Shown in pieces: positions 1 through 64,000 of a DNA stretch of 64,000 nucleotides. Source of the stretch: an uncultured Gammaproteobacteria bacterium (lineage in GTDB: Bacteria; Pseudomonadota; Gammaproteobacteria; SZUA-229); NCBI GenBank assembly GCA_963768215.1, contig CAVYHW010000006.1:426-64425 (forward strand). Direction: 5' to 3'. The notes beneath the pieces were generated by a model, which was not told where the DNA came from, made no database searches, and saw nothing but the letters and a program-made list of their open reading frames with translations. Every line of letters begins with the position of its first letter. Positions within the stretch are counted from its first letter, which is position 1. Made by a program: the position numbers and the translations under genes.

Positions 1-81
1 TGGTTATCTGTGATCAGCCAGACAGCATCTACAGCAGTTGGTTTTGATTTTTTTGCTTGGTACATGGAGTTACCGTATTGA
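1..81 (+). other. possible 3' end of an ORF entering from the left window edge
   Basis: Frame 1 is open from nt 1 to TGA at 79-81 (...AVGFDFFAWYMELPY*). Too short to identify. Confidence 0.2.
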
Positions 82-91
82 GGGGTAAATA

Positions 92-469
92 ATGACATGC
101 TTGTATAAACAGTATTCCTGTAATGCCATCATCCTGGGTTTCTGTCTAGTCCTGTCGGCAGGTCAGGCTATGGCAACCAACTTTGAACCACCAAAACTTG
201 ACGGCTTTAACCTGCATGCCGAACGTGATGCCGACGGGGATAAAGACGGCGTTAATGAAACCCACATCAAGCAGTACTTCAACGCCTCGGGCGACAGTAT
301 TGTCAGTATGACCACCAAAGATAAGGTTTGGGCCTGGAGCATGAGTACGCGCAATATGAAGTCAGGGGATAAAAATTTCGTTATCCGCGACAGCAATTGC
401 GATGGTCAGTTCAACGAAGTCTACGGGCTGGACGAAGAGTTTCATGTTCCCGATTGCCTGAAGAAATAG
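92..469 (+). CDS. small secreted protein of unknown family with two acidic DxDxDG-like loops
   Basis: 125-aa ORF with GAGGGG 6 nt upstream of the ATG. Signal-like N-terminus (ILGFCLVLSAGQAMA). Loops DADGDKDG and DSNCDGQ; two Cys in the mature part. Confidence 0.5.
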   Translation: MTCLYKQYSCNAIILGFCLVLSAGQAMATNFEPPKLDGFNLHAERDADGDKDGVNETHIKQYFNASGDSIVSMTTKDKVWAWSMSTRNMKSGDKNFVIRDSNCDGQFNEVYGLDEEFHVPDCLKK

Positions 470-526
470 TATGGTGCCCTGGTACTCCATCAATACAATG
501 TTGTTGGAACATCAGGACAGTGCAGA

Positions 527-1264
527 TTAGTTTTCTGCTGCAATTTGCAAACCAGCGTGCTGCAGAAGAGACTTACGAATAGCCACCAGGCTCTGGTCTT
601 CAGGTGAGCTGTCTATCATTGAGGAAATGGTTTCCAGGGCGTCATACCAGATGCCCTCGATGGCATAGACATTAACCAGCTCTGTTCCCTGGCTCTTCTT
701 AATGCGGCTGCTTAATCCTTCGCCTGGTTTTATGCGCTCGATAATACCACTGGCGATTGTAGTTGTTGACTGCTTACCTTTATCCATCAGCTGAACTACT
801 GACCATTGATAGCTAAGCTCGGGCTGCAGGGAGATGTCGTGCTTGCCCAGATCCAGTTGCTGAATGCCAGCGCCCTTTTTAATATCGACCTTTAGCAGTG
901 GATTAGCTCCAGGCTTTTCAGTCGCGGCAATGGTAAAGCGCACCGTTATCGGCGTGCGTGCATACCAGTAGAGGATTGGCTGAGGCTGCAGGGTCAAACC
1001 AGCATGATCCGGTGCCAGTACCTGCAATATTGTTGCCTTACCTTCCATGCTCCGGGCACTTTGACTTACCACGGCCGGAGGATCGTCACGTAGTGGTGCT
1101 TTGTAAAGGATGGCAGGTCGTATGGTTGTCGACCTTGCCTTAGGGCTGTCTATAGCTTGAGCCTGTTCTGCAGCGCTTGAAACGGAAGTGATGGTCACCA
1201 GTAAAATAGCGAAAACCAATGTCAGTCCTGTTTTTACGGTTACTAATAGCTTGTATTGTTTCAT
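527..1264 (-). CDS. DUF928-like secreted protein
   Basis: 245-aa ORF with a signal peptide. The PILYWY...SYQWSV...YAIEGIWYDALE pattern matches my recollection of DUF928 (mostly cyanobacterial). Confidence 0.6.
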   Translation of the reverse strand: MKQYKLLVTVKTGLTLVFAILLVTITSVSSAAEQAQAIDSPKARSTTIRPAILYKAPLRDDPPAVVSQSARSMEGKATILQVLAPDHAGLTLQPQPILYWYARTPITVRFTIAATEKPGANPLLKVDIKKGAGIQQLDLGKHDISLQPELSYQWSVVQLMDKGKQSTTTIASGIIERIKPGEGLSSRIKKSQGTELVNVYAIEGIWYDALETISSMIDSSPEDQSLVAIRKSLLQHAGLQIAAEN

Positions 1265-1300
1265 TCGGTAGTCTCGTGTGCTGCTTTGGTTGTAAGCGGT

Positions 1301-1640
1301 TCATGTAATACAGTGATATTCTGAAACCATCTGTTCGCTAGCAGTAATGGTGTTTTCATTATCACAGCCAGGGTTGCTATGTACACGGTAACCAATATTG
1401 CCTTTTGCGTCAATTAGAAAAGATTTGAGTGTAGCAGTAAATTAAAGTTTATAAGTTTGGCGAGCTTTCCGACTTTATTATCTTTTTTCACCGACATACA
1501 GCGCCAGGTTTTCGAATGGCTTATCGTCTAGTTGTTTTTAAGTTTTGTCGGTTCCGGCATTTCGTATCAGATAGGGGTAGGGACCGAAAACAATCTGTTC
1601 GGACACCCCTGATAGTTTCAGTTTCTGTGGTGAAATGATT
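1301..1640 (-). pseudogene. relic of a tlpA-like thiol:disulfide oxidoreductase (3' two-thirds only)
   Basis: Minus-strand translation aligns with about residues 66-193 of the intact TlpA at 9221-9802. Examples: SFLIDAKGNIGYRVHSNPGCD vs SFLIDGDGRVSYRIRGNPGWD; EMPEPTKLKNN vs EMPELTKLKKH; PFENLALYVGEK vs PFEILALNVGEK. The alignment needs frame changes and contains stops, and WCPPC has decayed to VPTPI*. Confidence 0.65.
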
Positions 1641-2027
1641 ATTAATTATTGGCTATCAAATCTGTTAAGTAATTAAATATTAGAATTTCATTAATTGTTA
1701 ATTGTTAATTGTGTAAGAAAACCCAACAAAATATTGGGTTATTAATGACAAAATCAGGATTACTTTAGTGTTTCTGTGAGCCCGTCAGGGTTTTAAAGCA
1801 GTCATACAGGCATTATGCAAAACTATATAGAATCAGTCTTATTATGTAAATAATTCCGACAAGGGTGCAGTCTGAAATGTGCTGTAGCCGTGATACAGGA
1901 ATATAAACACTATTATTAGTGTGTTTTCTAAGTGTTAACTAATTCGACAAACGTTGAAGTCTCTTTGCAGGATCGATTCAGCTGTTGATATTAAATTTAT
2001 ATCATAAATTGAAAAAATGTAAACAAT

Positions 2028-2040
2028 TGTCAGTTTGACA
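2028..2040. promoter_or_regulatory. palindrome TGTCA-gtt-TGACA, candidate upstream activator site
   Basis: Perfect 5+5 palindrome about 126 nt upstream of the -24 GG at 2160. An ATGTCAT copy lies at 2079-2085. The same motif family is clustered at 10205-10442. Confidence 0.3.
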
Positions 2041-2158
2041 TTTATCAAGTGACGATTTGGCATGCTTTACTGTTAGAGATGTCATATATATAGATAATTA
2101 GTAATATTCTGATATTCTTATACTTAGTGATAGTCGGTATTTTAAGTGTGATATTTTG

Positions 2159-2175
2159 TGGCATGGAATGTGCAT
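2159..2175 (+). promoter_or_regulatory. sigma54-type (-24/-12) promoter candidate upstream of the cytochrome gene
   Basis: TGGCATGGAATGTGCAT compared with consensus TGGCAC-N5-TTGCW. GG is at 2160-2161 and GC at 2172-2173, giving correct spacing. It lies about 130 nt upstream of the ATG at 2305. Confidence 0.45.
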
Positions 2176-2304
2176 AATAAATCTTAGATGCTATGTGCAT
2201 TTGTTATAAACCGTGTAGTTGAAAACATAAAGAATAATCAAAGGGTAGTTTTCGACACATAACTTAAACGTAAATGAACAACAAACCTTTGGGGGGATGA
2301 GGAC

Positions 2305-5300
2305 ATGTTTAGAAGTCTTCTAAGACAGTTCTTGAAAAAAGCAGTGACAATAGTCGCTGGTGCCGGGACCCTGCTATTTATTAGCACGGCTGGCACAAGT
2401 ACTCTACTATTTGTAGGGTCGATGACTACATCATTTGATGTAAATGCTGACAGTCACGATGATGTATTTAGAATCAAAAAAGCAGAGTGGAGCTCCAGGC
2501 GAAACCGCCTGACAGTCGAAGGTGAAGATGCTGACAGTCGTGTACTTGTCACGGTAACCAATGCAGATACCACCGCTTTTGTCGATGACGATGAATCCAG
2601 TCGAAAGGGTAAATGGCGGACACGAACGAGTTATGATAATACCTCTTCGGTTCCTTGTCGTGTTCGCGCCCAACAGCCAAATGGCGACTGGGATGAAAGA
2701 GATGTCAGTCGTGCACCGGCTGACTGTGATGATGGCGGTGGCGGCAATACCCCGCCGACAGCCAACGATGATGCGGCTACTACCAATCAGGACGTGCCGG
2801 TCACCATCAATGTACTGGCCAACGACACCGATCCCGATGTTGGTGATACCCTGAGTGTCGCTTCGGTAACACAGGGCGGCAACGGTAGTGTGACCAACAA
2901 CGGCACAGACGTGACCTACACACCGAATGCCGGTTGGTTCGGTATTGACACGTTCACCTATATCGCTACCGACGGAACAGATCCTAGCAACAGTGCCACA
3001 GTCACCGTGACCGTCAATCAGACTGGTGGTGGCAACAACCCGCCCACTGCCGTCGACCAGACCTTCCCCATCGACACTGCCGTACTGGACCGTGCCGGCC
3101 CCGACCTTATCCTGGGTAACGCAGAGGTTCCTGCACCAGGCGTACTCTTGAATGCAGCCGACCCGGACGGCGATACGCTCACCGCCGTGCTCGTGAGCGG
3201 TGCTTCTGCGGGCTCGCTGATCCTTAATCCGGACGGTTCTTTCGAATATACGCCGGCTTCCAGCCCTAGCACGGACAGCTTCACCTATCAGGCTGATGAC
3301 GGTAAGGTGGGCTAAGTGCAGTCCAAACCGTTGACCTCAGCGTACAGACCGGATTACAGGTCAACACCACTAGCCAGAACAAGTTCAACATCTTGTTGAA
3401 CTACGAGCTGGGCATGCACTGCACCGGTTTCGAGTTTGCCTACTGCTGTGTACTGCCGCCCTACAACTCGATCATCGGCCAGGTGGTGCGGACCGACAAG
3501 GGCAACAACGACAGCGACTTCCCGATGCTGCTGGAGGGCGATCCCAACGTCGGCCTGGATGGACTCGGCCGCGAGACGGTGCTGCGTGAACCACAACTGG
3601 ATGGCAATGGCAACTTCAACAAATACGTGATGAAGTACTGGCACGAGGCCCAGCCGCGTAACGACGGCCGTGGCAAGCCCCAGTCCAGCGTCATGATCAG
3701 CGCAGTGGAAGCCAATTCCCTGTTTATGTGGAACACGATCTATGATGCGGCTGACACTGATGCAGGTAACAATCTGGTCACCGGTACCTACGAAGGCGCC
3801 AGTGGTGTAGTCATGGGTAACGGCAACTACAACGATGCCAATGACAACTACGGCAGCGGCTGGATGAACCACTTCTATATCTACGCGGATCTGGAGGGCA
3901 GTAATCCCGCCAACTCCACAGCAGAGAAGGACAAGATCCGACTCGGCCTGGAGAATCTGAATGCCAGTACGGCGCTGTCACTGGCTGTACCGGCCGACTG
4001 TGGCCCGGCGTTCCACCCGATGGGCCCGGATACCCAGAACGGGGTTCCCGGCGATCCTGCGGTTGCCAACGACTGCGGCGGCTACTCCAACGGCAACCTG
4101 CTGACCTTCTCCACCGATCATGGTACCGTGGTCTACACCCAGATGAAGGTACTGGAGAATTTACCGGTGATGTTGACCTCGCCGCGCATCTGGGAGGCCC
4201 TGGGCCTGCCGCTGACGCCGTTTGAGGACACCATCGACTTCTTCAATGATCCGGGTCTGGTGGACGAAGACTCCGTGCGCCCGTTCGTCGCCATGAAGGC
4301 GCAGCTGCACAACTATGATGCGGGCGCCCCCAGTGGTGTTGGCACGCCGGTCATGGACGGTGGTAATCCGGTCATCGGTTTCGGCACCGCGCCGATCGAT
4401 ATCCCCAACTGCGAACGCTGCCACTCCGAACTGCAGGCGAGCAGCCAGAACAGCGCCCAGCAGATCGGCGGCAGAAATCCTGATATAGCGGCACTGGTGC
4501 AGGAGGAGATGGATTACTGGAATGGTCTCTATGGACTTACTCCGGGAGTCGACTCAGACTGGTACTCGCGTCTGAAGGGAGCGGCCATCAGTATCCTGGC
4601 CATCCACGATGCTCAGCACGGCACCAGCTTTACGGCTAATTATCCTGCAACGGGCACCAACCCGCTCAACCTGCCGGCAGACAAGCTGGCCTTCCCAGCA
4701 GAATACGCGTCTGGGCAAGGAGTCGGTAATCTGTCAGAAGTGCCACGCCGACAACGTGATCGCAGTGGTTAAATCGGCCAACTGTGCTCCGGGTAATGCA
4801 CTGTGTAGCTCGCCGGGTGCGCTGATCGTGCCTATCACCGAGGCTATCCACGACAACCATCGCAACGTCAGTGACGGCGGCGTCATCGTGATGGCCGACT
4901 CGCAGGGCCGTGATGGTGGCTGTCAGGGTTGCCACCCAGCTCACCGCTCCGACGGCGATATGGCCGGTTATCCCATCACCATCGAGGGTGATAACTTCTA
5001 CGCCGCTGTCGATAACCGCGACGCCAACGGCGGCTGCTTCGTCGGCCGCGACGTGCACTCCAACCCGGGCAAGGACACCGACGGTGCGGAGACGCCGGAG
5101 CACCTGAATGCAGTGGGAGAATGGCTGGCTGACAACGTGTTCAACGACGGCAACAGCGTGAACGGCGGTCTATGGTGTACCAACTGTCACCAGCAACTCG
5201 GCCAGGAGTTGTGGAAAGCTGAAAATATGGAAGACCTTGTCCATGGTGTTGGCCTGAACAACCCGCGTGGTGAACCGACACTGGCAGCTGTTGCGGCAGC

Positions 5301-6489
5301 GGTTGGCACCACTGAGGCACAGGCCATCGCCTGGCTGGATCCGAATGCCGACACAATCCGCTGGGTGACTTCACCCATGCCATCTGGGATCCGGATCCGG
5401 GTCTGTGTGACTACGTTTCGGGTGCTTTTGGGATTACCCCGGTTAATCCAGCCCACGATGGTAATGTGGCAACAGTGGAGGTTAACATCGGTAGCGGTAG
5501 CGGCTCTTGCTCCAATGCAGCTGATGCTAACGCATTCGCAGTACCTGTGGACTGCGGTTTCGTGACCTTCGATATCTGCGGTTCGACGGATGTCGACGGT
5601 GACTTCAGCGTGAACGCCATGGACTTCTGCACCACACCGGATTGTGTAGCTGCTGCACAGGTTACACTGGCTAGCACTTGTACTCCTGCTGCTGGTGAGC
5701 GGTGTGCGGTACCTGTGCCAATGTCGGCAGCCACCGATGGTCGTGACCACTGGTTGTCACCGGGTGAGCCTCACTGTGCGGACTGTCATGCAGCTCCATA
5801 CGTTGAGCAGAGCGGCAACATCAATGACTTCCCACCGTTCAACTACCCACGCAAGGCGAGCCTGATGCGTTACTCACGCGGTCACCAGGACATTACCTGT
5901 CAGGGCTGTCATGAGTCGATCCACGGTCTGTATCCCGTGACTCCGACCATCGACACCACCAGCTATGCCCAGGCGGCTAACCTGAACGCCGACGGTTCGC
6001 ACGGTCCGGTGAAGTGCAGTGCCTGCCATGCAGTTGATAACGAGGGTATTCCCGACCTGGATCGGAAACAATGCCGGTGGCACCCTGGGATCTATCAACG
6101 ACTTCGACGATGCGGTTGGCTGGGCCCACACCTACACGGAAGAGGACAGCGTGCTGACCAGCACCTGCCTCAACTGCCATGGTGTCCAGGGCAACAACTG
6201 GAGCGACGTGGCCGTCGACAACGAGTCCTATATGGAACATGCTGAATCGGGCAATAACAAGGACCTGCCGCGCAGCATGATGGACAAGGCCGAGATCGAG
6301 CTATACGGTGCGGTCTTCGGTACCACGGATGGTTCTGACGGTGCATGCCAGGGTTGCCACGGCGATGAAAGCAACAATGTTAGCTGCGGCGACACCGAGT
6401 GGAAGCTGCATCTGACCGAGGGACGTGTCGCCGAGTCGACCTGGGAGACGGCAAGCGTCGCTCAGACCGGCAGCACCTGCGGCTGGTAA
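2305..6489 (+). pseudogene. membrane-anchored cadherin-like / nonahaem c-type cytochrome, interrupted by four frameshifts
   Basis: Five overlapping ORFs alternate between two frames: 2305-3315 f1, 3393-4772 f3, 4609-5565 f1, 5466-6245 f3, 6019-6489 f1. They join near 3305, 4705, 5352 and 6060. GAGG RBS before 2305, then an N-terminal TM anchor. Two cadherin-like repeats (PPTANDDAATTNQDVPVTINVLANDTDPD..., about 2750-3350). CxxCH motifs at 4410-4424, 4732-4746, 4921-4935, 5176-5190, 5775-5789, 5898-5912, 6015-6029, 6166-6180 and 6346-6360. Confidence 0.75.
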
Positions 6490-6535
6490 AGCCAGTACAG
6501 GGAGCCTGCTCCCTTACTAGTGATGCAATAAGTGT

Positions 6536-6567
6536 GGAGGGGAAGTGATCTTCCCCTCCATTTTTGT
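6536..6567 (+). terminator. rho-independent terminator after the cytochrome gene
   Basis: GGAGGGGAAG-tgat-CTTCCCCTCC followed by ATTTTTGT. Confidence 0.75.
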
Positions 6568-6661
6568 ATCAGCATCTTAAAGAGTTGTAGAAGCTGTACG
6601 TTTATGCGAACCTCTATACCTAACGAATAACACTGTCTATTTTTATTATCGAGAAGTTACT

Positions 6662-8174
6662 ATGCAGCAACAAATTGTTTATAAAATTATCACCGCCCTG
6701 TTGTTATCTTCCAGCCTGTTTTTAGCCGGATGCAGCGACGACAAGGCAGAAGAAATAAGCCAGCGAAGTTTCCACGATGAAAAGGCTGCCAATCCTGACG
6801 TCATTGCCCGTGTCGGTGACGAAGTGATCAGCTTCAGCGAGCTCAATACCCTGCTCAACAGCTCGGCGATTGTCGGCCTGTCCGTACCCGCACTGGGAAC
6901 GCCGGAACGCAACCGGGTGCGCATCACCCTGTTGGACAAGTTGGTCTCAGCCAACCTGCTCTATCTGGATGCCCTTAAGCACGGCATGGATAAGGACCCT
7001 GTTTATGTTGGCGATATGCAACAATTTACCGATGGTGTCCTGGCCGCGCTCTATCGCCAGCAGCACCTGATTGGGGAAATCGAGATTACTGACGCTGAGG
7101 TGCAGGAATTTTTCGAGAATTCCATCATGCCGGGTACAAAGATGACGGACGACATCAGGCTCGGCATCGAGGCCACGATCCGCAAGCAGCGTTTCAAGGC
7201 TCGCACGGCGACCATGCAGGCACGGTTGCGGGAAGGCGTCGAGGTCAACATCGATGAGAGCGTCCTCGATTCTGCCGGTGATGACGAACGTGAAGACGCG
7301 GCGGTGGTGGCCAGCATTGATGGCGAACCGGTGCGCTGGGAGGCAGTGAAGGAGTTGCTGGTCACAGAGAGCAAACGCACCGCCCGGGCCGAGTTTCATC
7401 TGGACGAGGATGAGGAACGGGCCAGGGCACTCAACGGCTACATCGATACGCGCATCATGGCGAAGAAGGGCCGGACGGCGGGGCTGGAGCAGGACCCGGT
7501 TTACCAGCGTCGCTTTAAGGAGATACAGCAAGAACCACATGACCAACCTGCATCGGGAGCGCTTGATCAGGGAAATGGATCCGACCGAGGAAGAGCTGTG
7601 GGATTACTTCGAGGACAATAAAGACGCCATCACCGTGCGTGAGGCACGAAAGGTGCAGATGGTCGTCCTGAAAACGCGGGAAGAGGCCGAGGCGATCAAA
7701 ACAAGGATCGGGGCGGGAGAAATCACGATCTTTGAGGCGGCACGCGATCATTCCATCGATCCGAATGCCAAGCAGACCCTGGGAGAGATGGGCTGGGTGG
7801 TGAAGGGCACCGGCTTTCCGGAGCTCGATAAGGCGACCTTCTCATTGGATCTGGATACGCTGAGTGACCCGGTGGAATCACCGGCCGGCTGGCACCTGGT
7901 GAAGGTGCTCGACATGCGTGACGCGGAGCTCGAGGACATTATGAACGAAACGACTCGAAAGACGACCCGGCGCAGGTACCTGCAGGAAAAGATGAATGAG
8001 TACGTCGTCAACCTGCGCAAGAACGAGTTTCCAGTGGTGGTGTATGAGGAAAATATCGATCGGCTGTTCAAGGCAGAAGCGGAATGGGTCGCAGCACTTG
8101 AGGAAAAGGCCAGGCAGTCACCTGAAGAAACGCAAAAGCGCCTGGATGAGACTACGAAGTTCATGAAGCCTTAA
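6662..8174 (+). pseudogene. lipoprotein SurA-N/parvulin (PpiC-type) peptidyl-prolyl isomerase, one frameshift
   Basis: ORFs 6662-7621 (f2) and 7410-8174 (f3) join near 7525-7535 (...PVYQRRFKE|YSKNHMTNLHRERLI...). Lipobox LFLAGC. Rotamase core ARKVQMVVL...GEMGWV...SPAGWHLVKV. Confidence 0.7.
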
Positions 8175-8187
8175 AGGTGTCAGGAGT

Positions 8188-8274
8188 GAATGGCACTTAC
8201 TCAGCCATAAGCCCTGTCATTGCAATGACGAATACTGCGATAAGGTATTTGAAAAGGCTTAAGTAAGTGCCATT
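8188..8274. mobile_element. MITE-like element, family E (short copy)
   Basis: Inverted termini GAATGGCACTTAC... / ...TTAAGTAAGTGCCATT, as in 25015-25212. Inner palindrome GTCATTGCAATGAC. Confidence 0.55.
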
Positions 8275-8295
8275 GGGCTCCTATCCCTCATTATG

Positions 8296-8493
8296 CTAAG
8301 GAGCAGCAGCTGATTGTGGTTGCCCAACGATTTTTTGTAACTCACCAATATTTTGTTGCAGGCGCTGCATTGCCAGCTGGTTCCTTTGCTGTACCAGCTG
8401 TGGTAATGCATTGATAACTTTTTGCCCTGCCGGCGTAAGATAGAAGTCATTGACTGCTTTTAATTCGTCTTCACTGAAAGTTTGCATATACAT
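8296..8493 (-). pseudogene. orphan 3' fragment (65 codons) of a second DUF2059 gene
   Basis: Aligns base-for-base with 8716-8913, the 3' end of the intact gene. Its 5' part is replaced by element C1. Confidence 0.65.
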
Positions 8494-8499
8494 AGTACT

Positions 8500-8711
8500 G
8501 TAGGATGCAGTGAGGTACGAACCGCGTCATTCGCGTATTAAGCTGTGGAATAATAAAGCTTATAGTTTGTGTTTTTACTACGCGCCTCCTACGCTACGTC
8601 CTTCGGACCGTACTAGCGTCCGTTCAAAATGCTCCCGGCATTTTAGTGTGATTTTCACGGACTTGTATTGTTTAATGCAATCGATGCGGTTCGTACCTCA
8701 CCGCATCCTAC
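8500..8711. mobile_element. palindromic MITE-like element, family C, carrying a nested D insertion
   Basis: Arms GTAGGATGCAGTGAGGTACGAACCGC / GCGGTTCGTACCTCACCGCATCCTAC. Other copies at 15382-15472 and 25084-25151; half copies at 16676-16711 and 62559-62596. Confidence 0.65.
8577..8648. mobile_element. 72-bp micro-insertion, family D
   Basis: ACTACGCGCCTCCTACGCTACGTCCTTCGGACCGTACTAGCGTCCGTTCAAAATGCTCCCGGCATTTTAGTG. Near-identical copy at 62865-62936. Contains the hairpin AAAATGC-tcccg-GCATTTT. Confidence 0.6.
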
Positions 8712-8715
8712 GCAA

Positions 8716-9201
8716 CTAAGGAGCAGGTGCTGGTGCTGGTGGAGCAATAATCTTCTGTAACTCACCAATATTCTGCTGCAGGCGCTGCATTGCCAGCTGG
8801 TTTCTTTGCTGTACCAGCTGTGGTAATGCAGTGATAACTTTCTGTCCTGCCGGGGTGATGTAAAAGTCATTGACTGCTTTTAATTCGTCTTCACTGAAAG
8901 TTTGCATATACATAGCGGCAAGGTCGGTTTTCAGCGCATTCCAGCCGATATATTTTGTGAAGAAGTTGCGCATTTCTGTGCTGTGTTTTGCCAGCTGCGG
9001 GTTCTGGCGTAATTGCAGCTGTAAAACTGAATCAACACTCTCATCGATTTTCTTTTCCATCTGGGTCAGTTTGAAAAGCTTTTCTACTTCCTGCAGGTGG
9101 GCCTGGTTGTTTGCGGCCAGATTGTCTGCGGCCTGTGATAGCGGAGAGATTGATAACAGAAAAAATGATGTTGCTGATATCAGGGTATTCAATGGTTTCA
9201 T
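8716..9201 (-). CDS. DUF2059-like periplasmic protein
   Basis: 161 aa with a signal peptide. C-terminal ...FSEDELKAVNDFYITPAGQKV... is typical of DUF2059 as I recall it. Confidence 0.7.
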   Translation of the reverse strand: MKPLNTLISATSFFLLSISPLSQAADNLAANNQAHLQEVEKLFKLTQMEKKIDESVDSVLQLQLRQNPQLAKHSTEMRNFFTKYIGWNALKTDLAAMYMQTFSEDELKAVNDFYITPAGQKVITALPQLVQQRNQLAMQRLQQNIGELQKIIAPPAPAPAP

Positions 9202-9220
9202 TAGTATGTCTCGTTTATAG

Positions 9221-9802
9221 TTAGTTATCTGGTTTAGTAGTTATAGTTGATTCTGTGATGAGTTTTTCAATTAATGTGATGGTTTCTTCCTGATCCCAGC
9301 CCGGGTTGCCTCGTATCCTGTAACTAACTCGTCCATCGCCATCAATCAGGAAACTGGTGGGTAATGTTTGAACGCCCCAGGCATCGAAGGTTTCACTGGA
9401 GGTGTCCAGTAATACCGGTAGATTGAAATTGATCAGCTTTACAAATTTTCTAACCCGGTATTTTTTTTCCCCGACATTGAGTGCAAGTATCTCGAATGGC
9501 TGTCCGGCAAAATGCTTTTTAAGCTTTGTCAGTTCAGGCATTTCATAAATGCAGGGTGGGCACCAGCTTGCCCAGAAGTTAACCAGTACTACTTTACCCC
9601 GGTAATCGGATAATTCATGTTGCTGGTTTTTCAGGTCAGGCAGGGTGAATTTATCTGCCCCGCTATCAGCAGACCAGGGCTGTATTTCCGCCTGGCCGGC
9701 AATGGCTTGTTGTAAACAGCATAGCAATAATACCAATGCAGCGGCCAGTCCGGTAGCGAGTTGTGTTTGCCACGGTCTGGCAGAGTTATTGAATAGAAAC
9801 AT
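9221..9802 (-). CDS. TlpA/ResA-family thiol:disulfide oxidoreductase
   Basis: 193 aa with a signal/anchor segment. Thioredoxin motif NFWASWCPPC. Confidence 0.85.
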   Translation of the reverse strand: MFLFNNSARPWQTQLATGLAAALVLLLCCLQQAIAGQAEIQPWSADSGADKFTLPDLKNQQHELSDYRGKVVLVNFWASWCPPCIYEMPELTKLKKHFAGQPFEILALNVGEKKYRVRKFVKLINFNLPVLLDTSSETFDAWGVQTLPTSFLIDGDGRVSYRIRGNPGWDQEETITLIEKLITESTITTKPDN

Positions 9803-9856
9803 TGCACTATTTTGAACGGTGCTGTAGTGATGTCAACAAAATAAATTTCTCTGGAT

Positions 9857-10158
9857 TTAACCCGGATATTTCATAGGAGCGCTGTTAAATTCACTTAACG
9901 CTATGATTATATTAAGAAATAGCAGTATGTTAGAAAAGTGCACTATGTGTCCGACAACGCTATGCAGTTTTTGCCATTACTATTTTTTGTGGATATCAGC
10001 GGCCCCATGATTAATTTATTTTGGGTACGATTCACCTGTAACCATAGCTACGGCTATGCACATAAAGTGATCATGGGGCGAATCGTACAAACTGACTCAC
10101 TGACCGATTTTATAAAATATCTCCCCATTGTCTGCATTCCTATGAAATATCCGGGTTA
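9857..10158 (+). mobile_element. MITE-like ~290-bp element, family F (copy 1)
   Basis: Perfect 18-bp TIR CCCGGATATTTCATAGGA (9861-9878) / TCCTATGAAATATCCGGG (10138-10155). Core shared with 38565-38853 and 59439-59727. Confidence 0.7.
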
Positions 10159-10204
10159 ATTCTCGACAGCTTGTTGCACGCTTGTTTATTAAAATTAGAC
10201 TCTC

Positions 10205-10442
10205 TGTCAATTTAGGCAAATGTGACAAAATTTAATCGGTTTTTAGTTATTATGTAAAGAAATATGACATGCTGACATGTGTCAGGGAGAATATGTCATG
10301 ATTTGCATTTTAGATTTGTTTATAAGTAACTGTATTTGATTACTATTTTCATAAGGTTATCGTGTGTATGACATTTTGCCCTAATCAATGTCTGTTTGTA
10401 CTGTTGCATGACAACTCTGTCATGTGTATAGTATTTATGTCA
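10205..10442. promoter_or_regulatory. array of ATGACAT/ATGTCAT (TGACA/TGTCA) motifs upstream of the sigma54 activator gene
   Basis: Ten TGACA/TGTCA pentamers in 238 nt. They include the palindromes TGACA-tg-TGTCA (10273-10284) and ATGACA-actc-TGTCAT (10408-10423). Confidence 0.4.
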
Positions 10443-10458
10443 AAGGGGGAGGTTTTCA

Positions 10459-11847
10459 GTGGACAAAAAAGTTGAAAGCAAAGCATCAATTGATCTGGAA
10501 TCACTGGTAAATAGTCACGACAGGCCCTTTGTAGTCATTGATAAGAATTATAATATCATGGCGGCAAACAGGGCTTACGAACAGTTGCATGGTGTAAAGG
10601 ACAGTAGCGCAATTGGTCAGAAGTGCTTTCAGGTCAGCCATAAAAAAGACCATCCATGCAGTGAAGAAGGTGAGGAATGTCCCCAGGAGTTTGTTTTTAA
10701 TACCGGGGAATCAAAAGTCTGTTCACATATTCATTGTGATGGCAATCATAACCTGTATCAGGTAAAAGTTTCTGCATTCCCGCTAAAAGGCCCGGGCGAC
10801 ACGATGTTTTTGGGCGAGTGTATTGAGCAGGTCGTCTCAATGAAAAATTTCGCAACCGGCACCAAGCAGATGGTTGGGGAATCACCCCAGTTCCTGGCAT
10901 GTGTTAATCAGTTGATGATTGCTTCCAGTTCAGATGCACCGGTGTTGTTGCAGGGCGAAACCGGTACCGGTAAGGAGCTGGCTGCCGAATTTGTCCATAA
11001 CCACTCATCTCGAAGTAAAAAACCTTTTCAGATTGTCGACAGCACCGTATTGACGGAAAGCCTGTTTGAGGCAGAGATGTTTGGCCACGTGGCTGGTGCT
11101 TATACAGGCAGTGCGGGCACCAAGCAGGGACTTTTTGAACTGGCTGAAGGTGGCACTATTTTTCTCGACGAGATAGGTGATATGCCGCTTTCGCAGCAGG
11201 TCAAGTTGCTGCGTGTGCTGGAATCCGGGCAGTATAGACCGGTTGGCGGGAAACGGCTTCGCAAGGCTGATGTGCGTATTATATGTGCGACCAACAGACA
11301 TTTATGGGAGTCAGTGCTTGCGGGCAAATTTCGTGAGGACCTGTATTATAGAATTGCGTGCCTGAATATTCGTCTGCCGGGTTTGCGCGAGCGTTTAGAT
11401 GATATCCCTGTGCTGGCGCAAAATTTACTTGAAGGCATTAATCGTTCCATGCATGGCAGTTATCATTTGATGCCTGATGCTTTTGATCGCCTGAAGGCAT
11501 ATCAATATCCGGGAAATGTACGTGAGCTGCGGAATGTCCTTTTCATTGCAGCAACACATAGTAACAATCGTGAAATTGATGCAGCGCTAATCGATGCAGT
11601 GATGGCTAATATGCCAAGCTGTAGTAAGTCTGCAAATAAAGAAGAGGCTCATACTGTATCAGAAATGCCATCACCTCAGGCTATTGATTCGAAGGCCGAA
11701 GAACCGCCAACGTTGAAGAACATGGAAGAGAAGCACATAAGAGATTTGCTGGAACGTTACCAGGGGAATCGTAAACTTGTTGCAGACGCGCTGGGTATTA
11801 GTGAGCGCACAATTTATCGAAAACTCAAACGCCTGGGGCTTAGCTGA
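10459..11847 (+). CDS. sigma54-dependent transcriptional activator (PAS-like Cys/His-rich sensor + AAA+ + Fis HTH)
   Basis: 462 aa. Walker A GETGTGKE. GAFTGA-loop variant GAYTGS. ...RIICATN... C-terminal ISERTIYRKLKRLGL. Confidence 0.9.
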   Translation: MDKKVESKASIDLESLVNSHDRPFVVIDKNYNIMAANRAYEQLHGVKDSSAIGQKCFQVSHKKDHPCSEEGEECPQEFVFNTGESKVCSHIHCDGNHNLYQVKVSAFPLKGPGDTMFLGECIEQVVSMKNFATGTKQMVGESPQFLACVNQLMIASSSDAPVLLQGETGTGKELAAEFVHNHSSRSKKPFQIVDSTVLTESLFEAEMFGHVAGAYTGSAGTKQGLFELAEGGTIFLDEIGDMPLSQQVKLLRVLESGQYRPVGGKRLRKADVRIICATNRHLWESVLAGKFREDLYYRIACLNIRLPGLRERLDDIPVLAQNLLEGINRSMHGSYHLMPDAFDRLKAYQYPGNVRELRNVLFIAATHSNNREIDAALIDAVMANMPSCSKSANKEEAHTVSEMPSPQAIDSKAEEPPTLKNMEEKHIRDLLERYQGNRKLVADALGISERTIYRKLKRLGLS

Positions 11848-11892
11848 GACTGTGTTCAGAATTGTAAGCGAGTCGTAAAAACAAAAAAATAT

Positions 11893-12007
11893 TTCACCAC
11901 AGAGGCACAGAGGACACAGAGGTTTTTATTGTTGTGCGCCTGCGGCGCATTAACAAACAAAAAAGTCTTTCTCTGTGTCCTCTGTGCCTCTGTGCCTCTG
12001 TGGTGAA
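11893..12007. repeat. family B palindrome (arms of CACAGAGG(A) tandem units, inner GC hairpin)
   Basis: TTCACCACAGAGGCACAGAGGACACAGAGG ... CTCTGTGTCCTCTGTGCCTCTGTGCCTCTGTGGTGAA. Inner hairpin TGCGCC-tgc-GGCGCA at 11935-11949. Confidence 0.8.
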
Positions 12008-12108
12008 TAATCTTTATAATGTTGATAAATTGATGTAGATCATTCATTTCCTGCCGTATTAATAGAAAATGTTCAATCTTTGTAACCACGGATTATTCCC
12101 GCTGATAA

Positions 12109-13047
12109 ATGAATCTTGCGCAGTATGTGAATACTTTCGGTCAGGCCATGCTTACCACTTATGGGGAGCGTGTTCATAAGATTGCCATTGACGCCGGCTT
12201 TACCTGTCCAAATCGTGATGGCAGCATCGGCCGCGGTGGTTGCACTTTCTGTAATAATGTTTCATTTAGTCCTAACGGTCGCAGACCTAAGCCGATAGCC
12301 GAACAGATTGAGTCGGGCCGGCGGGTGATTAGAAAACGCACCGGCGCCAGGAAATATATTGCTTATTTCCAGGCATATACCAATACCTACGCCGATGTCT
12401 GTGAGCTCAGCAGTTTATATGATGAAGCACTGAAACAGCCGGATGTTATCGGGCTTGATATAGGCACAAGGCCGGACTGTGTTCCGGACAAGGTGCTTGA
12501 TCTGCTGGCAGACTATCAGCAGCAGGGTTACGAAGTCTGGCTGGAGCTGGGTCTTCAGTCCGCGCATGATAAAACCCTGAAGCATGTTAACAGGGGACAC
12601 GGTTTTGCTGAATATGAACAGGCAACCTTAAAAGCGCGCAGCCGGGGTATTAAAGTGTGTACGCACCTTATCCTGGGTTTGCCGGGCGAATCGACCGAAC
12701 ACCATCTGGCCTCACTTGAGTCAGTACTCGAGCTTGGTGTTGACGGTCTCAAGTTTCATCCACTGCACGTGGTTAAAGGCACACAACTGGCCAATGAGTG
12801 GCGGCGGGGTGAATATCAGCCCTTAACCATGGAACAATATGTTTCTGATGTTGTAGAAATGGTCAGGCGTACACCTGGTAATGTCATCTTTCATCGCCTG
12901 ACAGGAACAGCGTCAGCTGATATTTTGCTGGCGCCAAAGTGGTGCTCAAAAAAATGGCAGGTGCTTAATGCTATAACCGCTGGGCTTGCTAAACAGGCAA
13001 AACTGGCTGAAACGCCGGAGATAAGCATGAAAGACATAGTTGATTGA
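12109..13047 (+). CDS. TIGR01212-type radical SAM protein (YhcC-like)
   Basis: 312 aa. FTCPNRDGSIGRGGCTFCN motif. Confidence 0.8.
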   Translation: MNLAQYVNTFGQAMLTTYGERVHKIAIDAGFTCPNRDGSIGRGGCTFCNNVSFSPNGRRPKPIAEQIESGRRVIRKRTGARKYIAYFQAYTNTYADVCELSSLYDEALKQPDVIGLDIGTRPDCVPDKVLDLLADYQQQGYEVWLELGLQSAHDKTLKHVNRGHGFAEYEQATLKARSRGIKVCTHLILGLPGESTEHHLASLESVLELGVDGLKFHPLHVVKGTQLANEWRRGEYQPLTMEQYVSDVVEMVRRTPGNVIFHRLTGTASADILLAPKWCSKKWQVLNAITAGLAKQAKLAETPEISMKDIVD

Positions 13048-13200
13048 TACCGAAAACCTGCATTTTCAATAGGATGAAGGCAACGCCAGTAAATTAAGCT
13101 TTGTAGGTGCGAATGCAACGTGCAAATGCTGCGTCCTCGAAAACCTTGCCCAAAATCCTTCTACTGTCCAACGCTATAAAATTGTAGAAAGAGGTTAGTT

Positions 13201-14196
13201 ATGGAACTTGTATGTCCAGCAGGTAATTTACCTTCACTGAAAGCGGCCGTAGATAACGGCGCCAACGCTGTTTATATGGGCTTTAAAGATGATACCAATG
13301 CGCGTCATTTTGCCGGGCTTAATTTTGATGACAGGCGCGCCACAGAAGGTATTCGTTATGCACATGATCGTGGTGTAAAGGTGTTTGTCGCGATCAATAC
13401 CTTCCCACAGCCCTCCGGCTGGTCACGCTGGCAGGCCGCGGTTGATCATGCCGCTGAGATGGGTGTTGATGCATTGATCCTGGCCGATATCGGGGTGATG
13501 GATTATGCCCGTGAACGCTGGCCTGATCTTCGCCTGCATCTGTCAGTGCAGGGTTCGGCAACCAGTGCCGAAGCGATTAATTTTTATTTTCAGAATTTTG
13601 GCATTCAGCGAGTTGTGTTGCCGCGTGTACTGTCACTCAAACAGGTAAAACAGGTTGCACAGAGCAGTCCGGTACCGATTGAAGTATTTGGTTTCGGCAG
13701 TCTTTGCGTTATGGTGGAAGGGCGCTGTTTATTGTCTTCTTATGTTACCGGTCGTTCACCCAATACTTTTGGCGCCTGCTCACCGGCCAATGCAGTGAGC
13801 TGGAATGAAACGCCCAACGGGCTTGAAACAAGGCTTAACAATATACTCATTGATCGACATGCAGAGGGTGAATCGGCAGGTTATCCAACCTTATGCAAAG
13901 GCCGTTTTAATGTTAGCGGTAATACCTATTACGCTATTGAAGAACCCACCAGTTTAAATACATTAGAATTGCTGCCCGAATTACAGTCTGTCGGTGTAGC
14001 GGCAATTAAAATTGAAGGCCGGCAGCGAAGCCCGGCTTATGTGGCGCAGGTAACAAAGGTCTGGCGAGAGGCCATTGATCTTTGTGAGAAAAGTCCTGAA
14101 GGTTATCAGGCGCAGGCAGACTGGATGGCGTCACTGGAAAAAGTTTCGGAAGGTTCGCAGACTACGCTGGGGGCTTATCATCGACCGTGGCAGTGA
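13201..14196 (+). CDS. ubiU: U32-family protein UbiU (O2-independent ubiquinone hydroxylation)
   Basis: 331 aa. MELVCPAGNLPSLKAAVDNGANAVYMGFKDDTNARHFAGLNF is close to E. coli YhbU. Four-Cys pattern C-x6-C-x16-C-x38-C. Confidence 0.8.
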   Translation: MELVCPAGNLPSLKAAVDNGANAVYMGFKDDTNARHFAGLNFDDRRATEGIRYAHDRGVKVFVAINTFPQPSGWSRWQAAVDHAAEMGVDALILADIGVMDYARERWPDLRLHLSVQGSATSAEAINFYFQNFGIQRVVLPRVLSLKQVKQVAQSSPVPIEVFGFGSLCVMVEGRCLLSSYVTGRSPNTFGACSPANAVSWNETPNGLETRLNNILIDRHAEGESAGYPTLCKGRFNVSGNTYYAIEEPTSLNTLELLPELQSVGVAAIKIEGRQRSPAYVAQVTKVWREAIDLCEKSPEGYQAQADWMASLEKVSEGSQTTLGAYHRPWQ

Positions 14197-14217
14197 GCCG
14201 GAGGCTCACTGCCACGG
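14185..14217. other. perfect 15-bp hairpin overlapping the ubiU stop codon
   Basis: CCGTGGCAGTGAGCC-gga-GGCTCACTGCCACGG. No T-run follows. Confidence 0.6.
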
Positions 14218-14218
14218 C

Positions 14219-14400
14219 AATGAAAAATGAATAATGAAAAGTGAAAAATGAACAGCAAAAATCACCATCGTCATCCTGAATGTATGTGAAGACGTTTTAT
14301 GCTTCGGAATATTAGATTTCTCCCGTTGCTCGAAATGGCATGTTTGAGAATTTTATGTTTTTAAAAATTTTTCATTTTTCATTTTTCACTTTTCATTTAC
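14219..14400. repeat. family I palindrome (arms of heptamers AATGAAA/AGTGAAA/AATGAAT)
   Basis: AATGAAAAATGAATAATGAAAAGTGAAAAATGAA ... TTCATTTTTCATTTTTCACTTTTCATTT. Confidence 0.7.
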
Positions 14401-14425
14401 AAAATTGGTATTTTTTATCGTGAGT

Positions 14426-15361
14426 ATGAATCAAACACAGCAAACGGTGTTTAAACCAAAACTATCCCTAGGCCCACTTTTGTATTACTGGCCTCGTGAT
14501 GATGTATTTAAGTTTTATGAGTCTATTGCAGAATCAGCGGTAGATATTGTTTACCTGGGTGAAACGGTGTGTTCTAAACGCCGTTTGTTGAGACCGGATG
14601 ACTGGTTACAGCTGGCAGGGTTGTTGACTGAGGCTGGCAAGGAAGTGGTGTTATCAACATTGACACTGCTTGAGGCGAATTCTGAACTGAGTTCATTGAA
14701 AAAAATCTGTGACAATGAGCTGTATATGGTTGAAGCCAATGATATGGCGGCGGTACAGATGATGTCGGGTAAAAAACCTTTTGTTACCGGCCCTGCGGTA
14801 AATATCTATAACTCCCGTACACTGGATATTCTTGCCCGCTCCGGTTTGCAACGCTGGACACTGCCGGTCGAGTTATCGAAAGAAACACTGGCCTCACTGC
14901 ATCAGAACAGACCGGCAGGTGTTGCCACAGAAGTATTTGTATTTGGCAGGCTGCCACTGGCTTATTCAGCCAGGTGTTTTACTGCACGGGCGCACAACCT
15001 GCCCAAGGATGACTGCCAGTATCGTTGTCTTGATTACCCTGACGGGCTTTTGCTGCGTACGCGGGAAGATGAATCATTTCTGGTGCTTAACGGCATCCAG
15101 ACACAGTCAGCCAGAACACAAAACCTGATCAGGGACATCGACGATTTTATAAATCTTGAAATAGAGGTACTACGCATCAGTCCGCAGTCAAAAAACACGG
15201 AACAGATTATTGCTGCTTTTCATGATTGCCTGCATGGAAAAATAACAGCCAGTGATGCAGAAAACAAACTACAGCAAACCATTTTGTCAGGTGAATGTGA
15301 TGGTTACTGGCACGGAGAAGCTGGTATGGATAAAACAGGTAAGGATAGAATGACGCTATAA
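14426..15361 (+). CDS. ubiV: U32-family protein UbiV
   Basis: The ORF-track frame starts at a TTG at 14405; ATG at 14426 is preferred. Cys pattern ...ETVCSKRR... and [19 protein letters not shown] (C-x12-C-x3-C), as in YhbV. Confidence 0.75.
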
Positions 15362-15381
15362 CACCTGTCATTGTGAGTAAT

Positions 15382-15472
15382 GTAGGATGCGGTGAGGTAC
15401 GAACCGCATCAATCGCGTTATTTGACTTGTGTTTTTCTCGACCGATGCGGTTCGTACCTCACCGCATCCTAC
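15382..15472. mobile_element. family C palindromic element (compact copy, no D insertion)
   Basis: GTAGGATGCGGTGAGGTACGAACCGCATC ... GATGCGGTTCGTACCTCACCGCATCCTAC. Confidence 0.7.
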
Positions 15473-15502
15473 GATAATTAAGCAAGTGCCATTCAGGTAT
15501 GG

Positions 15503-16456
15503 ATGATACAACAGAAAAACAGGCTTATGTTTATGAATACTCCATTAGTACAGACAGTTAAACAGTTTACTGAACATTATCATATGGGCAGCCCGTTCAG
15601 TCTTGATAATGAAAAGGCCTATCAGGCATGGCGGGAAAACAAGTTAGCAGATTACCCGCAAAAAGTTGAAGATCTAATCGTTGAAATAAAAACCCCGGCC
15701 TGTTTAAGCCCGGCTGAATTTGAAAGCATTCAGACATTGCTGGTGAAGACCAATATGGCTGTTTATGCGGGTAATACTGGTAACGATCCTGATAAGGAAC
15801 TGCCGACAAAACTTGGTGAACAATTCGGTCTGACTGAGCTGGACGATAATATGGGCGCTGATGATGGCGTCACATCATTAAAGGTGGTTTCAGGTCAGTG
15901 GCGTGGTGGTTATATACCATATACCGACAAACCGATTCACTGGCATACTGATGGATACTATAACGCGGCTGATCACCAGATCCGTGCCCTGCTGCTGCAC
16001 TGTGTAGCACCTGCCGCTAAAGGCGGAGAGAATGCCTTGATGGACCATGAAATTGCCTATATCCATTTACGTGACAGCAATCCGGATTATATCGAAACAC
16101 TGATGTCAAATGATGTGATGACGATCCCGGCCAATATCGTCGATGGAAAAGAGATTCGTCCGGACCGTGCTGGCCCGGTATTTTCAGTGATGCCGGACGG
16201 TAATCTGCACATGCGTTATACGGCGCGAACACGAAGTATAATCTGGAAAGATGATGTTGTTACCCGGGCCGCGGTAAAAACACTTGAAGCTTTTCTGAAA
16301 TCGGATTCACCCTATATTTACCGTGCAACCTTGCAGCCTGGCCAGGGACTGGTCAGCAATAATGTATTGCATGATCGATCAGGCTTTGAAGATGACGAAA
16401 ATGTTAAAAGGCTGTTATACAGGTTACGCTATTACCAGCGTATTGCGAATACCTGA
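15503..16456 (+). CDS. TauD/TfdA-family Fe(II)/2-oxoglutarate dioxygenase-like protein
   Basis: 317 aa. HWHTDGYY (HxD) motif. Start codon uncertain (three Met in the first 11 codons). Confidence 0.6.
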   Translation: MIQQKNRLMFMNTPLVQTVKQFTEHYHMGSPFSLDNEKAYQAWRENKLADYPQKVEDLIVEIKTPACLSPAEFESIQTLLVKTNMAVYAGNTGNDPDKELPTKLGEQFGLTELDDNMGADDGVTSLKVVSGQWRGGYIPYTDKPIHWHTDGYYNAADHQIRALLLHCVAPAAKGGENALMDHEIAYIHLRDSNPDYIETLMSNDVMTIPANIVDGKEIRPDRAGPVFSVMPDGNLHMRYTARTRSIIWKDDVVTRAAVKTLEAFLKSDSPYIYRATLQPGQGLVSNNVLHDRSGFEDDENVKRLLYRLRYYQRIANT

Positions 16457-16536
16457 AATCTTTATTCGTTGTTGGTCTATAACGCTGACAGGAGAATCCA
16501 GCCATAAGCAGCCGTTTTAGCAAATTAAGAAAACAA

Positions 16537-16645
16537 TTCACCACAGAGACACAGAGTTCACAGAGGTTTTTTATGTTAATTGCGCCTGTGGCGCATATAA
16601 CAAAAATAAAGCTTTTCTCTGTGTCCTCTGTGTCTCTGTGGTGAA
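16537..16645. repeat. family B palindrome
   Basis: TTCACCACAGAGACACAGAGTTCACAGAGG ... CTCTGTGTCCTCTGTGTCTCTGTGGTGAA. Inner hairpin TGCGCC-tgt-GGCGCA. Confidence 0.8.
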
Positions 16646-16675
16646 ACGATTTTTATTTTTTTGACTGTCAGTGCC

Positions 16676-16711
16676 ATAGAATGCGGTGAGGCACGAACCG
16701 CATCATTCGAG
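16676..16711. repeat. half copy of family C arm
   Basis: ATAGAATGCGGTGAGGCACGAACCGCATCATTCGAG. No partner arm nearby. Confidence 0.5.
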
Positions 16712-16797
16712 ATACGGTACATATTGAATAAATACAGGAATTGTATATTATTGAGGCTGTTTTATGATGTAAACATATCATTATCAGGGAGGTGAAA

Positions 16798-17361
16798 ATG
16801 TTTGAGCTAATGTTAATGCGTCATGCCAAATCAGACTGGAGCAGCTATACCGCCGATATAGACAGGCCCTTAAGCAAAAGAGGAAGACAGGATGCTGTCC
16901 GTATGGGTGTCTACCTTAATCAACAAAAACTTGTACCGGATAGAATGGTGGTATCAGCAGCGCAGCGCACACGGGAAACAGCCGGGCTGTTATTAAATAA
17001 TCTACCGGTTGCTGAAAAAAACGTAATCATTGACAGGGAGCTTTACCTTGCTGACATGGAAACCCTGTGTGAGCTCATCAAACTTTATGCCGGAGGTGAT
17101 CCACGATCATGGCAGCGATTACTGATACTGGCGCATAATCCTGGCATGGATAACATGGTGAATTATCTTGCCAGTACGCGACCATCTCTATCTGCCAGTG
17201 GTAAGTTGATGACGACCTGTGCAGTGGCCTGCTTTCATATCGATTCAACTGAAACACTGAATAAACCGGGACTGGCTGAATTAACCAAACTGATTCGGCC
17301 TAAAGAAATTACAGATGCATACCAGGTGAAAAACACTGCATTGGGATCGGAGTCAATTTAG
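16798..17361 (+). CDS. sixA: phosphohistidine phosphatase SixA-like
   Basis: MFELMLMRHAKSDW (RHG/RHA phosphatase motif). GGGAGG lies 7 nt upstream of the ATG at 16798 (the ORF track starts at a GTG at 16792). Confidence 0.7.
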   Translation: MFELMLMRHAKSDWSSYTADIDRPLSKRGRQDAVRMGVYLNQQKLVPDRMVVSAAQRTRETAGLLLNNLPVAEKNVIIDRELYLADMETLCELIKLYAGGDPRSWQRLLILAHNPGMDNMVNYLASTRPSLSASGKLMTTCAVACFHIDSTETLNKPGLAELTKLIRPKEITDAYQVKNTALGSESI

Positions 17362-17379
17362 CTCCCGGACGTTACGAAT

Positions 17380-17490
17380 ATGAGCATCAATAACAAAAAT
17401 GAAAAAGAGCCGGATGATTTTATTGAAGGCCTGCTAATATTTATTGCTTTTATTATCTTTATGACAGTGTGGATGTATTTTGCCGTTTAA
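17380..17490 (+). CDS. candidate 36-aa single-TM peptide
   Basis: MSINNKNEKEPDDFIEGLLIFIAFIIFMTVWMYFAV*. Below the ORF-track cutoff, with no clear RBS. Confidence 0.2.
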   Translation: MSINNKNEKEPDDFIEGLLIFIAFIIFMTVWMYFAV

Positions 17491-17512
17491 CAGCTGAAAT
17501 TGAATCAGTATT

Positions 17513-18007
17513 TTAACCAAATAGTCGTTCATACACCGGCAGGCTTTTCTGTAAAACAGATTCAAGATAAGCAGGAACCTTGTGTGATTCCATGTCCATG
17601 CCATCGAGAAAGTTTTTTACATATAGACCTAACTCGGTATCGCCCTGCATGTGCAGGCGACGGCTGAAAAATAAAGTATCGGTATCTTCCTTGCGACTTG
17701 CCAGTAATAGATAGTTATATACTGTTCCCTGTAAAACAAGGTCTGGTGAACGGTTTTTACCGGCAGCGAGTAATTTACTATTGTCTAAAGTAAAACGGTA
17801 CTCTATGCCTGCATCTTCGATTGAAATCTGTATTATTTTATCCTGCAGAAAATCCAGTTCGCCGTCTTTCAATTCTTTAGTAAATATTCTGTTAAGTGTT
17901 GTGACTAAAGCTTTATTATGTACAAATGATGGTAGTATTTTTAACGGCAAAGAAAGCAGGGCGGGGAAGAGCGGGTGTGATTTAATATTTTTGATGGATG
18001 TTTGCAT
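17513..18007 (-). CDS. ubiT: SCP2-domain ubiquinone accessory factor UbiT (YhbT-like)
   Basis: 164 aa. ...DGELDFL...RKEDTDTLFFSRRLHMQGDTELGLYVKNFLD closely resembles E. coli YhbT. Confidence 0.7.
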   Translation of the reverse strand: MQTSIKNIKSHPLFPALLSLPLKILPSFVHNKALVTTLNRIFTKELKDGELDFLQDKIIQISIEDAGIEYRFTLDNSKLLAAGKNRSPDLVLQGTVYNYLLLASRKEDTDTLFFSRRLHMQGDTELGLYVKNFLDGMDMESHKVPAYLESVLQKSLPVYERLFG

Positions 18008-18020
18008 GATTTATAAAGCA

Positions 18021-18080
18021 GTGAATAGTTAATAGTGAACAGTTAATAGTAAAAGTTATTAGTTATTAGTTATTAGTTTG
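18021..18080. repeat. family J heptamer-repeat block
   Basis: TGAATAG TTAATAG TGAACAG TTAATAG taaa AGTTATT AGTTATT AGTTATT AGTTTG. Confidence 0.7.
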
Positions 18081-18097
18081 AACTTAAAACATATAAC

Positions 18098-18676
18098 TTA
18101 AAACCATTGTGTCTCTTGTTTACTTAGCCAGTATTTATGTATCCTGGTATCGTCTGTTAATTCTGGATGGAATGATAATGCAATATGTTTACCATAACCT
18201 ATCATCACCGCCTCATTATTGTATGTTGCCAGTACTTCAATATCGGCTGACAGTTTTTCAAAACCAGGCGCACGAATAAAAGGCGCTTTAAAAGTATTGT
18301 TGTCAAAACTCAGTTTTACCTCGGCAGTAAAACTGTGGACCTGTCGACCGTAAAAATTACGCAATGCTTTGAACGGCATTAACCCTAAAGGAGTGATACG
18401 TTCATCATCAACTTCAGTGGCCATCATAATCATGCCTGCGCATACGCCCATAACAGGATGATTGTTTGCAAATGATTTAATCGGTCCATATAAATCATAT
18501 TCCTGTAGCAGCAGGCTTATTGTGGTCGATTCACCGCCGGGTATAATTATAGCGTTACAGTCATCAAGTTCATCCGGCTTACGTATCAGCTGTGATTCAA
18601 CACCGAGCCTGGAAAGACTTTCGACATGCTTTTGATAAGCGCCCTGTAAAGCAAGGACGCCCACTGTATTATTCAT
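18098..18676 (-). CDS. pdxT: pyridoxal 5'-phosphate synthase glutaminase subunit
   Basis: 192 aa. GVLALQGA...IIPGGESTT...GVCAGMIM. Confidence 0.9.
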   Translation of the reverse strand: MNNTVGVLALQGAYQKHVESLSRLGVESQLIRKPDELDDCNAIIIPGGESTTISLLLQEYDLYGPIKSFANNHPVMGVCAGMIMMATEVDDERITPLGLMPFKALRNFYGRQVHSFTAEVKLSFDNNTFKAPFIRAPGFEKLSADIEVLATYNNEAVMIGYGKHIALSFHPELTDDTRIHKYWLSKQETQWF

Positions 18677-18695
18677 ACCGGGTATTTACCACAGC

Positions 18696-19619
18696 TTACC
18701 AGCCTCTGGCTGCCAGACGTTCCTCTTCGGGTATCTCTGACATTTCCAGACCTTTCATGCCGGGGTGTAAGCCACGGCTAACTTCAAGCAGTACGGCCGG
18801 GTCATCAAAATGGGTGGTTGCTTTTACAATGGCTGCAGCGCGGGCAGCCGGATCATCGGATTTAAAAATACCGGAGCCGACAAATACCGCCTGTGCGCCC
18901 AATTGACGTACCAGTGCGGCGTCAGCGGGTGTTGCGATACCACCAGCCGAAAAATTAGGTACCGGCAGTTCACCGTGTTCGGCAACATAACAGACCAGAT
19001 CGTAGGGTGCCCCCCATTCTTTGGCAGCACTCATTAACTGCTCTCTGCCTAGCGTAGTAAGCCGTGCTATTTCATTTTGCAGGGCGCGCATATGACGTAC
19101 CGCTTCAACAATATTGCCACTGCCAGCTTCACCCTTGGTGCGCATCATTGCCGCGCCTTCACCGATACGACGCAGCGCTTCGCCAAGGTTGGTAGAGCCG
19201 CAGACGAAAGGCACTTTAAAGTCATGTTTGTAAATATGATTGGCTTCATCAGCTGGCGTCAGCACTTCAGATTCATCGATAAAATCGACTTCCAGCGCCT
19301 GCAGTATTTGCGCCTCAGCAAAATGACCGATACGGCATTTGGCCATCACCGGAATAGAAACTGTTTCTTTAATCTGCTGGATCATGTCCGGATCAGAGGC
19401 GCGTGCAACTCCGCCATCACGTCGAATATCAGCCGGGATACGTTCCAGCGCCATGACTGCACAGGCGCCGGCATCTTCGGCGATTTTTGCCTGCACGGCA
19501 TTGGTTACGTCCATAATGGCGCCGCCTTTGAGCATTTCGGCAAGGCCGACCTTGACTTCAAAATCGCCGTTATCAGCGTTTGTGCCTTTATTAGAATTTG
19601 TATTTGTATCGTTAATCAT
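18696..19619 (-). CDS. pdxS: pyridoxal 5'-phosphate synthase lyase subunit
   Basis: 307 aa. [13 protein letters not shown]...[12 protein letters not shown]...[10 protein letters not shown]. Confidence 0.95.
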
Positions 19620-19706
19620 TTATTTGGCTCGTGTTAGATGTTGGTTCATACAGAGGTGGACCGAATAAGCAAATATAGCATATTCGTAATTCTGAAAATA
19701 CCTTTC

Positions 19707-19950
19707 CATGATCATTGCTGTCCCGTTAACTTTTCTGAGAGGGTTACAAAGCATTGCTCTCTCTGGAAGAGTTTATATTTGTACTATCCGAGACATGAAC
19801 TGAAAGCCGTCGCCCGAGACACGCTGTCCAGAAAGATAGAAAACATGGCATCCATCTACGCTCGGATGCCGCGTCCTTGCGGCATACGGTCTCAGGCAAC
19901 GGCTTCCATCTCATGCCTCGGACAGTTAATGGGACAGCAATGTTCCATGA
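19707..19950. mobile_element. ~245-bp long-hairpin MITE-like element (family M, single copy here)
   Basis: Termini CATGATCATTGCTGTCCCGTTAAC / GTTAATGGGACAGCAATGTTCCATGA. Nested internal inverted repeats. Noticeably more GC-rich than its flanks. Confidence 0.55.
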
Positions 19951-20347
19951 TACAGGTTAATGAGTTATTAAATAATAAGCGTAAAGATGAAAGCCTGAGT
20001 TTGCTAGGGAGCCTCTGATTAAGTCATGAATCGACATCTTGTGATTAAAATGTCCTGTCTCTGCGTTGTGGAACTTCGCAATAGCCCTGCTATTACGCGC
20101 GTTCCACGCCTTGAACCAGAACATTTTAACCGACAATCTGTTCGACCCAGACTTATTCAGAGATTCCCCAGGTTTTATTCCGGGTTCTTGATCTGTATCA
20201 TTTGCGTAATTAAATAATGTATGTAGTTTCATGCCTTGTTACAGCTATGGACATTGTGAGCTGTTTTCCAGGAGTGCATACGATCCCTGTATAAGTATTG
20301 GCCCCTGCAGGCATGGAAAGCAGATTAATCTACAGAGTGATAACTAT

Positions 20348-21559
20348 ATGTTAAATATCGATGGAGAAGTTGTTGGTTCAAAACTGGCAGATTTTGGTCC
20401 GCCAGTATTACGTTTAGGTTTTCGCCCATTTTTTCTGGCAGCAGGCATCTTTGCCATTGTTTCAATGGTTATCTGGATGGCAAGTTATGTATTTGCGGTT
20501 GAATTTTCCTTTTCAGGTATGGGCCCTAACTTATGGCACGCACATGAAATGCTGTTTGGTTATGTAATGGCAGTGGTTGCAGGCTTTTTACTCACCGCAA
20601 TCAAAAACTGGACGGGAGTAGAGGTGCTGCGTGGCAAAATGCTGGCATTATTATTTTCTCTCTGGCTGCTCCCGCGTCTATTGTTGTTAAGCGGTTTGGT
20701 ACTGCCATTAGAGGCCATTGCTGTTATTGATGTCAGCTTTATGTTTTTGCTGGCTTTAGCCTGTTTACGGCCGGTATTAATCGTAAAACAATATAAACAG
20801 CTTGGCATCATTTCCAAACTGTTCTTGTTAATGTTGTGTAATGTGACTTTTTATCTGGGTGCGACCGGTGTTTTAGAAAATGGTGAGCAGTGGGGACTTT
20901 ATTCTGCGCTGTACATGATTATCGCTTTAATCTTTGTCATGATGCGCCGTGTGATGCCGATGTTTATTCAAAATGGTGTTGATGGCGACATAGAATTAAA
21001 AAACCGTGCCTGGGTCGATCATAGCAGCCTGATCTTATTAGTGTGTTTATGGATCAGCGATGTCTTTACTGGATATGACAGGCTAACTGCACTCTTCGCT
21101 GTACTTTTAACCGTATTACATACATGGCGACTGTCTGGCTGGTACACCGGTAAAATCTGGAGCAAGCCGCTGGTGTGGATACTGGTGGTTGCTTACGTTT
21201 CTCTTATTCTGGGTTTTGCTTTAAAGGCCTTGTCGATAACATCCGGCATATCACCGTTTTTATCGGTACATGCTTTCACTGCGGGAGGCATCGGCCTGCT
21301 TACTATAGGCATGATGTCACGAGTGTCTCTGGGGCATACCGGGCGCAATATATTTGAACCGCCTGCGATTATTTTCTGGAGTTTTGCAATATTATTACTC
21401 GGCGTTATTGTGCGAGTGATTTTCCCGCTATTTTCTATGGATTTATATATTTACTGGATGGGGCTATCACAGGTTTTATGGATAGCTGCTTTTGCTGTTT
21501 TTGTTTATGTGTATGCACCGATGTTGCTAAGTGCACGGGTTGATGGCAGAGACGGGTGA
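20348..21559 (+). CDS. nnrS: NnrS-family haem/copper membrane protein
   Basis: FRPFFLAAG...WHAHEMLFGYVMAVVAGFLLTAIKNWTG. ATG at 20348 is preferred over the ORF-track start at 20231. Confidence 0.85.
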   Translation: MLNIDGEVVGSKLADFGPPVLRLGFRPFFLAAGIFAIVSMVIWMASYVFAVEFSFSGMGPNLWHAHEMLFGYVMAVVAGFLLTAIKNWTGVEVLRGKMLALLFSLWLLPRLLLLSGLVLPLEAIAVIDVSFMFLLALACLRPVLIVKQYKQLGIISKLFLLMLCNVTFYLGATGVLENGEQWGLYSALYMIIALIFVMMRRVMPMFIQNGVDGDIELKNRAWVDHSSLILLVCLWISDVFTGYDRLTALFAVLLTVLHTWRLSGWYTGKIWSKPLVWILVVAYVSLILGFALKALSITSGISPFLSVHAFTAGGIGLLTIGMMSRVSLGHTGRNIFEPPAIIFWSFAILLLGVIVRVIFPLFSMDLYIYWMGLSQVLWIAAFAVFVYVYAPMLLSARVDGRDG

Positions 21560-21578
21560 GTGTGTTTTAAAGAAATGA

Positions 21579-21687
21579 TTCACCACAGAGGCACAGAGTG
21601 CACAGAGAAAATCTTTTTTATTATTAAGTACGCCGTAGGCGTAAAAATCTAAAAAAACCTCTGTGTACTCTGTGCCTCTGTGGTGAA
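21579..21687. repeat. family B palindrome between convergent nnrS and slt genes
   Basis: TTCACCACAGAGGCACAGAGTGCACAGAG ... CTCTGTGTACTCTGTGCCTCTGTGGTGAA. Inner hairpin TACGCC-gta-GGCGTA. Confidence 0.8.
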
Positions 21688-21704
21688 ATGCTTTTTTATT
21701 CTGG

Positions 21705-22277
21705 TTATGATTTGAACCAGCGAGCGCGTAAGGCATTCAGCACTTTGTTGCTATACACTCTTGATCCGTAACTGCCGTTGTACCTGGCCAGTGCTTTGTG
21801 CAGGTCGTTATTTTCCATGTCCATGTAATATTTTAGTATGGTGCAACCCATACGTAGATTGGTTTTCATTACAATCAGGTTGTCGTCAGATCGGCCAATT
21901 TCATCTAACCAGAATGGCATGACCTGCATCATGCCCTGTGCCCCGGATTTTGAAATAGCGTAACTGTCAAAGTGGCTTTCGACTTCAATTAATGCCAGCA
22001 CCAGTTCCGGCTGTAAGTCGGCGCGCGTGGCTTCCAGGTGAATATTTTTAAGCATGGACAGGCGGGTTTTTTCATCTTTAATAAATCGCCTCAGGCGGTT
22101 AGACATGTCCATTAGCCAGACCTCCGCATGAAAGCGGTCATCAAAACTTTCTGATGAGTTAATGGCGGATGTTAATAACTGGCGAAGTTCAGGGTCGACA
22201 GTTTGGTTGACTGCCTGCACCTGTGTGATAACAAGGATATTGAATATTAATAGTGTGTAGATTAAGCGTATGAGCAT
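21705..22277 (-). CDS. SLT-domain lytic transglycosylase
   Basis: IEVESHFDSYAISKSGAQGMMQVMPFW. The signal peptide starts at Met13 of the ORF-track frame (track start 22313). Confidence 0.8.
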   Translation of the reverse strand: MLIRLIYTLLIFNILVITQVQAVNQTVDPELRQLLTSAINSSESFDDRFHAEVWLMDMSNRLRRFIKDEKTRLSMLKNIHLEATRADLQPELVLALIEVESHFDSYAISKSGAQGMMQVMPFWLDEIGRSDDNLIVMKTNLRMGCTILKYYMDMENNDLHKALARYNGSYGSRVYSNKVLNALRARWFKS

Positions 22278-22345
22278 GCTTAAATATATACAATAAAGAT
22301 AAACTTTCCGCAAATAAACGCGAATAAAAAACTTAAAAGCCTTTT

Positions 22346-22428
22346 GTCCACAGATAAACGCAGATGAACACAGATTTTTAAAACTAAAAAATGTTTTTAT
22401 CCGTGTTTATCTGCGTTCATCTGTGGAC
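22346..22428. repeat. family A palindrome (arms of decamers CAGAT[GA]AAC[GA])
   Basis: GTCCACAGATAAACGCAGATGAACACAGAT ... ATCCGTGTTTATCTGCGTTCATCTGTGGAC. Confidence 0.85.
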
Positions 22429-22652
22429 ATACAATTTTTTTATTAGTGTTTATTCGTGGACTTGTTTTGTAGTTAAAAAACCAACAATTTCATCAACCGC
22501 CATATCCTGACTTTCTTCGGCGTCACGTTTTTTGTATTCCACTTTGTTTTCATTCAGGCCGCGATTACCAATGACGATTTAAGCGTATGAGCATGCTTAA
22601 ATATATACAATAAAGATAAACTTTCCGCTAATAAAAAACTTAAAAGACTTTT

Positions 22653-22734
22653 GTCCACAGATGAACGCAGATGCACACAGATATTTGAAAACAAAAAAGT
22701 TTTTATCCGTGTTTATCTGCGTTCATCTGTGGAC
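22653..22734. repeat. family A palindrome (duplicated copy)
   Basis: GTCCACAGATGAACGCAGATGCACACAGAT ... ATCCGTGTTTATCTGCGTTCATCTGTGGAC. Confidence 0.85.
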
Positions 22735-22755
22735 ATACAATTTTTTTATTAGTGT

Positions 22756-24471
22756 TTATTCGTGGACTTGTTTTGTAGTTAAAAAACCAACAATTTCATC
22801 AACCGCCATATCCTGGCTTTCTTCGGCGTCACGTTTTTTGTATTCCACTTTGTTTTCTTTCAGGCCGCGATCACCAATGACGATACGATGGGGGATACCT
22901 ATTAAATCAAGGTTAGCCAGCATTTCACCTAAACGTGCTTTTTCGTCGTACAGTAAAACATCCATTCCTTTTGCGGTAAGTTCGTCATGTAGTCTGAGTG
23001 CTGTATTACGCACATCTTCAGATTTCTGCATATTGATTGGTGCAATGGCGACATCAAAAGGCGCCAGGTTTTCAGGCCAGATAATGCCATTTTCATCATG
23101 GTTCTGTTCAATGGCGGCAGCGACTATACGGGTAATGCCAATGCCGTAACAGCCCATGGTCATGGTGGTGGCTTTGCCGTTTTCGTCCAGTACAGTGGCA
23201 TTCATTGCTTCGGAATATTTTTTACCCAGTTGAAAAATGTGGCCGACTTCTATGCCGCGTACAATAGATAAAGCGCCTTTACCGTCAGGGCTAATATCGC
23301 CTTCAACAATGTTTCTTAAGTCGGCACTATCGGGTATATCACAGTCACGTTCCCAGTTCACGCCGGTCAGGTGTTTACCGTCTTCATTGGCGCCACACAC
23401 AAAATCTGCACAGTGTAATGCAGCATAATCTGCAATGATTTTTATTTTTAATCCGACAGGCCCCAGTGAGCCGGCGGAGCATCCGGCAACCTGTTTGATC
23501 TGTTCATCACTGGCTAAACACAGTGGTGATGCAACGTATTCAAGCTTTGCGGCCTTGATTTCATTTAGTTCGTGGTCACCGCGTAAAACCAGGGCGACTA
23601 CAGAGTTTTCTTCACTGCCTTCAACCAGTAAAGTTTTAAGGCATTGTGTGGCAGGCACAGAAAGAAACCGGCTGACTTCTTCAATACTGTGCTGCTCAGG
23701 CGTATCAACGGTTGCTATCTCCATAGCAGGTGCAGGTCGTGGTGTTGCTGGCGGCAGTGTTTCAGCTTTTTCTATGTTTGCTGCGTATTCACTTTCGCTG
23801 GAGAAGGCAATGGCGTCTTCACCTGAATCGGCGAGCACATGAAATTCGTGTGAACTATTGCCGCCGATAGCGCCGCTGTCCGCCATCACGGCGCGAAATT
23901 TCAGGCCCATGCGGCTAAAGATATTGCTGTAGGCCTGGTACATGACATCATAGGTCGCCTGCAGGCTTTCATGATTGCTGTGAAATGAATAGGCGTCCTT
24001 CATAATAAATTCGCGTGCACGCATAACACCAAAACGAGGGCGGACCTCATCGCGGAATTTGGTTTGAATCTGGTAATAAGTAATCGGCAGTTGTTTGTAA
24101 CTGGAAAGTTCTTTACGAGCTAAATCAGTAATAATTTCTTCGTGAGTTGGGCCAAAACAGAATTCACGATTGTGACGGTCTTTTAAACGTAACAGTTCCG
24201 GACCATATTGTTCCCAGCGCCCCGATTCCTGCCATAGTTCACTGGGTTGCACGGCAGGCATCAGCACTTCCAGTGCACCACAGCTGTCCATTTCTTCACG
24301 CACAATGTTTTCGACTTTGCGCATAACACGCAGACCCAGTGGCAGCCAGGTGTAGAGTCCGGAAGCAAGCTTGCGAATCAGCCCGGCACGCAGCATTAAC
24401 TGGTGGCTGCTGATTTCAGCGTCAGAAGGGTTTTCTTTTAAAGTGGTTATTTGAAAATTAGATAAATACAT
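22756..24471 (-). CDS. proS: prolyl-tRNA synthetase
   Basis: 571 aa, full-length bacterial ProRS with editing domain ([24 protein letters not shown]...). Confidence 0.97.
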
Positions 24472-24520
24472 ATTTCTTATGCTCGTTGGAATTTGCGCAT
24501 TCTAACAACTTAAAAGATAA

Positions 24521-24633
24521 GTTGGCAGTTGGCAGTTGGCAGTTATCAGTAAAAAACGAAAAAACTGTTTTAAAAGCAGCAGTGATTTTTAAAATAAGCT
24601 GCCAACTGCCAACTGCCAACTGCCAACTGTAAC
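24521..24633. repeat. family H palindrome (arms of heptamer GCCAACT / AGTTGGC)
   Basis: (A)GTTGGC x3 + AGTTATCAGT ... GCCAACT x4 + GTAAC. Confidence 0.8.
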
Positions 24634-24649
24634 TTTCTTTTCTGCCAAC

Positions 24650-24988
24650 TTAAAACGTCGTATTGTCCCATCCCCACATATGACGTTCGGGACTGGCAAA
24701 CTCGATATAAATACGGCTGCTATCGATGTTGAGTGTTGAACTGATAAATGAACAAAGTTTTTCAGAGAAACCTGCTGTATTGCTTTCAGGTAAACCAAGA
24801 CTTTTTAATTTAACATGTGCGGCAGGTGCATTGCTTCCGGCAAATATTAATGCCTGCTCGGGCTGAATTTTTACCATGACATAACTTTCAGGTTTGCCAA
24901 CAAGCTCGGCAGTTAATTTTGACGCCTGCTCTGCCAGGCTCTGCGTATTGTCGATTTTTGTATTGGTTGAGATTTCTAATAAAGGCAT
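24650..24988 (-). CDS. MIF/phenylpyruvate tautomerase-family protein
   Basis: 112 aa. The MPLLEISTN... N-terminal Pro1 signature and overall length fit the family. Confidence 0.7.
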   Translation of the reverse strand: MPLLEISTNTKIDNTQSLAEQASKLTAELVGKPESYVMVKIQPEQALIFAGSNAPAAHVKLKSLGLPESNTAGFSEKLCSFISSTLNIDSSRIYIEFASPERHMWGWDNTTF

Positions 24989-25014
24989 AATGGTTCCAAT
25001 CCGGGGTTATATAG

Positions 25015-25212
25015 GAATGGCACTTACTTAACGGCTAACCAATGGATTTAACTTGTAAATCTTTTTAACAGCTAACGAATTTCGGTAGGATGTGGTGAGG
25101 TACGAACCGCATCTGTCGCGATTGATGCGGTTCGTACCTCACCACATCCTACAAAATGCACTAGACTTTTGTCTTATAAATCATTGAGTTGTAGCTTAAG
25201 TAAGTGCCATTC
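25015..25212. mobile_element. composite family E element enclosing a family C palindrome
   Basis: Outer TIR GAATGGCACTTACTTAA / TTAAGTAAGTGCCATTC. Inner palindrome GTAGGATGTGGTGAGGTACGAACCGC... at 25084-25151. Confidence 0.7.
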
Positions 25213-25225
25213 GGGTCAGGTATGA

Positions 25226-25687
25226 TTATCGGCAAAATTCACGTTGTTTCTTTTTTGCCGCAGCCAGTCTTTGCTGGCGTTGTTTTTCAGATAAATAGCT
25301 GTATTCGCCTTTAGCGTTTTTTTCACGCATGCGGCCGCGACTTGTAATTGTGGCTATATCAGTTTTAGCTTCATTGCATAATCGTCTTTTTTCTTTTTTT
25401 GAAATAGTTGGTTTTTCAGGTTTGGCAGGCTTTTCTGCTGGTTTGGCTTCTTGTGTATTTTTATCACCGTCTTCAGTATTTTTTATGGGGCGAGGTTTTG
25501 TGGTTTCATTGTTACGGATGGTGAGCTTTTCGGCATCAGTTTTGCCTGGCCTGTCACCGTAATGTAGCTGGCCATCCTGGTCTACCCATTTGTAGACATC
25601 TGCATATAGTGGCGCCTGGAATGATAAGCAGACTATAGTCGTAATCGCGGCTGTAACTATGGTTGTAATAAGTGTTTTATTTTTCAT
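25226..25687 (-). CDS. DUF4124-like secreted protein
   Basis: 153 aa with a signal peptide. VYKWVDQDGQLHYGDRPG motif. Lys/Glu-rich centre. Confidence 0.65.
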   Translation of the reverse strand: MKNKTLITTIVTAAITTIVCLSFQAPLYADVYKWVDQDGQLHYGDRPGKTDAEKLTIRNNETTKPRPIKNTEDGDKNTQEAKPAEKPAKPEKPTISKKEKRRLCNEAKTDIATITSRGRMREKNAKGEYSYLSEKQRQQRLAAAKKKQREFCR

Positions 25688-25846
25688 TGCTGTTATTCAA
25701 CATGGGTTGGCCTGTGGTGTTACCATAGCGCTTTCGTTTGCAGTGTTTAAGTATAATTCCTTGTTAGGGATTAAATGCATTTCTGGGGTAAAATAACCGT
25801 TAACACAGGTAAAATCAACAATGTTGTACATTAAATAGGGCCTGTT

Positions 25847-26118
25847 AACACTAAATAAATTATCACTGTTGTGATTGAAAAAGTGTCAATCAAGGCGTGA
25901 GGAGAGCAGTTTGGTCCTTACAAATAAATTATGGCCAAATAAACGAAGAGCAACGCTGAGTGGCGCTTTTTCAATCACAACCCAAAGGGTCGAGGCCATT
26001 TTTCCGTCCAACTGCGTTGCCAATCGTTTGAGTAGAATGACTACACTTCACTGTTTCCGTCTTGTTAGCCAAAAAAATGGCCCCGACAGTGACAATTTAA
26101 TTAGTGTTAACAGGCCCT
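25847..26118 (+). mobile_element. MITE-like ~270-bp element, family G
   Basis: Perfect 18-bp TIR AGGGCCTGTTAACACTAA / TTAGTGTTAACAGGCCCT. Inverted copy at 54000-54266 and a solo end at 43098-43119. Confidence 0.75.
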
Positions 26119-26136
26119 GACACAGGAATTAGCAAT

Positions 26137-27033
26137 ATGGCTGACCGCCGCTTAAAAATATTTCATACTGTTGCTCGCCTGCTTAACTTTACCAAGGCGG
26201 GAGAGCATCTGCACATGACCCAGCCTGCGGTTACTTTTCAGATACGCCAGCTTGAAGACCAGTTCAATATTCGATTATTTGATCGTGCTCACAATAAAGT
26301 GACTTTGACGGACGCAGGCAAGCAGGTCTATATGTACGCCGACCGTATTCTTAAGCTGTACGATGATATGACCCACAGCATCACTGAAATGACGGGTGAC
26401 GTCAGTGGCGGGGTTTTTCTTGGTGCCAGCACCACCATTGCTGAATATATGCTGCCATTACTGATTGGCGAGTTTAAGAAAAAATTTCCTGATGTGAATA
26501 TTAGTTTGAAAGAGTCCAACTCTGAAGACATTGTTGCCATGGTTGAAAATAATGTAGTTGATCTGGCCATTGTAGAGGGTTCTGTTAACAACAAAAATTT
26601 GATTGTTGAGCAGTGCCGAGTCGATCAGCTGGTGGTGATTATGCCAAATGATCATGTGCTGGCAAAACAGCCAATATTGCATGTAAAGGATATTTTAGGC
26701 CACCCGTTTATCTGTCGTGAGAGCGGTTCAGGTACGCAGGAAACGATAACTAATTATGTTGAGCAGCATAGTCATGACAGTGTGTTAAATGTCTGTTTCG
26801 AATTAAGCAGTCCCGAGGCAATTAAGGGTGCTGTCGAGGCCGGCATGGGTATTTCGATTGTTTCTCGCGCCAGTATAGAAAAAGAATTAAAACTGGGTAC
26901 GCTTACTGCTGTCGAGCTGTCACCTAAACTGGAACGCCCGTTTGCATTTGTTCGTCAACGTTATAAATTTAAATCTCGCGCTGCCGATGAGCTGCTTGGT
27001 TTTGCCCAGGAATTTTGTAAAAAAATGGCATAA
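26137..27033 (+). CDS. LysR-family transcriptional regulator
   Basis: MADRRLKIFHTVARLLNFTKAGEHLHMTQPAVTFQIRQLE. The ORF-track start at 26104 lies inside element G1. Confidence 0.85.
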   Translation: MADRRLKIFHTVARLLNFTKAGEHLHMTQPAVTFQIRQLEDQFNIRLFDRAHNKVTLTDAGKQVYMYADRILKLYDDMTHSITEMTGDVSGGVFLGASTTIAEYMLPLLIGEFKKKFPDVNISLKESNSEDIVAMVENNVVDLAIVEGSVNNKNLIVEQCRVDQLVVIMPNDHVLAKQPILHVKDILGHPFICRESGSGTQETITNYVEQHSHDSVLNVCFELSSPEAIKGAVEAGMGISIVSRASIEKELKLGTLTAVELSPKLERPFAFVRQRYKFKSRAADELLGFAQEFCKKMA

Positions 27034-27092
27034 GGCAACCATAGCCAGATTACAGCAGCCAGAACACAGCAGCCAGATCACAACAGAACATT

Positions 27093-27509
27093 ATGAGCAT
27101 CAATAATAGTAGTAAAGCCAAAAGTAGTCAGCAGCTGATTGAACTTTATGAGTCAATGGATGAAGAGCGAAAGCTGAGTTTGTGTGACTTCGCTGATTTT
27201 CTATACGCTAAAGCGGACCCGGTAAAAAAAGAAATTCTACCACCTGAGGACATACCTCGGCCTGAAGTCGAAACCGTGGTGGGCGCAGTAAAACGCCTTA
27301 AAAGTAAGTACCACATGGTTGAGAGTATGTCGGTATTTTCAGATGCCTCAGCCTTGATGACCGATCATATGGTGAAAGGCCGTGATTTAATTGAAGTTAT
27401 CGATGAAATGGAAATTTTATTTGAGAGCGCTTACAAAAAATTACTCGAGGCCGCTGGGCGTGAAAGTGGGCCGGCCAATTTGCAGGAAAGCGGGCAGGAC
27501 AGTGAATGA
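27093..27509 (+). CDS. hypothetical protein
   Basis: 138-aa ORF whose stop overlaps the next start (ATGA). No family recognised. Confidence 0.45.
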   Translation: MSINNSSKAKSSQQLIELYESMDEERKLSLCDFADFLYAKADPVKKEILPPEDIPRPEVETVVGAVKRLKSKYHMVESMSVFSDASALMTDHMVKGRDLIEVIDEMEILFESAYKKLLEAAGRESGPANLQESGQDSE

Positions 27510-28564
27510 TTGATGTAATTAAAGACTGGGTTGAAAAGCATTTTTCAGATCCACAGGCCATCTTACTTGTTACTTTACTGGTTCTTGGTGTTGTCCTTGT
27601 TTTGTACTGGGGACATATACTGACGCCTGTTCTGGCTGGAGTCGTTATTGCTTATGTTCTCGAAGGTCTTGTACGTAAACTGACTAAACTGGGGTTGCCA
27701 AGGTTCGTCGCCTTCATGATTAGTTACGCCCTGTTTATTACCTCTCTGGCAATGATTTTATTTGGCCTGGTGCCATTAGTGATTAGCCAGGTATCGCAAC
27801 TGGTGCTTGATTTTCCAAATATATTAAACAAGCTGCAACAGCTTATACTGACTATCCCGGAAAAATACCCGGTATTTGCCGATCAGGAAATCGAGAAAAT
27901 GCTTGGCAATTTTTCATCGGAACTGGTCAATATTGGACAGAAAGTGGTTTCAGTATCAATCAAATCGGCAGCGGATGTGTTTACTGTGCTGGTTTACCTG
28001 GTAGTGGTACCGTTACTGGTGTTTTTCCTGCTAAAGGACAAAGCTGCGATCCTGCAATGGTTCCGGCGATTTTTACCTGAAGATCGTGGGCTGGCTTATT
28101 CTGTATGGGAAGAAGTTGATTGCAAAATGGGCAATTATATTCGCGGAAAGATGCTGGAAATTGTTATTGTTGGTGTAGCCACTTTTATTCCTCTGAAAGT
28201 GATGGGAATGAATTATGCGGCCACCATGAGTTTGCTGGTGGGTCTGTCCGTTATTATTCCTTATGTTGGCGCCATTGCAGTAACTATTCCGGTAGCAATC
28301 ATTGCCTGGTTTCAGTGGGGCGCCAGCAGTGATTTTGTCTATCTAATGGTGGCCTACCTTGTGGTGCAGTTTATGGACGGTAATATCCTGGTGCCATTGC
28401 TGTTTTCTGAAGTAGTCAATATGCATCCGGCAGCCATTATTATCGCCGTACTTTTCTTTGGTGGACTCTGGGGTGTGTGGGGTGTGTTTTTTGCCATACC
28501 GCTGGCGACTTTAGTTCAGGCGGTAATTCATTCCTGGCCGTCGATTCAGAACCAGGAAGCTTAG
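27506..28564 (+). CDS. AI-2E/PerM-family transporter
   Basis: 352 aa with multiple TM segments. ...FLLKDK...IPYVGA...ILVPLLFSEVVNMHP. Confidence 0.8.
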   Translation: MIDVIKDWVEKHFSDPQAILLVTLLVLGVVLVLYWGHILTPVLAGVVIAYVLEGLVRKLTKLGLPRFVAFMISYALFITSLAMILFGLVPLVISQVSQLVLDFPNILNKLQQLILTIPEKYPVFADQEIEKMLGNFSSELVNIGQKVVSVSIKSAADVFTVLVYLVVVPLLVFFLLKDKAAILQWFRRFLPEDRGLAYSVWEEVDCKMGNYIRGKMLEIVIVGVATFIPLKVMGMNYAATMSLLVGLSVIIPYVGAIAVTIPVAIIAWFQWGASSDFVYLMVAYLVVQFMDGNILVPLLFSEVVNMHPAAIIIAVLFFGGLWGVWGVFFAIPLATLVQAVIHSWPSIQNQEA

Positions 28565-28570
28565 TAACTT

Positions 28571-28743
28571 TTCACCGCAGAGGCAAAGAGTGCACAGAGA
28601 AAAGCTTATTGTCCACAGATGAACGCAGATGAACACGGATAGAAGCTTCTTTTTATTCGCCAATGAACGTAAATAGAAACGTTTAATATTTATTTAAGTT
28701 TTTATCTGCGTTCATCTGCGTTCATCTGTGTTCATCTGTGGAC
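28571..28743. repeat. half family B arm followed by a family A palindrome
   Basis: TTCACCGCAGAGGCAAAGAGTGCACAGAGA, then GTCCACAGATGAACGCAGATGAACACGGAT ... ATCTGCGTTCATCTGCGTTCATCTGTGTTCATCTGTGGAC. Confidence 0.8.
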
Positions 28744-29546
28744 TAATTTCGATGATGTTTCTGGTAGTGTTTTTTCCTGTGCATTTTCCGGCTGCGGCTG
28801 TTCCATACCCACAGGCCACTGAGTGATAACCACAGCAGGGCGATGGCTGCGGTGTCCATCAGGTAGATGCCGTATTGCCCGAAGATTCGTCCACTGTGCA
28901 GATCGAGAACAACGCGTTCCAGTTTCAGGCCATTGCCGCGATAGGCAACAAGCAACTGCTGGTATTCAATGTCATTCAATGTATATTGTTCAGCCCACTC
29001 TATGCCTTCATTGATGATGACGTCCCAGTCCAGGATATGTTCGTCAGCCATGTAATACAGTGGCTCACTGGTTTCAATAACAGGGCGTTTATATTTGATG
29101 CCTAATCGCTGGATAGTACTAAAGCTGATCGTGGTAGAGATACGCTCAATAAATTCACCTTGATAAGATAACAGGATAATTTCGTTGTCCAGTGCGATAA
29201 CAATAAACTGTTCCGTAGCCACAGCGCCATGTATGTTTTGCTGTAGTGTGGTGATGGCATTATCATCAAAAAATAACTGATTTTGCCATGCGCTAATAAT
29301 ATGACTGCCCTGGTTGCCTGGCTGGTTATTTGTTACTCGATAGGACACTGGATCATCTTCAGGTTCAATGCCATACCAGTCTAATAACCATGAATTATTT
29401 ACATAGGTTTCGTCAAGTTTAAGACTGTCAGTATGATTTAACATGATGCCGGTAATCGCAAGAACAATGACCAGCGCCAGTGCAGTTAAACCAATACGAC
29501 GGTGCCATAAAAAAGCAGTAAATTTTTTCGGCTTACGGTTAGTCAT
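28743..29546 (-). CDS. PepSY-associated TM-helix family membrane protein
   Basis: 267 aa. LWHRRIGLTALALVIVLAITGIMLNH and C-terminal LHSGRIFG...WLSLSGLWVW. Confidence 0.7.
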   Translation of the reverse strand: MTNRKPKKFTAFLWHRRIGLTALALVIVLAITGIMLNHTDSLKLDETYVNNSWLLDWYGIEPEDDPVSYRVTNNQPGNQGSHIISAWQNQLFFDDNAITTLQQNIHGAVATEQFIVIALDNEIILLSYQGEFIERISTTISFSTIQRLGIKYKRPVIETSEPLYYMADEHILDWDVIINEGIEWAEQYTLNDIEYQQLLVAYRGNGLKLERVVLDLHSGRIFGQYGIYLMDTAAIALLWLSLSGLWVWNSRSRKMHRKKHYQKHHRN

Positions 29547-29584
29547 TATTACTTGTTATCTTGTCTATTTTATTGTGCAGTGTT

Positions 29585-30148
29585 TCATTGAGTGTTCTGC
29601 TCCTGAACTGTCTGTTCCCGAATCGACTGGTCCCAAATTGTCTGATCTAATAATAAAGCAATTTGTGCAAGCTTTTTAACAGCGCGTACCGACAGGGTGG
29701 CACCAGAAATATTATCTATGGTTTTATCCAGCTGAAGGTTTTCTTCAAGTTTTGCCTGCTTGAACTGATCGGTAAAGAAATCATGGCGAACTTCCCAGCC
29801 ACGGCTTTCCCTGAAGGCCAGTACTTTAACCCGTTCGATTTGACGATTATTTATCACAATGCCGGTGGTAATCGGTTTTTCCTTACCGATTTCTTCCAGT
29901 ACCCAGGCTGACTTTTTATCTTTCTGCCAGTATCTGATACGTAGGCCGTTGTATTTATGGTCAAGTATATCTGTAATCTGTTTTTTTAAATCTTTGTTTA
30001 ACCATAACACTTCTGCTTTAGGCGGCTTGTTATCAAAAACCTCGTTGATAAAATTAGCAGGTTGTTGATAGACACCACCAGCCAGTGCTGCAGAACTACT
30101 TATTAGAGTGAGCAGGGTAAGAACAGAAATTTTCAGATATTTTTGCAT
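29585..30148 (-). CDS. periplasmic FMN-binding-domain protein with flavinylation motif
   Basis: 187 aa with a signal peptide. IDNISGATLSVRA matches the NqrC/RnfG-type [ST]GAT covalent-FMN site. Confidence 0.75.
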   Translation of the reverse strand: MQKYLKISVLTLLTLISSSAALAGGVYQQPANFINEVFDNKPPKAEVLWLNKDLKKQITDILDHKYNGLRIRYWQKDKKSAWVLEEIGKEKPITTGIVINNRQIERVKVLAFRESRGWEVRHDFFTDQFKQAKLEENLQLDKTIDNISGATLSVRAVKKLAQIALLLDQTIWDQSIREQTVQEQNTQ

Positions 30149-30166
30149 ATCTTTTAATTAGATTCT

Positions 30167-30237
30167 TGTAGGTTCGAATTTATTCGGACAACGGCGCCAA
30201 TATTCGATCGTGTTGTCCGAATAAATTCGAACCTACA
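30167..30237. repeat. perfect 26-bp-stem hairpin between the porin and FMN-binding genes
   Basis: TGTAGGTTCGAATTTATTCGGACAAC - 19 nt - GTTGTCCGAATAAATTCGAACCTACA. Confidence 0.85.
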
Positions 30238-30322
30238 TTTAACAATTTCAGGCCTCATATTAAACCTGGTCGTTTGCAGCGATGTTGTAAAATATCGGTA
30301 TATATTATAGTAAAAGACATCC

Positions 30323-31456
30323 CTAGAACTGATAACCGATGCCCAGGTTAAAGCCATCAAAATCACCGGCGGCATCATTTTGGGCCTGGTAGTCGGCTTT
30401 TAACACAACATTTTCGTGGGGCCAGTAGTTAAAACCAATATCCGTTTGCGATTTAGAGGTATCACCCGTACCGCCATTGTCCCATTCGTTCTGCCGAACA
30501 AAGATGCCGAATGCAGGGTTAATTTTATAGGAGGCTTCAAGGTAACCGCCATCCTGTGTGTCTTTGTTTTTATCAGCTTGTGTAGCTGCTGCATCAACGT
30601 CGATATCCCAGCGGGCGTATAGACCGGTTAGAGTGAAATCAGCGATATTCCAGCGAGCGTGTGCTTCGACCATTGTGGCGCCATTTATATCGTCGCTTGA
30701 ATCCTGTGTCATATCATCCTGTGCCTGAACAGTGCCAGAAAGTTCCAGTCCAGCTAAGCCAGTATATTTAACACGAGCAGTAAGTGCTAAATTGTCAGCG
30801 CTGGCTTGCGAAGTTTTCTGACGACCGCCCCGAATATCTGTGCCGCCATTTAAACCGCTGGTTAAAGCCAGATCATAGCTGAAACCGGAACTATGTTGAC
30901 CGGATAACATGGCGCCGCCTTCCCACCAGGTGGTTGGAATAATGTTTTTCTCAACCGGGTTGCGTTCTACACCGTAGAAAGTTGTGGGTTCGTGGGTTTC
31001 GTTTAATATGCCCACCGGGATCAAAAATACACCGGCATTGGCCTGAGTGTTATCATTTAAATCGAACTGAATGTAAGCCTGTTCCACCTCAACTGCACCA
31101 CTGTTCGAGCCATCAGCAGTATCCTCGACAAAGGCGTGCTCAATTTCAAATTCAGAGAAAAAACGAATGCTGTCATTGAATTCATGATTGATAAAAATTA
31201 CGAATCGATGCAAATCCAGTTCTTTTTTATTGACGCCCTGGTCATTGCTTAAGTTGTTGTAATGCAGTTCACCGTAACCGCCAATGGTGGTATCGCTGGT
31301 TCTGCTTTTACTGTTTTCTTCCACCTGATCAGCTAACTGATTAAACTGTTGCTGCAGGGCCTGAAATTCTTCGTCGCTTACCGCGTAAGCTGATTGTGTC
31401 AGACCGATTGTAATAGCAGCAAGTAAGGTGCTTTTAACTGTATAGTGATGTTTCAT
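30323..31456 (-). CDS. outer-membrane porin (unclassified)
   Basis: 377 aa with a signal peptide. N-terminal coiled segment, alternating beta-strand pattern, C-terminal ...GIGYQF. Confidence 0.7.
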   Translation of the reverse strand: MKHHYTVKSTLLAAITIGLTQSAYAVSDEEFQALQQQFNQLADQVEENSKSRTSDTTIGGYGELHYNNLSNDQGVNKKELDLHRFVIFINHEFNDSIRFFSEFEIEHAFVEDTADGSNSGAVEVEQAYIQFDLNDNTQANAGVFLIPVGILNETHEPTTFYGVERNPVEKNIIPTTWWEGGAMLSGQHSSGFSYDLALTSGLNGGTDIRGGRQKTSQASADNLALTARVKYTGLAGLELSGTVQAQDDMTQDSSDDINGATMVEAHARWNIADFTLTGLYARWDIDVDAAATQADKNKDTQDGGYLEASYKINPAFGIFVRQNEWDNGGTGDTSKSQTDIGFNYWPHENVVLKADYQAQNDAAGDFDGFNLGIGYQF

Positions 31457-31498
31457 TTATGAGCTCCAGAAAATATTTTAGGTATTATACCGGTCCTT

Positions 31499-31524
31499 AA
31501 TGCAAATGCAAATGATTCTCATAT
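31499..31524. promoter_or_regulatory. weak Fur-box-like AT hexamer run in the porin / 31643 divergent promoter region
   Basis: AATGCAAATGCAAATGATTCTCATAT. About 11/19 match to GATAATGATAATCATTATC by hand alignment. Confidence 0.25.
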
Positions 31525-31642
31525 AGATTTAGATAGGCAATATGGGGTAGGTTGTGTGACATAAGGGATAGAGAACTTATATCTGTGGTTTTAACCGGCC
31601 TGGGAACAGGTATAATTCACCGATGTTTTTTAGGAGTAGGTA

Positions 31643-32485
31643 ATGCTTAAGCCGGTCCACCTTTTTGTTTTGCTGTTATTGTTCTGTTCGCCAGTGATGG
31701 CAGGAACTATTGTTGAAATACAAAATAACGATGAACTGACGACGGCAATAACGGATGGAGAAAAAATCCGAATGGACATGTCGGCATCAGAATATATTGT
31801 TGTGGACTACCGTGATCACAGTGTCAATGTTATAAATCCTCAAAAACAGCAGGTCATGTTTCTCAATGCCAAAGATATGGCGGCAGGCAACAATGCGGCT
31901 TTGGTCAAGATGTCGATAAAACCGCTAGGTAATGGCCAGGCTATAGCCGGTTATAAAACACAGAAGTTCAGTTATCTGGCGAATGGCAGAACCTGTGGTG
32001 TCATTTACGGTTCAATGAATGCCTACCAGGAGAAAGGCGTTAAAGAATTACTGCAAGCAATGAAAGCCATGATGGAAAAGCAGCGTGCGGCCCTGGGTGG
32101 TTTTGCCAGCCTGGTTGATGATTGCACTTTAGCTGATATGCAGCTGATCGATCATGTAAATACGGTCGGCCTTCCTATGCGTACTGAAAAAAATGGCCGT
32201 GTTGAGCTTGAGGTTAAAGCAATCAAGGTAGATGTGGCTTTACCTGACGACACATTTCTTGTTCCGGCTTCATACAAAATGCTGGGTGCAAAAAAGCCGC
32301 TAAATACCGTGTCAACAGATGATTCAAAGCAACAACAGCAGCATGAGCAGCAAAGACAACATGAAAGGCAAAGGCAGCAAGCCCAGAATCGGCAGTCCAG
32401 GCAGCCATCTCAGCAATCCTGGCCTCAGCGCTCATGGCAACAGGGACCGAGAGTGATGCAGCGCTATCCACGGCCGGGTTATTGA
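31643..32485 (+). CDS. secreted protein (possibly DUF4412-like) with Gln/Arg-rich tail
   Basis: 280 aa with a signal peptide. The C-terminal ~45 aa are QQQQHEQQRQHERQRQQAQNRQSRQPSQQSWPQRSWQQ. Confidence 0.5.
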   Translation: MLKPVHLFVLLLLFCSPVMAGTIVEIQNNDELTTAITDGEKIRMDMSASEYIVVDYRDHSVNVINPQKQQVMFLNAKDMAAGNNAALVKMSIKPLGNGQAIAGYKTQKFSYLANGRTCGVIYGSMNAYQEKGVKELLQAMKAMMEKQRAALGGFASLVDDCTLADMQLIDHVNTVGLPMRTEKNGRVELEVKAIKVDVALPDDTFLVPASYKMLGAKKPLNTVSTDDSKQQQQHEQQRQHERQRQQAQNRQSRQPSQQSWPQRSWQQGPRVMQRYPRPGY

Positions 32486-32504
32486 TTTAAAGCAAAAAAT
32501 ATAT

Positions 32505-32614
32505 TTCACCACAGAGGCACAGAGGACACAGAGAAAAACTTTGTTATTGTTAGCTGCGCCATTGGCGCAGCTAACATAAAAAAACCTCTGTGTCCTCTGT
32601 GCCTCTGTGGTGAA
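32505..32614. repeat. family B palindrome between convergent genes
   Basis: TTCACCACAGAGGCACAGAGGACACAGAG ... CTCTGTGTCCTCTGTGCCTCTGTGGTGAA. Inner hairpin TAGCTGCGCC-att-GGCGCAGCTA. Confidence 0.8.
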
Positions 32615-32626
32615 ATATTATTTCTG

Positions 32627-33187
32627 TTATTTGCCTTTAATTCTTACTGGCCCCTGGTTCTGCGGGCGTTTTCCTTTAATGTTCCTGTAAAAATCAGCAA
32701 TAATTTTCATGTCCGATTCAATATCTCCACTAATATGTATCATCTGTTTAAAACCCAGTGATCGGGTACTGTAGTCAATATAACCTAAGCAGACAGGTGC
32801 ATTAGCGGACACGGCAATATTATAAAAACCACTTCTCCAGTACTCTGTTTTTGAGCGTGTGCCTTCCGGTGCGATGGTAAGTATCATTTCTTCACTGTGA
32901 TTAAATCTATCTGCAATGGCATTAATAAGCCCATGTGGAGAACTGCGGTCAACCGGAATACCACCCAGGGCAGTGAACAGGTAGTACAGCGGGCCACGAA
33001 ATAGCTGTTTTTTAGCCAGCCAGTAGATTTTTGGTTCGATTGTCCAGAAAGCGAGCAGGGCGAGTGGAAAGTCCCAGTTACTGGTATGAGGGGCGCCGAT
33101 CAGAATAAATTTTTTTTCTTTGGGCAGTTGAATTTCAAGTGTCCAGCCAAACAGTTTTAAAACAAAGTGTGCGAACTTTTTTAGCAT
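32627..33187 (-). CDS. PlsC-type 1-acyl-sn-glycerol-3-phosphate acyltransferase family protein
   Basis: 186 aa. H(x)4D motif HTSNWD and later ...APEGTRS. Confidence 0.75.
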   Translation of the reverse strand: MLKKFAHFVLKLFGWTLEIQLPKEKKFILIGAPHTSNWDFPLALLAFWTIEPKIYWLAKKQLFRGPLYYLFTALGGIPVDRSSPHGLINAIADRFNHSEEMILTIAPEGTRSKTEYWRSGFYNIAVSANAPVCLGYIDYSTRSLGFKQMIHISGDIESDMKIIADFYRNIKGKRPQNQGPVRIKGK

Positions 33188-33264
33188 TTATGTATGACCG
33201 ACTTTTAGCGCTGACTTTGGTGCAGGTATTATTGTCCCAAACCGATAGTAAAAACTATGCACTT

Positions 33265-35031
33265 TCAGTCCATCGTCGTTGAGTTAGACCAGTGCTGCTG
33301 TTTGGCGAGATGAAGTTTTTTATAACCTTCAAGCAGTTTTTTATGTGTGTTAAAACCTTCAAGCACCAGGCCAGGGCTGTGTAAGCCAAAAAAGTTTTCT
33401 TTGCCTGAAATTACATCCAGGCAGTTTTTCAGCATTTGTTCTTCAAACAGTAATTTAAGGCTGTCAGTGTAATCTTTTAACTGCCGCTGATTATCCATAT
33501 TGATTTCAAGTAAAGAGCGAAGACATAAATAGAAGCGTGTTGCCTCGTTATCAAGCTGGTCAATATGTAAACACCAGTTGACCCAGTCAATAGCTTCATC
33601 ATTTTTTAAGGCGAGGTATAACATGGCTTTCAGCTCGCCAATACGTAATCGCGCCCATGCTGTGTTCGGATCGGGCGCTACACCAATAAATTCTGCGACA
33701 CGCTGAAAATCATTGTAACCGCCTTCTTCCAGTCTGATGAGAATGGATTGCCATTGTGCTTCATCAAGCTGTTTTAATGAAAGGATTTCTTCACGAAATA
33801 ATGCGCCTTCGTTATTATTGTTCCACACCAGGTCATCTACAGGATAAATGTCCGACATGCCCGGTACAATTATGCGACAGCAATATACCCCTAAATGTTC
33901 GTAGTCAGAGATGTAAATGTCAAAACCCAGCTGCTGGATGGTCTCGCAAAGATAAGTGAATTCATCTGTGGTGGAAGCATCATGGTCCCAGTCGAAAAAT
34001 TCATAATCAGCTTTGTTTTTAAAGAAGTCATAAGCAATTAAACCGCTGGAATCAATAAAATGTGTTTCCAGGTTATGGTGGTCTGCCACTTCATCAAAAT
34101 CAAAACTGGGTGATTGAAAACCGTCAAGCTGGTCCAGATCGCGTCCCTGCAATAATTCTGTAACCGTACGCTCTAATGCAACCTCAAAACTTGGATGGGC
34201 GCCAAATGATGCAAACACGGTTGCATTGGAGGCATTAATTAAAGTTACGCTCATAACCGGGTAACGTCCTCCTAAAGAGGCATCCGCTATGCGTAAATGG
34301 TAACCATGTTGCTCAAGTTTACTGATGGCTTCAACAATCTGCGGGTAGCGTTGTAACACTGACTCTGGCACTTCGGGCAGGCAGATGCCTTCGGCAATGA
34401 TTTTGTTTTTAATATAACGCTCAAAAACTTCTGACAGGCTTTGTACGCGGGCCTCATTGCTGGTATTGCCCGCTGACATGCCATTACTGACATAGGAGTT
34501 TCCGATAATGTTTACCGGGAACCATATGTTTTTGCCATCACGTAAACGATGGTAGGGGCAGGCGCAAATGCCGCGTTCCCCAGTGCCGGAATTGGTATCG
34601 AAAATCTTTGAGGCGGTAAGTTCTTTGTCCGGGTCGTAATATGCCCAGAGCTTTTCATCAAGAAGTCCCTCTGGTATTTCGTCACTACCATTTTCAGTTT
34701 TTAACCAGCGCTCGTCAGGATAGTGAACAAACTCAGCATTGACAAAATCCTGCCCCAGGTAAAAATCTGCAAAAAAGTAATTACAGCTTAAACGTTCAAA
34801 ATGTTCGCCCAGCGCACTGGCCAGGCAGGATTTTTTTGTAGTGCCTTTACCATTGGTAAACATTAAAGCGCAGTCTTTGTCCCGGATATGGACTGAATAA
34901 ACATTGGGCACCGGGTTTAACCAGGAGGCTTCTTCAATATCGATATTTAAGGCCTTTAGTTTTGCCAGCATTGAATCAATGGATTCTTCCAGTGCCGCGT
35001 CTTTGCCTTTGATAAAAGTTTTTTCAGTCAT
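33265..35031 (-). CDS. ycaO: YcaO-family protein (E. coli YcaO type)
   Basis: MTEKTFIKGKDAALEESI...EEASWLNPVPNVYSVHIRDKDCALMFTNGKGTTKK is close to E. coli YcaO. The start at 35031 overlaps the upstream stop (ATGACTGA). Confidence 0.9.
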   Translation of the reverse strand: MTEKTFIKGKDAALEESIDSMLAKLKALNIDIEEASWLNPVPNVYSVHIRDKDCALMFTNGKGTTKKSCLASALGEHFERLSCNYFFADFYLGQDFVNAEFVHYPDERWLKTENGSDEIPEGLLDEKLWAYYDPDKELTASKIFDTNSGTGERGICACPYHRLRDGKNIWFPVNIIGNSYVSNGMSAGNTSNEARVQSLSEVFERYIKNKIIAEGICLPEVPESVLQRYPQIVEAISKLEQHGYHLRIADASLGGRYPVMSVTLINASNATVFASFGAHPSFEVALERTVTELLQGRDLDQLDGFQSPSFDFDEVADHHNLETHFIDSSGLIAYDFFKNKADYEFFDWDHDASTTDEFTYLCETIQQLGFDIYISDYEHLGVYCCRIIVPGMSDIYPVDDLVWNNNNEGALFREEILSLKQLDEAQWQSILIRLEEGGYNDFQRVAEFIGVAPDPNTAWARLRIGELKAMLYLALKNDEAIDWVNWCLHIDQLDNEATRFYLCLRSLLEINMDNQRQLKDYTDSLKLLFEEQMLKNCLDVISGKENFFGLHSPGLVLEGFNTHKKLLEGYKKLHLAKQQHWSNSTTMD

Positions 35032-35680
35032 GGAGTTTGAGTTGTAATTGTTGAATTTGTTTAGTGTGCATTTTGCCAAGCAGGGTCAATGCGATGATGG
35101 CGCCAGATAATGCCCATGCCATATCAGATTGTGTGTCCCAGACGTAGCCCTGAGTGCCCAGAAACGCTGCAGCAGCTTCCTCGCTTAGCAGGGCAACCCA
35201 CCATTCGATTAATTCATAAAATGCACTTAAAGCCAGGCAAAAACATACAGTAAAAAAAGGCGTAAAGAACTTATGATTGATTATTTGTCGCCGTATAATA
35301 ATTTCACGGCAGATAATAGCGGGCACAAAACCCTGTGAGAAATGTCCCAGTTTATCGAAGTTGTTTCTTGACTGGTCAAACATTTCCCTGATGGCGTCAA
35401 ACAGCGGGACCTCGGCATAGGTGTAATGCCCGCCAACAAAAAGTATCCAGCTAAACAATAAAATAAGTGTGTAGCACAAGGTGGTAAGCGGGAAACATTT
35501 GCGGGTGAAAACTAAAATAATAAAGCCAATAACAGCGGGCGCGACTTCAAGTACCCAGGTAATGAAATCTTTAGGATGGATGGCTGACCAGAAAAAAACG
35601 GCAAGAAATAATGCCGTCCAGACTACAGGCCATACAGAGGTATAAGGTTTTAAGCTTGTTGGCATTATGTTTGGTTGCAT
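35024..35680 (-). CDS. DUF2238 (YjdF-like) membrane protein
   Basis: 218 aa, multi-TM. GGHYTYAEVPLFD...NNFDKLGHFSQGFVPA. Confidence 0.7.
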   Translation of the reverse strand: MQPNIMPTSLKPYTSVWPVVWTALFLAVFFWSAIHPKDFITWVLEVAPAVIGFIILVFTRKCFPLTTLCYTLILLFSWILFVGGHYTYAEVPLFDAIREMFDQSRNNFDKLGHFSQGFVPAIICREIIIRRQIINHKFFTPFFTVCFCLALSAFYELIEWWVALLSEEAAAAFLGTQGYVWDTQSDMAWALSGAIIALTLLGKMHTKQIQQLQLKLHD

Positions 35681-35720
35681 TATTATGGATGTTAAAAGTT
35701 CTATTTGTTGAAATGCAGTT

Positions 35721-35858
35721 CCTCAGCGAGTATGGGACTGAGGGTGGGGTTATTGATTTATCAGGACGCGTGAATACATCCATGTAAGCTCTGCTGCAAC
35801 GTCCTGTTGCAGAAACCTGATAAATTAATAACCACACCCTCGGGATGTACACACTGAG
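35721..35858. repeat. long imperfect hairpin element (family K-like)
   Basis: CTGAGGGTGGGGTTATTGATTTATCAGG ... CCTGATAAATTAATAACCACACCCTCGG. Inner hairpin CTGCAAC-gtcctg-TTGCAG. Confidence 0.6.
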
Positions 35859-35877
35859 TAGTAACGTTTGAAATTAC

Positions 35878-36354
35878 TTAAGTAGGGGCGCCCTTATGTG
35901 CCTTGCATGCTGCCAGTACTTCATCGACATGGCCTTTAACTTTTACACCGCGCCATTCTTCCAGTAGCTTACCGTTTTCATCAATTAGAAAAGTGCTGCG
36001 CTCTATGCCCATGTATTCCTTGCCATAGAGTTTTTTCAGTTTGATCACATCAAACTGTTGACACAGGGACTCATCTTCATCAGAAAGCAAATCGAAATTA
36101 AAATTCTGTTTTGCTTTGAAATTTTCGTGTCGTTTCATGCTATCACGTGAGACACCGAATATGACTGTATTCAGTCGGCTAAATTTTTCTTTGGCGTCAC
36201 GAAAGTTCTGGCCTTCAGTGGTACAGCCGGGTGTGCTGTCCTTGGGGTAAAAATAAAGGACCACTTTTTTTCCACTCAGATCCTTCAGGCTGATTGTTTT
36301 GTCACCTGTGGAAGGGCGTGAAAAATTTTTAACTTTATTGCCAATTTTTACCAT
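35878..36354 (-). CDS. bcp: peroxiredoxin Bcp
   Basis: 158 aa. FYPKDSTPGCTTEG. Confidence 0.9.
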   Translation of the reverse strand: MVKIGNKVKNFSRPSTGDKTISLKDLSGKKVVLYFYPKDSTPGCTTEGQNFRDAKEKFSRLNTVIFGVSRDSMKRHENFKAKQNFNFDLLSDEDESLCQQFDVIKLKKLYGKEYMGIERSTFLIDENGKLLEEWRGVKVKGHVDEVLAACKAHKGAPT

Positions 36355-36452
36355 GTTTAGTTACCTGACAGGAAAATCATTATTTTTAATTGTGTTAACG
36401 CTTTTGTGTTAGTCCCGGGCCATTGCATTATGAGTGTAGCCGGGGCTTCAGT

Positions 36453-36983
36453 TTATTCAGGTATTCTGTTTAGTTCTGCATCGACATTAAGATCATCACA
36501 AACCTGCATGAAGGCATCGTTCAACTGCCCGATATCAGTCTCGGCTGGAACATCAATAGTCATTTGCAGAGCAAACATGGGTGAGCCTGTATGGGGCGCT
36601 GAATAACGCTTTGTGTGTAAATTCACAATATTTATATTTTGTTTTGAAAAGAAACGGGTAATGTTATGCACAATGCCGGGGTTATCCAGTGCGGTTACGT
36701 CGACATAATAGGGAATGACGTTGCCTATTGTGGCAGGTTCGGTAGTGGGTTTTATTAACAGGTGCATTTGTAATGCCTGTTCTATATTGTTTAACTGTGA
36801 CTGCAATGCATCAAGGGATGACTGTTCTCCGCCAACCAGCAATAAAATGGCAAACTCACCACCGAGTACTGTCATGCGGCTATCTTCAATATTCAGTGCA
36901 TGATCATAAATAATATTACTGAGCTCATCGACAATACCGGGACGATCTGCAGTAAGTGCTGAAATAACAAGTTTTGTTGTCAT
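36453..36983 (-). CDS. gcvR: GcvR-like tandem ACT-domain protein
   Basis: LVISALTADRPGIVDELS...NIEDSRMTVLGGEFAILLLV. Conserved bcp-gcvR-dapA neighbourhood. Confidence 0.75.
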   Translation of the reverse strand: MTTKLVISALTADRPGIVDELSNIIYDHALNIEDSRMTVLGGEFAILLLVGGEQSSLDALQSQLNNIEQALQMHLLIKPTTEPATIGNVIPYYVDVTALDNPGIVHNITRFFSKQNINIVNLHTKRYSAPHTGSPMFALQMTIDVPAETDIGQLNDAFMQVCDDLNVDAELNRIPE

Positions 36984-37109
36984 GTTTTTTTTGAGTAAAC
37001 ACTGGGTCGCGATTAAGAGGCTACAGTGTAAACAAAAAATACTGAAACAAAAAGACCTGTTTAAGAAAGGCCAGTAAAATATCTACCCAAAATACCTCAC
37101 CCGCAGGTG

Positions 37110-37484
37110 TCATGCATGGCTGAGTTCAGACAGTTCCCTGGTTAGCAAAGTCGGGTCATTGCTATTTAACTCGATCAGGCGACGCAAGTGTTGCAGACTG
37201 TTTATGTCAATTTGCAACCATTTTAGTCCCCAGTGTTCATTTTCGTGATGGGTTATATTTACGCGGGCGTGGATAGAGATTTCTTCACCAAGAAATAGCG
37301 CCATGCCGCAGGGTTTGCTCAGGTCAATGTCCAGATTGTCCGGTGGTTCTACCAGCATTCCTTTGAGTGAAATGTCCAGCAGATTACAGCTCCATTCTTC
37401 ATTACCACATTGCATTAGAATTTCTGCATTAAAAGGGATGCGGCTACAACAGCGACGTTCTGATTTGTTTAATTTTGTATGCAT
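37110..37484 (-). CDS. PilZ-domain protein
   Basis: 124 aa. RRCCSRIPF ... LDISLKGMLV (RxxxR / DxSxxG). Confidence 0.7.
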   Translation of the reverse strand: MHTKLNKSERRCCSRIPFNAEILMQCGNEEWSCNLLDISLKGMLVEPPDNLDIDLSKPCGMALFLGEEISIHARVNITHHENEHWGLKWLQIDINSLQHLRRLIELNSNDPTLLTRELSELSHA

Positions 37485-37673
37485 TTATATAACTCTCTTA
37501 TTATGCGACCTTTAGAAATTTCATGGTATGCATGTACTGAGTATGGCGAGTGATTTGCCAATACCTGAAAGGCGCCTATAAATAGTAGTAAATTATTCGT
37601 GTTTCGCAATATAAATCATTGAAAAAAAGGTGAAATGTTGATTAACTGGTTGCCTTATTTTTAGGGGTTTTTA

Positions 37674-38612
37674 ATGTATAAAAGCGGCATGTTTAGAGGC
37701 AGTATGGTTGCATTGGTCACGCCAATGCAGGTCGATGGTGCTGTCGACTTTCAAAGTCTGGCTAATCTGGTTGAGTTTCACATAGAAAATAACACCTCGG
37801 CGATTGTGTCGATGGGAACTACCGGTGAGTCTGCCACGCTAAACATGGATGAACACTGTGAAGTGATCGCGCGCACCGTGGAACTGGTGAAGGGCAGGAT
37901 TCCTGTTATTGCCGGTACCGGCGCGAACTCAACCTGGGAAGCGATTGAACTAACACACTGTGCACAGCAGGGTGGCGCAGATGCCTGCCTGCTGGTTACG
38001 CCGTATTACAACAAACCAACACAGCTGGGCCTGTATCTGCACCACAAAAAAATTGCTGAAACGGTCGATATTCCTCAGATTCTATATAATGTGCCGGGCC
38101 GTACCGCCTGTGATATGTTGCCGGAAACCGTTAACAAGCTGTCAGCAATCGATAACATCATCGGCATTAAAGATGCTACCGGTGACCTTAATCGCCTGTC
38201 GGAAACTCAGAAACTGCTAGCTGATACAGAGTTTTACCAGTACAGTGGGGATGATGCAACCGGTACGGAATTTATGCTGCGTGGCGGCCATGGTGTTATT
38301 TCGGTAACCAGCAATGTTGCGCCTAAAGCCATGGCGGCGATGTGTGAGGCTGCACTGGCGGGCAATCGTGAGCTGGCAGAATCCATAAATCAGCCTTTAA
38401 CCGGTCTGCATTCTCTACTATTTCTTGAAGCTAATCCTATTCCGGTCAAATGGGCGCTGTGTGAAATGAAACTTATTCCACCTGGAATACGTCTACCAAT
38501 GACAGTGCTAGCTGAGCAATATCATCAGCCACTGCGTGAAGCTATGCACCAGGCCGGAGTGTTCAACCCGAATATCTCACAAGATCGCTCAAATCTGGAA
38601 TTATGTGAATGA
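37674..38612 (+). CDS. dapA: 4-hydroxy-tetrahydrodipicolinate synthase (C-terminal ~16 codons supplied by element F2)
   Basis: 312 aa. [10 protein letters not shown]...GTTGESATL...YNVPGRT. The tail [15 protein letters not shown] is read from the MITE. Confidence 0.95.
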
Positions 38613-38853
38613 TTATTAAGAAAAAATTTAGTATATTAGGAAAGTGCACTATGTGCTTGATATCGCTATGCAGTTTTTGGAAAAATCTCAGCGGCCCCAG
38701 AATTAATTTATTTTGGGTACGATTCCCCTGTAACCATAGCTATGGCTATGCCCATAACGTCATTATGGGGCGAATCGTAAAAACTGACTCACTGAGCGAT
38801 GTTGAAAAAAACATGGCCCAAAATTCTGCATTCTTATGACATATCCAGGTTAA
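38565..38853 (+). mobile_element. MITE-like element, family F (copy 2), between dapA and bamC
   Basis: Diverged left end AACCCGAATATCTCACAAGA; right end TTCTTATGACATATCCAGGTTAA. The core is the same as in copies 1 and 3. Confidence 0.7.
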
Positions 38854-38856
38854 TCA

Positions 38857-39987
38857 ATGAAGTTAATTAATTTAAGAGTAATAGGCACAGTTTCGATGGT
38901 GCTAACGGTCTCATCCTGTGGCTTATTCGGTGGAGATGAGCGCCCGGTTTACCAGGGTGCACAATATTATAAAAACCTGGAAGTACCGCCTGATCTTACT
39001 GCGCCGGATACCGGCGCCCAGCTTGGTGTAGCAAAACCAACAGACGAAGCGTTGCAGCGTTTTCGTGATAACAACAAACTGGAAACTGTGATTACACCAA
39101 AATTTGATGGTGTACGCGTGGTGAATTATGCCGGTAATAGCTGGATTGAAGTCGACAACCCTGTTGATTTTGTGTGGTCAAAATTACATGAATTCTGGGA
39201 GGCGGAGGGTACTGAACTTGTCGAAGACCGCCCCTTACTTGGTTTTATGGAAACCGAGTGGGTCGAGCGCCTGGATGCTGACTCGGGTTTTTTTAGATCA
39301 CTGTTGCAGAAACTGGAACCGGACCAGAAAGACAAGTTTCGTGTACGCGTAGAAGCTTTTGACAATAACCAGAAAACGCGGCTATATATTGCGCATTCAA
39401 GAATTGAGCGAATTGTTTTTGGTGAGTATGCTGATGAGTATATCTGGCAGTCTCTGCCAGGTGATTTAGAAGCTGAACGTGAGATCATTTCACGTATGGC
39501 TTTATTTGCAGGCTTAAGCAAAGAGAATATGCTGCAGCTACTGGACAATTATCGCCCTTATAGTTCTTTAGTTAAAGTTGACCGTACAAATACGACTGCA
39601 TTGAGCATGAAAGGCAGTATGGAATTTGTCTGGCGGCGAACAATGCGAGCACTGGATCGTATGCGCATGCAGGACATTCGTGAAGATAAAGAAAACAGCA
39701 CCATTCATTTCGTGGTTTCTAAACTTTCTACTGAAGAGCTGGATGTGGAAGAAGATGAATTGTCAAAATCCAGCTGGATTATGCAGTGGCTTACTGGTGA
39801 TGCTGAGAAAGATCTCGCGACAAACAAAAAGCGCCAGTATCGCCTTGAGTTCACGGATGACAATGGCCGTATTCAAATTCAGGTAAAAGACGCAAGGAAT
39901 ACACAATCAACGGATGATGATGGTGATGTGTACGGCACCGCACTTGCTGAGCAGATAAGAAATCTACTGGTTGAAAAACTCGAGTAA
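38857..39987 (+). CDS. bamC: outer-membrane assembly lipoprotein BamC (NlpB)
   Basis: 376 aa. Lipobox TVSSCG. Positioned after dapA as in E. coli. Confidence 0.8.
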   Translation: MKLINLRVIGTVSMVLTVSSCGLFGGDERPVYQGAQYYKNLEVPPDLTAPDTGAQLGVAKPTDEALQRFRDNNKLETVITPKFDGVRVVNYAGNSWIEVDNPVDFVWSKLHEFWEAEGTELVEDRPLLGFMETEWVERLDADSGFFRSLLQKLEPDQKDKFRVRVEAFDNNQKTRLYIAHSRIERIVFGEYADEYIWQSLPGDLEAEREIISRMALFAGLSKENMLQLLDNYRPYSSLVKVDRTNTTALSMKGSMEFVWRRTMRALDRMRMQDIREDKENSTIHFVVSKLSTEELDVEEDELSKSSWIMQWLTGDAEKDLATNKKRQYRLEFTDDNGRIQIQVKDARNTQSTDDDGDVYGTALAEQIRNLLVEKLE

Positions 39988-40120
39988 TAACTATAAAGGT
40001 AGCTATTCTGGTAATAGTATACTCATATGGGCAATCTATTCTTAATGTCCTTTTTGTTTTTGAGAAGGCTTGTCCAGGGCCTGTCCTGGTACTTCAATAA
40101 ACAGTTGTCGGAGATGTATT

Positions 40121-41317
40121 ATGAATAAATTTCTACCCATGCCAGATGAGAATGGTTATTTTGGTGAATATGGCGGCCAGCTGCTTCCACCTGAACTCAA
40201 AGCAATCATGGACCAGATCAATGATGCCTATGATGAAGTAAGCAACAGCGACAGCTTTAAAGAGGAACTTGATGATCTGTATAGACATTATGTCGGTCGC
40301 CCCAGCCCTCTATTTTTTGCCAGACGCCTTACCGAAAAACTGGGAGGGGCAAGGATATTTTTAAAGCGTGAAGATTTAAATCATACCGGCGCCCACAAGA
40401 TTAACCACTGTTTAGGTGAGGCATTGCTGGCCAAACATATGGGTAAGACCAAGGTGCTTGCTGAGACAGGTGCTGGACAGCATGGTGTTGCACTCGCCAC
40501 TGCCTGTTCACTGGTTGGTATCGATTGCGAAATTCATATGGGTGAAATTGATATTCATAAACAACACCCTAATGTTACTAAAATGAAAATCCTTGGCTGT
40601 AAGCTGGTTCCGGTAACAAGTGGAACCAGAACGCTCAAGGACGCGGTCGATAGTGCCTTCGAGGAGTATCTCTCCAATCCGGTCGACTTCTTTTACGCCA
40701 TTGGCTCGGTCGTCGGGCCACACCCGTTCCCTAAAATGGTGCGTGACTTCCAGAGCATTGTTGGTAACGAAGCACGTGCCCAGTTTCTTGAGATGGAAGG
40801 CAAGCTTCCCGATACCATTATGGCCTGTGTCGGCGGTGGATCTAATGCCATTGGTCTTTTTACTGCCTTTCTTAATGATGACTCAGTTGACATCGTCGGT
40901 GTTGAACCTGCCGGGCTAGGTCTTGATACAGCGGATCACGCGGCCACAATGACTAAGGGTGTGAAAGGCGCTATTCACGGTTTTGAGTGTTACAACCTGC
41001 AGGATAACGAAGGTAACCCTCTGCCGGTTTACTCCATCGCCTCTGGCCTCGATTATCCTGGTGTCGGGCCGCAGCACTGTTATCTGAAAGACATTAAACG
41101 GGTACGTTATGAGACTGCTGACGATAAGGAATGTCTCGATGCCTTTATGCAGCTGTCACGCACGGAAGGCATTATCCCTGCACTGGAGAGCGCGCACGCT
41201 GTTGCCTATGCAATGAAGATAGCGGGCGATATGGACAAGGATAAAACAATCCTGATTAACCTCTCTGGGCGCGGTGATAAAGACGCTGACTTTGTAGCGG
41301 AAAAGCTCGGATTATAA
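40121..41317 (+). CDS. trpB: tryptophan synthase beta chain (stand-alone)
   Basis: [14 protein letters not shown]...[14 protein letters not shown]...GGGSNAIG. No trpA adjacent. ATG at 40121 preferred. Confidence 0.9.
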
Positions 41318-41636
41318 TTGCTGTGTAAACAACTGAATATACTTTACAGCTGCCAGCGTTGTAATATAAATCTAAATCAGATAATCTTGACTGTCCGTTT
41401 TCTGGTACGGGGCTTGTTGTGCCTGAAAGAAACGATATTGAAATAGTCTAAGCGGTTGCCATGCTGCAATCAGTGAGGATCACTGTTTTGTCCATATCTT
41501 TTCCAAAATATTAATTATCCAGCCAGTCTTGAAAATCAAATAAGGATACACATTTTGTGTGTACTAAGCTCAAATATTTTTAAAAAATATAAAGCCAGTC
41601 AGCTGGTTTAACTTGACTTATTTTTAGGAGTGAAAA

Positions 41637-43079
41637 ATGAAAGCAAGAAGTCTACCAGTCCTCTTGTTATTGACATCACTAGCTTTTTCCCCGGCTTATG
41701 CAAAAGATGATGGTATTGAAAGCCTGCGCCAAACGAGTAAATCTTTTGCCTCTGTTGCCAAAGCGGTGTCACCTTCGGTGGTGTTTATTGAAGTGGAATC
41801 CAGTGCGCCAGTGGCTGACATCACACCATTTGGTGATGATTTTTTAAAACACTTTTTTGGCGAATCATTCCCTGGATTGCAACCTAAGAAACAAATGCCT
41901 GAGAGACAACGGCGTGCTCTTGCCCATGGTTCAGGTTTTGTGTTTAAGACAAAAGACGGACTATTATCCGACACAATATATATCATAACGAATAACCATG
42001 TGGTTAAAGACGCCGATAAAATCAGGGTGACTTTTAAAGATGGCAGCGAATATGATGCCAGAATTACAGGACGTGATCCTCAATCCGATGTAGCGGTGAT
42101 TGAAATTAACAATGGTGATTTACCAGTGCTGGAATTAGGTGATTCATCTAAACTGGAAGTAGGGGACTGGGTGGTTGCTATTGGTAATCCCTTTGGCTTA
42201 AGTCATACACTGACAGTTGGTGTGGTCAGTGCAAAAGGCCGTACCAGCCTGGGCATCAATGATTATGAAGACTTTATTCAAACCGATGCGGCAATCAATC
42301 CTGGAAATTCAGGAGGCCCGCTGGTCGATTTAGATGGCAGGGTTGTAGGTATTAATACGGCAATATTTACTCGTGGCGGTGGTGGTTATATGGGTATAGG
42401 CTTTGCCATTCCCATAAACATGGCCAAAGATATTGCCAGTCAGTTAATAAATGAAGGGGAAGTTTCACGTGGCCACCTGGGTATCGTTATTCAGTCCCTT
42501 ACCGCTGAGTTAGCTGAATCATTTGATTTAAAAAATAAGCAGGGCATTCTTATTTCAGATGTAATGGAGGATTCGCCTGCAGCGAAAGCCGGTTTAAAAC
42601 GGGGTGATATCATTATTGCATATCGTGGTAAACATATTACCGATATCGGCGATTTTCGTAATCAGGTATCACTAACATCTCCCGGCAATAAGGAAGAACT
42701 AACCATTATTCGCGATGGCAGAGAGATTAACATGATGGTTACTATCGGCAAACGAGAAGATGAGCAAATACTGGCCAGAGGGCCAACACAAAGCACAGAG
42801 CAACTCGGCCTGACGGTACAAACCATCACACAGGAGCTGGCCAGACAATTTAATGCTAAAGCAGGTGAAGGTGTTGTCGTTACTCAGGTCCAGCAGGGTT
42901 CTATCTCAGCAATGGCAGGCATTAAAGTAGGTACGGTTATTTTACAGGTTGATCGTAAAGCAGTTAAAAGTGCAGACGATTTTATGCGCGAACTCAATAA
43001 TGCCAGTAAAAATAAGCGTGTCCTGTTATTGCTACGTATGGGCAATGCTCAGCATTTTGTCGTTTTGAACTGGGAATAA
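41637..43079 (+). CDS. degP: DegP/DegQ-family periplasmic serine endoprotease (two PDZ domains)
   Basis: 480 aa. ...TNNHVV..., ...DVAVIE..., GNSGGPLVD. Confidence 0.9.
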   Translation: MKARSLPVLLLLTSLAFSPAYAKDDGIESLRQTSKSFASVAKAVSPSVVFIEVESSAPVADITPFGDDFLKHFFGESFPGLQPKKQMPERQRRALAHGSGFVFKTKDGLLSDTIYIITNNHVVKDADKIRVTFKDGSEYDARITGRDPQSDVAVIEINNGDLPVLELGDSSKLEVGDWVVAIGNPFGLSHTLTVGVVSAKGRTSLGINDYEDFIQTDAAINPGNSGGPLVDLDGRVVGINTAIFTRGGGGYMGIGFAIPINMAKDIASQLINEGEVSRGHLGIVIQSLTAELAESFDLKNKQGILISDVMEDSPAAKAGLKRGDIIIAYRGKHITDIGDFRNQVSLTSPGNKEELTIIRDGREINMMVTIGKREDEQILARGPTQSTEQLGLTVQTITQELARQFNAKAGEGVVVTQVQQGSISAMAGIKVGTVILQVDRKAVKSADDFMRELNNASKNKRVLLLLRMGNAQHFVVLNWE

Positions 43080-43097
43080 TTCAGGATGGTCAATAAT

Positions 43098-43119
43098 ATT
43101 AGTGTTAACAGGCCCTATT
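43098..43119. repeat. solo terminal repeat of family G
   Basis: ATTAGTGTTAACAGGCCCTATT. Confidence 0.6.
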
Positions 43120-43144
43120 TATCATAAATCTGAAATATACTCCA

Positions 43145-43172
43145 GGCCCAACATCTGTTGGGCCTTTTGTTT
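43145..43172 (+). terminator. rho-independent terminator after degP
   Basis: GGCCCAAC-atct-GTTGGGCC followed by TTTTGTTTTT. Confidence 0.75.
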
Positions 43173-43312
43173 TTAACAAAGCCGTAAAAGCGGGCAAGTT
43201 TTTCCGCTTATGTGATTTTCTTCCGATTGGTTGATATTAATCAATATTTTTACAGTGTATTATCTGCAAACTAGTAAATTCATTGTTTAACCAGACGAAT
43301 AAGGGAAAAGCC

Positions 43313-43798
43313 ATGAGTCATATACATCAAATCGTTAATAACTGTACAACCTTGCTGAAAGAAGATATTAGTGAACAGGAATGTGAGATTCTCTCAGATG
43401 CATTTCAGTTACGTAAACTCGCTGTAGATGAGATTTTACTGCGTGAAGGTGAACAGGATGATAGCTTATCGATCATCGTTGAAGGAGACATTGCAGTGAC
43501 ACGTGAGACGGGTGGTGATGAACATGTTACCCTGCATCATCTGAAAGCCGGTGACATTGCGGGTGCAATGGGCTTCATCGACGGCAGCAGTCATACAGCG
43601 ACACTACGTGCAACCAAAGACTCACATGTCATTACCCTGCATCGTGACGTACTGGAAGGCATGATTAATGCTCACCCGCAACTGGTGTACAAGGTGATGA
43701 GAATGATCGTTCGATCTGTTCACAAGACACTGCTCAGGATGGACCAGCAATTTGTGCAGATGAACAATTACATTATGCAGGAACATGGACGATACTGA
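43313..43798 (+). CDS. cyclic-nucleotide-binding-domain protein
   Basis: 161 aa from the ATG at 43313 (AAGGGA RBS). ...GDIAGAMGFIDGSSHTATLRA. Confidence 0.7.
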   Translation: MSHIHQIVNNCTTLLKEDISEQECEILSDAFQLRKLAVDEILLREGEQDDSLSIIVEGDIAVTRETGGDEHVTLHHLKAGDIAGAMGFIDGSSHTATLRATKDSHVITLHRDVLEGMINAHPQLVYKVMRMIVRSVHKTLLRMDQQFVQMNNYIMQEHGRY

Positions 43799-43847
43799 GC
43801 GCACATTGATTACAGCTGCAGCATAATCAGGCCCAGGCCCTGGATCA

Positions 43848-44663
43848 TTAGTTTAAATCATCACATTGTTCGGGAAACAACTGGTATGTTTTTCCAGTGA
43901 GGTAGTAAGCCAGCAGCCCGAGCCACTCATGTGATGCTAGTACCAGATGGTTTGCATGTTCTATTAAACCATATCCAGACTGGTAAGGTTGTGAGGGCGA
44001 TGTCTGGTGATCGACCGGGTAAGGTATGACTTTCCAGTTTTGCTGGCAAAAAACACCTATGGCCCTGGGCATATGAAATGCGCTGGTTATCAAAATCCAG
44101 GTTTCATCCGGTTGCGGGCTGACCAGTTGTCTGGTGTAGCTTGCATTTTCTGCGGTGTTTCTGGCTTTGTTCTCTATTAATAAACGTTCCGGAGACAGGC
44201 CAGCTGTTAAAAAATATGTTTCAGCTATTTGAGCTTCTGTTGGCCTGTTCCTGTTGGTGCTTGCATTTCCACCGCTAAAAACTAGCCTGGCATCAGGATA
44301 CCGTTTACTCAGTTCGATAAAACTACTTAAACGCTCATGGAACTGATTGGTTTCAAGCTGTTGCCATTCGATACTTCTATCGGGAACAATTGCCCCACCT
44401 AACACAATAATGCCATCTACCTGTTCAGGTAGCTCAGGATTATGCTGGAAACGGCCCTCCAGCGGATAGAGCATCCAGTCACCAACTGAGAAAAAGCTTA
44501 AAAACAGCATGCAGAATGTTAGTAAACCGAGAAGAAAGGTTGCTTTTTTCGTTTGCCTCAAAAGGAATAATAACAGGCAGAGCGTTAATAAAATAACAAA
44601 AAGACTGTCTGGTGTTAACAGTGTCCAGAGTTTTTTTGATAAATAAAAAAAGATTTCGTCCAT
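43848..44663 (-). CDS. DUF218 (YdcF/ElyC/SanA-like) protein
   Basis: 271 aa with N-terminal TM segments. GIIVLGGA...LVFSGG...TSAFHMPRA. Confidence 0.75.
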   Translation of the reverse strand: MDEIFFYLSKKLWTLLTPDSLFVILLTLCLLLFLLRQTKKATFLLGLLTFCMLFLSFFSVGDWMLYPLEGRFQHNPELPEQVDGIIVLGGAIVPDRSIEWQQLETNQFHERLSSFIELSKRYPDARLVFSGGNASTNRNRPTEAQIAETYFLTAGLSPERLLIENKARNTAENASYTRQLVSPQPDETWILITSAFHMPRAIGVFCQQNWKVIPYPVDHQTSPSQPYQSGYGLIEHANHLVLASHEWLGLLAYYLTGKTYQLFPEQCDDLN

Positions 44664-44715
44664 TGATGGCTAGTCGCTCAGGGCTGATAATGGTCGGGTT
44701 GACTGGTCGATGTGA

Positions 44716-45273
44716 CTACCACATCAGGTCATCAGGTATTTTATAATCCGAATACGGGTCATTTTCATCGGGCGTATCCTGATTTTCCAGTTCCTGCTGC
44801 GGATTGAAGATAACAACACGTTTTTCATTTCGTTGCTGGATTTTTTCAGCAATGTGAAGCGGTACTAATTCATAGCGGCCTTCAATTCGTGCGATGCCTG
44901 ATCCGCCTTTTATGATCTGCTGTTTCTGTTCTTCATTGACATAGATGCGTTTGATTTTTTTATTGTGTTCGAAGTTGTAGACGATGTCACAGCTTTCATC
45001 TCGGCTTAAACAGTTATTCAAAATGAGTTGATTAATTTCGATAGAGATTGCTTTTTGACGCGCCTGCTCCTGTTTTTTCCTGTTTAATTCACGATCACGT
45101 TTTGCTTTTTCTTCAGCCGCCTGTTGCACTTTGAGCTGAGCTTCATTAACGGTTTTTTCTTTTTTAGAGTGCTGTTGCCTGTTTTTTCTGCTTTTGTCCT
45201 GATTGGCTTTCTGCACCTGTTTTTTGGTGACCAGGCCAGCTTTTAGCAGTTGCTCCTGAAACGGGTTGTTCAT
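44716..45273 (-). CDS. DUF2058 (YaiL-like) protein
   Basis: 185 aa. FQEQLLKAGLVTKKQ followed by a Lys/Gln/Glu-rich helix. Confidence 0.7.
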   Translation of the reverse strand: MNNPFQEQLLKAGLVTKKQVQKANQDKSRKNRQQHSKKEKTVNEAQLKVQQAAEEKAKRDRELNRKKQEQARQKAISIEINQLILNNCLSRDESCDIVYNFEHNKKIKRIYVNEEQKQQIIKGGSGIARIEGRYELVPLHIAEKIQQRNEKRVVIFNPQQELENQDTPDENDPYSDYKIPDDLMW

Positions 45274-45336
45274 TCGATTAGACTCGTATTTGTGATGTTA
45301 CTTAAAAGCTTTTTGCCGCGAAGAGAAGCTTGTTTA

Positions 45337-45420
45337 GTCCACAGATAAACACAGATGAACACGGATGTTATTAAAAATAAAAAAGATTTTATCTGTGTTA
45401 ATCTGCGTTCATCTGTGGAT
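45337..45420. repeat. family A palindrome
   Basis: GTCCACAGATAAACACAGATGAACACGGAT ... ATCTGTGTTAATCTGCGTTCATCTGTGGAT. Confidence 0.8.
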
Positions 45421-45508
45421 ATTTTTTTTGCTTTTTTTACACGTTTTTGCGGCTAAGTGTTTTTGAATACTTTTACCGGCTGTCCTGCGTGGTAGTTTAT
45501 TGTTCTTT

Positions 45509-46351
45509 CTATCGGTTTTTTTCGATCAGTGCATAGGCTGAGTGGTTATGGATCGACTCAAAGTTTTCTGACTCTACTGTGTAAGAGAGTATACGTTGAT
45601 CAATGTTTAATTGATGCGCAATATCACGCACCATGTCTTCAACAAACTTTGGATTATCGTATGCACGTTCGGTAACAACTTTTTCATCCGGGCGTTTTAA
45701 CAGGCCATATAGTTCACAGGAAGCCTGTGATTCCACCAGGTCTATAATCTCTTCTACCCATATAAAGTCTTCAGTTTCGATATTTACGGTGACATGAGAA
45801 CGTTGATTATGTGCGCCACGATCAGATATTTTTTTCGAACACGGACACAGGCTGGTGACAGGAACAACTACCTTAATATTGATTATATTCTTGTTGTTTT
45901 TGCGCTCGCCAATAAAAGTAACTTCGTAATCAAGCAGGCTTTTAACACCGGAAGCAGGTGCAGTTTTGTTAATAAAGTAATGAAAGCTCATTTCTATGTG
46001 ACCAACTTCTGCATCCAGAAGATTGGTCATTTCGGCCAGCATTATCTTGAATGAATCAACCGTGATTTCCCAGTCATGATTGTTGAGAATTTCAACAAAA
46101 CGTGACATGTGTGTGCCTTTAAATTCGTGAGGCAACGCCACGTACATGTTGAAATTGGCTATAGTATGCTGGATTTTACCGGTACGGTCTTTTACCTGCA
46201 CAGGGTGGCGAATATCTTTGATACCTACTTTATTAATGGCAATTGCACGGGTGTCCGCGGTGTTCTGAACATCAGGTAATGTGCTAGTTGCCCCGGCTTT
46301 CTTATTACGGGCTTTATTTTCACGGGCCGTTTTTTCAGGGGTATTGGTCAT
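45509..46351 (-). CDS. folE2: GTP cyclohydrolase FolE2
   Basis: 280 aa. ...[23 protein letters not shown]... Confidence 0.9.
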
Positions 46352-46737
46352 TATTCATTCTCTTCACTGTAACGAACACAGGCGCGCTCGGTTTCCCATA
46401 TCGTAAGCGCAGTCACTTTAATTTTGTCACTGTTTATACGAGCAGAAATCTCTTTGTACATATAGGCTGCGATGTTTTCTGCTGTTGGGTTAATTTCTTT
46501 AAAGGGTTCAAGATCATTCAGGTAACGATGGTCCAGGCCGTCACCGACTTCCCTGGCGGCCTGTTTCATAACTTTAAAATCAATGGCCATACCGACATTG
46601 TCTAGCTGAGCAGCCACAACCTCCAGTTCAACTTTCCAGTTGTGGCCATGCAAACGACTACACGCACCGGGATAATCCCGAAGCGTGTGGGCTGAAGCAA
46701 AATCTGTCACCACTTTCAGCTGGTAGCGAGCCGTCAT
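46351..46737 (-). CDS. queD: 6-carboxy-5,6,7,8-tetrahydropterin synthase
   Basis: 128 aa. [12 protein letters not shown] (Cx3HGH). Confidence 0.85.
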
Positions 46738-46821
46738 TCGTTAATCTGCCTGAATAATACCTGAGTAAAACAGTAGGTATTTTATCCTGTTTAAGCTATA
46801 TAAGCAATTACTTAAATCAAA

Positions 46822-48714
46822 CTAAGGAATGATATTCGAATTCATTCTTGCCTGAATGGCCTGTAAGATGCCGGATTTATCGAGGTTCCAGTCGGCAAAC
46901 AGTTCGCCGGGCTGACCGTGAGTAATAAATTCATCAGGGAAGCCAATTTGTAGCAGATTAGCCATGATGTGTTGCTGAATGAGATATTCAGCAACGGCAC
47001 TGCCAGCTCCACCGGCAATGGCATTGTCCTCAATCGTAACAATTAAATCATAGTGCCTGGCTATGCTATTGATTGTGTTTGTGTCCAGTGGCTTAACGAA
47101 GCGCATATTGAAAACACTGGCATCTATTTCTTCGGCAACTTCCATGGCGGTTGCTAACAGGGTGCCGAAGACTAATAAAACAACTTTATTCCCTTGCCGT
47201 ACCTGTTTCGCCTGGGCGAATGGTAAGGCCTTAAGTTCATTCCTGCCTTCATCAGTCAAATGCATGCCGGTACAGGAACCACGAGGGTAACGTACCGCAC
47301 TGGGACCATCATGTAAAAAGGCGGTGGTGAGCAGGCCGCGGCAATCAGCTTCATCGGCTGGTGTCATAATGACCATGTTAGGTATGCAGCGTAAAAAACT
47401 GATGTCATAGGCTCCGGTATGGGTCGGGCCATCCGCACCGACAATACCGGCACGATCAATAGCAAAAACCACGGACAGGTTCTGCAGGGCGACATCATGG
47501 ACCAGCTGGTCGTAAGCGCGTTGTAAAAAAGTCGAGTAGATAGCAACCACTGGTTTTAAACCATCACATGCCATGCCGGCAGCGAGTGTGACGGCGTGCT
47601 GTTCTGCAATGCCTACATCAAAATAACGTTTTGGAAAGCGCCTGGAAAATTCAACCAGCCCTGAACCCTCGCGCATGGCAGGCGTAATGCCGATCAGGCG
47701 TTCATCCTGCGCTGCCATGTCACATAACCACTGGCCGAAAATTTCGGTATAACTTGGTGGTTTGGTTGTGGCGGCTGCGTGGGATTTTCCGGTGCTTAAG
47801 TCAAAGGCGCTGACAGCATGGAATTTAACGGGGGCATCTTCTGATGGGAAGTAACCTCTTCCTTTCTGGGTTTTAATATGTAGCAGCCTGGGGCCCGATT
47901 GATTATTTATATTTTTTAACACAGGTACCAAAGTGTCCAGATCATGCCCGTCAACCGGTCCAAAATAGTTAAACCCCAGCTCTTCGAACATGGTTCCCGG
48001 CGCCACCATGCCTTTCACATGTTCTTCTGTGCGTCGCGCCAGTTCCAGCGCAGGTGGGATATTTTCCAGTACTTTTTTTCCGCCTTCACGCAGGGTTGAA
48101 AACAGGTTGCCGGACAGCAGGCGGGTGAGGTGGTTTGACAGTGCGCCAACATTGGGGGAAATCGACATGTCATTGTCGTTCAGAATCACCAGTAAATTGG
48201 CGTCACTGTCACCGGCATGGTTCAGTGCTTCAAATGCCATGCCTGCCGTCATTGCGCCATCGCCGATGACAGCGACACAATGCCGGTTCTCCTTGTTCTT
48301 TCTGGCGGCAATGCTCATACCCAGTGCGGCGGCAATTGATGTACTGGAGTGGCCGGCGCCAAAACAGTCATACTCACTTTCTTCGCGTTTTGGGAAACCG
48401 GCAATGCCTCCTTTTTGCCGTAAAGTGCGCATTTGTTCACGCCGGCCAGTAAGGATTTTATGTGGGTAGGTTTGATGGCCGACATCCCATACCAGGCGGT
48501 CGTAAGGGGTATTGAATACATAATGCAGCGCTACCGTGAGTTCTACCGTGCCAAGGCCTGCAGAAAGATGGCCACCGGTAGATGAAACGCTGTCCAGCAA
48601 AAACTCTCGTAACTGGCGTGTGAGTTCGTTTAGTTGCAAAGCATTGAGCTTGCGAACGTCCGCCGGTGAGTTTATTGACTCTAGCAGTGACCAGTTGGAT
48701 TTAGTAAACGACAT
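46822..48714 (-). CDS. dxs: 1-deoxy-D-xylulose-5-phosphate synthase
   Basis: 630 aa. [21 protein letters not shown]...[15 protein letters not shown]. Confidence 0.97.
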
Positions 48715-48769
48715 ATCTGGATAATATTATGTATGAACTATGGTTAATTATTTATCGTTAATTGCGAGG

Positions 48770-49669
48770 TTAAAACTGACGTTCCACAATATAAGCAGAC
48801 AGCTGACGTAAACTATCTGCTTTTTCATCCAGATGTTCAAGTGTTTTTAACGCAAGCTTATGTTGTTCCAGCGCCAGCTGCTTGGATTTTTTCAGTCCTA
48901 TAATGGCGGGAAACGTGGGTTTTTCCTGTTTTTGATCAGAGCCCTGTGGTTTGCCCAGTGTTTCAGTGTCGCTGATTACATCCAGAATATCATCCTGAAT
49001 CTGAAAAGACAGGCCAATATACATCGCATATTTGCTGAGCATGTCGATTTCCTGCTGACAAATGTCCTGTTTACACATGCCGCCAAGCAGAATGCTGGCG
49101 CGAATCAGTGCGCCGGTTTTTAGCTGGTGCATCTGTTCCAGCTGTTCCAGTGTGAGATGTTTGCCGACTGATGCCAAATCTACTGCCTGGCCTCCGGCCA
49201 TACCGTGCGCACCACTGGCTTCAGTTAGCAGGCTTAACATTTCAATTCTATGCTCAGGTGTTAACTCTTTATGATCATCTTTCGCCAGAATTTCATAAGC
49301 CAGCGCCTGTAAGGCATCACCGGCCAGTATCGCCGTGGCTTCATCAAATTTTTTGTGACAGGTGGGGCGACCGCGCCGCAGATCATCATCATCCATTGCC
49401 GGCAGGTCATCGTGAATTAATGAATATGCATGGATCATTTCAACTGCACAGGCGGGAATGTCCAGTAAATCTGTGGATACGCCCATTGCCTCGCCAGCAG
49501 CGTAAACCATGGCGGGTCTTATGCGTTTTCCACCCCCAATAACGGAATAACGAATGGCTGTAGCCAGATTGTGTTCCGGTGGATCGTCCGATGGCAGGTA
49601 TTTATCTAATGCGGCATCAACACGTTTCTGGTAGGTCTCAAGGCGAGACTGGAAAGTAGGCTTAGTCAT
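48770..49669 (-). CDS. ispA: farnesyl diphosphate synthase
   Basis: 299 aa. IHDDLPAMDDDDLRRG and FQIQDDILD. Confidence 0.92.
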   Translation of the reverse strand: MTKPTFQSRLETYQKRVDAALDKYLPSDDPPEHNLATAIRYSVIGGGKRIRPAMVYAAGEAMGVSTDLLDIPACAVEMIHAYSLIHDDLPAMDDDDLRRGRPTCHKKFDEATAILAGDALQALAYEILAKDDHKELTPEHRIEMLSLLTEASGAHGMAGGQAVDLASVGKHLTLEQLEQMHQLKTGALIRASILLGGMCKQDICQQEIDMLSKYAMYIGLSFQIQDDILDVISDTETLGKPQGSDQKQEKPTFPAIIGLKKSKQLALEQHKLALKTLEHLDEKADSLRQLSAYIVERQF

Positions 49670-49892
49670 CCAGCTCGAGGTCTTGTTCTATCAGTTTGCC
49701 ATTTTTTTCAACCAGTTCCTTGATTTTTAACTCAGCATTCTGCAGTGCCTGCTGACACTCAGTACTCAAAGCAATGCCTTTTTCAAAACGTTTCAGTGAT
49801 TCTTCCAGGCTGAGATTACCCTGTTCCATATCGTCAACCAGGGTTTCGAGTTCGGATAATGCTTTTTCAAAGTTGGGGGTCTTTTTAACCAT
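49662..49892 (-). CDS. xseB: exodeoxyribonuclease VII small subunit
   Basis: FEKALSELETLVDDMEQGNLSLEESLKRFEKGIAL. The stop overlaps the ispA start (ATGACTAA). Met6 of the track ORF is preferred as start. Confidence 0.85.
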   Translation of the reverse strand: MVKKTPNFEKALSELETLVDDMEQGNLSLEESLKRFEKGIALSTECQQALQNAELKIKELVEKNGKLIEQDLELDD

Positions 49893-49957
49893 GACGCATT
49901 TTAGCAAACTATTCGGAGGTTGATATAGTTCTGTCGCTATGAATTTTAAAAGACTTT

Positions 49958-50119
49958 AGTCCGCGAATAACGCAAAAGACGCGAAAAAAACAAAAGAATA
50001 TTGTCCACAGATGAACGCAGATGAACACAGATGTTTTAAAATTAAAAAAAGATTTTATCTGTGTTCATCTGTGGATTAAAAAAGTTTTTTCTTTGCGTGT
50101 TTCGCGTTATTCGCGGACT
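49958..50119. repeat. composite palindrome: 9-mer-unit outer arms (GCGAATAAC GCAAAAGAC GCGAAA) enclosing a family A core
   Basis: AGTCCGCGAATAACGCAAAAGACGCGAAA ... GTCCACAGATGAACGCAGATGAACACAGAT ... ATCTGTGTTCATCTGTGGAT ... GCGTGTTTCGCGTTATTCGCGGACT. Confidence 0.8.
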
Positions 50120-50128
50120 AAAATGTTT

Positions 50129-51499
50129 TTATAGCGTAATGGCAGTTTCTATCAGTTCGCTGACACGCTGTACGGCAATGATGTTTAGGCCTTCAATGGT
50201 TTCGCCTTTTCTAGGTTTATTGGCTTTTGGAATTATTGCTGTTTTAAAACCATGTTTGGCTGCTTCGCGTAAACGTTCCTGGCCGTTGGGCACCGGGCGA
50301 ATCTCACCGGCCAGACCGACTTCGCCAAAGGTAAAGATATCGTTAGCTAAGGGTTTATCGCGAAAGCTGGAAAGTGCAGCAAGAATCAGAGCAGTATCAG
50401 CAGAGGTTTCACTAAGGCGTACACCGCCAACAATATTGATAAATACATCCTGATCGAACATGGCGATACCGGCGTGCCGATGCATTACCGCCAGCAGCAT
50501 GTTCAGGCGATTGGGGTCGAGCCCAAGACATACGCGCCTCGGATTATTGCTGTGGCATTCATCCACCAGCGCCTGCAATTCAATGAGCAGCGGGCGGCTG
50601 CCTTCGCGGGTGACAGTGATGATACTGCCGGGCACGGGCTGCTCGTGACGCGAAAGAAAAATGGCCGACGGGTTGCTGACTGTTTTCAGGCCTTCATCGG
50701 TCATGGCAAAAATACCCAGTTCATTGACCGCGCCAAAACGGTTTTTTACGGCGCGAATCATACGGTAACGTTCGCCCGGATCACCTTCAAAATAAAGTAC
50801 GGTATCAACCATGTGTTCTAGTACGCGCGGGCCGGCAAGTGTACCTTCTTTAGTGACATGTCCTACCAGAAATAATGCGGTGCCGGTCTGTTTGGCAAAG
50901 CGCACCAGTTGCGCAGCGCTTTCTCTCACCTGGGCCACGGCGCCGGGCGCCGACTGCAAAGCTTCGGTGTAGATGGTCTGGATGGAGTCAATAACGATAA
51001 CTTTAGGGTTGTCTTCGCCAGCCAGTGTGATGATGTTTTCCACGCAGGTTTCGGACAATAATTTCAGGCCCCTGTCTTCCAGACCCAGACGATGGGCGCG
51101 CATGCTGATCTGTTGCAGCGACTCCTCACCGGTGACATATAAGCAGGGAAGTGACTGGCTCAGGCTGGCCAGGGTCTGGGTCAATAAAGTTGATTTGCCA
51201 ATACCCGGGTCACCGCCGATTAAGGTGACAGAGCCATGCACCAGGCCACCGCCGAGTACCCGGTCCAGTTCACTGATTCTTGTTGGTGTGCGCATTTCCT
51301 CAAGCATTTGAATGTCTTCTAATGCCTGAATTTGTGCATTGCCCTTTTTGCCGGCAAAGCCCTGACGGTTATTTGTGGTGATGGCAGCGATGGTTTCGCT
51401 CATGGTGTTCCATTCTCCACAGTCGCCACACTGGCCGGCCCATTTTGAATGGCTGGCGCCACAGGCAGTACAAACGTATTGTATTTTTGCTTTGGCCAT
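50129..51499 (-). CDS. radA: DNA repair protein RadA
   Basis: 456 aa. Zinc-finger CTACGASHSKWAGQCGDCGEWN, Walker A GDPGIGKST, Lon-like C-terminus. Confidence 0.95.
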   Translation of the reverse strand: MAKAKIQYVCTACGASHSKWAGQCGDCGEWNTMSETIAAITTNNRQGFAGKKGNAQIQALEDIQMLEEMRTPTRISELDRVLGGGLVHGSVTLIGGDPGIGKSTLLTQTLASLSQSLPCLYVTGEESLQQISMRAHRLGLEDRGLKLLSETCVENIITLAGEDNPKVIVIDSIQTIYTEALQSAPGAVAQVRESAAQLVRFAKQTGTALFLVGHVTKEGTLAGPRVLEHMVDTVLYFEGDPGERYRMIRAVKNRFGAVNELGIFAMTDEGLKTVSNPSAIFLSRHEQPVPGSIITVTREGSRPLLIELQALVDECHSNNPRRVCLGLDPNRLNMLLAVMHRHAGIAMFDQDVFINIVGGVRLSETSADTALILAALSSFRDKPLANDIFTFGEVGLAGEIRPVPNGQERLREAAKHGFKTAIIPKANKPRKGETIEGLNIIAVQRVSELIETAITL

Positions 51500-51563
51500 T
51501 GTTACTTAATAGTGTATATGCATTACTTAAATGAATATTCTTAAAAACCAGTTAAAATATTCT

Positions 51564-51735
51564 TTGTCGCGAAAAACGCAAAAATCGCGAAGAAAAGATT
51601 TTTTAGTCCACAGATGAACGCAGATAAACACAGATGTTTTAAAACTAAAAAAAGGTTTTATCTGTGTTTATCTGCGTTCATCTGTGGACAATTAGTCTTT
51701 TGATCTTTTTGCGCCCTTTGCGTTTTTCGCGGCAA
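51564..51735. repeat. composite palindrome (outer TTGTCGCGAAAAACGCAA arms + family A core)
   Basis: TTGTCGCGAAAAACGCAAAAATCGCGAAG ... GTCCACAGATGAACGCAGATAAACACAGAT ... ATCTGTGTTTATCTGCGTTCATCTGTGGAC ... TTGCGTTTTTCGCGGCAA. Confidence 0.8.
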
Positions 51736-51763
51736 AATATTTTTCACCACATTTACAGCCTCA

Positions 51764-53056
51764 TTAGTTTTTATTCTTTTCCAGGTTTTCATCCTCGGCT
51801 GATTTTGTGTCTGTTACTATTGCTGTTTGCACGGCGTTGTTTTTTGTGCGTGTAATTTCAATAGTGTAATCGTCTACCATCAAACCGGTGCCATTTTGCG
51901 GGATAATTTCCATGTACTCCAGGATCAGGCCATTAAGTGTTTTAGGCCCGTCAGTGGGCAATGACCAGTTTAAGGCTCGGTTGATTTCACGGATGTTGGT
52001 ATTGCCGTCAATCAGGTAACCGTTGTTTTCTGTTTTGTGTATACCAGGGATTCGTATTGGTGAATCAGTTGTAAACCGGCCTACAATTTCTTCCAGAATA
52101 TCTTCCAGTGTCACCAGGCCCTGAATACTGCCGTATTCATCTACCGCCATTCCTGTGCGGCGGCGGTTGTCCTTGAAATTTAATAACTGAAGAGTGAGAG
52201 GGGTTTCAACCGGAATAAAATAGGCTGGTATAATTAGCCTGTTTAATGTTTTCATGTTTAGTTCATCACGAGAAAGCAGGTTGAGTACTTTGCGTAAATG
52301 TAAAGTGCCTACAGTATTATCAATGCTATCATGAAACACCGGAACACGTGTGCGTTGACTGTGTGTTATCTGGTGCACAATGTCATTCCAGTTATCGTTC
52401 AGGTCGATACCAGTAATTTCATTTCTTGGCACCATTATGTCTTCTACACTGACCTGTTCCAGGTCCAGAATGCCAAGCAGCATATCGGTATGAATCCGTG
52501 GCATGAAATGTTCGGCTTCTATGACAACAGCACGTAACTCGTCGGCGCTGAGTTCATGTTTTGCTCCTTTATCCGGATGAACTCCAAATAAACGCAACAG
52601 TGAATTTGAGAAAATATTCACCAGCCAGACAAAGGGGTAGAGTGGCGTGGCGATAAGTGAGTAGAGAAAAGCCGAAGGAAAGGCGAGTTTTTCCGGTTTT
52701 AATGCGGCCAGTGTTTTAGGGGTGACTTCTGCGAATACTAAAATAACAAAGGTCAAAACAAAGGGCGCAATAGCGATACCGATTTCACCATAAAGCCGCA
52801 GTGCAATAATGGTAGCGATGGTTGCGGCAAATATATTTACGATATTATTGCCAAGCAATATCAGGCCAAGTAATCGATCTGGTCGTGCCAGTAGTTTAAT
52901 GGCAAGTTTTGCACCTTTATGGCCTTTATGGGCAAGACTTTTTGCGCGATAACGGTTGAGCGTCATCAAAGCGGTTTCGGAGCCGGAAAAGAAGCCGGAA
53001 AGTAAAATCAGAAGTGCAAGAATGATAAACAGCGAAACTGTTGATATTTCGTTCAA
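51764..53056 (-). CDS. HlyC/CorC (CNNM) family transporter: DUF21 + CBS pair + CorC_HlyC
   Basis: 430 aa. Next to ypjD and ffh, as for E. coli yfjD. Confidence 0.85.
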   Translation of the reverse strand: MNEISTVSLFIILALLILLSGFFSGSETALMTLNRYRAKSLAHKGHKGAKLAIKLLARPDRLLGLILLGNNIVNIFAATIATIIALRLYGEIGIAIAPFVLTFVILVFAEVTPKTLAALKPEKLAFPSAFLYSLIATPLYPFVWLVNIFSNSLLRLFGVHPDKGAKHELSADELRAVVIEAEHFMPRIHTDMLLGILDLEQVSVEDIMVPRNEITGIDLNDNWNDIVHQITHSQRTRVPVFHDSIDNTVGTLHLRKVLNLLSRDELNMKTLNRLIIPAYFIPVETPLTLQLLNFKDNRRRTGMAVDEYGSIQGLVTLEDILEEIVGRFTTDSPIRIPGIHKTENNGYLIDGNTNIREINRALNWSLPTDGPKTLNGLILEYMEIIPQNGTGLMVDDYTIEITRTKNNAVQTAIVTDTKSAEDENLEKNKN

Positions 53057-53128
53057 GAAGAGTTTCTCTTAATTATGAGAATGGTTAATTTATACGCACA
53101 GATTTTGCTTGCCCATTATGACAGCAAG

Positions 53129-53962
53129 TCATGACAGCAAAACTTCCAGCACAAATTTACTACCAAAATAAGCCAGCATCAGGCTGGCAAAGCCGGTCAG
53201 GGTCCAGCGAATTGCAACACGGCCACGCCAGCCAAGTTTCCAGTGGCCGATTAATAAAATAAGAAAGACAAACCAGGCAAAAATGGACAATACGGTTTTG
53301 TGTGCCAGTTGCTGTGCAAACATGTTTTCCAGGAAAATCAGTCCACTGCCTAGTGATATGGTTAATGCTATAAAGCCGACAACTATGACTTCAAACAGTA
53401 AAATTTCCATGTGTCTTAACGGCGGCATGAGTTTAATTAATCCGCCGGGCTGGTGAGCGTGCAGAAATTTATTCTGTATGGACAGTAAAATGGCCTGTAG
53501 CGCAGCCAGCGAAAGTACACTGTAGGCGATGATGGAGGTCAATATGTGAAAAATGAGCGCATTTGAACTGTCTGCAGGTAGCAGGTGGTCAGTGCTGCTG
53601 TCGATATCAAGTAACATAGTGACTGCTGCAATAGGCAGCAGAATGATTGGCAGGATTTCAACCGGGTAGCGCCAGGCATCTATTAAAGTCAGAAAAACGA
53701 TAAATGCAGTAATCAGTGACAGGGCATTAAAAAAGCCGAGGTTGACGCCCTGTGGGATAAACATGCCGTTATACAGCGCCAGGCTATGCAGCAGAAAACC
53801 GCCCAGGCCAATGAGCAGGATCTGTTTTTTTGACAGTGCCGTGGAGTGTGCAGCAGAGCTCTCAGCAGTCTGTCCTGTGGGTTGTTTTATGTGAAAAAAT
53901 AACAATGCAGAACTGGTTAAATATAGAATAATGGCACTGTAAATGAAGATGTATTTATCCAT
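53129..53962 (-). CDS. ypjD: CcsA-like cytochrome c assembly family membrane protein (YpjD-like)
   Basis: 277 aa, 8 TM-like segments. Divergent from ffh as in E. coli. Confidence 0.7.
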   Translation of the reverse strand: MDKYIFIYSAIILYLTSSALLFFHIKQPTGQTAESSAAHSTALSKKQILLIGLGGFLLHSLALYNGMFIPQGVNLGFFNALSLITAFIVFLTLIDAWRYPVEILPIILLPIAAVTMLLDIDSSTDHLLPADSSNALIFHILTSIIAYSVLSLAALQAILLSIQNKFLHAHQPGGLIKLMPPLRHMEILLFEVIVVGFIALTISLGSGLIFLENMFAQQLAHKTVLSIFAWFVFLILLIGHWKLGWRGRVAIRWTLTGFASLMLAYFGSKFVLEVLLS

Positions 53963-53999
53963 GTTGATTATTTTTTTGGCTCCATACTGAGCTTGGACC

Positions 54000-54266
54000 A
54001 GGGCCTGTTAACACTAATTAAACTGTCACTGTCGGGGCCATTTTTTTGACCAGCAAGACGGAAAGAGTGAAGTGTAGTTATTCTACTCAAACGATTGACA
54101 ACGTAGTTGGACGGAAAAATGGCCCCGACCCTTCGGGTTGTGTTTGAAAAAGCGCCACTCAGTGTTGCTTGTCGTTTATTTGGAATAACCAAACTACTCT
54201 CCTCACGCCTCGATTGACACTTTTTCAATCACAACAGTGATAATTTAATTAGTGTTAACAGGCCCT
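54000..54266 (-). mobile_element. MITE-like element, family G (inverted copy)
   Basis: TIR AGGGCCTGTTAACACTAA / TTAGTGTTAACAGGCCCT. The interior is the reverse complement of 25847-26118 with substitutions and indels. Confidence 0.75.
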
Positions 54267-54450
54267 ACATAATAATTCGAAAAATTATAACATATACTCG
54301 TTGGTTGTTAGTCATTGGTCTTTTGACGAAAAAAAAAAAGACTAACAACGATCTTTATAATTCGCTATAATTCTCGTTCTTGTATAATCGGGATCGGCGT
54401 CATTTTGATCAACTGATAGTATTATTGTTTTCTGCTTTTGGCTAACAAAG

Positions 54451-54606
54451 TGACTCCGACCCAATGCCAGTAAGTTAAGGGAAATCTATGTCATGGTAGG
54501 GTGCGCCATGCGCACCAAACGGCCAGCAGGTCGGTATTTCCATGGTGCGCACAGCGCACCCTACTTCAACAAAAACACTTAACTTACTGATATTGACTCT
54601 GACCCC
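54451..54606. mobile_element. MITE-like element, family L, flanked by 12-bp direct repeats
   Basis: DR TGACTCCGACCC / TGACTCTGACCC. TIR CAGTAAGTTAAG / CTTAACTTACTG. Core palindrome GTAGGGTGCGC...GCGCACCCTAC. Confidence 0.55.
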
Positions 54607-54626
54607 TAAACGACTCAGGTTTTATT

Positions 54627-56012
54627 ATGTTTGATGGATTAAGTGACCGTCTTGCCAGTACCGCGCAGAAATTGCGCGGTGAAGGCCGACTGACCGAAAA
54701 AAATATTCAGGATGCGTTGCGTGATGTACGCATGGCATTGTTAGAAGCAGACGTTGCGCTGAGCGTTGTCCGCGGCTTTATCGAAGAGGTAAAACAGCGT
54801 GCGCTGGGTGAGGAAGTATTAACCAGTCTGAAGCCGGGGCATGTTTTTGTAAATATCGTCCAGGATGAACTGGTTAAGATAATGGGCGCGCAAAACGAGC
54901 AACTCGATTTGAGCGCACAACCCCCCGCCGTGGTGCTGATGGCCGGATTACAGGGCGCGGGTAAAACCACCACGGTGGCCAAACTGGCTAAAATGCTCAA
55001 GGAAAGAGAGAAAAAGAAATCCCTGCTGGTGAGCTGTGATATTTATCGGCCAGCGGCGATAGAGCAGCTAAAGACCCTGGCCACACAGGTTGGCGCAGAA
55101 TTTTTCCCCAGCAGTACCGATCAAAAACCAGTTGATATCGCCAGGGCCGCCATTGATTATGCGCGCAAGCATTATATTGATGTGGTGCTGGTAGATACCG
55201 CCGGCCGTTTACACATCGACACGGACATGATGGATGAAATCAAGGCCATTCACGCTGCAGTTAACCCGATAGAAACCCTGTTTGTGGTTGATAGTATGAC
55301 CGGCCAGGATGCGGCCAACACCGCGAAGGTGTTTAATGAGGCCCTGCCATTAACCGGTGTTATTTTAACCAAAACCGATGGTGATGCCCGTGGCGGCGCC
55401 GCCCTGTCGATTCGACAGATTACCGGTAAACCCATTAAATTTATGGGTTCAGGTGAAAAAATTGAAGCACTTGAAGCCTTTTACCCTGATCGTGTGGCTT
55501 CACGTATTCTGGGTATGGGTGACGTGCTTTCGCTGGTCGAAGAAGTTCAGCAGAAAGTCGATCACAAAAAAGCGGCGCGGCTGGCGAATAAGATCCAGAA
55601 GGGCAAGAGTTTCAATTTCAATGACCTGAAAGAACAGTTTGAGCAAATGCAGAATATGGGCGGCATGGCCGGTTTAATGGACAAACTCCCCGGCATGCCG
55701 GGCATGGCGGACAAACTTAAGGACAAGGTTAATGACAGGGAAATGCGACGTATGGTTGGCATTATCAATTCCATGACACCCAAAGAACGAGCCTTCCCGG
55801 ATATCATCAAAGGCTCGCGCAAGCGCCGAATCGCAGCAGGTTGCGGCTTGCAGGTGCAGGACGTGAACCGGCTCATCAAGCAGCAGATGCAGATGAAGAA
55901 GATGATGAAAAAAATGTCCGGCGGCGGCATGGCAAAAATGATGCGCGCCATGAAAGGTGGTGGTATGCCGCCGGGAATGGGTGGACCGGGTGGTGGCGGT
56001 ATGGGTTTTTAG
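54627..56012 (+). CDS. ffh: signal recognition particle protein
   Basis: 461 aa. GLQGAGKTT, DTAGRL, Met-rich M domain. Confidence 0.97.
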   Translation: MFDGLSDRLASTAQKLRGEGRLTEKNIQDALRDVRMALLEADVALSVVRGFIEEVKQRALGEEVLTSLKPGHVFVNIVQDELVKIMGAQNEQLDLSAQPPAVVLMAGLQGAGKTTTVAKLAKMLKEREKKKSLLVSCDIYRPAAIEQLKTLATQVGAEFFPSSTDQKPVDIARAAIDYARKHYIDVVLVDTAGRLHIDTDMMDEIKAIHAAVNPIETLFVVDSMTGQDAANTAKVFNEALPLTGVILTKTDGDARGGAALSIRQITGKPIKFMGSGEKIEALEAFYPDRVASRILGMGDVLSLVEEVQQKVDHKKAARLANKIQKGKSFNFNDLKEQFEQMQNMGGMAGLMDKLPGMPGMADKLKDKVNDREMRRMVGIINSMTPKERAFPDIIKGSRKRRIAAGCGLQVQDVNRLIKQQMQMKKMMKKMSGGGMAKMMRAMKGGGMPPGMGGPGGGGMGF

Positions 56013-56048
56013 CCTGCGTGGTTAATGAATAAAAACAAAAAGTAAATC

Positions 56049-56135
56049 GTCCGCAGATAAACACAGATGTTTAAAGCCCTACTAACGTAATTATCTGTGT
56101 TTATCGTCTGTGTTTATCTGCGTTTATCTGTGGAT
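56049..56135. repeat. family A palindrome (degenerate)
   Basis: GTCCGCAGATAAACACAGAT ... ATCTGTGTTTATCGTCTGTGTTTATCTGCGTTTATCTGTGGAT. Confidence 0.7.
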
Positions 56136-56374
56136 TTAAATTGTTTTTATCTGTACGGGCACATTTCTAGCTGTAATCGAAAATAAATGACACTCTTGAC
56201 TGAAATGTGTCACTTTTTTTTACAGTTCACTGCAGGCGCTTAAATAGCTGTCACAACAATCAACAATAACAAACAATCATCAAGTTCAACGAAATGCCCG
56301 TACGAGTGGGCTTTAAGCACTAAAATGGATTAAGCCGCTGCTTTATTTAGCCGGTGTTATTCAGGTTAATTTTC

Positions 56375-56391
56375 TGGCATGTGATTTGCTT
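56375..56391 (+). promoter_or_regulatory. sigma54-type (-24/-12) promoter candidate
   Basis: TGGCATGTGATTTGCTT. GG at 56376-56377 and TTGCT with GC at 56388-56389, giving exact consensus spacing. About 40 nt upstream of the ATG at 56429. Confidence 0.45.
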
Positions 56392-56428
56392 ATCTTGTAT
56401 TGACAATTGCAAATACAAGAGTGTAACC

Positions 56429-56539
56429 ATGCATCACAATAAAGATACTCAGAAAGAAATAGTTGTTATAGAGGCGGTTGTGTGGGTATTTTGGGTAGTT
56501 GTCTTTGTCGTTGTTTATCTGCTTTCTAAATTAATATGA
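56429..56539 (+). CDS. candidate 36-aa hydrophobic membrane peptide
   Basis: MHHNKDTQKEIVVIEAVVWVFWVVVFVVVYLLSKLI*. Polar head plus one TM segment. Weak AAGAG upstream. Confidence 0.25.
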   Translation: MHHNKDTQKEIVVIEAVVWVFWVVVFVVVYLLSKLI

Positions 56540-56552
56540 AAATAACCTGGCA

Positions 56553-56732
56553 ATGATTAATTTACTCAACAGGGGAAAACAACTATTTTACGAGGTACTT
56601 GTTTCACACCGTCAGTTGCCTGTTAATACAGAAGATGAGGATCTGGCGATGAGCTGTGGTGCATTTAACCCGCGTTTTTTAGCCAGGATTAAAAGGAGTA
56701 AAGCTGACAACAAAATAACAGTCCGAAAATAA
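56553..56732 (+). CDS. candidate 59-aa ORF whose 3' end runs into a repeat (possible gene remnant)
   Basis: MINLLNRGKQLFYEVLVSHRQLPVNTEDEDLAMSCGAFNPRFLARIKRSKADNKITVRK*. Below the ORF-track cutoff. The last codons lie in repeat 56720-56893. Confidence 0.2.
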   Translation: MINLLNRGKQLFYEVLVSHRQLPVNTEDEDLAMSCGAFNPRFLARIKRSKADNKITVRK

Positions 56733-56893
56733 CGCCAAGAACACGAAAATAAAGAAATCAAAGATTATTGTCCACAGATGAACGCAGATAAACACAGATA
56801 AAAATGTTTTTTGTTTTTTAAATCCGTGTTTATCTGCGTTCATCTGTGGATCAAAAAGTTTTTTCTTTGCGTCTTTTGCGTTATTTGCGGACT
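56720..56893. repeat. composite palindrome (outer AGTCCG-AAAATAACGC arms + family A core)
   Basis: AGTCCGAAAATAACGCCAAGAACACGAAA ... GTCCACAGATGAACGCAGATAAACACAGAT ... ATCCGTGTTTATCTGCGTTCATCTGTGGAT ... GCGTCTTTTGCGTTATTTGCGGACT. Confidence 0.8.
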
Positions 56894-57061
56894 ATTTTAT
56901 GGTTTTTTTCTACAAATCGACGTCTGTGCATTGAGTCTTCCTGTTTATATTCGTAAAACAGGCTTCCATCTGACAAAATAATCACGTAAAATTCGCGGTT
57001 CGCTGTGGCCCATGAATATATTTCTGGGGCCTTTTTTAGTTAAAGAATTTGAGAGTGACAG

Positions 57062-57325
57062 ATGGTAACAATACGTTTATCAAGAGGCGGTGCAAAGAAA
57101 AAGCCTTTTTATCACATTGATGTTAAAGACTCACGCAGGTCTCGTGATGGTCGTTACATTGAGCGTTTAGGTTTTTTCAACCCTGGTGCTACCGGTGGTG
57201 AACAACGTCTGGTAATTGATATGGATCGTGTAACGCACTGGAAATCTATGGGTGCGCAAACATCAGATCGTGTATCCAGCTTGCTTAAACAGGCCAAGGC
57301 TGAATCAAGCCAGCAAGCTGCTTAG
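57062..57325 (+). CDS. rpsP: 30S ribosomal protein S16
   Basis: [19 protein letters not shown]... Confidence 0.97.
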
Positions 57326-57351
57326 TGATTTGCTTATAAAATATTGGCCTG

Positions 57352-57960
57352 TTGAGTGAAGCTTGCTGTATGAAGCAGGATCAACAAGGTGAGCAGAAAG
57401 AAGATAGGCAGAGCGAAGGCGGCGCTTCGGAAAAAGTCATTTTAGGACGAATTACCGGAGTTTACGGGGTAAAAGGCTGGCTTAAGGTATTTTCTTATAC
57501 CGATCCGATGGAATCCATTGTTGATTACAGTCCCTGGTATATCCGGCCTGAGAACAGAAGCAGGTCGCCATGGAAAAAGGTGAAACTTAGAGCAGGCAAA
57601 CGCCATGCTAAAACAGTGATAGCACAACTGGAACACTGTAATGATCGCGATGAAGCACAGGCTTACATTGGATCAGAAATAGCCATTGAGCCAGCTCAGC
57701 TTGAACAGCTGAGAGGTAAAAATCAATTTTACTGGCATGAGCTGACAGGTTTACGGGTAATTAACCAGCAGGGATTTGAGCTGGGTATAGTAAAAAGTTT
57801 GATGGAAACCGGCGCCAATGATGTGCTGGTGGTTGCTTCTGAAGAAGGCGCTGAGAAAGAAGGCGAAGAATGCCTGATTCCCTGGGTTTTGCAGCAGACG
57901 ATTATTTCAGTTGATCTGGCGCAAGGTACAATAGAGGTTGACTGGGACCCGGATTTTTAG
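57352..57960 (+). CDS. rimM: ribosome maturation factor RimM
   Basis: ILGRITGVYGVKGWLKVFSYTDP... Start uncertain (TTG 57352 or ATG 57370). Confidence 0.9.
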   Translation: MSEACCMKQDQQGEQKEDRQSEGGASEKVILGRITGVYGVKGWLKVFSYTDPMESIVDYSPWYIRPENRSRSPWKKVKLRAGKRHAKTVIAQLEHCNDRDEAQAYIGSEIAIEPAQLEQLRGKNQFYWHELTGLRVINQQGFELGIVKSLMETGANDVLVVASEEGAEKEGEECLIPWVLQQTIISVDLAQGTIEVDWDPDF

Positions 57961-58010
57961 CCTGAGTTATTTACCTGAGTTATTTATAGGTAACATGGTG
58001 AAACAGCGTT

Positions 58011-58826
58011 GTGAATATTTATATCATTAGTCTGTTTCCAGAGTTAATACAGCAGGCTGCCGGTTTTGGTGTGCTGGGACGTGCGATAAAACAGCAGCAG
58101 TTGACACTGGAATGTTTTAACCCGAGAGACTATACGCAGGACAAGCATCGCACGGTAGATGACCGGCCTTATGGTGGTGGTCCCGGCATGTTAATGAAAG
58201 TCGAACCATTAGCCAGGGCAATAATGGCGGCGAAAGCTGAAGCAGCTGAAAACACACCCGGGAAGGTGACAAAAGTGGTTTACATGAGTCCGCAGGGACA
58301 GAAGTTAAACCAGCAGTTGTTAGTTAACACAGCAGCAACTGACGAAAATTTGATTTTGATTGCTGGTCGTTATGAAGGCATAGACGAGCGAATTATACAG
58401 TCACTGGTTGATGCAGAATGGTCGATAGGTGATTATGTTATAAGTGGCGGTGAGTTTGCCGCACTGGTTGTAGTCGACGCCATTACCAGGTTGATACCCG
58501 GTGTTTTAGGTGATGATGAATCGGCTTTGCAGGATTCATATATGCAGGGTTCCGATATACATGGACTGCTGGATTACCCGCATTACACACGGCCGGAAAC
58601 AGTTGATGATCAAACTGTGCCGGATGTTTTATTAAGCGGTGATCATCAGGCGATACAACGCTGGCGTTTAAAGCAGGCATTAGGCCGTACCTGGTTAAGA
58701 AGACCGGACCTGCTGGATGCGATTAAAAAAGATGTCTCACGCTGGGATAAAGAAAAAGAGAGTTTGCTGGCAGAGTTTATAGCTGAGCAAGTGAAGGCTG
58801 AACAACCTGGGTCAGAGTCAAATTGA
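58011..58826 (+). CDS. trmD: tRNA (guanine37-N1)-methyltransferase
   Basis: IISLFPELI...[13 protein letters not shown]...; GTG start. Confidence 0.95.
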
Positions 58827-58917
58827 CGCTGCCCTTTTGAGCAGACAAAAAGTTAAACAGATTAACAAAGAGAATTAGATTAACTGAAGAGCAGGGCGCG
58901 AAAGCGGAGTTAAAGAT

Positions 58918-59280
58918 ATGAGTAACATAATTCAACAGCTTGAAGCTGAACAAATGACACGCGAAGTACCGGCGTTTTATCCTGGTGATACTGTAGTTGT
59001 TCAGGTACGTGTAAAGGAAGGTGATCGTGAGCGTTTACAGGCTTTCGAAGGCGTAGTAATTGCCAAACGTAACCGTGGCTTACACTCTGCATTTACAGTA
59101 CGTAAAATGTCTCATGGTGAAGGTGTTGAACGTGTGTTCCAGACCTACAGTAATGCAATTGGTGAGATAAAAGTCAAACGCAGCGGTAAAGTACGTCGCG
59201 CTAAACTTTACTACTTACGTGGTAGAACAGGTAAAGCGGCTCGTATTGCTGAAAAACTAAAGCTATCTGATAAAAAATAA
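58918..59280 (+). CDS. rplS: 50S ribosomal protein L19
   Basis: [13 protein letters not shown]...[28 protein letters not shown]. Confidence 0.97.
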
Positions 59281-59312
59281 TAGCCAGTTAGATTTAAAGT
59301 TTTTTAATAAAA

Positions 59313-59341
59313 AGAGTGGTACATTGTACCGCTCTTTTTTT
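59313..59341 (+). terminator. rho-independent terminator after rplS
   Basis: AGAGTGGTAC-att-GTACCGCTCT (one G.U pair) followed by a T-run. Confidence 0.8.
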
Positions 59342-59438
59342 GCTTATTATTTAGAAATTAGAGAAAAAACTTTGCGTGCTTCGCGGCAAATTTTTTTTAA
59401 ATGCAGGTTTAACTCTGGATTGATAGAATCAAACCATG

Positions 59439-59727
59439 GTTAGCCCGAATATTTCATAGGAACGCTGAAGATCTCGCTTAACACTATGATTATTATAAGA
59501 AATAGTAGTATATTAGAAAAGTACACTATGTACTCGACAACGCTATGCAGTTTTTGGAAAAATATCAGTGGCCCCAGAATTCATTTATTTTGGGTACGAT
59601 TCTCCTGTAACCATAGCTATGGCTATGCCCATAACGTCATATTGGGGCGAATCGCTCAAACTGACTCACTGACCAATAAATAAATATGTTCCCCATTGTC
59701 TGCATTCCTATGAAATATTCGGGCTAG
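59439..59727 (+). mobile_element. MITE-like element, family F (copy 3)
   Basis: TTAGCCCGAATATTTCATAGGA ... TCCTATGAAATATTCGGGCTAG. It ends 19 nt before the next gene start. Confidence 0.7.
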
Positions 59728-59745
59728 CACAACAGGTTGTTCTTA

Positions 59746-61638
59746 ATGCGTATTTTATTTTCTGTGTTACTGGTATTTGGTCTGTGCACCGATAGCTGGT
59801 CAGAACAGGATAAACCGACTACTACCACCTCATCAGCTAGCGAACACATAACTTCAGCCGGCAATACGGGTGATAACAATCAGTCAATCACCTTTAAATC
59901 GCTGGCGCAAATGAACGAGCTTGTTGAGCTCGGTTTGCCTGCACTTGCTTTAAGTTTGCTGGATGATGAACAAAAAAAGCGTCAGCTATTTACCGCTGAC
60001 TGGTATGCCTTCGAATATAAACGCATCCTTTTATTGTCAGCCCTTGAACGATGGAAACAACTAATCGAACGTACACAATGGTTGTTTAATGCCGCAGTAC
60101 AGCAAGGGCATATCACACGCAAGATTTATTTTTGGTTTGAGACGCAGCAGGTGATTGCCAGGTTGCAATTAAAACAAAGCGATTTAGCGCTAGACCAGTT
60201 GCAGAATATGTTATGGACTTCAAAAGCTGAAAACAGAGATCCATCGTTACCATCTGTGTGGAGGCGGCTGGTAATTCGAGCTTATCTGCAGATGCAGCGG
60301 GATGATGATGCGCGAAGAGCGCTGGTCAAATATGAACGTGACTATAAAACGTATGAAACAGATATTGACTGGGTATTACTTCAGGCCCAGGTATTACTCA
60401 GAACAAACCGTCCACAGCAGGCAACTCAGGTTTTAAAACAAATTACTACTGATAATGCAGCCGATGTTGAAGCTCTTTTATTGATTGCCCGATTACAAAG
60501 TGAACCGAAAAGTGCGCAGGAAATTTATCAACAGATGCGCGAACAGCTTGATGGCCAGGCGTTAAATAAATCAGCACGATGGGCAAAATCCTATGTGGCG
60601 TATCTTGCTGCAAAAGTATTCGCAGACCAGTCAGCACAGATATTAAACCTGGAGTCGATGTTATCACTGAATATTGAGCATCCGGTGTTCGATGAAAACT
60701 ATCAGGTCAGCGCTGATGATTTATGGAACCTGTACAATAAACAGGGCCTGATCATTGCCAATGAGCATGCTTTGCTTTTTGGTAATGACGAACAGTGGCT
60801 GCAGTTATCAAATGAATTAATTGAAAGTGATCCGGAAAAGGCGTTACAGCTTAATGTTGCTCTGGTATTACATACAGAAAAATTTTCAACGCAACAAGGC
60901 CAGCACAAAACGATTGTTGAGATAATTGAAAAGCGTAAAAACGGCCTGGAATTAATCAACCAGCTCTATCTGCACAGTAATAAGGTAACTGATGTGGGCG
61001 TGCTGCCCGATGAGGTGCGTTATCGACTGGTGGATTATGCCTTGTCGGAAGGTGATTACTACGAGGCGGCGACAATAATGAAAAGCCTTGAAGAGCCTCC
61101 TGAAGGAAAAACCCTGTTTGACTGGCGTATGCGTAAAGCGCGTGTCTTAATATTGCAGGGTGAATATGCTCAGAGTGAAAATTTAATACGTAAAACATTT
61201 TCCGAGAAACCGAAAATTACACCAGCCGAACTGGACCGATATATTCAGGTTGTCTTTGATTTCCAGACGGTGCAGCAACATCAACAGGCAATTAAATTAT
61301 TCGATTTACTTTATATTGATGGTCTGGATGAAAAATTAAAACGCGAAATATATTTCTGGAAAGCCGAGTCATATTTTTCTCTGGAAAAGTATGACAGCGC
61401 TGCGTTATTTTATCTGCAATCAGCACGCGCCGTAATGGGCGCCGAAAATGATCTGTGGGCCCAGTCAGCCCGTTTTAAAGCGGGTAAGGCGCTCATGCTT
61501 GCCGGAATTTATTATGATGCAGAAAAAGTCTATACAGAATTATTGTTAATTACGACTAGTGAAAATAGAAAAGCATTAATTGAGCAGAACCTGCAGAAAA
61601 TACGATTATTGAAAAGCGCTGTAAAAAGCAGTAAATAG
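59746..61638 (+). CDS. large secreted helical-repeat (TPR-like?) protein of unknown function
   Basis: About 630 aa with signal peptide MRILFSVLLVFGLCTDSWS. Leu/Gln/Ala-rich helical composition. No family recognised. Confidence 0.55.
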   Translation: MRILFSVLLVFGLCTDSWSEQDKPTTTTSSASEHITSAGNTGDNNQSITFKSLAQMNELVELGLPALALSLLDDEQKKRQLFTADWYAFEYKRILLLSALERWKQLIERTQWLFNAAVQQGHITRKIYFWFETQQVIARLQLKQSDLALDQLQNMLWTSKAENRDPSLPSVWRRLVIRAYLQMQRDDDARRALVKYERDYKTYETDIDWVLLQAQVLLRTNRPQQATQVLKQITTDNAADVEALLLIARLQSEPKSAQEIYQQMREQLDGQALNKSARWAKSYVAYLAAKVFADQSAQILNLESMLSLNIEHPVFDENYQVSADDLWNLYNKQGLIIANEHALLFGNDEQWLQLSNELIESDPEKALQLNVALVLHTEKFSTQQGQHKTIVEIIEKRKNGLELINQLYLHSNKVTDVGVLPDEVRYRLVDYALSEGDYYEAATIMKSLEEPPEGKTLFDWRMRKARVLILQGEYAQSENLIRKTFSEKPKITPAELDRYIQVVFDFQTVQQHQQAIKLFDLLYIDGLDEKLKREIYFWKAESYFSLEKYDSAALFYLQSARAVMGAENDLWAQSARFKAGKALMLAGIYYDAEKVYTELLLITTSENRKALIEQNLQKIRLLKSAVKSSK

Positions 61639-61660
61639 TGAATAGTTAACAGTGAATAGT
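61631..61660. repeat. family J heptamer block (short)
   Basis: GTAAATAGTGAATAGTTAACAGTGAATAGT overlaps the stop of the preceding gene. Confidence 0.55.
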
Positions 61661-61732
61661 GCTCTGGAATCGATGCAGACGATTCTCAGCATACGACCTG
61701 CATGGATGTAGGAAGTGCAGAAAATACATATG

Positions 61733-61806
61733 TCCATGGATGGACGGTAGTAGGGTAATGCAGGAGCAATTACCGAGGAGCAATTTTCAGTCACTCCATC
61801 CATGGA
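61733..61806. repeat. perfect 12-bp inverted repeat whose right arm overlaps the ogt Shine-Dalgarno
   Basis: TCCATGGATGGA (61733-61744) and TCCATCCATGGA (61795-61806). GGAG at 61804-61807; ATG at 61815. Confidence 0.7.
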
Positions 61807-61814
61807 GATAAATT

Positions 61815-62300
61815 ATGAGTAGCAAAAGTTCACAAAACTATGCGGTAATTTTTACCACCGATATTGCAACCATAGGTTTACAGTTTGCTGGTTTGAAGTT
61901 AATAAAAGTAGATTATTTAAATAAAAAAACAGATAAAGCACCGACTACTAAATTGGCTGAAACGGTTAAAAATAAAATTGAAATATATCTTAAACCGAAT
62001 TCAAAAGTAAAAAATATAAATGTTGATATGCAGTTGAACATTAGCGTTTTTCAGGAAAAAGTATTAAAACAGTTATTGCAAATACCTTATGGTGAAACAC
62101 GGACCTACGGTGAGATAGCAACAAGTCTTAAAACCTCTCCGCGTGCAGTGGGTAATGCCTGTCGAAATAATCCTCTGCCGATTGTTATTCCCTGTCATCG
62201 TGTGGTCGCAGCAAAGGGTATTGGTGGTTACGCTGGTGCAACTGAAGGCGGACTGCTGGATATTAAATACCGCTTGTTACAGCTTGAAGGTGTGGTTTAG
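61815..62300 (+). CDS. ogt: methylated-DNA--protein-cysteine methyltransferase
   Basis: 161 aa. ...YGEIA...NPLPIVIPCHRVV... Confidence 0.85.
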   Translation: MSSKSSQNYAVIFTTDIATIGLQFAGLKLIKVDYLNKKTDKAPTTKLAETVKNKIEIYLKPNSKVKNINVDMQLNISVFQEKVLKQLLQIPYGETRTYGEIATSLKTSPRAVGNACRNNPLPIVIPCHRVVAAKGIGGYAGATEGGLLDIKYRLLQLEGVV

Positions 62301-62338
62301 GAGTGGTAATTTAAATCTTAAAAAGCAAAAAAATAATA

Positions 62339-62519
62339 TCCACAGATGAACACAGATAAACACAGATGTTTAGAAGCATAAATGTAGTAGTGTCATTACC
62401 AAGGGAAACTGGCTGACTAATAACACTATTACACATAAAACATTTTAATCTGTGTTTATCTGTGTTCATCTGTGGATTTAAAAAGTTTTTATTTGCGTGC
62501 ATTTGCATTCATTTGCGGA
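62339..62519. repeat. family A palindrome with inserted loop hairpin, plus ATTTGCG-unit tail
   Basis: TCCACAGATGAACACAGATAAACACAGAT ... ATCTGTGTTTATCTGTGTTCATCTGTGGAT, then ATTTGCGTGCATTTGCATTCATTTGCGGA. Confidence 0.75.
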
Positions 62520-62558
62520 AACAATTGTTTTTACCTGTATGAGCGTTATATTGCGCAG

Positions 62559-62665
62559 TCGCGATTGATGCGGTTCGTACCTCACCACATCCTACCGAAA
62601 TTCGTTAGCTGGTAAAAAGATTTACAAGTTAAATCAATTTGTTAGCCGTTATGTAAGGGCCATTC
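62559..62665. repeat. half of the composite E/C element (reverse complement of 25015-25120)
   Basis: GTCGCGATTGATGCGGTTCGTACCTCACCACATCCTAC...TTAGCCGTTATGTAAGGGCCATTC. Confidence 0.65.
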
Positions 62666-62695
62666 GTATCGGAGTCGGTTTTTTCGACTCCGATA
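62666..62695. other. perfect 12-bp hairpin
   Basis: GTATCGGAGTCG-gttttt-CGACTCCGATAC. Confidence 0.6.
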
Positions 62696-62745
62696 CCTGA
62701 ACCTTGTAACACCCAGCTTATAAAAAACAGAAAAAAGATTTATTC

Positions 62746-62836
62746 TTCCGCAAATGAACGCAAATTTTTAAAAAGTAAAAACAACATGCACAGATAACAC
62801 ATTTTATATTTCTAAATATCTGCGTTCATCTGTGGA
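62746..62836. repeat. family A palindrome (degenerate left arm)
   Basis: TTCCGCAAATGAACGCAAAT ... ATATCTGCGTTCATCTGTGGAT. Confidence 0.6.
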
Positions 62837-62864
62837 TTTAAAAAGTTTTTATTTGCGTGTATTT

Positions 62865-62936
62865 ACTACGCGCTTCCTGCGCTACGTCCTACGGACCGTA
62901 CTAGCGTACGTTCAAAATGCTCCCGGCATTTTAGTG
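62865..62936. mobile_element. 72-bp micro-insertion, family D (second copy)
   Basis: ACTACGCGCTTCCTGCGCTACGTCCTACGGACCGTACTAGCGTACGTTCAAAATGCTCCCGGCATTTTAGTG. It interrupts the ATTTGCG-unit tail, which is uninterrupted at 62491-62519. Confidence 0.65.
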
Positions 62937-63101
62937 CGTTCATTTGCGTAAACAATTGTTTTTACCTGTATGAGCGTTATATTGCGCAGTTGTGTATTTA
63001 ATACCTGTAATTTCTCTTTTCTAACTTGATAATACGAATAGCGTCCCCATAATCAGCAGCACTAGATCAAACCTTATTATTATTTATTATTGGAGTAAAA
63101 A

Positions 63102-64000
63102 ATGAGCGTTGAAGCGAGTAAAGAGACCCTCGAATTTCAAACAGAAGCCCGTCAAATCCTGCATTTGATGACCCATTCGCTGTATTCAAACAAGGAGATA
63201 TTCCTTCGAGAGCTGATTTCGAATGCATCCGATGCATGTGACAAGTTACGTTTTGAAGCTTTAGCTGATGACAGCCTGTATGACGGTGATACTGAATTAT
63301 CGATTCTCGTTGAATTCGATAAAGACGCAAATACCGTCACCATCATTGATAATGGTATTGGCATGTCTCGCCAGGAAGTGATTGAAAATGTGGGAACTAT
63401 TGCCAGTTCGGGTACCCGTAAATTTCTTGAAGAAATAACCGGTGATCAGGCGAAAGACTCGCAGATGATCGGCCAGTTCGGGGTTGGTTTTTATTCCAGT
63501 TTTATTGTTGCTGATAAAGTGACGCTGGAAACGCGCAGAGCAGGTGCTGCAGCCGATGAAGCAGTGCGTTGGGAATCTGATGGTGAAGGCAGTTTTTCTC
63601 TGGAAAACATCGAAAAAGCAGAGCGTGGCACCAAAGTTATTTTGCATCTTAAAAAAGGTGAAACAGAGTTTGCCAGTCCGCATCGCCTGAAAAACATTAT
63701 CAAACAGTATTCTGATCATATATCTATCCCTGTAATGATGTCTGAAGAAGAACGGGATGATGAAGGTAAGGCTAAAAAAGATGATGCCGGTAATACGCTA
63801 ACTAAACTTGAGCGGGTTAATAGTGCTGCTGCATTATGGGCGCGTGATAAAGGTGATATTACTGACGATGAATACAAAGAGTTTTATAAACATGTCAGTC
63901 TCGATTTTGCTGATCCTCTGAGCTGGATTCATTCGAAAGTAGAAGGCAACCAGAGTTACACGTCATTGCTGTATGTACCAACAAATCCACCGTTTGATTT
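63102..64000 (+). CDS. htpG: molecular chaperone HtpG (Hsp90), 5' part; continues beyond the window
   Basis: Hand translation from the ATG at 63102: [54 protein letters not shown]...[12 protein letters not shown]. Absent from the ORF track because there is no stop in the window. Confidence 0.95.

Follow-up and report, generated by a model that had tools for sequence, protein, structure and literature searches.

The octahaem sulfite reductase MccA/SirA of Wolinella and Shewanella has a peptidyl-prolyl isomerase (PPIase), MccB/SirB. In Leptothrix discophora, MofA-MofB-MofC combines a PPIase gene with neighbouring redox-protein genes (PMC5566968), and Thermincola potens has OcwA, a nonahaem surface cytochrome (PMC6703420). 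Surface conduit cytochromes are usually far less conserved (PMC12977616) than the nonahaem family that we describe here, one member of which lies, in pieces, in a 64,000-nucleotide stretch of an uncultured gammaproteobacterial contig, a stretch that we call the window. Its five open reading frames (ORFs) are a single gene, predicted to encode a secreted nine-haem cytochrome of about 1,394 residues.

A sequence-only reading of this DNA had described five overlapping plus-strand ORFs that alternate between frames 1 and 3 over 2305-6489 and read as one protein; the ORFs are present as described (Table 1), and intact homologues are colinear over all four junctions. With P0001, P0002 and P0003 as intact tblastn queries, the query coordinates adjoin at every frame change in the cytochrome gene (for P0001, residues 161-253, 256-726, 720-951, 952-1158 and 1158-1303 on pieces 1 to 5), with E = 0 for the core pieces. 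No piece contains a stop, and the repaired frame is free of in-frame stops.

We placed the lesions in the cytochrome gene by DNA alignment to its nearest relatives, and the sites found lie at most 10 nt from the positions estimated earlier (3305, 4705, 5352 and 6060). Junction 1 is confined to 3306-3312 because the open stretches in frames 1 and 3 overlap there. The proposed alternation of single-base indels (-1, +1, -1, +1) stands for junctions 1, 2 and 4, while at junction 3 the alignment allows either +2 or -1; no lesion lies in a run longer than 3 nt, in keeping with the earlier remark that none sits in a long homopolymer. The second cadherin-like repeat does run across junction 1: Big_9 matched at E 1e-31 with two stretches, and DDG[K/N]GGLSAVQTVDLSV matches P0008.

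Table 1. Features of the cytochrome locus, in window coordinates.
Feature	Position	Strand	Details
Small secreted protein	92-469	+	conserved neighbour (14 loci)
Decayed TlpA-like redoxin remnant	1319-1640	-	stops, frame changes, many substitutions
Candidate sigma-54 (-24/-12) promoter	2159-2174	+	TGGCATGGAATGTGCA, 131 nt before ATG
Probable signal peptide	2305-2448	+	from alignment with homologues
Small Ig-like module	~2449-2739	+	
Cadherin-like repeat 1	~2740-3018	+	
Piece 1, frame 1	2305-3305	+	ORF 2305-3315, stop-to-stop 2278-3312; signal peptide, Ig-like module, cadherin-like repeat 1, start of repeat 2
GC-rich cytochrome-PPIase module	2900-8200		57-61% GC; chromosome 43-45%
Junction 1, frame 1 to 3	3304-3306	+	one base missing between 3305 and 3306 (GGTAA^GGTGGG)
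Piece 2, frame 3	3306-4697	+	ORF 3393-4772, stop-to-stop 3306-4769; end of cadherin-like repeat 2, ~355-aa haem-free domain with near-invariant NYELGMHCTGFEFAYCC, haem motif 1 (start 4410)
Junction 2, frame 3 to 1	4694-4698	+	one extra base at ~4694-4698 (TTCCCaGCAG)
Piece 3, frame 1	4699-5355	+	ORF 4609-5565, stop-to-stop 4576-5562; haem motifs 2-4 (4732, 4921, 5176)
Junction 3, frame 1 to 3	5353-5356	+	GACacAATCC, either +2 'AC' or -1
Piece 4, frame 3	5355-6050	+	ORF 5466-6245, stop-to-stop 5316-6242; beta-rich Cys-containing insert (~5355-5770), haem motifs 5-7 (5775, 5898, 6015)
Junction 4, frame 3 to 1	6048-6052	+	one extra base at ~6051 (ATTCCCgACC)
Piece 5, frame 1	6052-6489	+	ORF 6019-6489, stop-to-stop 6013-6486; haem motifs 8-9 (6166, 6346), conserved C-terminus ...GSTCGW, stop codon
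Intrinsic terminator-like hairpin, strong	6534-6561	+	12-bp stem then T run, after cytochrome gene
PpiC/parvulin-type PPIase gene	6662-8174	+	lipoprotein (LAGC lipobox), ~503 aa
Split in PPIase gene, frame 2 to 3	~7520-7523	+	one extra base (AAGGAGATAC)
Partial duplicate of DUF2059 gene	8296-8525	-	3' ~200 nt, 88.5-89% nt identity
DUF2059 gene	8716-9201	-	conserved neighbour (14 loci)
TlpA/ResA-like thioredoxin-fold protein	9221-9802	-	WCPPC; conserved neighbour (38 loci)
Sigma-54-dependent activator	10459-11847	+	PAS-like Cys-rich sensor domain; conserved neighbour (24 loci)

The repaired product starts with a probable signal peptide and an Ig-like module, continues with two cadherin-like repeats and a haem-free domain of about 355 residues, and ends with four haems, a beta-rich insert and five haems. 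Of the architecture first proposed, the Ig-like module, the two repeats, the haem-free domain and the nine haems stand, the haems falling into blocks of four and five; an N-terminal transmembrane anchor is less likely than a signal peptide. Homologues have cleavable Sec signal peptides of the A-x-A type (MF.GLLKQFLKK...SFDVNA|), with which the N-terminus aligns; it is therefore probably itself a Sec signal peptide, though one with an unusually long hydrophobic core of 28 residues. PF17963 (E 1e-31), PF17803 (E 1.4e-26) and PF17892 (E 4.2e-26) each match the cadherin-like region in two stretches. The haem-free domain carries a near-invariant His/Cys motif (MHC...CC) and has no Pfam or NCBIfam match.

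Nine CxxCH motifs are distributed over the last four pieces, as had been noted, with one, three, three and two on pieces 2 to 5; piece 1 has none, and there are none elsewhere in the 64 kb. All nine are invariant across 77 aligned sequences, and the count is exactly nine in every one of the 65 complete family members. The repaired protein scores 28.7 bits on PF14522 (cut-off 24.8), but with no single stretch significant; the separate pieces are all sub-threshold against the curated cytochrome profiles. Neither of the two checks proposed earlier as able to refute the one-gene cytochrome reading, this one and the search for colinear homologues, went against it.

The repaired gene is, on the predicted protein, a member of a large, tightly conserved and unnamed family. 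More than 900 proteins matched its core in one search, the best at 78% identity with full coverage, and identities of 55-88% to family members (P0001-P0120; loci L001-L081) extend over 98-100% of the core, with orders and even phyla spanned. The family traits are all found here, namely a colinear core of about 1,050 residues, the NYELGMHC...CC motif, nine CxxCH, a C-terminal CGW and a downstream parvulin PPIase, and the repaired core keeps every invariant family column. The family occurs mainly in sulfur-oxidising Gammaproteobacteria; carriers include symbionts and sediment bacteria (Thiodiazotropha, Thiogranum, Sulfuricaulis and Ectothiorhodospiraceae). It had been suspected that this is not a described family, and we found no Pfam or NCBIfam model, PDB match or published description, yet the family is large. 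No Pfam or NCBIfam model covers the core, a profile search against PDB sequences gave nothing at E <= 1, and a Foldseek search of its AlphaFold model (pLDDT 72, pTM 0.80) against the PDB gave nothing below E 2; the literature on nine-haem, cadherin-like or PPIase-linked cytochromes in sulfur oxidisers yielded no description of it.

The PPIase gene directly follows the cytochrome gene in 73 of 82 family loci, whose neighbourhoods contain no porin and no quinol-dehydrogenase partner. An RBS-like GGGGGG/GAGGA is present at the cytochrome gene, and an Rfam scan of 1-12000 gave no match. The candidate sigma-54 promoter is a single match at chance level within the window (42 matches against 48 expected), and gains weight only from the family-wide enrichment of a stricter motif, which precedes 17 of the 72 intact family genes where about 1.3 would be expected. 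The remnant of a TlpA-like redoxin gene lies about 700 bp upstream of the cytochrome gene.

The cytochrome and PPIase genes stand out by composition. GC3 climbs gradually through the 5' modules of the cytochrome gene and reaches 0.58-0.77 from 3306 onward (host genes, 0.35-0.48), and the GC excess of the module (from about 44% to about 58%) is the largest among 65 loci. Over 3040-6495 it is about 85% identical in nucleotides to two GC-rich contigs, L001 and L004, and from 6797 the PPIase gene is 80-86% identical to them. The module was probably acquired horizontally.

Very recent inactivation and consensus errors had been named as the two explanations for the breaks; this is the right pair, and either is more likely than anything biologically exotic. 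We lean towards the second: that the four frame changes of the cytochrome gene, like the single one of its PPIase partner, are local consensus indel errors and the real gene is intact. All five fall within a 5.9-kb module, while at least 40 other genes of the window give full-length profile matches. Because the rest of the contig is clean, a local cause such as low or mixed coverage has to be assumed, which counts against this reading. A plausible cause is that, in a long-read metagenome assembly, a recently acquired or strain-variable segment is covered by fewer reads or by a mixture of them, leaving indels in the consensus. Of 319 ultra-conserved columns, 3 differ from the consensus in the repaired core, the median of intact homologues being 2 (26 of 76 depart at 3 or more), and dN/dS against L001 is 0.14; we found no relaxed constraint in the form of nonsense codons, larger deletions or excess change at these positions. 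The promoter-like motif, RBS-like sequence and terminator have all been kept, which we also count for the error reading.

The relatives point the same way. Frameshifted copies make up 5 of the 24 retrieved loci from nanopore-only Microflora Danica assemblies and none of the 56 others; those assemblies were built with Flye and a single Medaka round (PMC12313526). The broken copies are L001 (two breaks, and one more in its PPIase gene), L004 (four, with intact flanks), L057 (one) and paralogues in L008 and L024. L001 and L004, to which the module is most closely related, are both among them. Part of the window matches a contig of ENA run ERR12040029 at 99.93% identity, and of the window proteins looked up exactly only PdxT matched, on a 1.45-kb Logan contig that ends short of the module. 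The other exact-protein look-ups (piece 1, UbiU, ProRS, the redoxin, DUF2059 and a radical-SAM protein) returned no independent copy on record, and a 120-residue query across junction 2 returned fragments of 114-207 residues at no more than 81% identity, none an independent copy of this strain's gene. Two other forms of error were rejected: a uniform error rate, as all five lesions lie in 5.9 of 64 kb, and overwriting of the consensus by reads from the L001 or L004 populations, as identity to both is only 74-92%.

Several observations count against error and support what we regard as a possible but less probable reading, in which the module came from another gammaproteobacterium and the two genes are real, very recent pseudogenes decaying in their host, the five frameshifts being true mutations. 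Frame-disrupting lesions are certainly present, and they are limited to the compositionally foreign module with host genes intact. Unlike classic nanopore errors, three or four of the five are insertions and all fall outside long homopolymers; foreign genes are often truly inactivated, and the locus also holds genuine remnants of a redoxin and a DUF2059 gene. However, five indels have accumulated with no nonsense codon, larger deletion or excess of ultra-conserved changes, where several such changes would be expected in a real pseudogene if, as we assume, substitutions outnumber indels by the usual ratio of about 10:1. The redoxin remnant serves as an internal control, a true pseudogene with stops, frame changes and heavy substitution that looks very different from the cytochrome gene. 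The nearest relatives, moreover, would each need to have been pseudogenised independently and at other positions, and among the retrieved loci broken copies occur only in nanopore-only assemblies.

It is very improbable that the contig is a chimera into which assembly, or polishing from cross-mapped reads, has inserted a GC-rich segment of another organism, even though the GC step covers exactly two genes and the segment so resembles GC-rich contigs. The genes that usually surround the family (the small secreted ORF, DUF2059, the TlpA-like redoxin and the sigma-54 activator) are present on the two flanks with host-like composition, so a cytochrome-PPIase pair is expected at this spot. A chimera would also need two precise switches at gene borders; the rise in GC3 is gradual, and identity to L001 and L004 reaches at most about 92% in 300-nt steps, so that the segment is not simply their sequence. 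Programmed recoding at four sites, by ribosomal frameshifting or transcriptional slippage, would suit strictly alternating, stop-free frames, but we give it almost no credence: the junctions have no slippery heptamer or homopolymer and share no motif, homologues are intact at the same positions and the broken relatives break elsewhere. Five independent genes have nothing in their favour except the ORF calls and are already refuted, since many colinear intact homologues of the repaired ORF span every junction and a domain crosses the first.

With local consensus error as the preferred account of the breaks, the split serves chiefly to flag sequence quality: automatic annotation would yield a pseudogene or five hypothetical proteins, and a 1,394-residue cytochrome would be missed. 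The broken PPIase partner, the compositional island and the link to nanopore-only assemblies, none of them in the earlier reading, make the split itself less remarkable. The more useful result is the family, which is large and very conserved and lacks a curated name, a model and a structure. A role in extracellular electron transfer or adhesion, as first suggested for the cytochrome, is plausible. Using only domain content and gene neighbourhood, we built a functional model in which the cytochrome would be transcribed from the sigma-54 promoter and exported by Sec before haem attachment in the periplasm, with folding aided by the PrsA-like PPIase and the TlpA-like thiol-disulfide oxidoreductase. 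The haem-free domain may bind a substrate or partner, the nine haems would wire electrons between this His/Cys-bearing domain and a redox partner, and the variable Ig and cadherin modules could hold the protein at a surface. Against this model stand the missing porin and quinol-dehydrogenase genes in the neighbourhood and the want of a characterised family member.

The conservation of the family is enzyme-like, unlike that of fast-evolving electron conduits, and for this reason it may carry out a redox reaction at oxic-anoxic interfaces that has gone unrecognised. We tentatively suggest that in sediment sulfur oxidisers the family is a secreted protein of a new type, either a redox enzyme or a terminal electron-transfer protein. 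Its haem-free domain, with the MHC...CC motif as a possible metal or sulfur site, would be wired via nine haems, matured by the foldase and reductase and switched by sigma-54, and the two-gene module would be passed between lineages. If so, the window would hold a freshly transferred copy of that module. The conserved PPIase, TlpA-like redoxin and sigma-54 activator offer experimental handles.

Among the systems introduced above, MccA/SirA resembles this locus in that a PPIase gene of its own comes after the gene for a large periplasmic multihaem cytochrome, and in conserved extra cysteines that could hold a metal or reactive sulfur. The core, however, is similar to no solved chain in sequence or fold, and no MccC/MccD-like genes lie near the family loci, leaving the adjacent PPIase as the only common point. 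MofA-MofB-MofC also sets a PPIase beside redox genes, and L002 has a multicopper oxidase 3 kb downstream of its cytochrome-PPIase pair; the main Mof enzyme, in contrast, is a multicopper oxidase, of which the window has none, and the Mof cytochrome is small. OcwA resembles our protein in its nine haems and proposed cell-surface location, but the family core has no detectable sequence similarity to any solved chain, and no haem-free domain of about 355 residues, Ig or cadherin modules or PPIase partner is described for OcwA.

The MtrC/OmcA family is marked by a lipoprotein signal, at least ten haems in two pentahaem domains and MtrAB-type porin-cytochrome partners. The Shewanella surface cytochromes thus differ from the family described here in several respects: there are nine haems here (4 + 5) rather than ten or eleven, the family has a Sec signal peptide without a lipobox (lipobox-like in 1 of 65 members), and none of the 82 family loci has MtrA/MtrB-type neighbours. 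The core has no PDB sequence match, and its fold match to MtrC (6qyc), at E 6.5, is not significant. The likeness lies in the layout: as beta-rich domains alternate with multihaem blocks in MtrC, OmcA, MtrF and UndA, so here a beta or mixed region is followed by four haems, a beta insert and five haems, and the C-terminal haem block weakly resembles PF22113 (MtrC/MtrF domain II/IV; cut-off 30), at 29.6 bits in the repaired protein and 30.9-31.1 bits in P0001 and P0036.

The five overlapping plus-strand ORFs (2305-6489) that the sequence-only reading had joined into one split cytochrome gene were all present where it placed them, as stop-to-stop stretches alternating between frame 1 and frame 3 (2278-3312, 3306-4769, 4576-5562, 5316-6242 and 6013-6486), the first two of which limit the first junction, J1, to seven bases. 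That these pieces are one gene and not separate ORFs was confirmed by tblastn: the query coordinates of the intact homologues P0001, P0002 and P0003 adjoin at each of the four frame changes. Joined in silico, the frames give a repaired product of 1394 aa with no in-frame stop, as predicted; its 1059-aa core matches at least 902 proteins, and dozens of homologues cover 98-100% of the core at 55-78% identity, with one partial match at 87%. Alignment with the nearest DNA relatives, loci L001 and L004, placed the lesions; the proposed series of indels (-1, +1, -1, +1) held for J1, J2 and J4, while J3 is either -1 or +2. All four junctions fall in runs of three bases or fewer, again as proposed.

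The nine expected CxxCH motifs lie at nt 4410, 4732, 4921, 5176, 5775, 5898, 6015, 6166 and 6346, and the 64-kb window has no further CxxCH-bearing ORF. All nine are invariant across 77 sequences, as are the motif NYELGMHCTGFEFAYCC (start of the haem-free domain), a C-terminal CGW and numerous additional His and Cys residues. Each of the 65 complete members examined has exactly nine CxxCH motifs and a Sec-type signal peptide (one has a lipobox-like sequence), so the N-terminal hydrophobic segment, earlier taken for a TM anchor, is probably a signal peptide. Its hydrophobic core (2341-2421; AGTLLFIST / AGTSTLLFVGS) is about twice the usual length in homologues such as P0019, and may be a small internal duplication.

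Pfam recovered the two anticipated cadherin-like repeats in piece 1 (Big_9/cadherin-like, E 1e-31), nothing in piece 2 and sub-threshold multihaem matches in pieces 3-5. The repaired protein barely reached PF14522 (28.7 bits; cut-off 24.8) and narrowly missed PF22113, MtrC/MtrF domain II/IV (29.6 versus 30), whose threshold two homologues pass. An AlphaFold model of the core (pLDDT 72, pTM 0.80) predicts a mixed beta/alpha haem-free domain, a helical haem region, a beta-rich insert between haems 4 and 5, and a second haem region; no PDB structure matched below E 2 in Foldseek, and no PDB sequence at E <= 1 in a profile search.

In 73 of 82 loci the gene directly after that for the cytochrome encodes a lipoprotein parvulin-type PPIase; in the window the frame of this PPIase gene is broken once, by one extra base near 7520-7523. 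No porin, NrfD-type or CymA-type gene recurs among the 82 family loci. A sigma-54 promoter motif precedes 17 of 72 intact family genes, against about 1.3 expected. Immediately upstream of the locus is a DUF928 gene (527-1264, minus strand), which is not a recurrent family neighbour, and the redoxin remnant, a paralogue of the 9221-9802 gene, lies in a 1-kb 'non-coding' stretch 5' of the cytochrome gene. The DUF2059 duplicate sits between the PPIase gene and the full copy, with a 36-nt inverted repeat (8493-8528 / 8683-8718) between the two copies. The redoxin and sigma-54 activator genes are separated by a spacer with another inverted repeat, of 25 nt (9854-9878 / 10138-10162; 96% complementary, 259 nt between the arms), which may be a regulatory structure or a small mobile element.

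Features of the cytochrome locus (window coordinates; lesions relative to L001 and L004)
Feature	Position	Strand	Remarks
J1	between 3305 and 3306	+	one base missing
J2	near 4694-4698	+	one extra base
J3	5353-5356	+	+2 (AC) or else -1
J4	near 6051	+	one extra base
Small secreted ORF	92-469		recurrent neighbour, 14 loci
Decayed TlpA-like redoxin remnant	1319-1640	-	stops, frame changes, heavy substitution
Candidate sigma-54 promoter	2159-2174		one mismatch to motif
Strong terminator-like hairpin	6534-6561		3' of cytochrome gene
Lipoprotein parvulin-type PPIase gene	6662-8174		next gene after cytochrome; near-universal partner
DUF2059 3'-end duplicate	8296-8525	-	200 nt, 88.5-89% nt identity to 8716-9201
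DUF2059 gene	8716-9201		recurrent neighbour, 14 loci
TlpA-like WCPPC redoxin	9221-9802		recurrent neighbour, 38 loci
Sigma-54 activator with Cys-rich PAS-like sensor	10459-11847		recurrent neighbour, 24 loci
Rhodanese	not in window		recurrent neighbour, 13 loci

The window is a chromosomal stretch of 43-45% GC with the housekeeping genes proS, dxs, ispA, radA, ffh, rimM, trmD, dapA and pdxST, and none of its at least 40 genes with full-length profile matches is frameshifted. The cytochrome-PPIase pair stands at 57-61% GC (island ~2900-8200), and GC3 starts at 0.37 (first 300 nt) and climbs to 0.58-0.77 in segments from 3306 on; host genes lie at 0.35-0.48. Relative to its flanks the pair has a GC excess of +0.131, the largest of 65 loci (median +0.042), which suggests that the pair was horizontally replaced or acquired. 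Positions 3040-6495 share ~85% nucleotide identity with the GC-rich contigs of L001 and L004, and the PPIase region from 6797 shares 86% with L001 and 80% with L004. The N-terminal modules are closest to other sequences, the signal peptide and Ig-like module to P0048 and P0019 and repeat 1 to P0009 (82%), making the gene a mosaic of modules. Both flanks match the host in composition and hold the genes that usually accompany the family; the locus is therefore native, with the gene pair apparently an allele that was replaced or acquired.

The earlier reading is supported, and its alternatives of recent inactivation or consensus errors were well chosen. The split probably reflects an artefact, or else a recent and trivial lesion. 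We lean towards consensus errors. With departures from consensus at 3 of 319 ultra-conserved columns (median 2 in intact homologues), the repaired protein is no more aberrant than its intact counterparts; this, the lack of in-frame stops and a dN/dS of 0.14 against L001 favour error, as do the clean indels of the module set against the decay of the redoxin remnant. Error is further favoured by where the frameshifted copies occur: all of those among the retrieved loci (L001, L004, L057 and the paralogues of L008 and L024) come from Microflora Danica nanopore-only contigs (5/24 versus 0/56 other loci; exact test, p roughly 0.002), for which Flye was followed by a single round of Medaka (PMC12313526). 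Both closest relatives of the module, L001 and L004, are broken at other positions than the window, which again favours error; the L004 cytochrome gene has four frame changes, limited to this gene, with intact flanks. L004 (CAWKAE010000022.1, MFD03551.bin.2.47), the module's closest relative, belongs to a MAG labelled 'uncultured Halobacteria archaeon'; the locus itself is typical of the gammaproteobacterial family, and the label is probably a binning or labelling problem. A real recent pseudogene is the less likely alternative. Against consensus error stand the lesions themselves, most of them insertions outside homopolymers, and the frequency with which foreign genes are truly inactivated; a local cause of error, for example a strain-variable segment with low or mixed coverage, also has to be assumed. 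An assembly chimera is improbable, and recoding scarcely conceivable.

Searched exhaustively with a profile, 1.84 billion cluster representatives yielded 471 matches. Only three of these are full-length, so the nonahaem family clusters tightly; in a few more distant relatives the match is limited to the haem-free domain and first haem block. The family is carried mostly by sulfur-oxidising Gammaproteobacteria, and also by some Desulfobacterales, Nitrospirota, Methylomirabilis and Bacteroidota MAGs. Tandem paralogues are frequent, and core matches exceeding 6 kb (L006, L010, L012, L017, L021, L034, L046, L047, L052, L054, L077 and L079) suggest two adjacent copies of the cytochrome gene; sample MFD03551 alone holds at least eight family loci. 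Copper-related genes lie nearby in some loci (L002 16819-23439, L001 4775-5533), encoding a multicopper oxidase with an fn3 domain, Cus-like RND efflux with an HMBD domain and SCO1/SenC, a hint that the conserved His/Cys motif in the haem-free domain could be a copper site. This uncharacterised family is worth noting. It is highly conserved, in contrast to surface conduit cytochromes, which are reported to evolve fast (PMC12977616), and this points towards an enzyme-like or partner-specific role. A surface location is suggested by the variable modules (Ig, cadherin, PKD and TSP3).

Follow-up and report, generated by a model that had tools for sequence, protein, structure and literature searches.

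A GC-rich cytochrome c–PPIase allele, probably acquired by in-place replacement, and its clustered frameshifts in an uncultured gammaproteobacterium

INTRODUCTION

In xenologous displacement, a resident gene is replaced at its conserved place by a homologue from a distant lineage, leaving phylogenetic incongruence and atypical composition and none of the hallmarks of mobile elements. The concept, together with in-place allelic replacement by homologous recombination, was reportedly treated by, for example, Koonin and colleagues in 2001. Assemblies leave traces of another kind. Indels in noisy long-read and hybrid assemblies inflate pseudogene counts, and fold-back (inverted-duplicate) chimeric reads are a known artefact. 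We compared both with a locus in a 64,000-nucleotide stretch of DNA from an uncultured gammaproteobacterium (the window), for which an earlier note had described a GC-rich foreign segment holding all five frameshifts of the window.

RESULTS

Two frameshifted genes in a GC-rich tract

Pfam, tblastn and CXXCH counts identified a nine-haem cytochrome c gene with two cadherin-like/Big_9 domains (2305..6489, + strand), which is split into five pieces, read in turn from frame 1 and frame 3. The first piece matches Big_9 (1e-31), Cadherin_4 and Cadherin_5 in Pfam, with weak cytochrome matches besides. An intact 1387-aa cytochrome from locus L001 covers all five pieces (tblastn), all nine CXXCH motifs (9/9) are kept at positions matching those of L001, and no internal stop was found in the window cytochrome. 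The translation has a hydrophobic N-terminus, and several CXXCH motifs in a putatively exported protein mark it as a multihaem cytochrome c. Searches of its haem part against the sequences of solved structures (PDB) gave no significant match. Membership of MtrC/OmcA was rejected, with PF22113 (MtrC/MtrF domains II/IV) scoring only 16.5 bits against a cut-off of 30. Downstream is a gene for a lipoprotein-type PpiC/parvulin peptidyl-prolyl isomerase (PPIase; 6662..8174, + strand), in two pieces (frame 2, then 3) that align by tblastn to an intact 502-aa L001 protein. Its Pfam matches are Rotamase (PF00639, 9e-16, 59.1 bits against a cut-off of 21.7), Rotamase_2 and Rotamase_3.

Both genes differ from the genome in composition. 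In 1-kb windows, GC is 0.564–0.607 across 2501–6500 and 0.543–0.581 across 6001–8000, compared to 0.347 on the left flank (1501–2500), 0.446 on the right (8501–9500) and a maximum of 0.538 elsewhere in the window. The genome as a whole has a GC content of 0.437 against 0.56–0.61 in window positions 2500–8100, and its 2-kb windows have a mean of 0.436 (SD 0.034), which places the tract's peak of 0.5965 about 4.7 SD above the mean and bears out the GC-rich segment described before. An AT-rich spacer (GC 0.35) lies at about 6550–6700, and the GC ramp claimed for the 5' ends of both genes is real. GC at third codon positions (GC3) is 0.58–0.76 in the tract pieces, compared to a genome mean of 0.427 (SD 0.067, 99th percentile 0.619, 1062 ORFs), and resembles that of the genes in L001 (0.77) and in L069 (0.72–0.75). 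Across 284 orthologue pairs, this genome has a GC3 lower than that of its congener G004 by 0.101 ± 0.060; the cytochrome is an extreme outlier among them, at +0.24 (0.76 vs 0.52).

The shift in composition begins inside the cytochrome gene. The N-terminal 145 codons (2305..2739, + strand) have a host-like composition, with a GC of 0.47 and a GC3 of 0.37. The breakpoint falls at 2740..2785 (+ strand), a Gly-rich linker ahead of the first cadherin-like repeat; in 20-codon windows GC3 averages about 0.39 up to 2784 (range 0.15–0.50) and is 0.55–0.75 from 2785 onwards. The best protein match of the N-terminal domain is in congener G007 (53% over residues 55–145), and L069 and L001 are absent among the best nine matches listed. 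On this evidence, 2305..2739 is probably the resident part of a mosaic gene. Judged by GC3, tree position and identities, the putative xenologous tract is 2740..8174 (+ strand) and comprises the remainder of the cytochrome gene along with the spacer and the PPIase gene; as previously stated, no other gene was found inside it.

The same site in congeners

Two congeners, G007 and G013, carry the cytochrome, the PPIase, a DUF2059 gene, tlpA and a sigma54 activator in the order and orientation of the window. A third, G004, has the cytochrome and PPIase genes, and its regulator lies some 11 kb downstream. The orthologues in all three have a near host-like GC (0.45–0.55). The conserved right flank consists of the DUF2059 gene (8716-9201, − strand), a TlpA-like gene (9221-9802, − strand) and the sigma54 activator (10459-11847, + strand). 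It has 64–77% identity to G007 and G013, and orthologues of the activator (68–70%) were found only in congeners. Immediately right of the tract is a partial duplicate of the 3' end of the DUF2059 gene (8296..8495, − strand), an 89% direct repeat of 8716–8915 with a host-like GC of 0.43. Homologues of the cytochrome are present in 5 of the 24 congeners. One congener, G005, has the activator and lacks the cytochrome-PPIase module, and another, G022, has a different GC-rich allele (0.56–0.63) beside host-like DNA on a 54-kb contig. Since orthologues occupy the same site in relatives, nothing was added here, and the reading of the tract as a new insertion falls with the finding that G007, G013 and G004 carry both genes at near host-like GC.

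No tRNA was found in 1–14000, no direct repeat brackets the tract beyond a 15-nt chance match, and no integrase is among its genes, which are the cytochrome and the PPIase only. All three absences agree with the earlier note. A classical genomic island was thus rejected, both for the lack of integrase, tRNA and att site and because G007, G013 and G004 have orthologues at this position.

Source of the allele

The tract and the host point to different relatives. ProS of this genome is 87–90% identical to ProS of congeners; against two distant Gammaproteobacteria, the genomes of L069 and L001, the values are 67% and 64%. By comparison, pieces B, C and D of the cytochrome have 89–94% amino acid identity to L069, 62–81% to L001 and 59–80% to congeners, and the corresponding PPIase values are 76–79%, 70–73% and 45–54%. 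In a tree of 59 cytochrome sequences, the window cytochrome is sister to L069 (SH-aLRT 100), then to L001 (99), and the congeners form a separate clade (100). Its end branch of 0.036 is the shortest in the clade, compared to 0.075 for its sister. The tree and the contrast with ProS uphold the word "foreign" for the allele; as a description of an added module it fails, because congeners have orthologues there. Even the nearest sampled relative reaches only 85% DNA identity to the allele, indicating that the donor is unsampled. Sequences with 85–99% likeness to the tract abound in sediment metagenomes that nearly lack its flanks, and the window's organism occurs in other metagenomes at trace depth only.

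Frame breaks in the tract and in the genome

Comparison with the intact L001 proteins (tblastn) located five frame breaks, all single-base (−1, +1, −1, +1, +1) and all on the + strand. Break 1 (3303..3312, tblastn near 3309) is one base short and shifts from frame 1 to 3; both open frames overlap solely at 3306–3315, and short-read contigs of near relatives from three runs have one extra base behind 3305. Break 2 (4690..4699, tblastn 4670–4699; frame 3 to 1) has one base extra in or beside a CCC run. Relatives' short-read contigs omit one base at 4696/4697, and L069 is without one base in TTCCCAG. At break 3 (5345..5356, tblastn near 5352; frame 1 to 3, one base short), the indel patterns of relatives' contigs at 5351–5359 are consistent modulo 3. 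One base is extra in TCCCGACC at break 4 (6046..6053, tblastn near 6052; frame 3 to 1), where one relative's contig is a base shorter at 6049 and numerous contig alignments are interrupted at 6052/6053. The fifth break, in the PPIase gene (7515..7531; frame 2 to 3 by tblastn), is due to an extra base that relatives' contigs from three runs omit at 7522. Near relatives' short-read contigs thus have a frame-preserving base count at sites 1, 2, 4 and 5. No motif or slippery sequence shared among the five sites was found.

A non-exhaustive check found no further frame breaks in the window. Outside the tract, it covered ten overlapping same-strand ORFs at five junctions; six have Pfam matches to complete, separate domains and four, small or unmatched, were uninformative. 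Flanking genes for which congeners have orthologues align without a break. If breaks were spread uniformly, all five would fall within 5.5 of 64 kb with a P value of 5e-6, so the clustering is real, and on this check the claim that all five lie inside the segment stands.

Frame changes are also found elsewhere in the genome. Comparison with a congener revealed 35 in 23 of 406 genes (about 6%), or about one per 11.6 kb of compared coding sequence. The affected genes have a mean GC of 0.443, compared to 0.439 for the others, and include sucA (4–5 changes), aceE, fadB and acrB, as well as the essential parC, whose short double shift includes an in-frame stop. Of the 23 well-resolved cases, 16 are net +1 shifts. 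With five indels in 4.2 kb, the tract is some tenfold denser than the genome average, and tight clusters similar to it occur genome-wide, with no relation of this patchiness to GC or to distance from contig ends. Two contigs begin with noisy inverted fold-back copies. Positions 1–4284 of contig C60 are an inverted copy of 4601–8976 (90% identity; 262 mismatches, 182 gap positions), and the start of contig C29 is of the same kind. The noisy fold-back arm is net shorter, whereas net +1 shifts prevail genome-wide. The earlier argument that the asymmetry between tract and flanks speaks against generic sequencing error therefore does not survive the genome-wide view, in which 23 of 406 genes are hit at normal GC, an essential one included. 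The five frameshifts are most likely consensus errors of the assembly.

DISCUSSION

Taken together, synteny, phylogeny and composition make in-place xenologous replacement by recombination the best reading of the GC-rich tract. We give a probability of about 0.68 to such a replacement combined with frameshifts from consensus error, two separate things that would coincide at one locus. The cytochrome-PPIase pair would be a resident, syntenically conserved module of the genus, of which about 2740–8174 would have been replaced in place by the GC-rich allele of a distantly related sediment gammaproteobacterium. The left crossover would fall within the cytochrome gene, on the linker that follows the native N-terminal domain, and the right crossover at or just past the PPIase stop. 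Such errors are patchy throughout this draft genome, which has stretches of raw long-read quality, and a GC-rich tract that is 85–95% identical to many co-occurring organisms would be a plausible spot for short-read assembly or polishing to fail. In that case, the real cytochrome and PPIase genes are probably intact and functional.

The earlier note had left two explanations standing, decay of an acquired module and a locally problematic assembly, and the evidence favors the latter. Under decay, an acquired allele that is non-functional in its host would be accumulating true frameshifts. Foreign genes are often dispensable, multiple lesions per gene are typical of real pseudogenes too, and here five disruptions fall in two adjacent genes of one module while none was found in about 58 kb around them; the fast turnover by gain and loss reported for multihaem cytochromes also fits (PMC12977616). 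The absence of the indels from relatives has been counted both for decay and, as private indels, against it. We nevertheless consider decay unlikely, because the genes have no nonsense codon, all nine haem motifs and the shortest terminal branch of the clade, and at usual indel-to-substitution ratios five neutral indels would imply tens of substitutions and at least one stop. Lesions are not confined to dispensable genes (sucA, aceE, fadB, acrB, parC); the same type at normal GC in sucA, aceE and essential parC cannot all be real, and this assembly demonstrably holds raw-grade sequence. That record of artefacts in a metagenome bin, together with the abundance of tract-like sequences where the flanks are nearly absent, would also suit an assembly chimera, in which the tract of another, more abundant organism was joined at the homologous locus and no transfer took place. 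We regard this as improbable to a similar degree. At both ends the tract runs into the expected syntenic flanks, with order and strand as they should be, and the left join keeps the frame, falling on a domain linker within a single open frame (2305–3315). Congener alleles are 59–80% identical in protein, which would leave too little shared DNA for k-mer crossovers, and G022 likewise has its GC-rich allele beside host-like DNA on a 54-kb contig.

There is little to recommend the view that the gene is native and owes its GC-rich codons to expression-linked codon bias. About 1% of the genome's ORFs have a GC3 of at least 0.62, two such cases (an HflK/HflC-like pair and an ABC-transporter ATPase) look ordinary by translation, and congener orthologues of the cytochrome are slightly GC-enriched; against this, in the tree the gene joins distant taxa and is separated from congeners at supports of 99–100, the difference in GC3 from its G004 orthologue is an outlier by 5.7 SD, and GC3 switches abruptly inside the gene. 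Programmed recoding, with real frame changes read through by ribosomal frameshifting, is least credible of all. It could account for the switching of conserved pieces between two frames, and a frame change in L069 lies only a few bases from site 1. However, the L069 draft is error-prone in its own right and has further breaks, close relatives and L001 have one continuous frame, the five sites lack a common motif or slippery sequence, and frame changes are scattered across unrelated genes genome-wide.

Going further, the pair might serve as a cassette that is exchanged between distantly related Gammaproteobacteria of the sediment sulfur cycle, a suggestion that we consider tentative and rather doubtful. 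Recombination at the linker would then keep the host's N-terminal (anchoring or targeting) domain and swap the redox module with its dedicated folding helper. The swap may have been repeated in the genus, given the other GC-rich allele in G022, the lack of the module in G005 and the homologues in 5 of 24 congeners. The locus would illustrate neatly how distant lineages can exchange a multihaem cytochrome module in place, here with a breakpoint inside a gene, and this fits the high exchange rates reported for multihaem cytochromes (PMC12977616). A first caution is that redox capacities of uncultured sediment bacteria should not be read off their taxonomy. A second caution is that clustered frameshifts in a compositionally odd, metagenome-assembled stretch are no evidence of decay unless the whole assembly is checked. 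Separate from the proposed allele swap is the finding that the cytochrome family is widespread and unstudied.

One close likeness is to a nine-haem cytochrome and PPIase gene pair of sulfur-oxidising Gammaproteobacteria, including Thiodiazotropha, Thiogranum, Sulfuricaulis and others. The pairs of L001, L069 and congeners are as in the window, with Ig/cadherin-like N-terminal domains, nine low-density CXXCH motifs and the parvulin-type PPIase gene directly downstream. The outer-surface decahaem cytochromes MtrC/OmcA of Shewanella are loosely similar. With noisy long-read and hybrid assemblies, this one shares scattered single-base indels in conserved genes, high-error patches and, at contig starts, inverted copies that are about 90% identical and rich in gaps; it differs in that net +1 shifts dominate. 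A compositionally deviant block of several kb, patchy in the genus (5 of 24 congeners), is what the tract has in common with a classical genomic island. Xenologous displacement is matched by the orthologues at the same site, the supported distant placement and a composition that deviates from host and relatives alike, and the tract departs from it in covering two genes and in a replacement that apparently starts within a gene and leaves the native N-terminal domain in place.

GC-rich tract and its genes

In 1-kb windows, GC content is 0.56–0.61 over positions 2501-6500 and 0.54–0.58 on to 8000, with 0.35 in the left flank, 0.45 in the right flank, and no more than 0.54 everywhere else in the window. 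The source genome is a draft of 2.27 Mb in 124 contigs, of which CAVYHW010000006.1 carries the window at 426-64425. Its GC content is 0.437, with a mean of 0.436 (SD 0.034) over 2-kb windows, and the tract reaches 0.5965. Third-position GC (GC3) of the coding pieces in the tract is 0.58–0.76 vs 0.427 ± 0.067 for 1062 long ORFs of the genome (99th percentile, 0.619). By all three measures, the GC-rich segment described in an earlier note is a real step in composition. Across 284 orthologue pairs with the same-genus genome G004, GC3 is lower in the source genome by 0.101 ± 0.060, and the cytochrome gene is the one extreme outlier (+0.24). Genome-wide GC3 in these pairs is 0.416 vs 0.517 in G004, a marked AT drift inside the genus.

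The tract holds only two genes, both on the + strand. A cytochrome gene (2305-6489) codes for two cadherin-like/Big_9 domains (Pfam, 1e-31) and, after them, a haem-poor domain that bears nine CXXCH motifs; a PpiC-type PPIase gene follows at 6662-8174 (PF00639, 9e-16). The haem domain had no significant match among solved structures. The cytochrome falls in a nine-haem family, widespread and uncharacterised, whose members in sulfur-oxidising Gammaproteobacteria always come as a pair with a PPIase. Frame breaks were located by tblastn with the intact proteins (1387 and 502 aa) of L001, a distant gammaproteobacterial locus. The cytochrome gene passes through frames 1>3>1>3>1, with changes near 3309, 4670-4699, 5352, and 6052, and the PPIase gene changes from frame 2 to 3 at 7515-7531. 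All five breaks are of a single base (−1, +1, −1, +1, and +1). No further break was found in the rest of the window, either at the five junctions of overlapping same-strand ORFs or in alignments of flank genes. Six of the ORFs at these junctions have Pfam matches that are complete separate domains, the other four are uninformative, and the flank genes that have congener orthologues align in one piece. The claim that the frameshifts of the window all fall within the GC-rich segment agrees with these checks.

Probable replacement of resident genes by a foreign allele

Cytochrome homologues were identified in 5 of 24 same-genus genomes, three of which show synteny. Gene order in G007 and G013 is that of the window (sigma54 activator, TlpA-like gene, DUF2059 gene, PPIase, cytochrome), and in G004 the activator lies about 11 kb downstream of the cytochrome-PPIase pair. 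GC content of the two genes in these three congeners is 0.45–0.55. In G005, a sigma54 activator orthologue (70%) occurs around 55,394-56,785 of contig C50 (L213), and the cytochrome, PPIase, DUF2059, and TlpA-like genes are all absent within 10 kb. Possession of the module varies across the genus. Searches around the tract found no tRNA gene, integrase, or bracketing att-like direct repeat, as the earlier note had also reported.

Identities of the two genes depart from those of ProS. ProS is 87%–90% identical to congeners, 67% to the genome of L069 (a distant draft locus), and 64% to that of L001. Taken together, pieces B, C, and D of the cytochrome, which are frame segments of its gene, are 59%–80% identical to congeners, 89%–94% to L069, and 62%–81% to L001; for the PPIase, the values in the same order are 45%–54%, 76%–79%, and 70%–73%. 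A maximum-likelihood tree of the cytochrome (59 sequences, 885 columns) places the window with L069 (SH-aLRT 100) and then L001 (99), and the four congener copies form a separate clade (100). Even the nearest relative sampled shares no more than 85% DNA identity in the cytochrome gene and 80% in the PPIase gene, and the donor is therefore unsampled. The L069 record (CAWKAE010000022.1) is labelled "uncultured Halobacteria archaeon", a label that looks wrong; ProS of that genome is 67% identical to that of the source gammaproteobacterium, its neighbours are of gammaproteobacterial type, and it shares the sample series MFD03551 with G004.

The foreign tract starts inside the cytochrome gene, not at the gene start. 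GC3 has a mean of about 0.39 as far as 2784 and values of 0.55–0.75 from 2785, a switch that coincides with a Gly-rich linker preceding the first cadherin-like repeat. The first 145 codons of the gene have a GC3 of 0.37 and match congener G007 best (53%). On the right, the tract ends somewhere from about 8100 to 8200. Identities, tree, and GC3 thus uphold a foreign origin of the allele, but not its arrival as an inserted segment, as the earlier note would have it, because congeners carry the same genes at the same place and with near host-like GC. We infer that the resident genes were replaced in place via recombination with a foreign allele, which would have produced a mosaic cytochrome. Less probably, the GC-rich tract was joined in by the assembler as a chimera. 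High rates of multihaem cytochrome acquisition and loss have been described in Geobacter (PMC12977616).

A DUF2059 relic (8296-8495) lies next to the right end of the foreign tract and to a small repeat element; it is an 89% direct repeat of 8716-8915, where the DUF2059 gene has its 3′ end. Its host-like GC and its identity to the resident gene rule it out as donor DNA, and the repeat could be what the recombination event, or the insertion of an element, left behind. A TlpA-like relic at 1301-1640 was considered as a flanking homology arm and rejected; its identity to the intact gene is just 38%, which makes it an old, uninformative paralogue. In L041, a locus of another gammaproteobacterial MAG, DUF2059 copies (2526-2777 and 9854-10228) lie on either side of the cytochrome cluster, and exchange of the cassette could use such flanking paralogues as recombination arms.

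Frame changes across the genome

ORFs from 790 kb of G004 were compared to the source genome. Frame changes occur in 23 of 406 orthologous genes, with 35 in all over 134,863 aligned residues (about 1 per 11.6 kb), and the reverse comparison gave 10 in G004. Those of the source genome are tightly clustered, with gaps of 200–640 nt, and are unrelated to GC content (mean 0.443 in hit genes vs 0.439 in others) or to contig-end distance (median, 6.9 kb; over every position compared, 6.0 kb; P = 0.95). From their translations, hit genes include 2-oxoglutarate dehydrogenase E1 (4–5 changes within 1 kb), pyruvate dehydrogenase E1, FadB, and an RND pump, and on C75 two neighbouring genes share a cluster of 5–6 changes. 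The essential topoisomerase IV subunit A gene (parC, C38:4406-6670) has a short double frameshift that leaves an in-frame stop, around which about 20 codons read correctly only in another frame. Spontaneous mutation is expected to show a deletion bias, unlike the excess of net +1 shifts seen here (16 of 23 well-resolved cases). Other GC-rich regions are either intact (on C44, C81, C105, C64, and C26) or broken (C24:1-2065, C39:17.4-18.3 kb, and C46 near 28.0 kb). Of the GC-rich patches with frame breaks at C24:1-3065 and C39:17,380-18,319, one holds an AMP-binding (acyl-CoA ligase-like) gene and the other an aldose-1-epimerase-like gene, GC-rich in its inner part.

The assembly has further irregularities. 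C60:1-4284 repeats the adjacent gmk-spoT-ridA region (C60:4601-8976) in inverted orientation (90% identity, 262 mismatches, 182 gap positions), with intact genes on the other arm; the spoT/gmk frameshift cluster is therefore a fold-back artefact and not a string of pseudogenes. C29 starts with a second fold-back (15-2404 vs 3746-6290; 87% identity, 227 gap positions) and has a palindrome at 2407-3653. The fold-back arms look like noisy long reads, and sequence quality is therefore very uneven in this assembly. The end of C85 (26,000-28,492) has about 0.70 GC, far beyond the genome range, with long ORFs open in nearly all frames, and could be contaminant or chimeric sequence. The end of C45 (85,268-89,870) has a 1192-aa ORF made up of tandem units of roughly 1.2 kb with 88%–93% identity.

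Assembly error or decay

Intact genes elsewhere in the window had been taken to argue against generic sequencing error. That argument does not hold at genome scale, because the same lesions occur in 23 of 406 genes of normal GC, with further lesions in the essential parC, and the frameshifts likely stem from the assembly and not from foreign DNA. Several lesions in one module would also fit a pseudogene, in which the five indels are real and the module is decaying. However, the five cytochrome pieces keep all nine haem motifs and have no internal stop codon (stop counts from raw tblastn, which spurious ORFs and the ends of alignments close to shifts had skewed, were used for the tract only), and the terminal branch of the window in the cytochrome tree is 0.036 vs 0.075 in its sister.

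Contigs of relatives from short-read sediment metagenomes, about 90%–97% identical to the tract, preserve the frame with one base more behind 3305 and one base fewer at 4696/4697, 6049, and 7522; at 5351-5359 their indel pattern is consistent modulo 3. The five indels are therefore private to the source assembly. The best-matching sequencing runs contain only 0.14 of sampled tract words and 0.32 of those of one flank, and they yielded only relatives or trace-depth fragments. Tract-like sequences are abundant in these metagenomes and the flanks nearly absent, and the gene is therefore common to many co-occurring organisms. Such sharing, together with GC content, makes the tract a plausible spot for assembly or polishing failure. 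L069, itself a draft that contains frame breaks, switches frame only a few bases from the break near 3309, which a context-specific consensus error would explain. Of the two causes proposed in the earlier note, a locally problematic assembly region is thus likely, given also the genome-wide frame changes and fold-back arms, and decay of a horizontally acquired module is unlikely.

Overall, the locus combines ordinary biology with a likely artefact. It behaves like a case of xenologous gene displacement and is unlike a genomic island.
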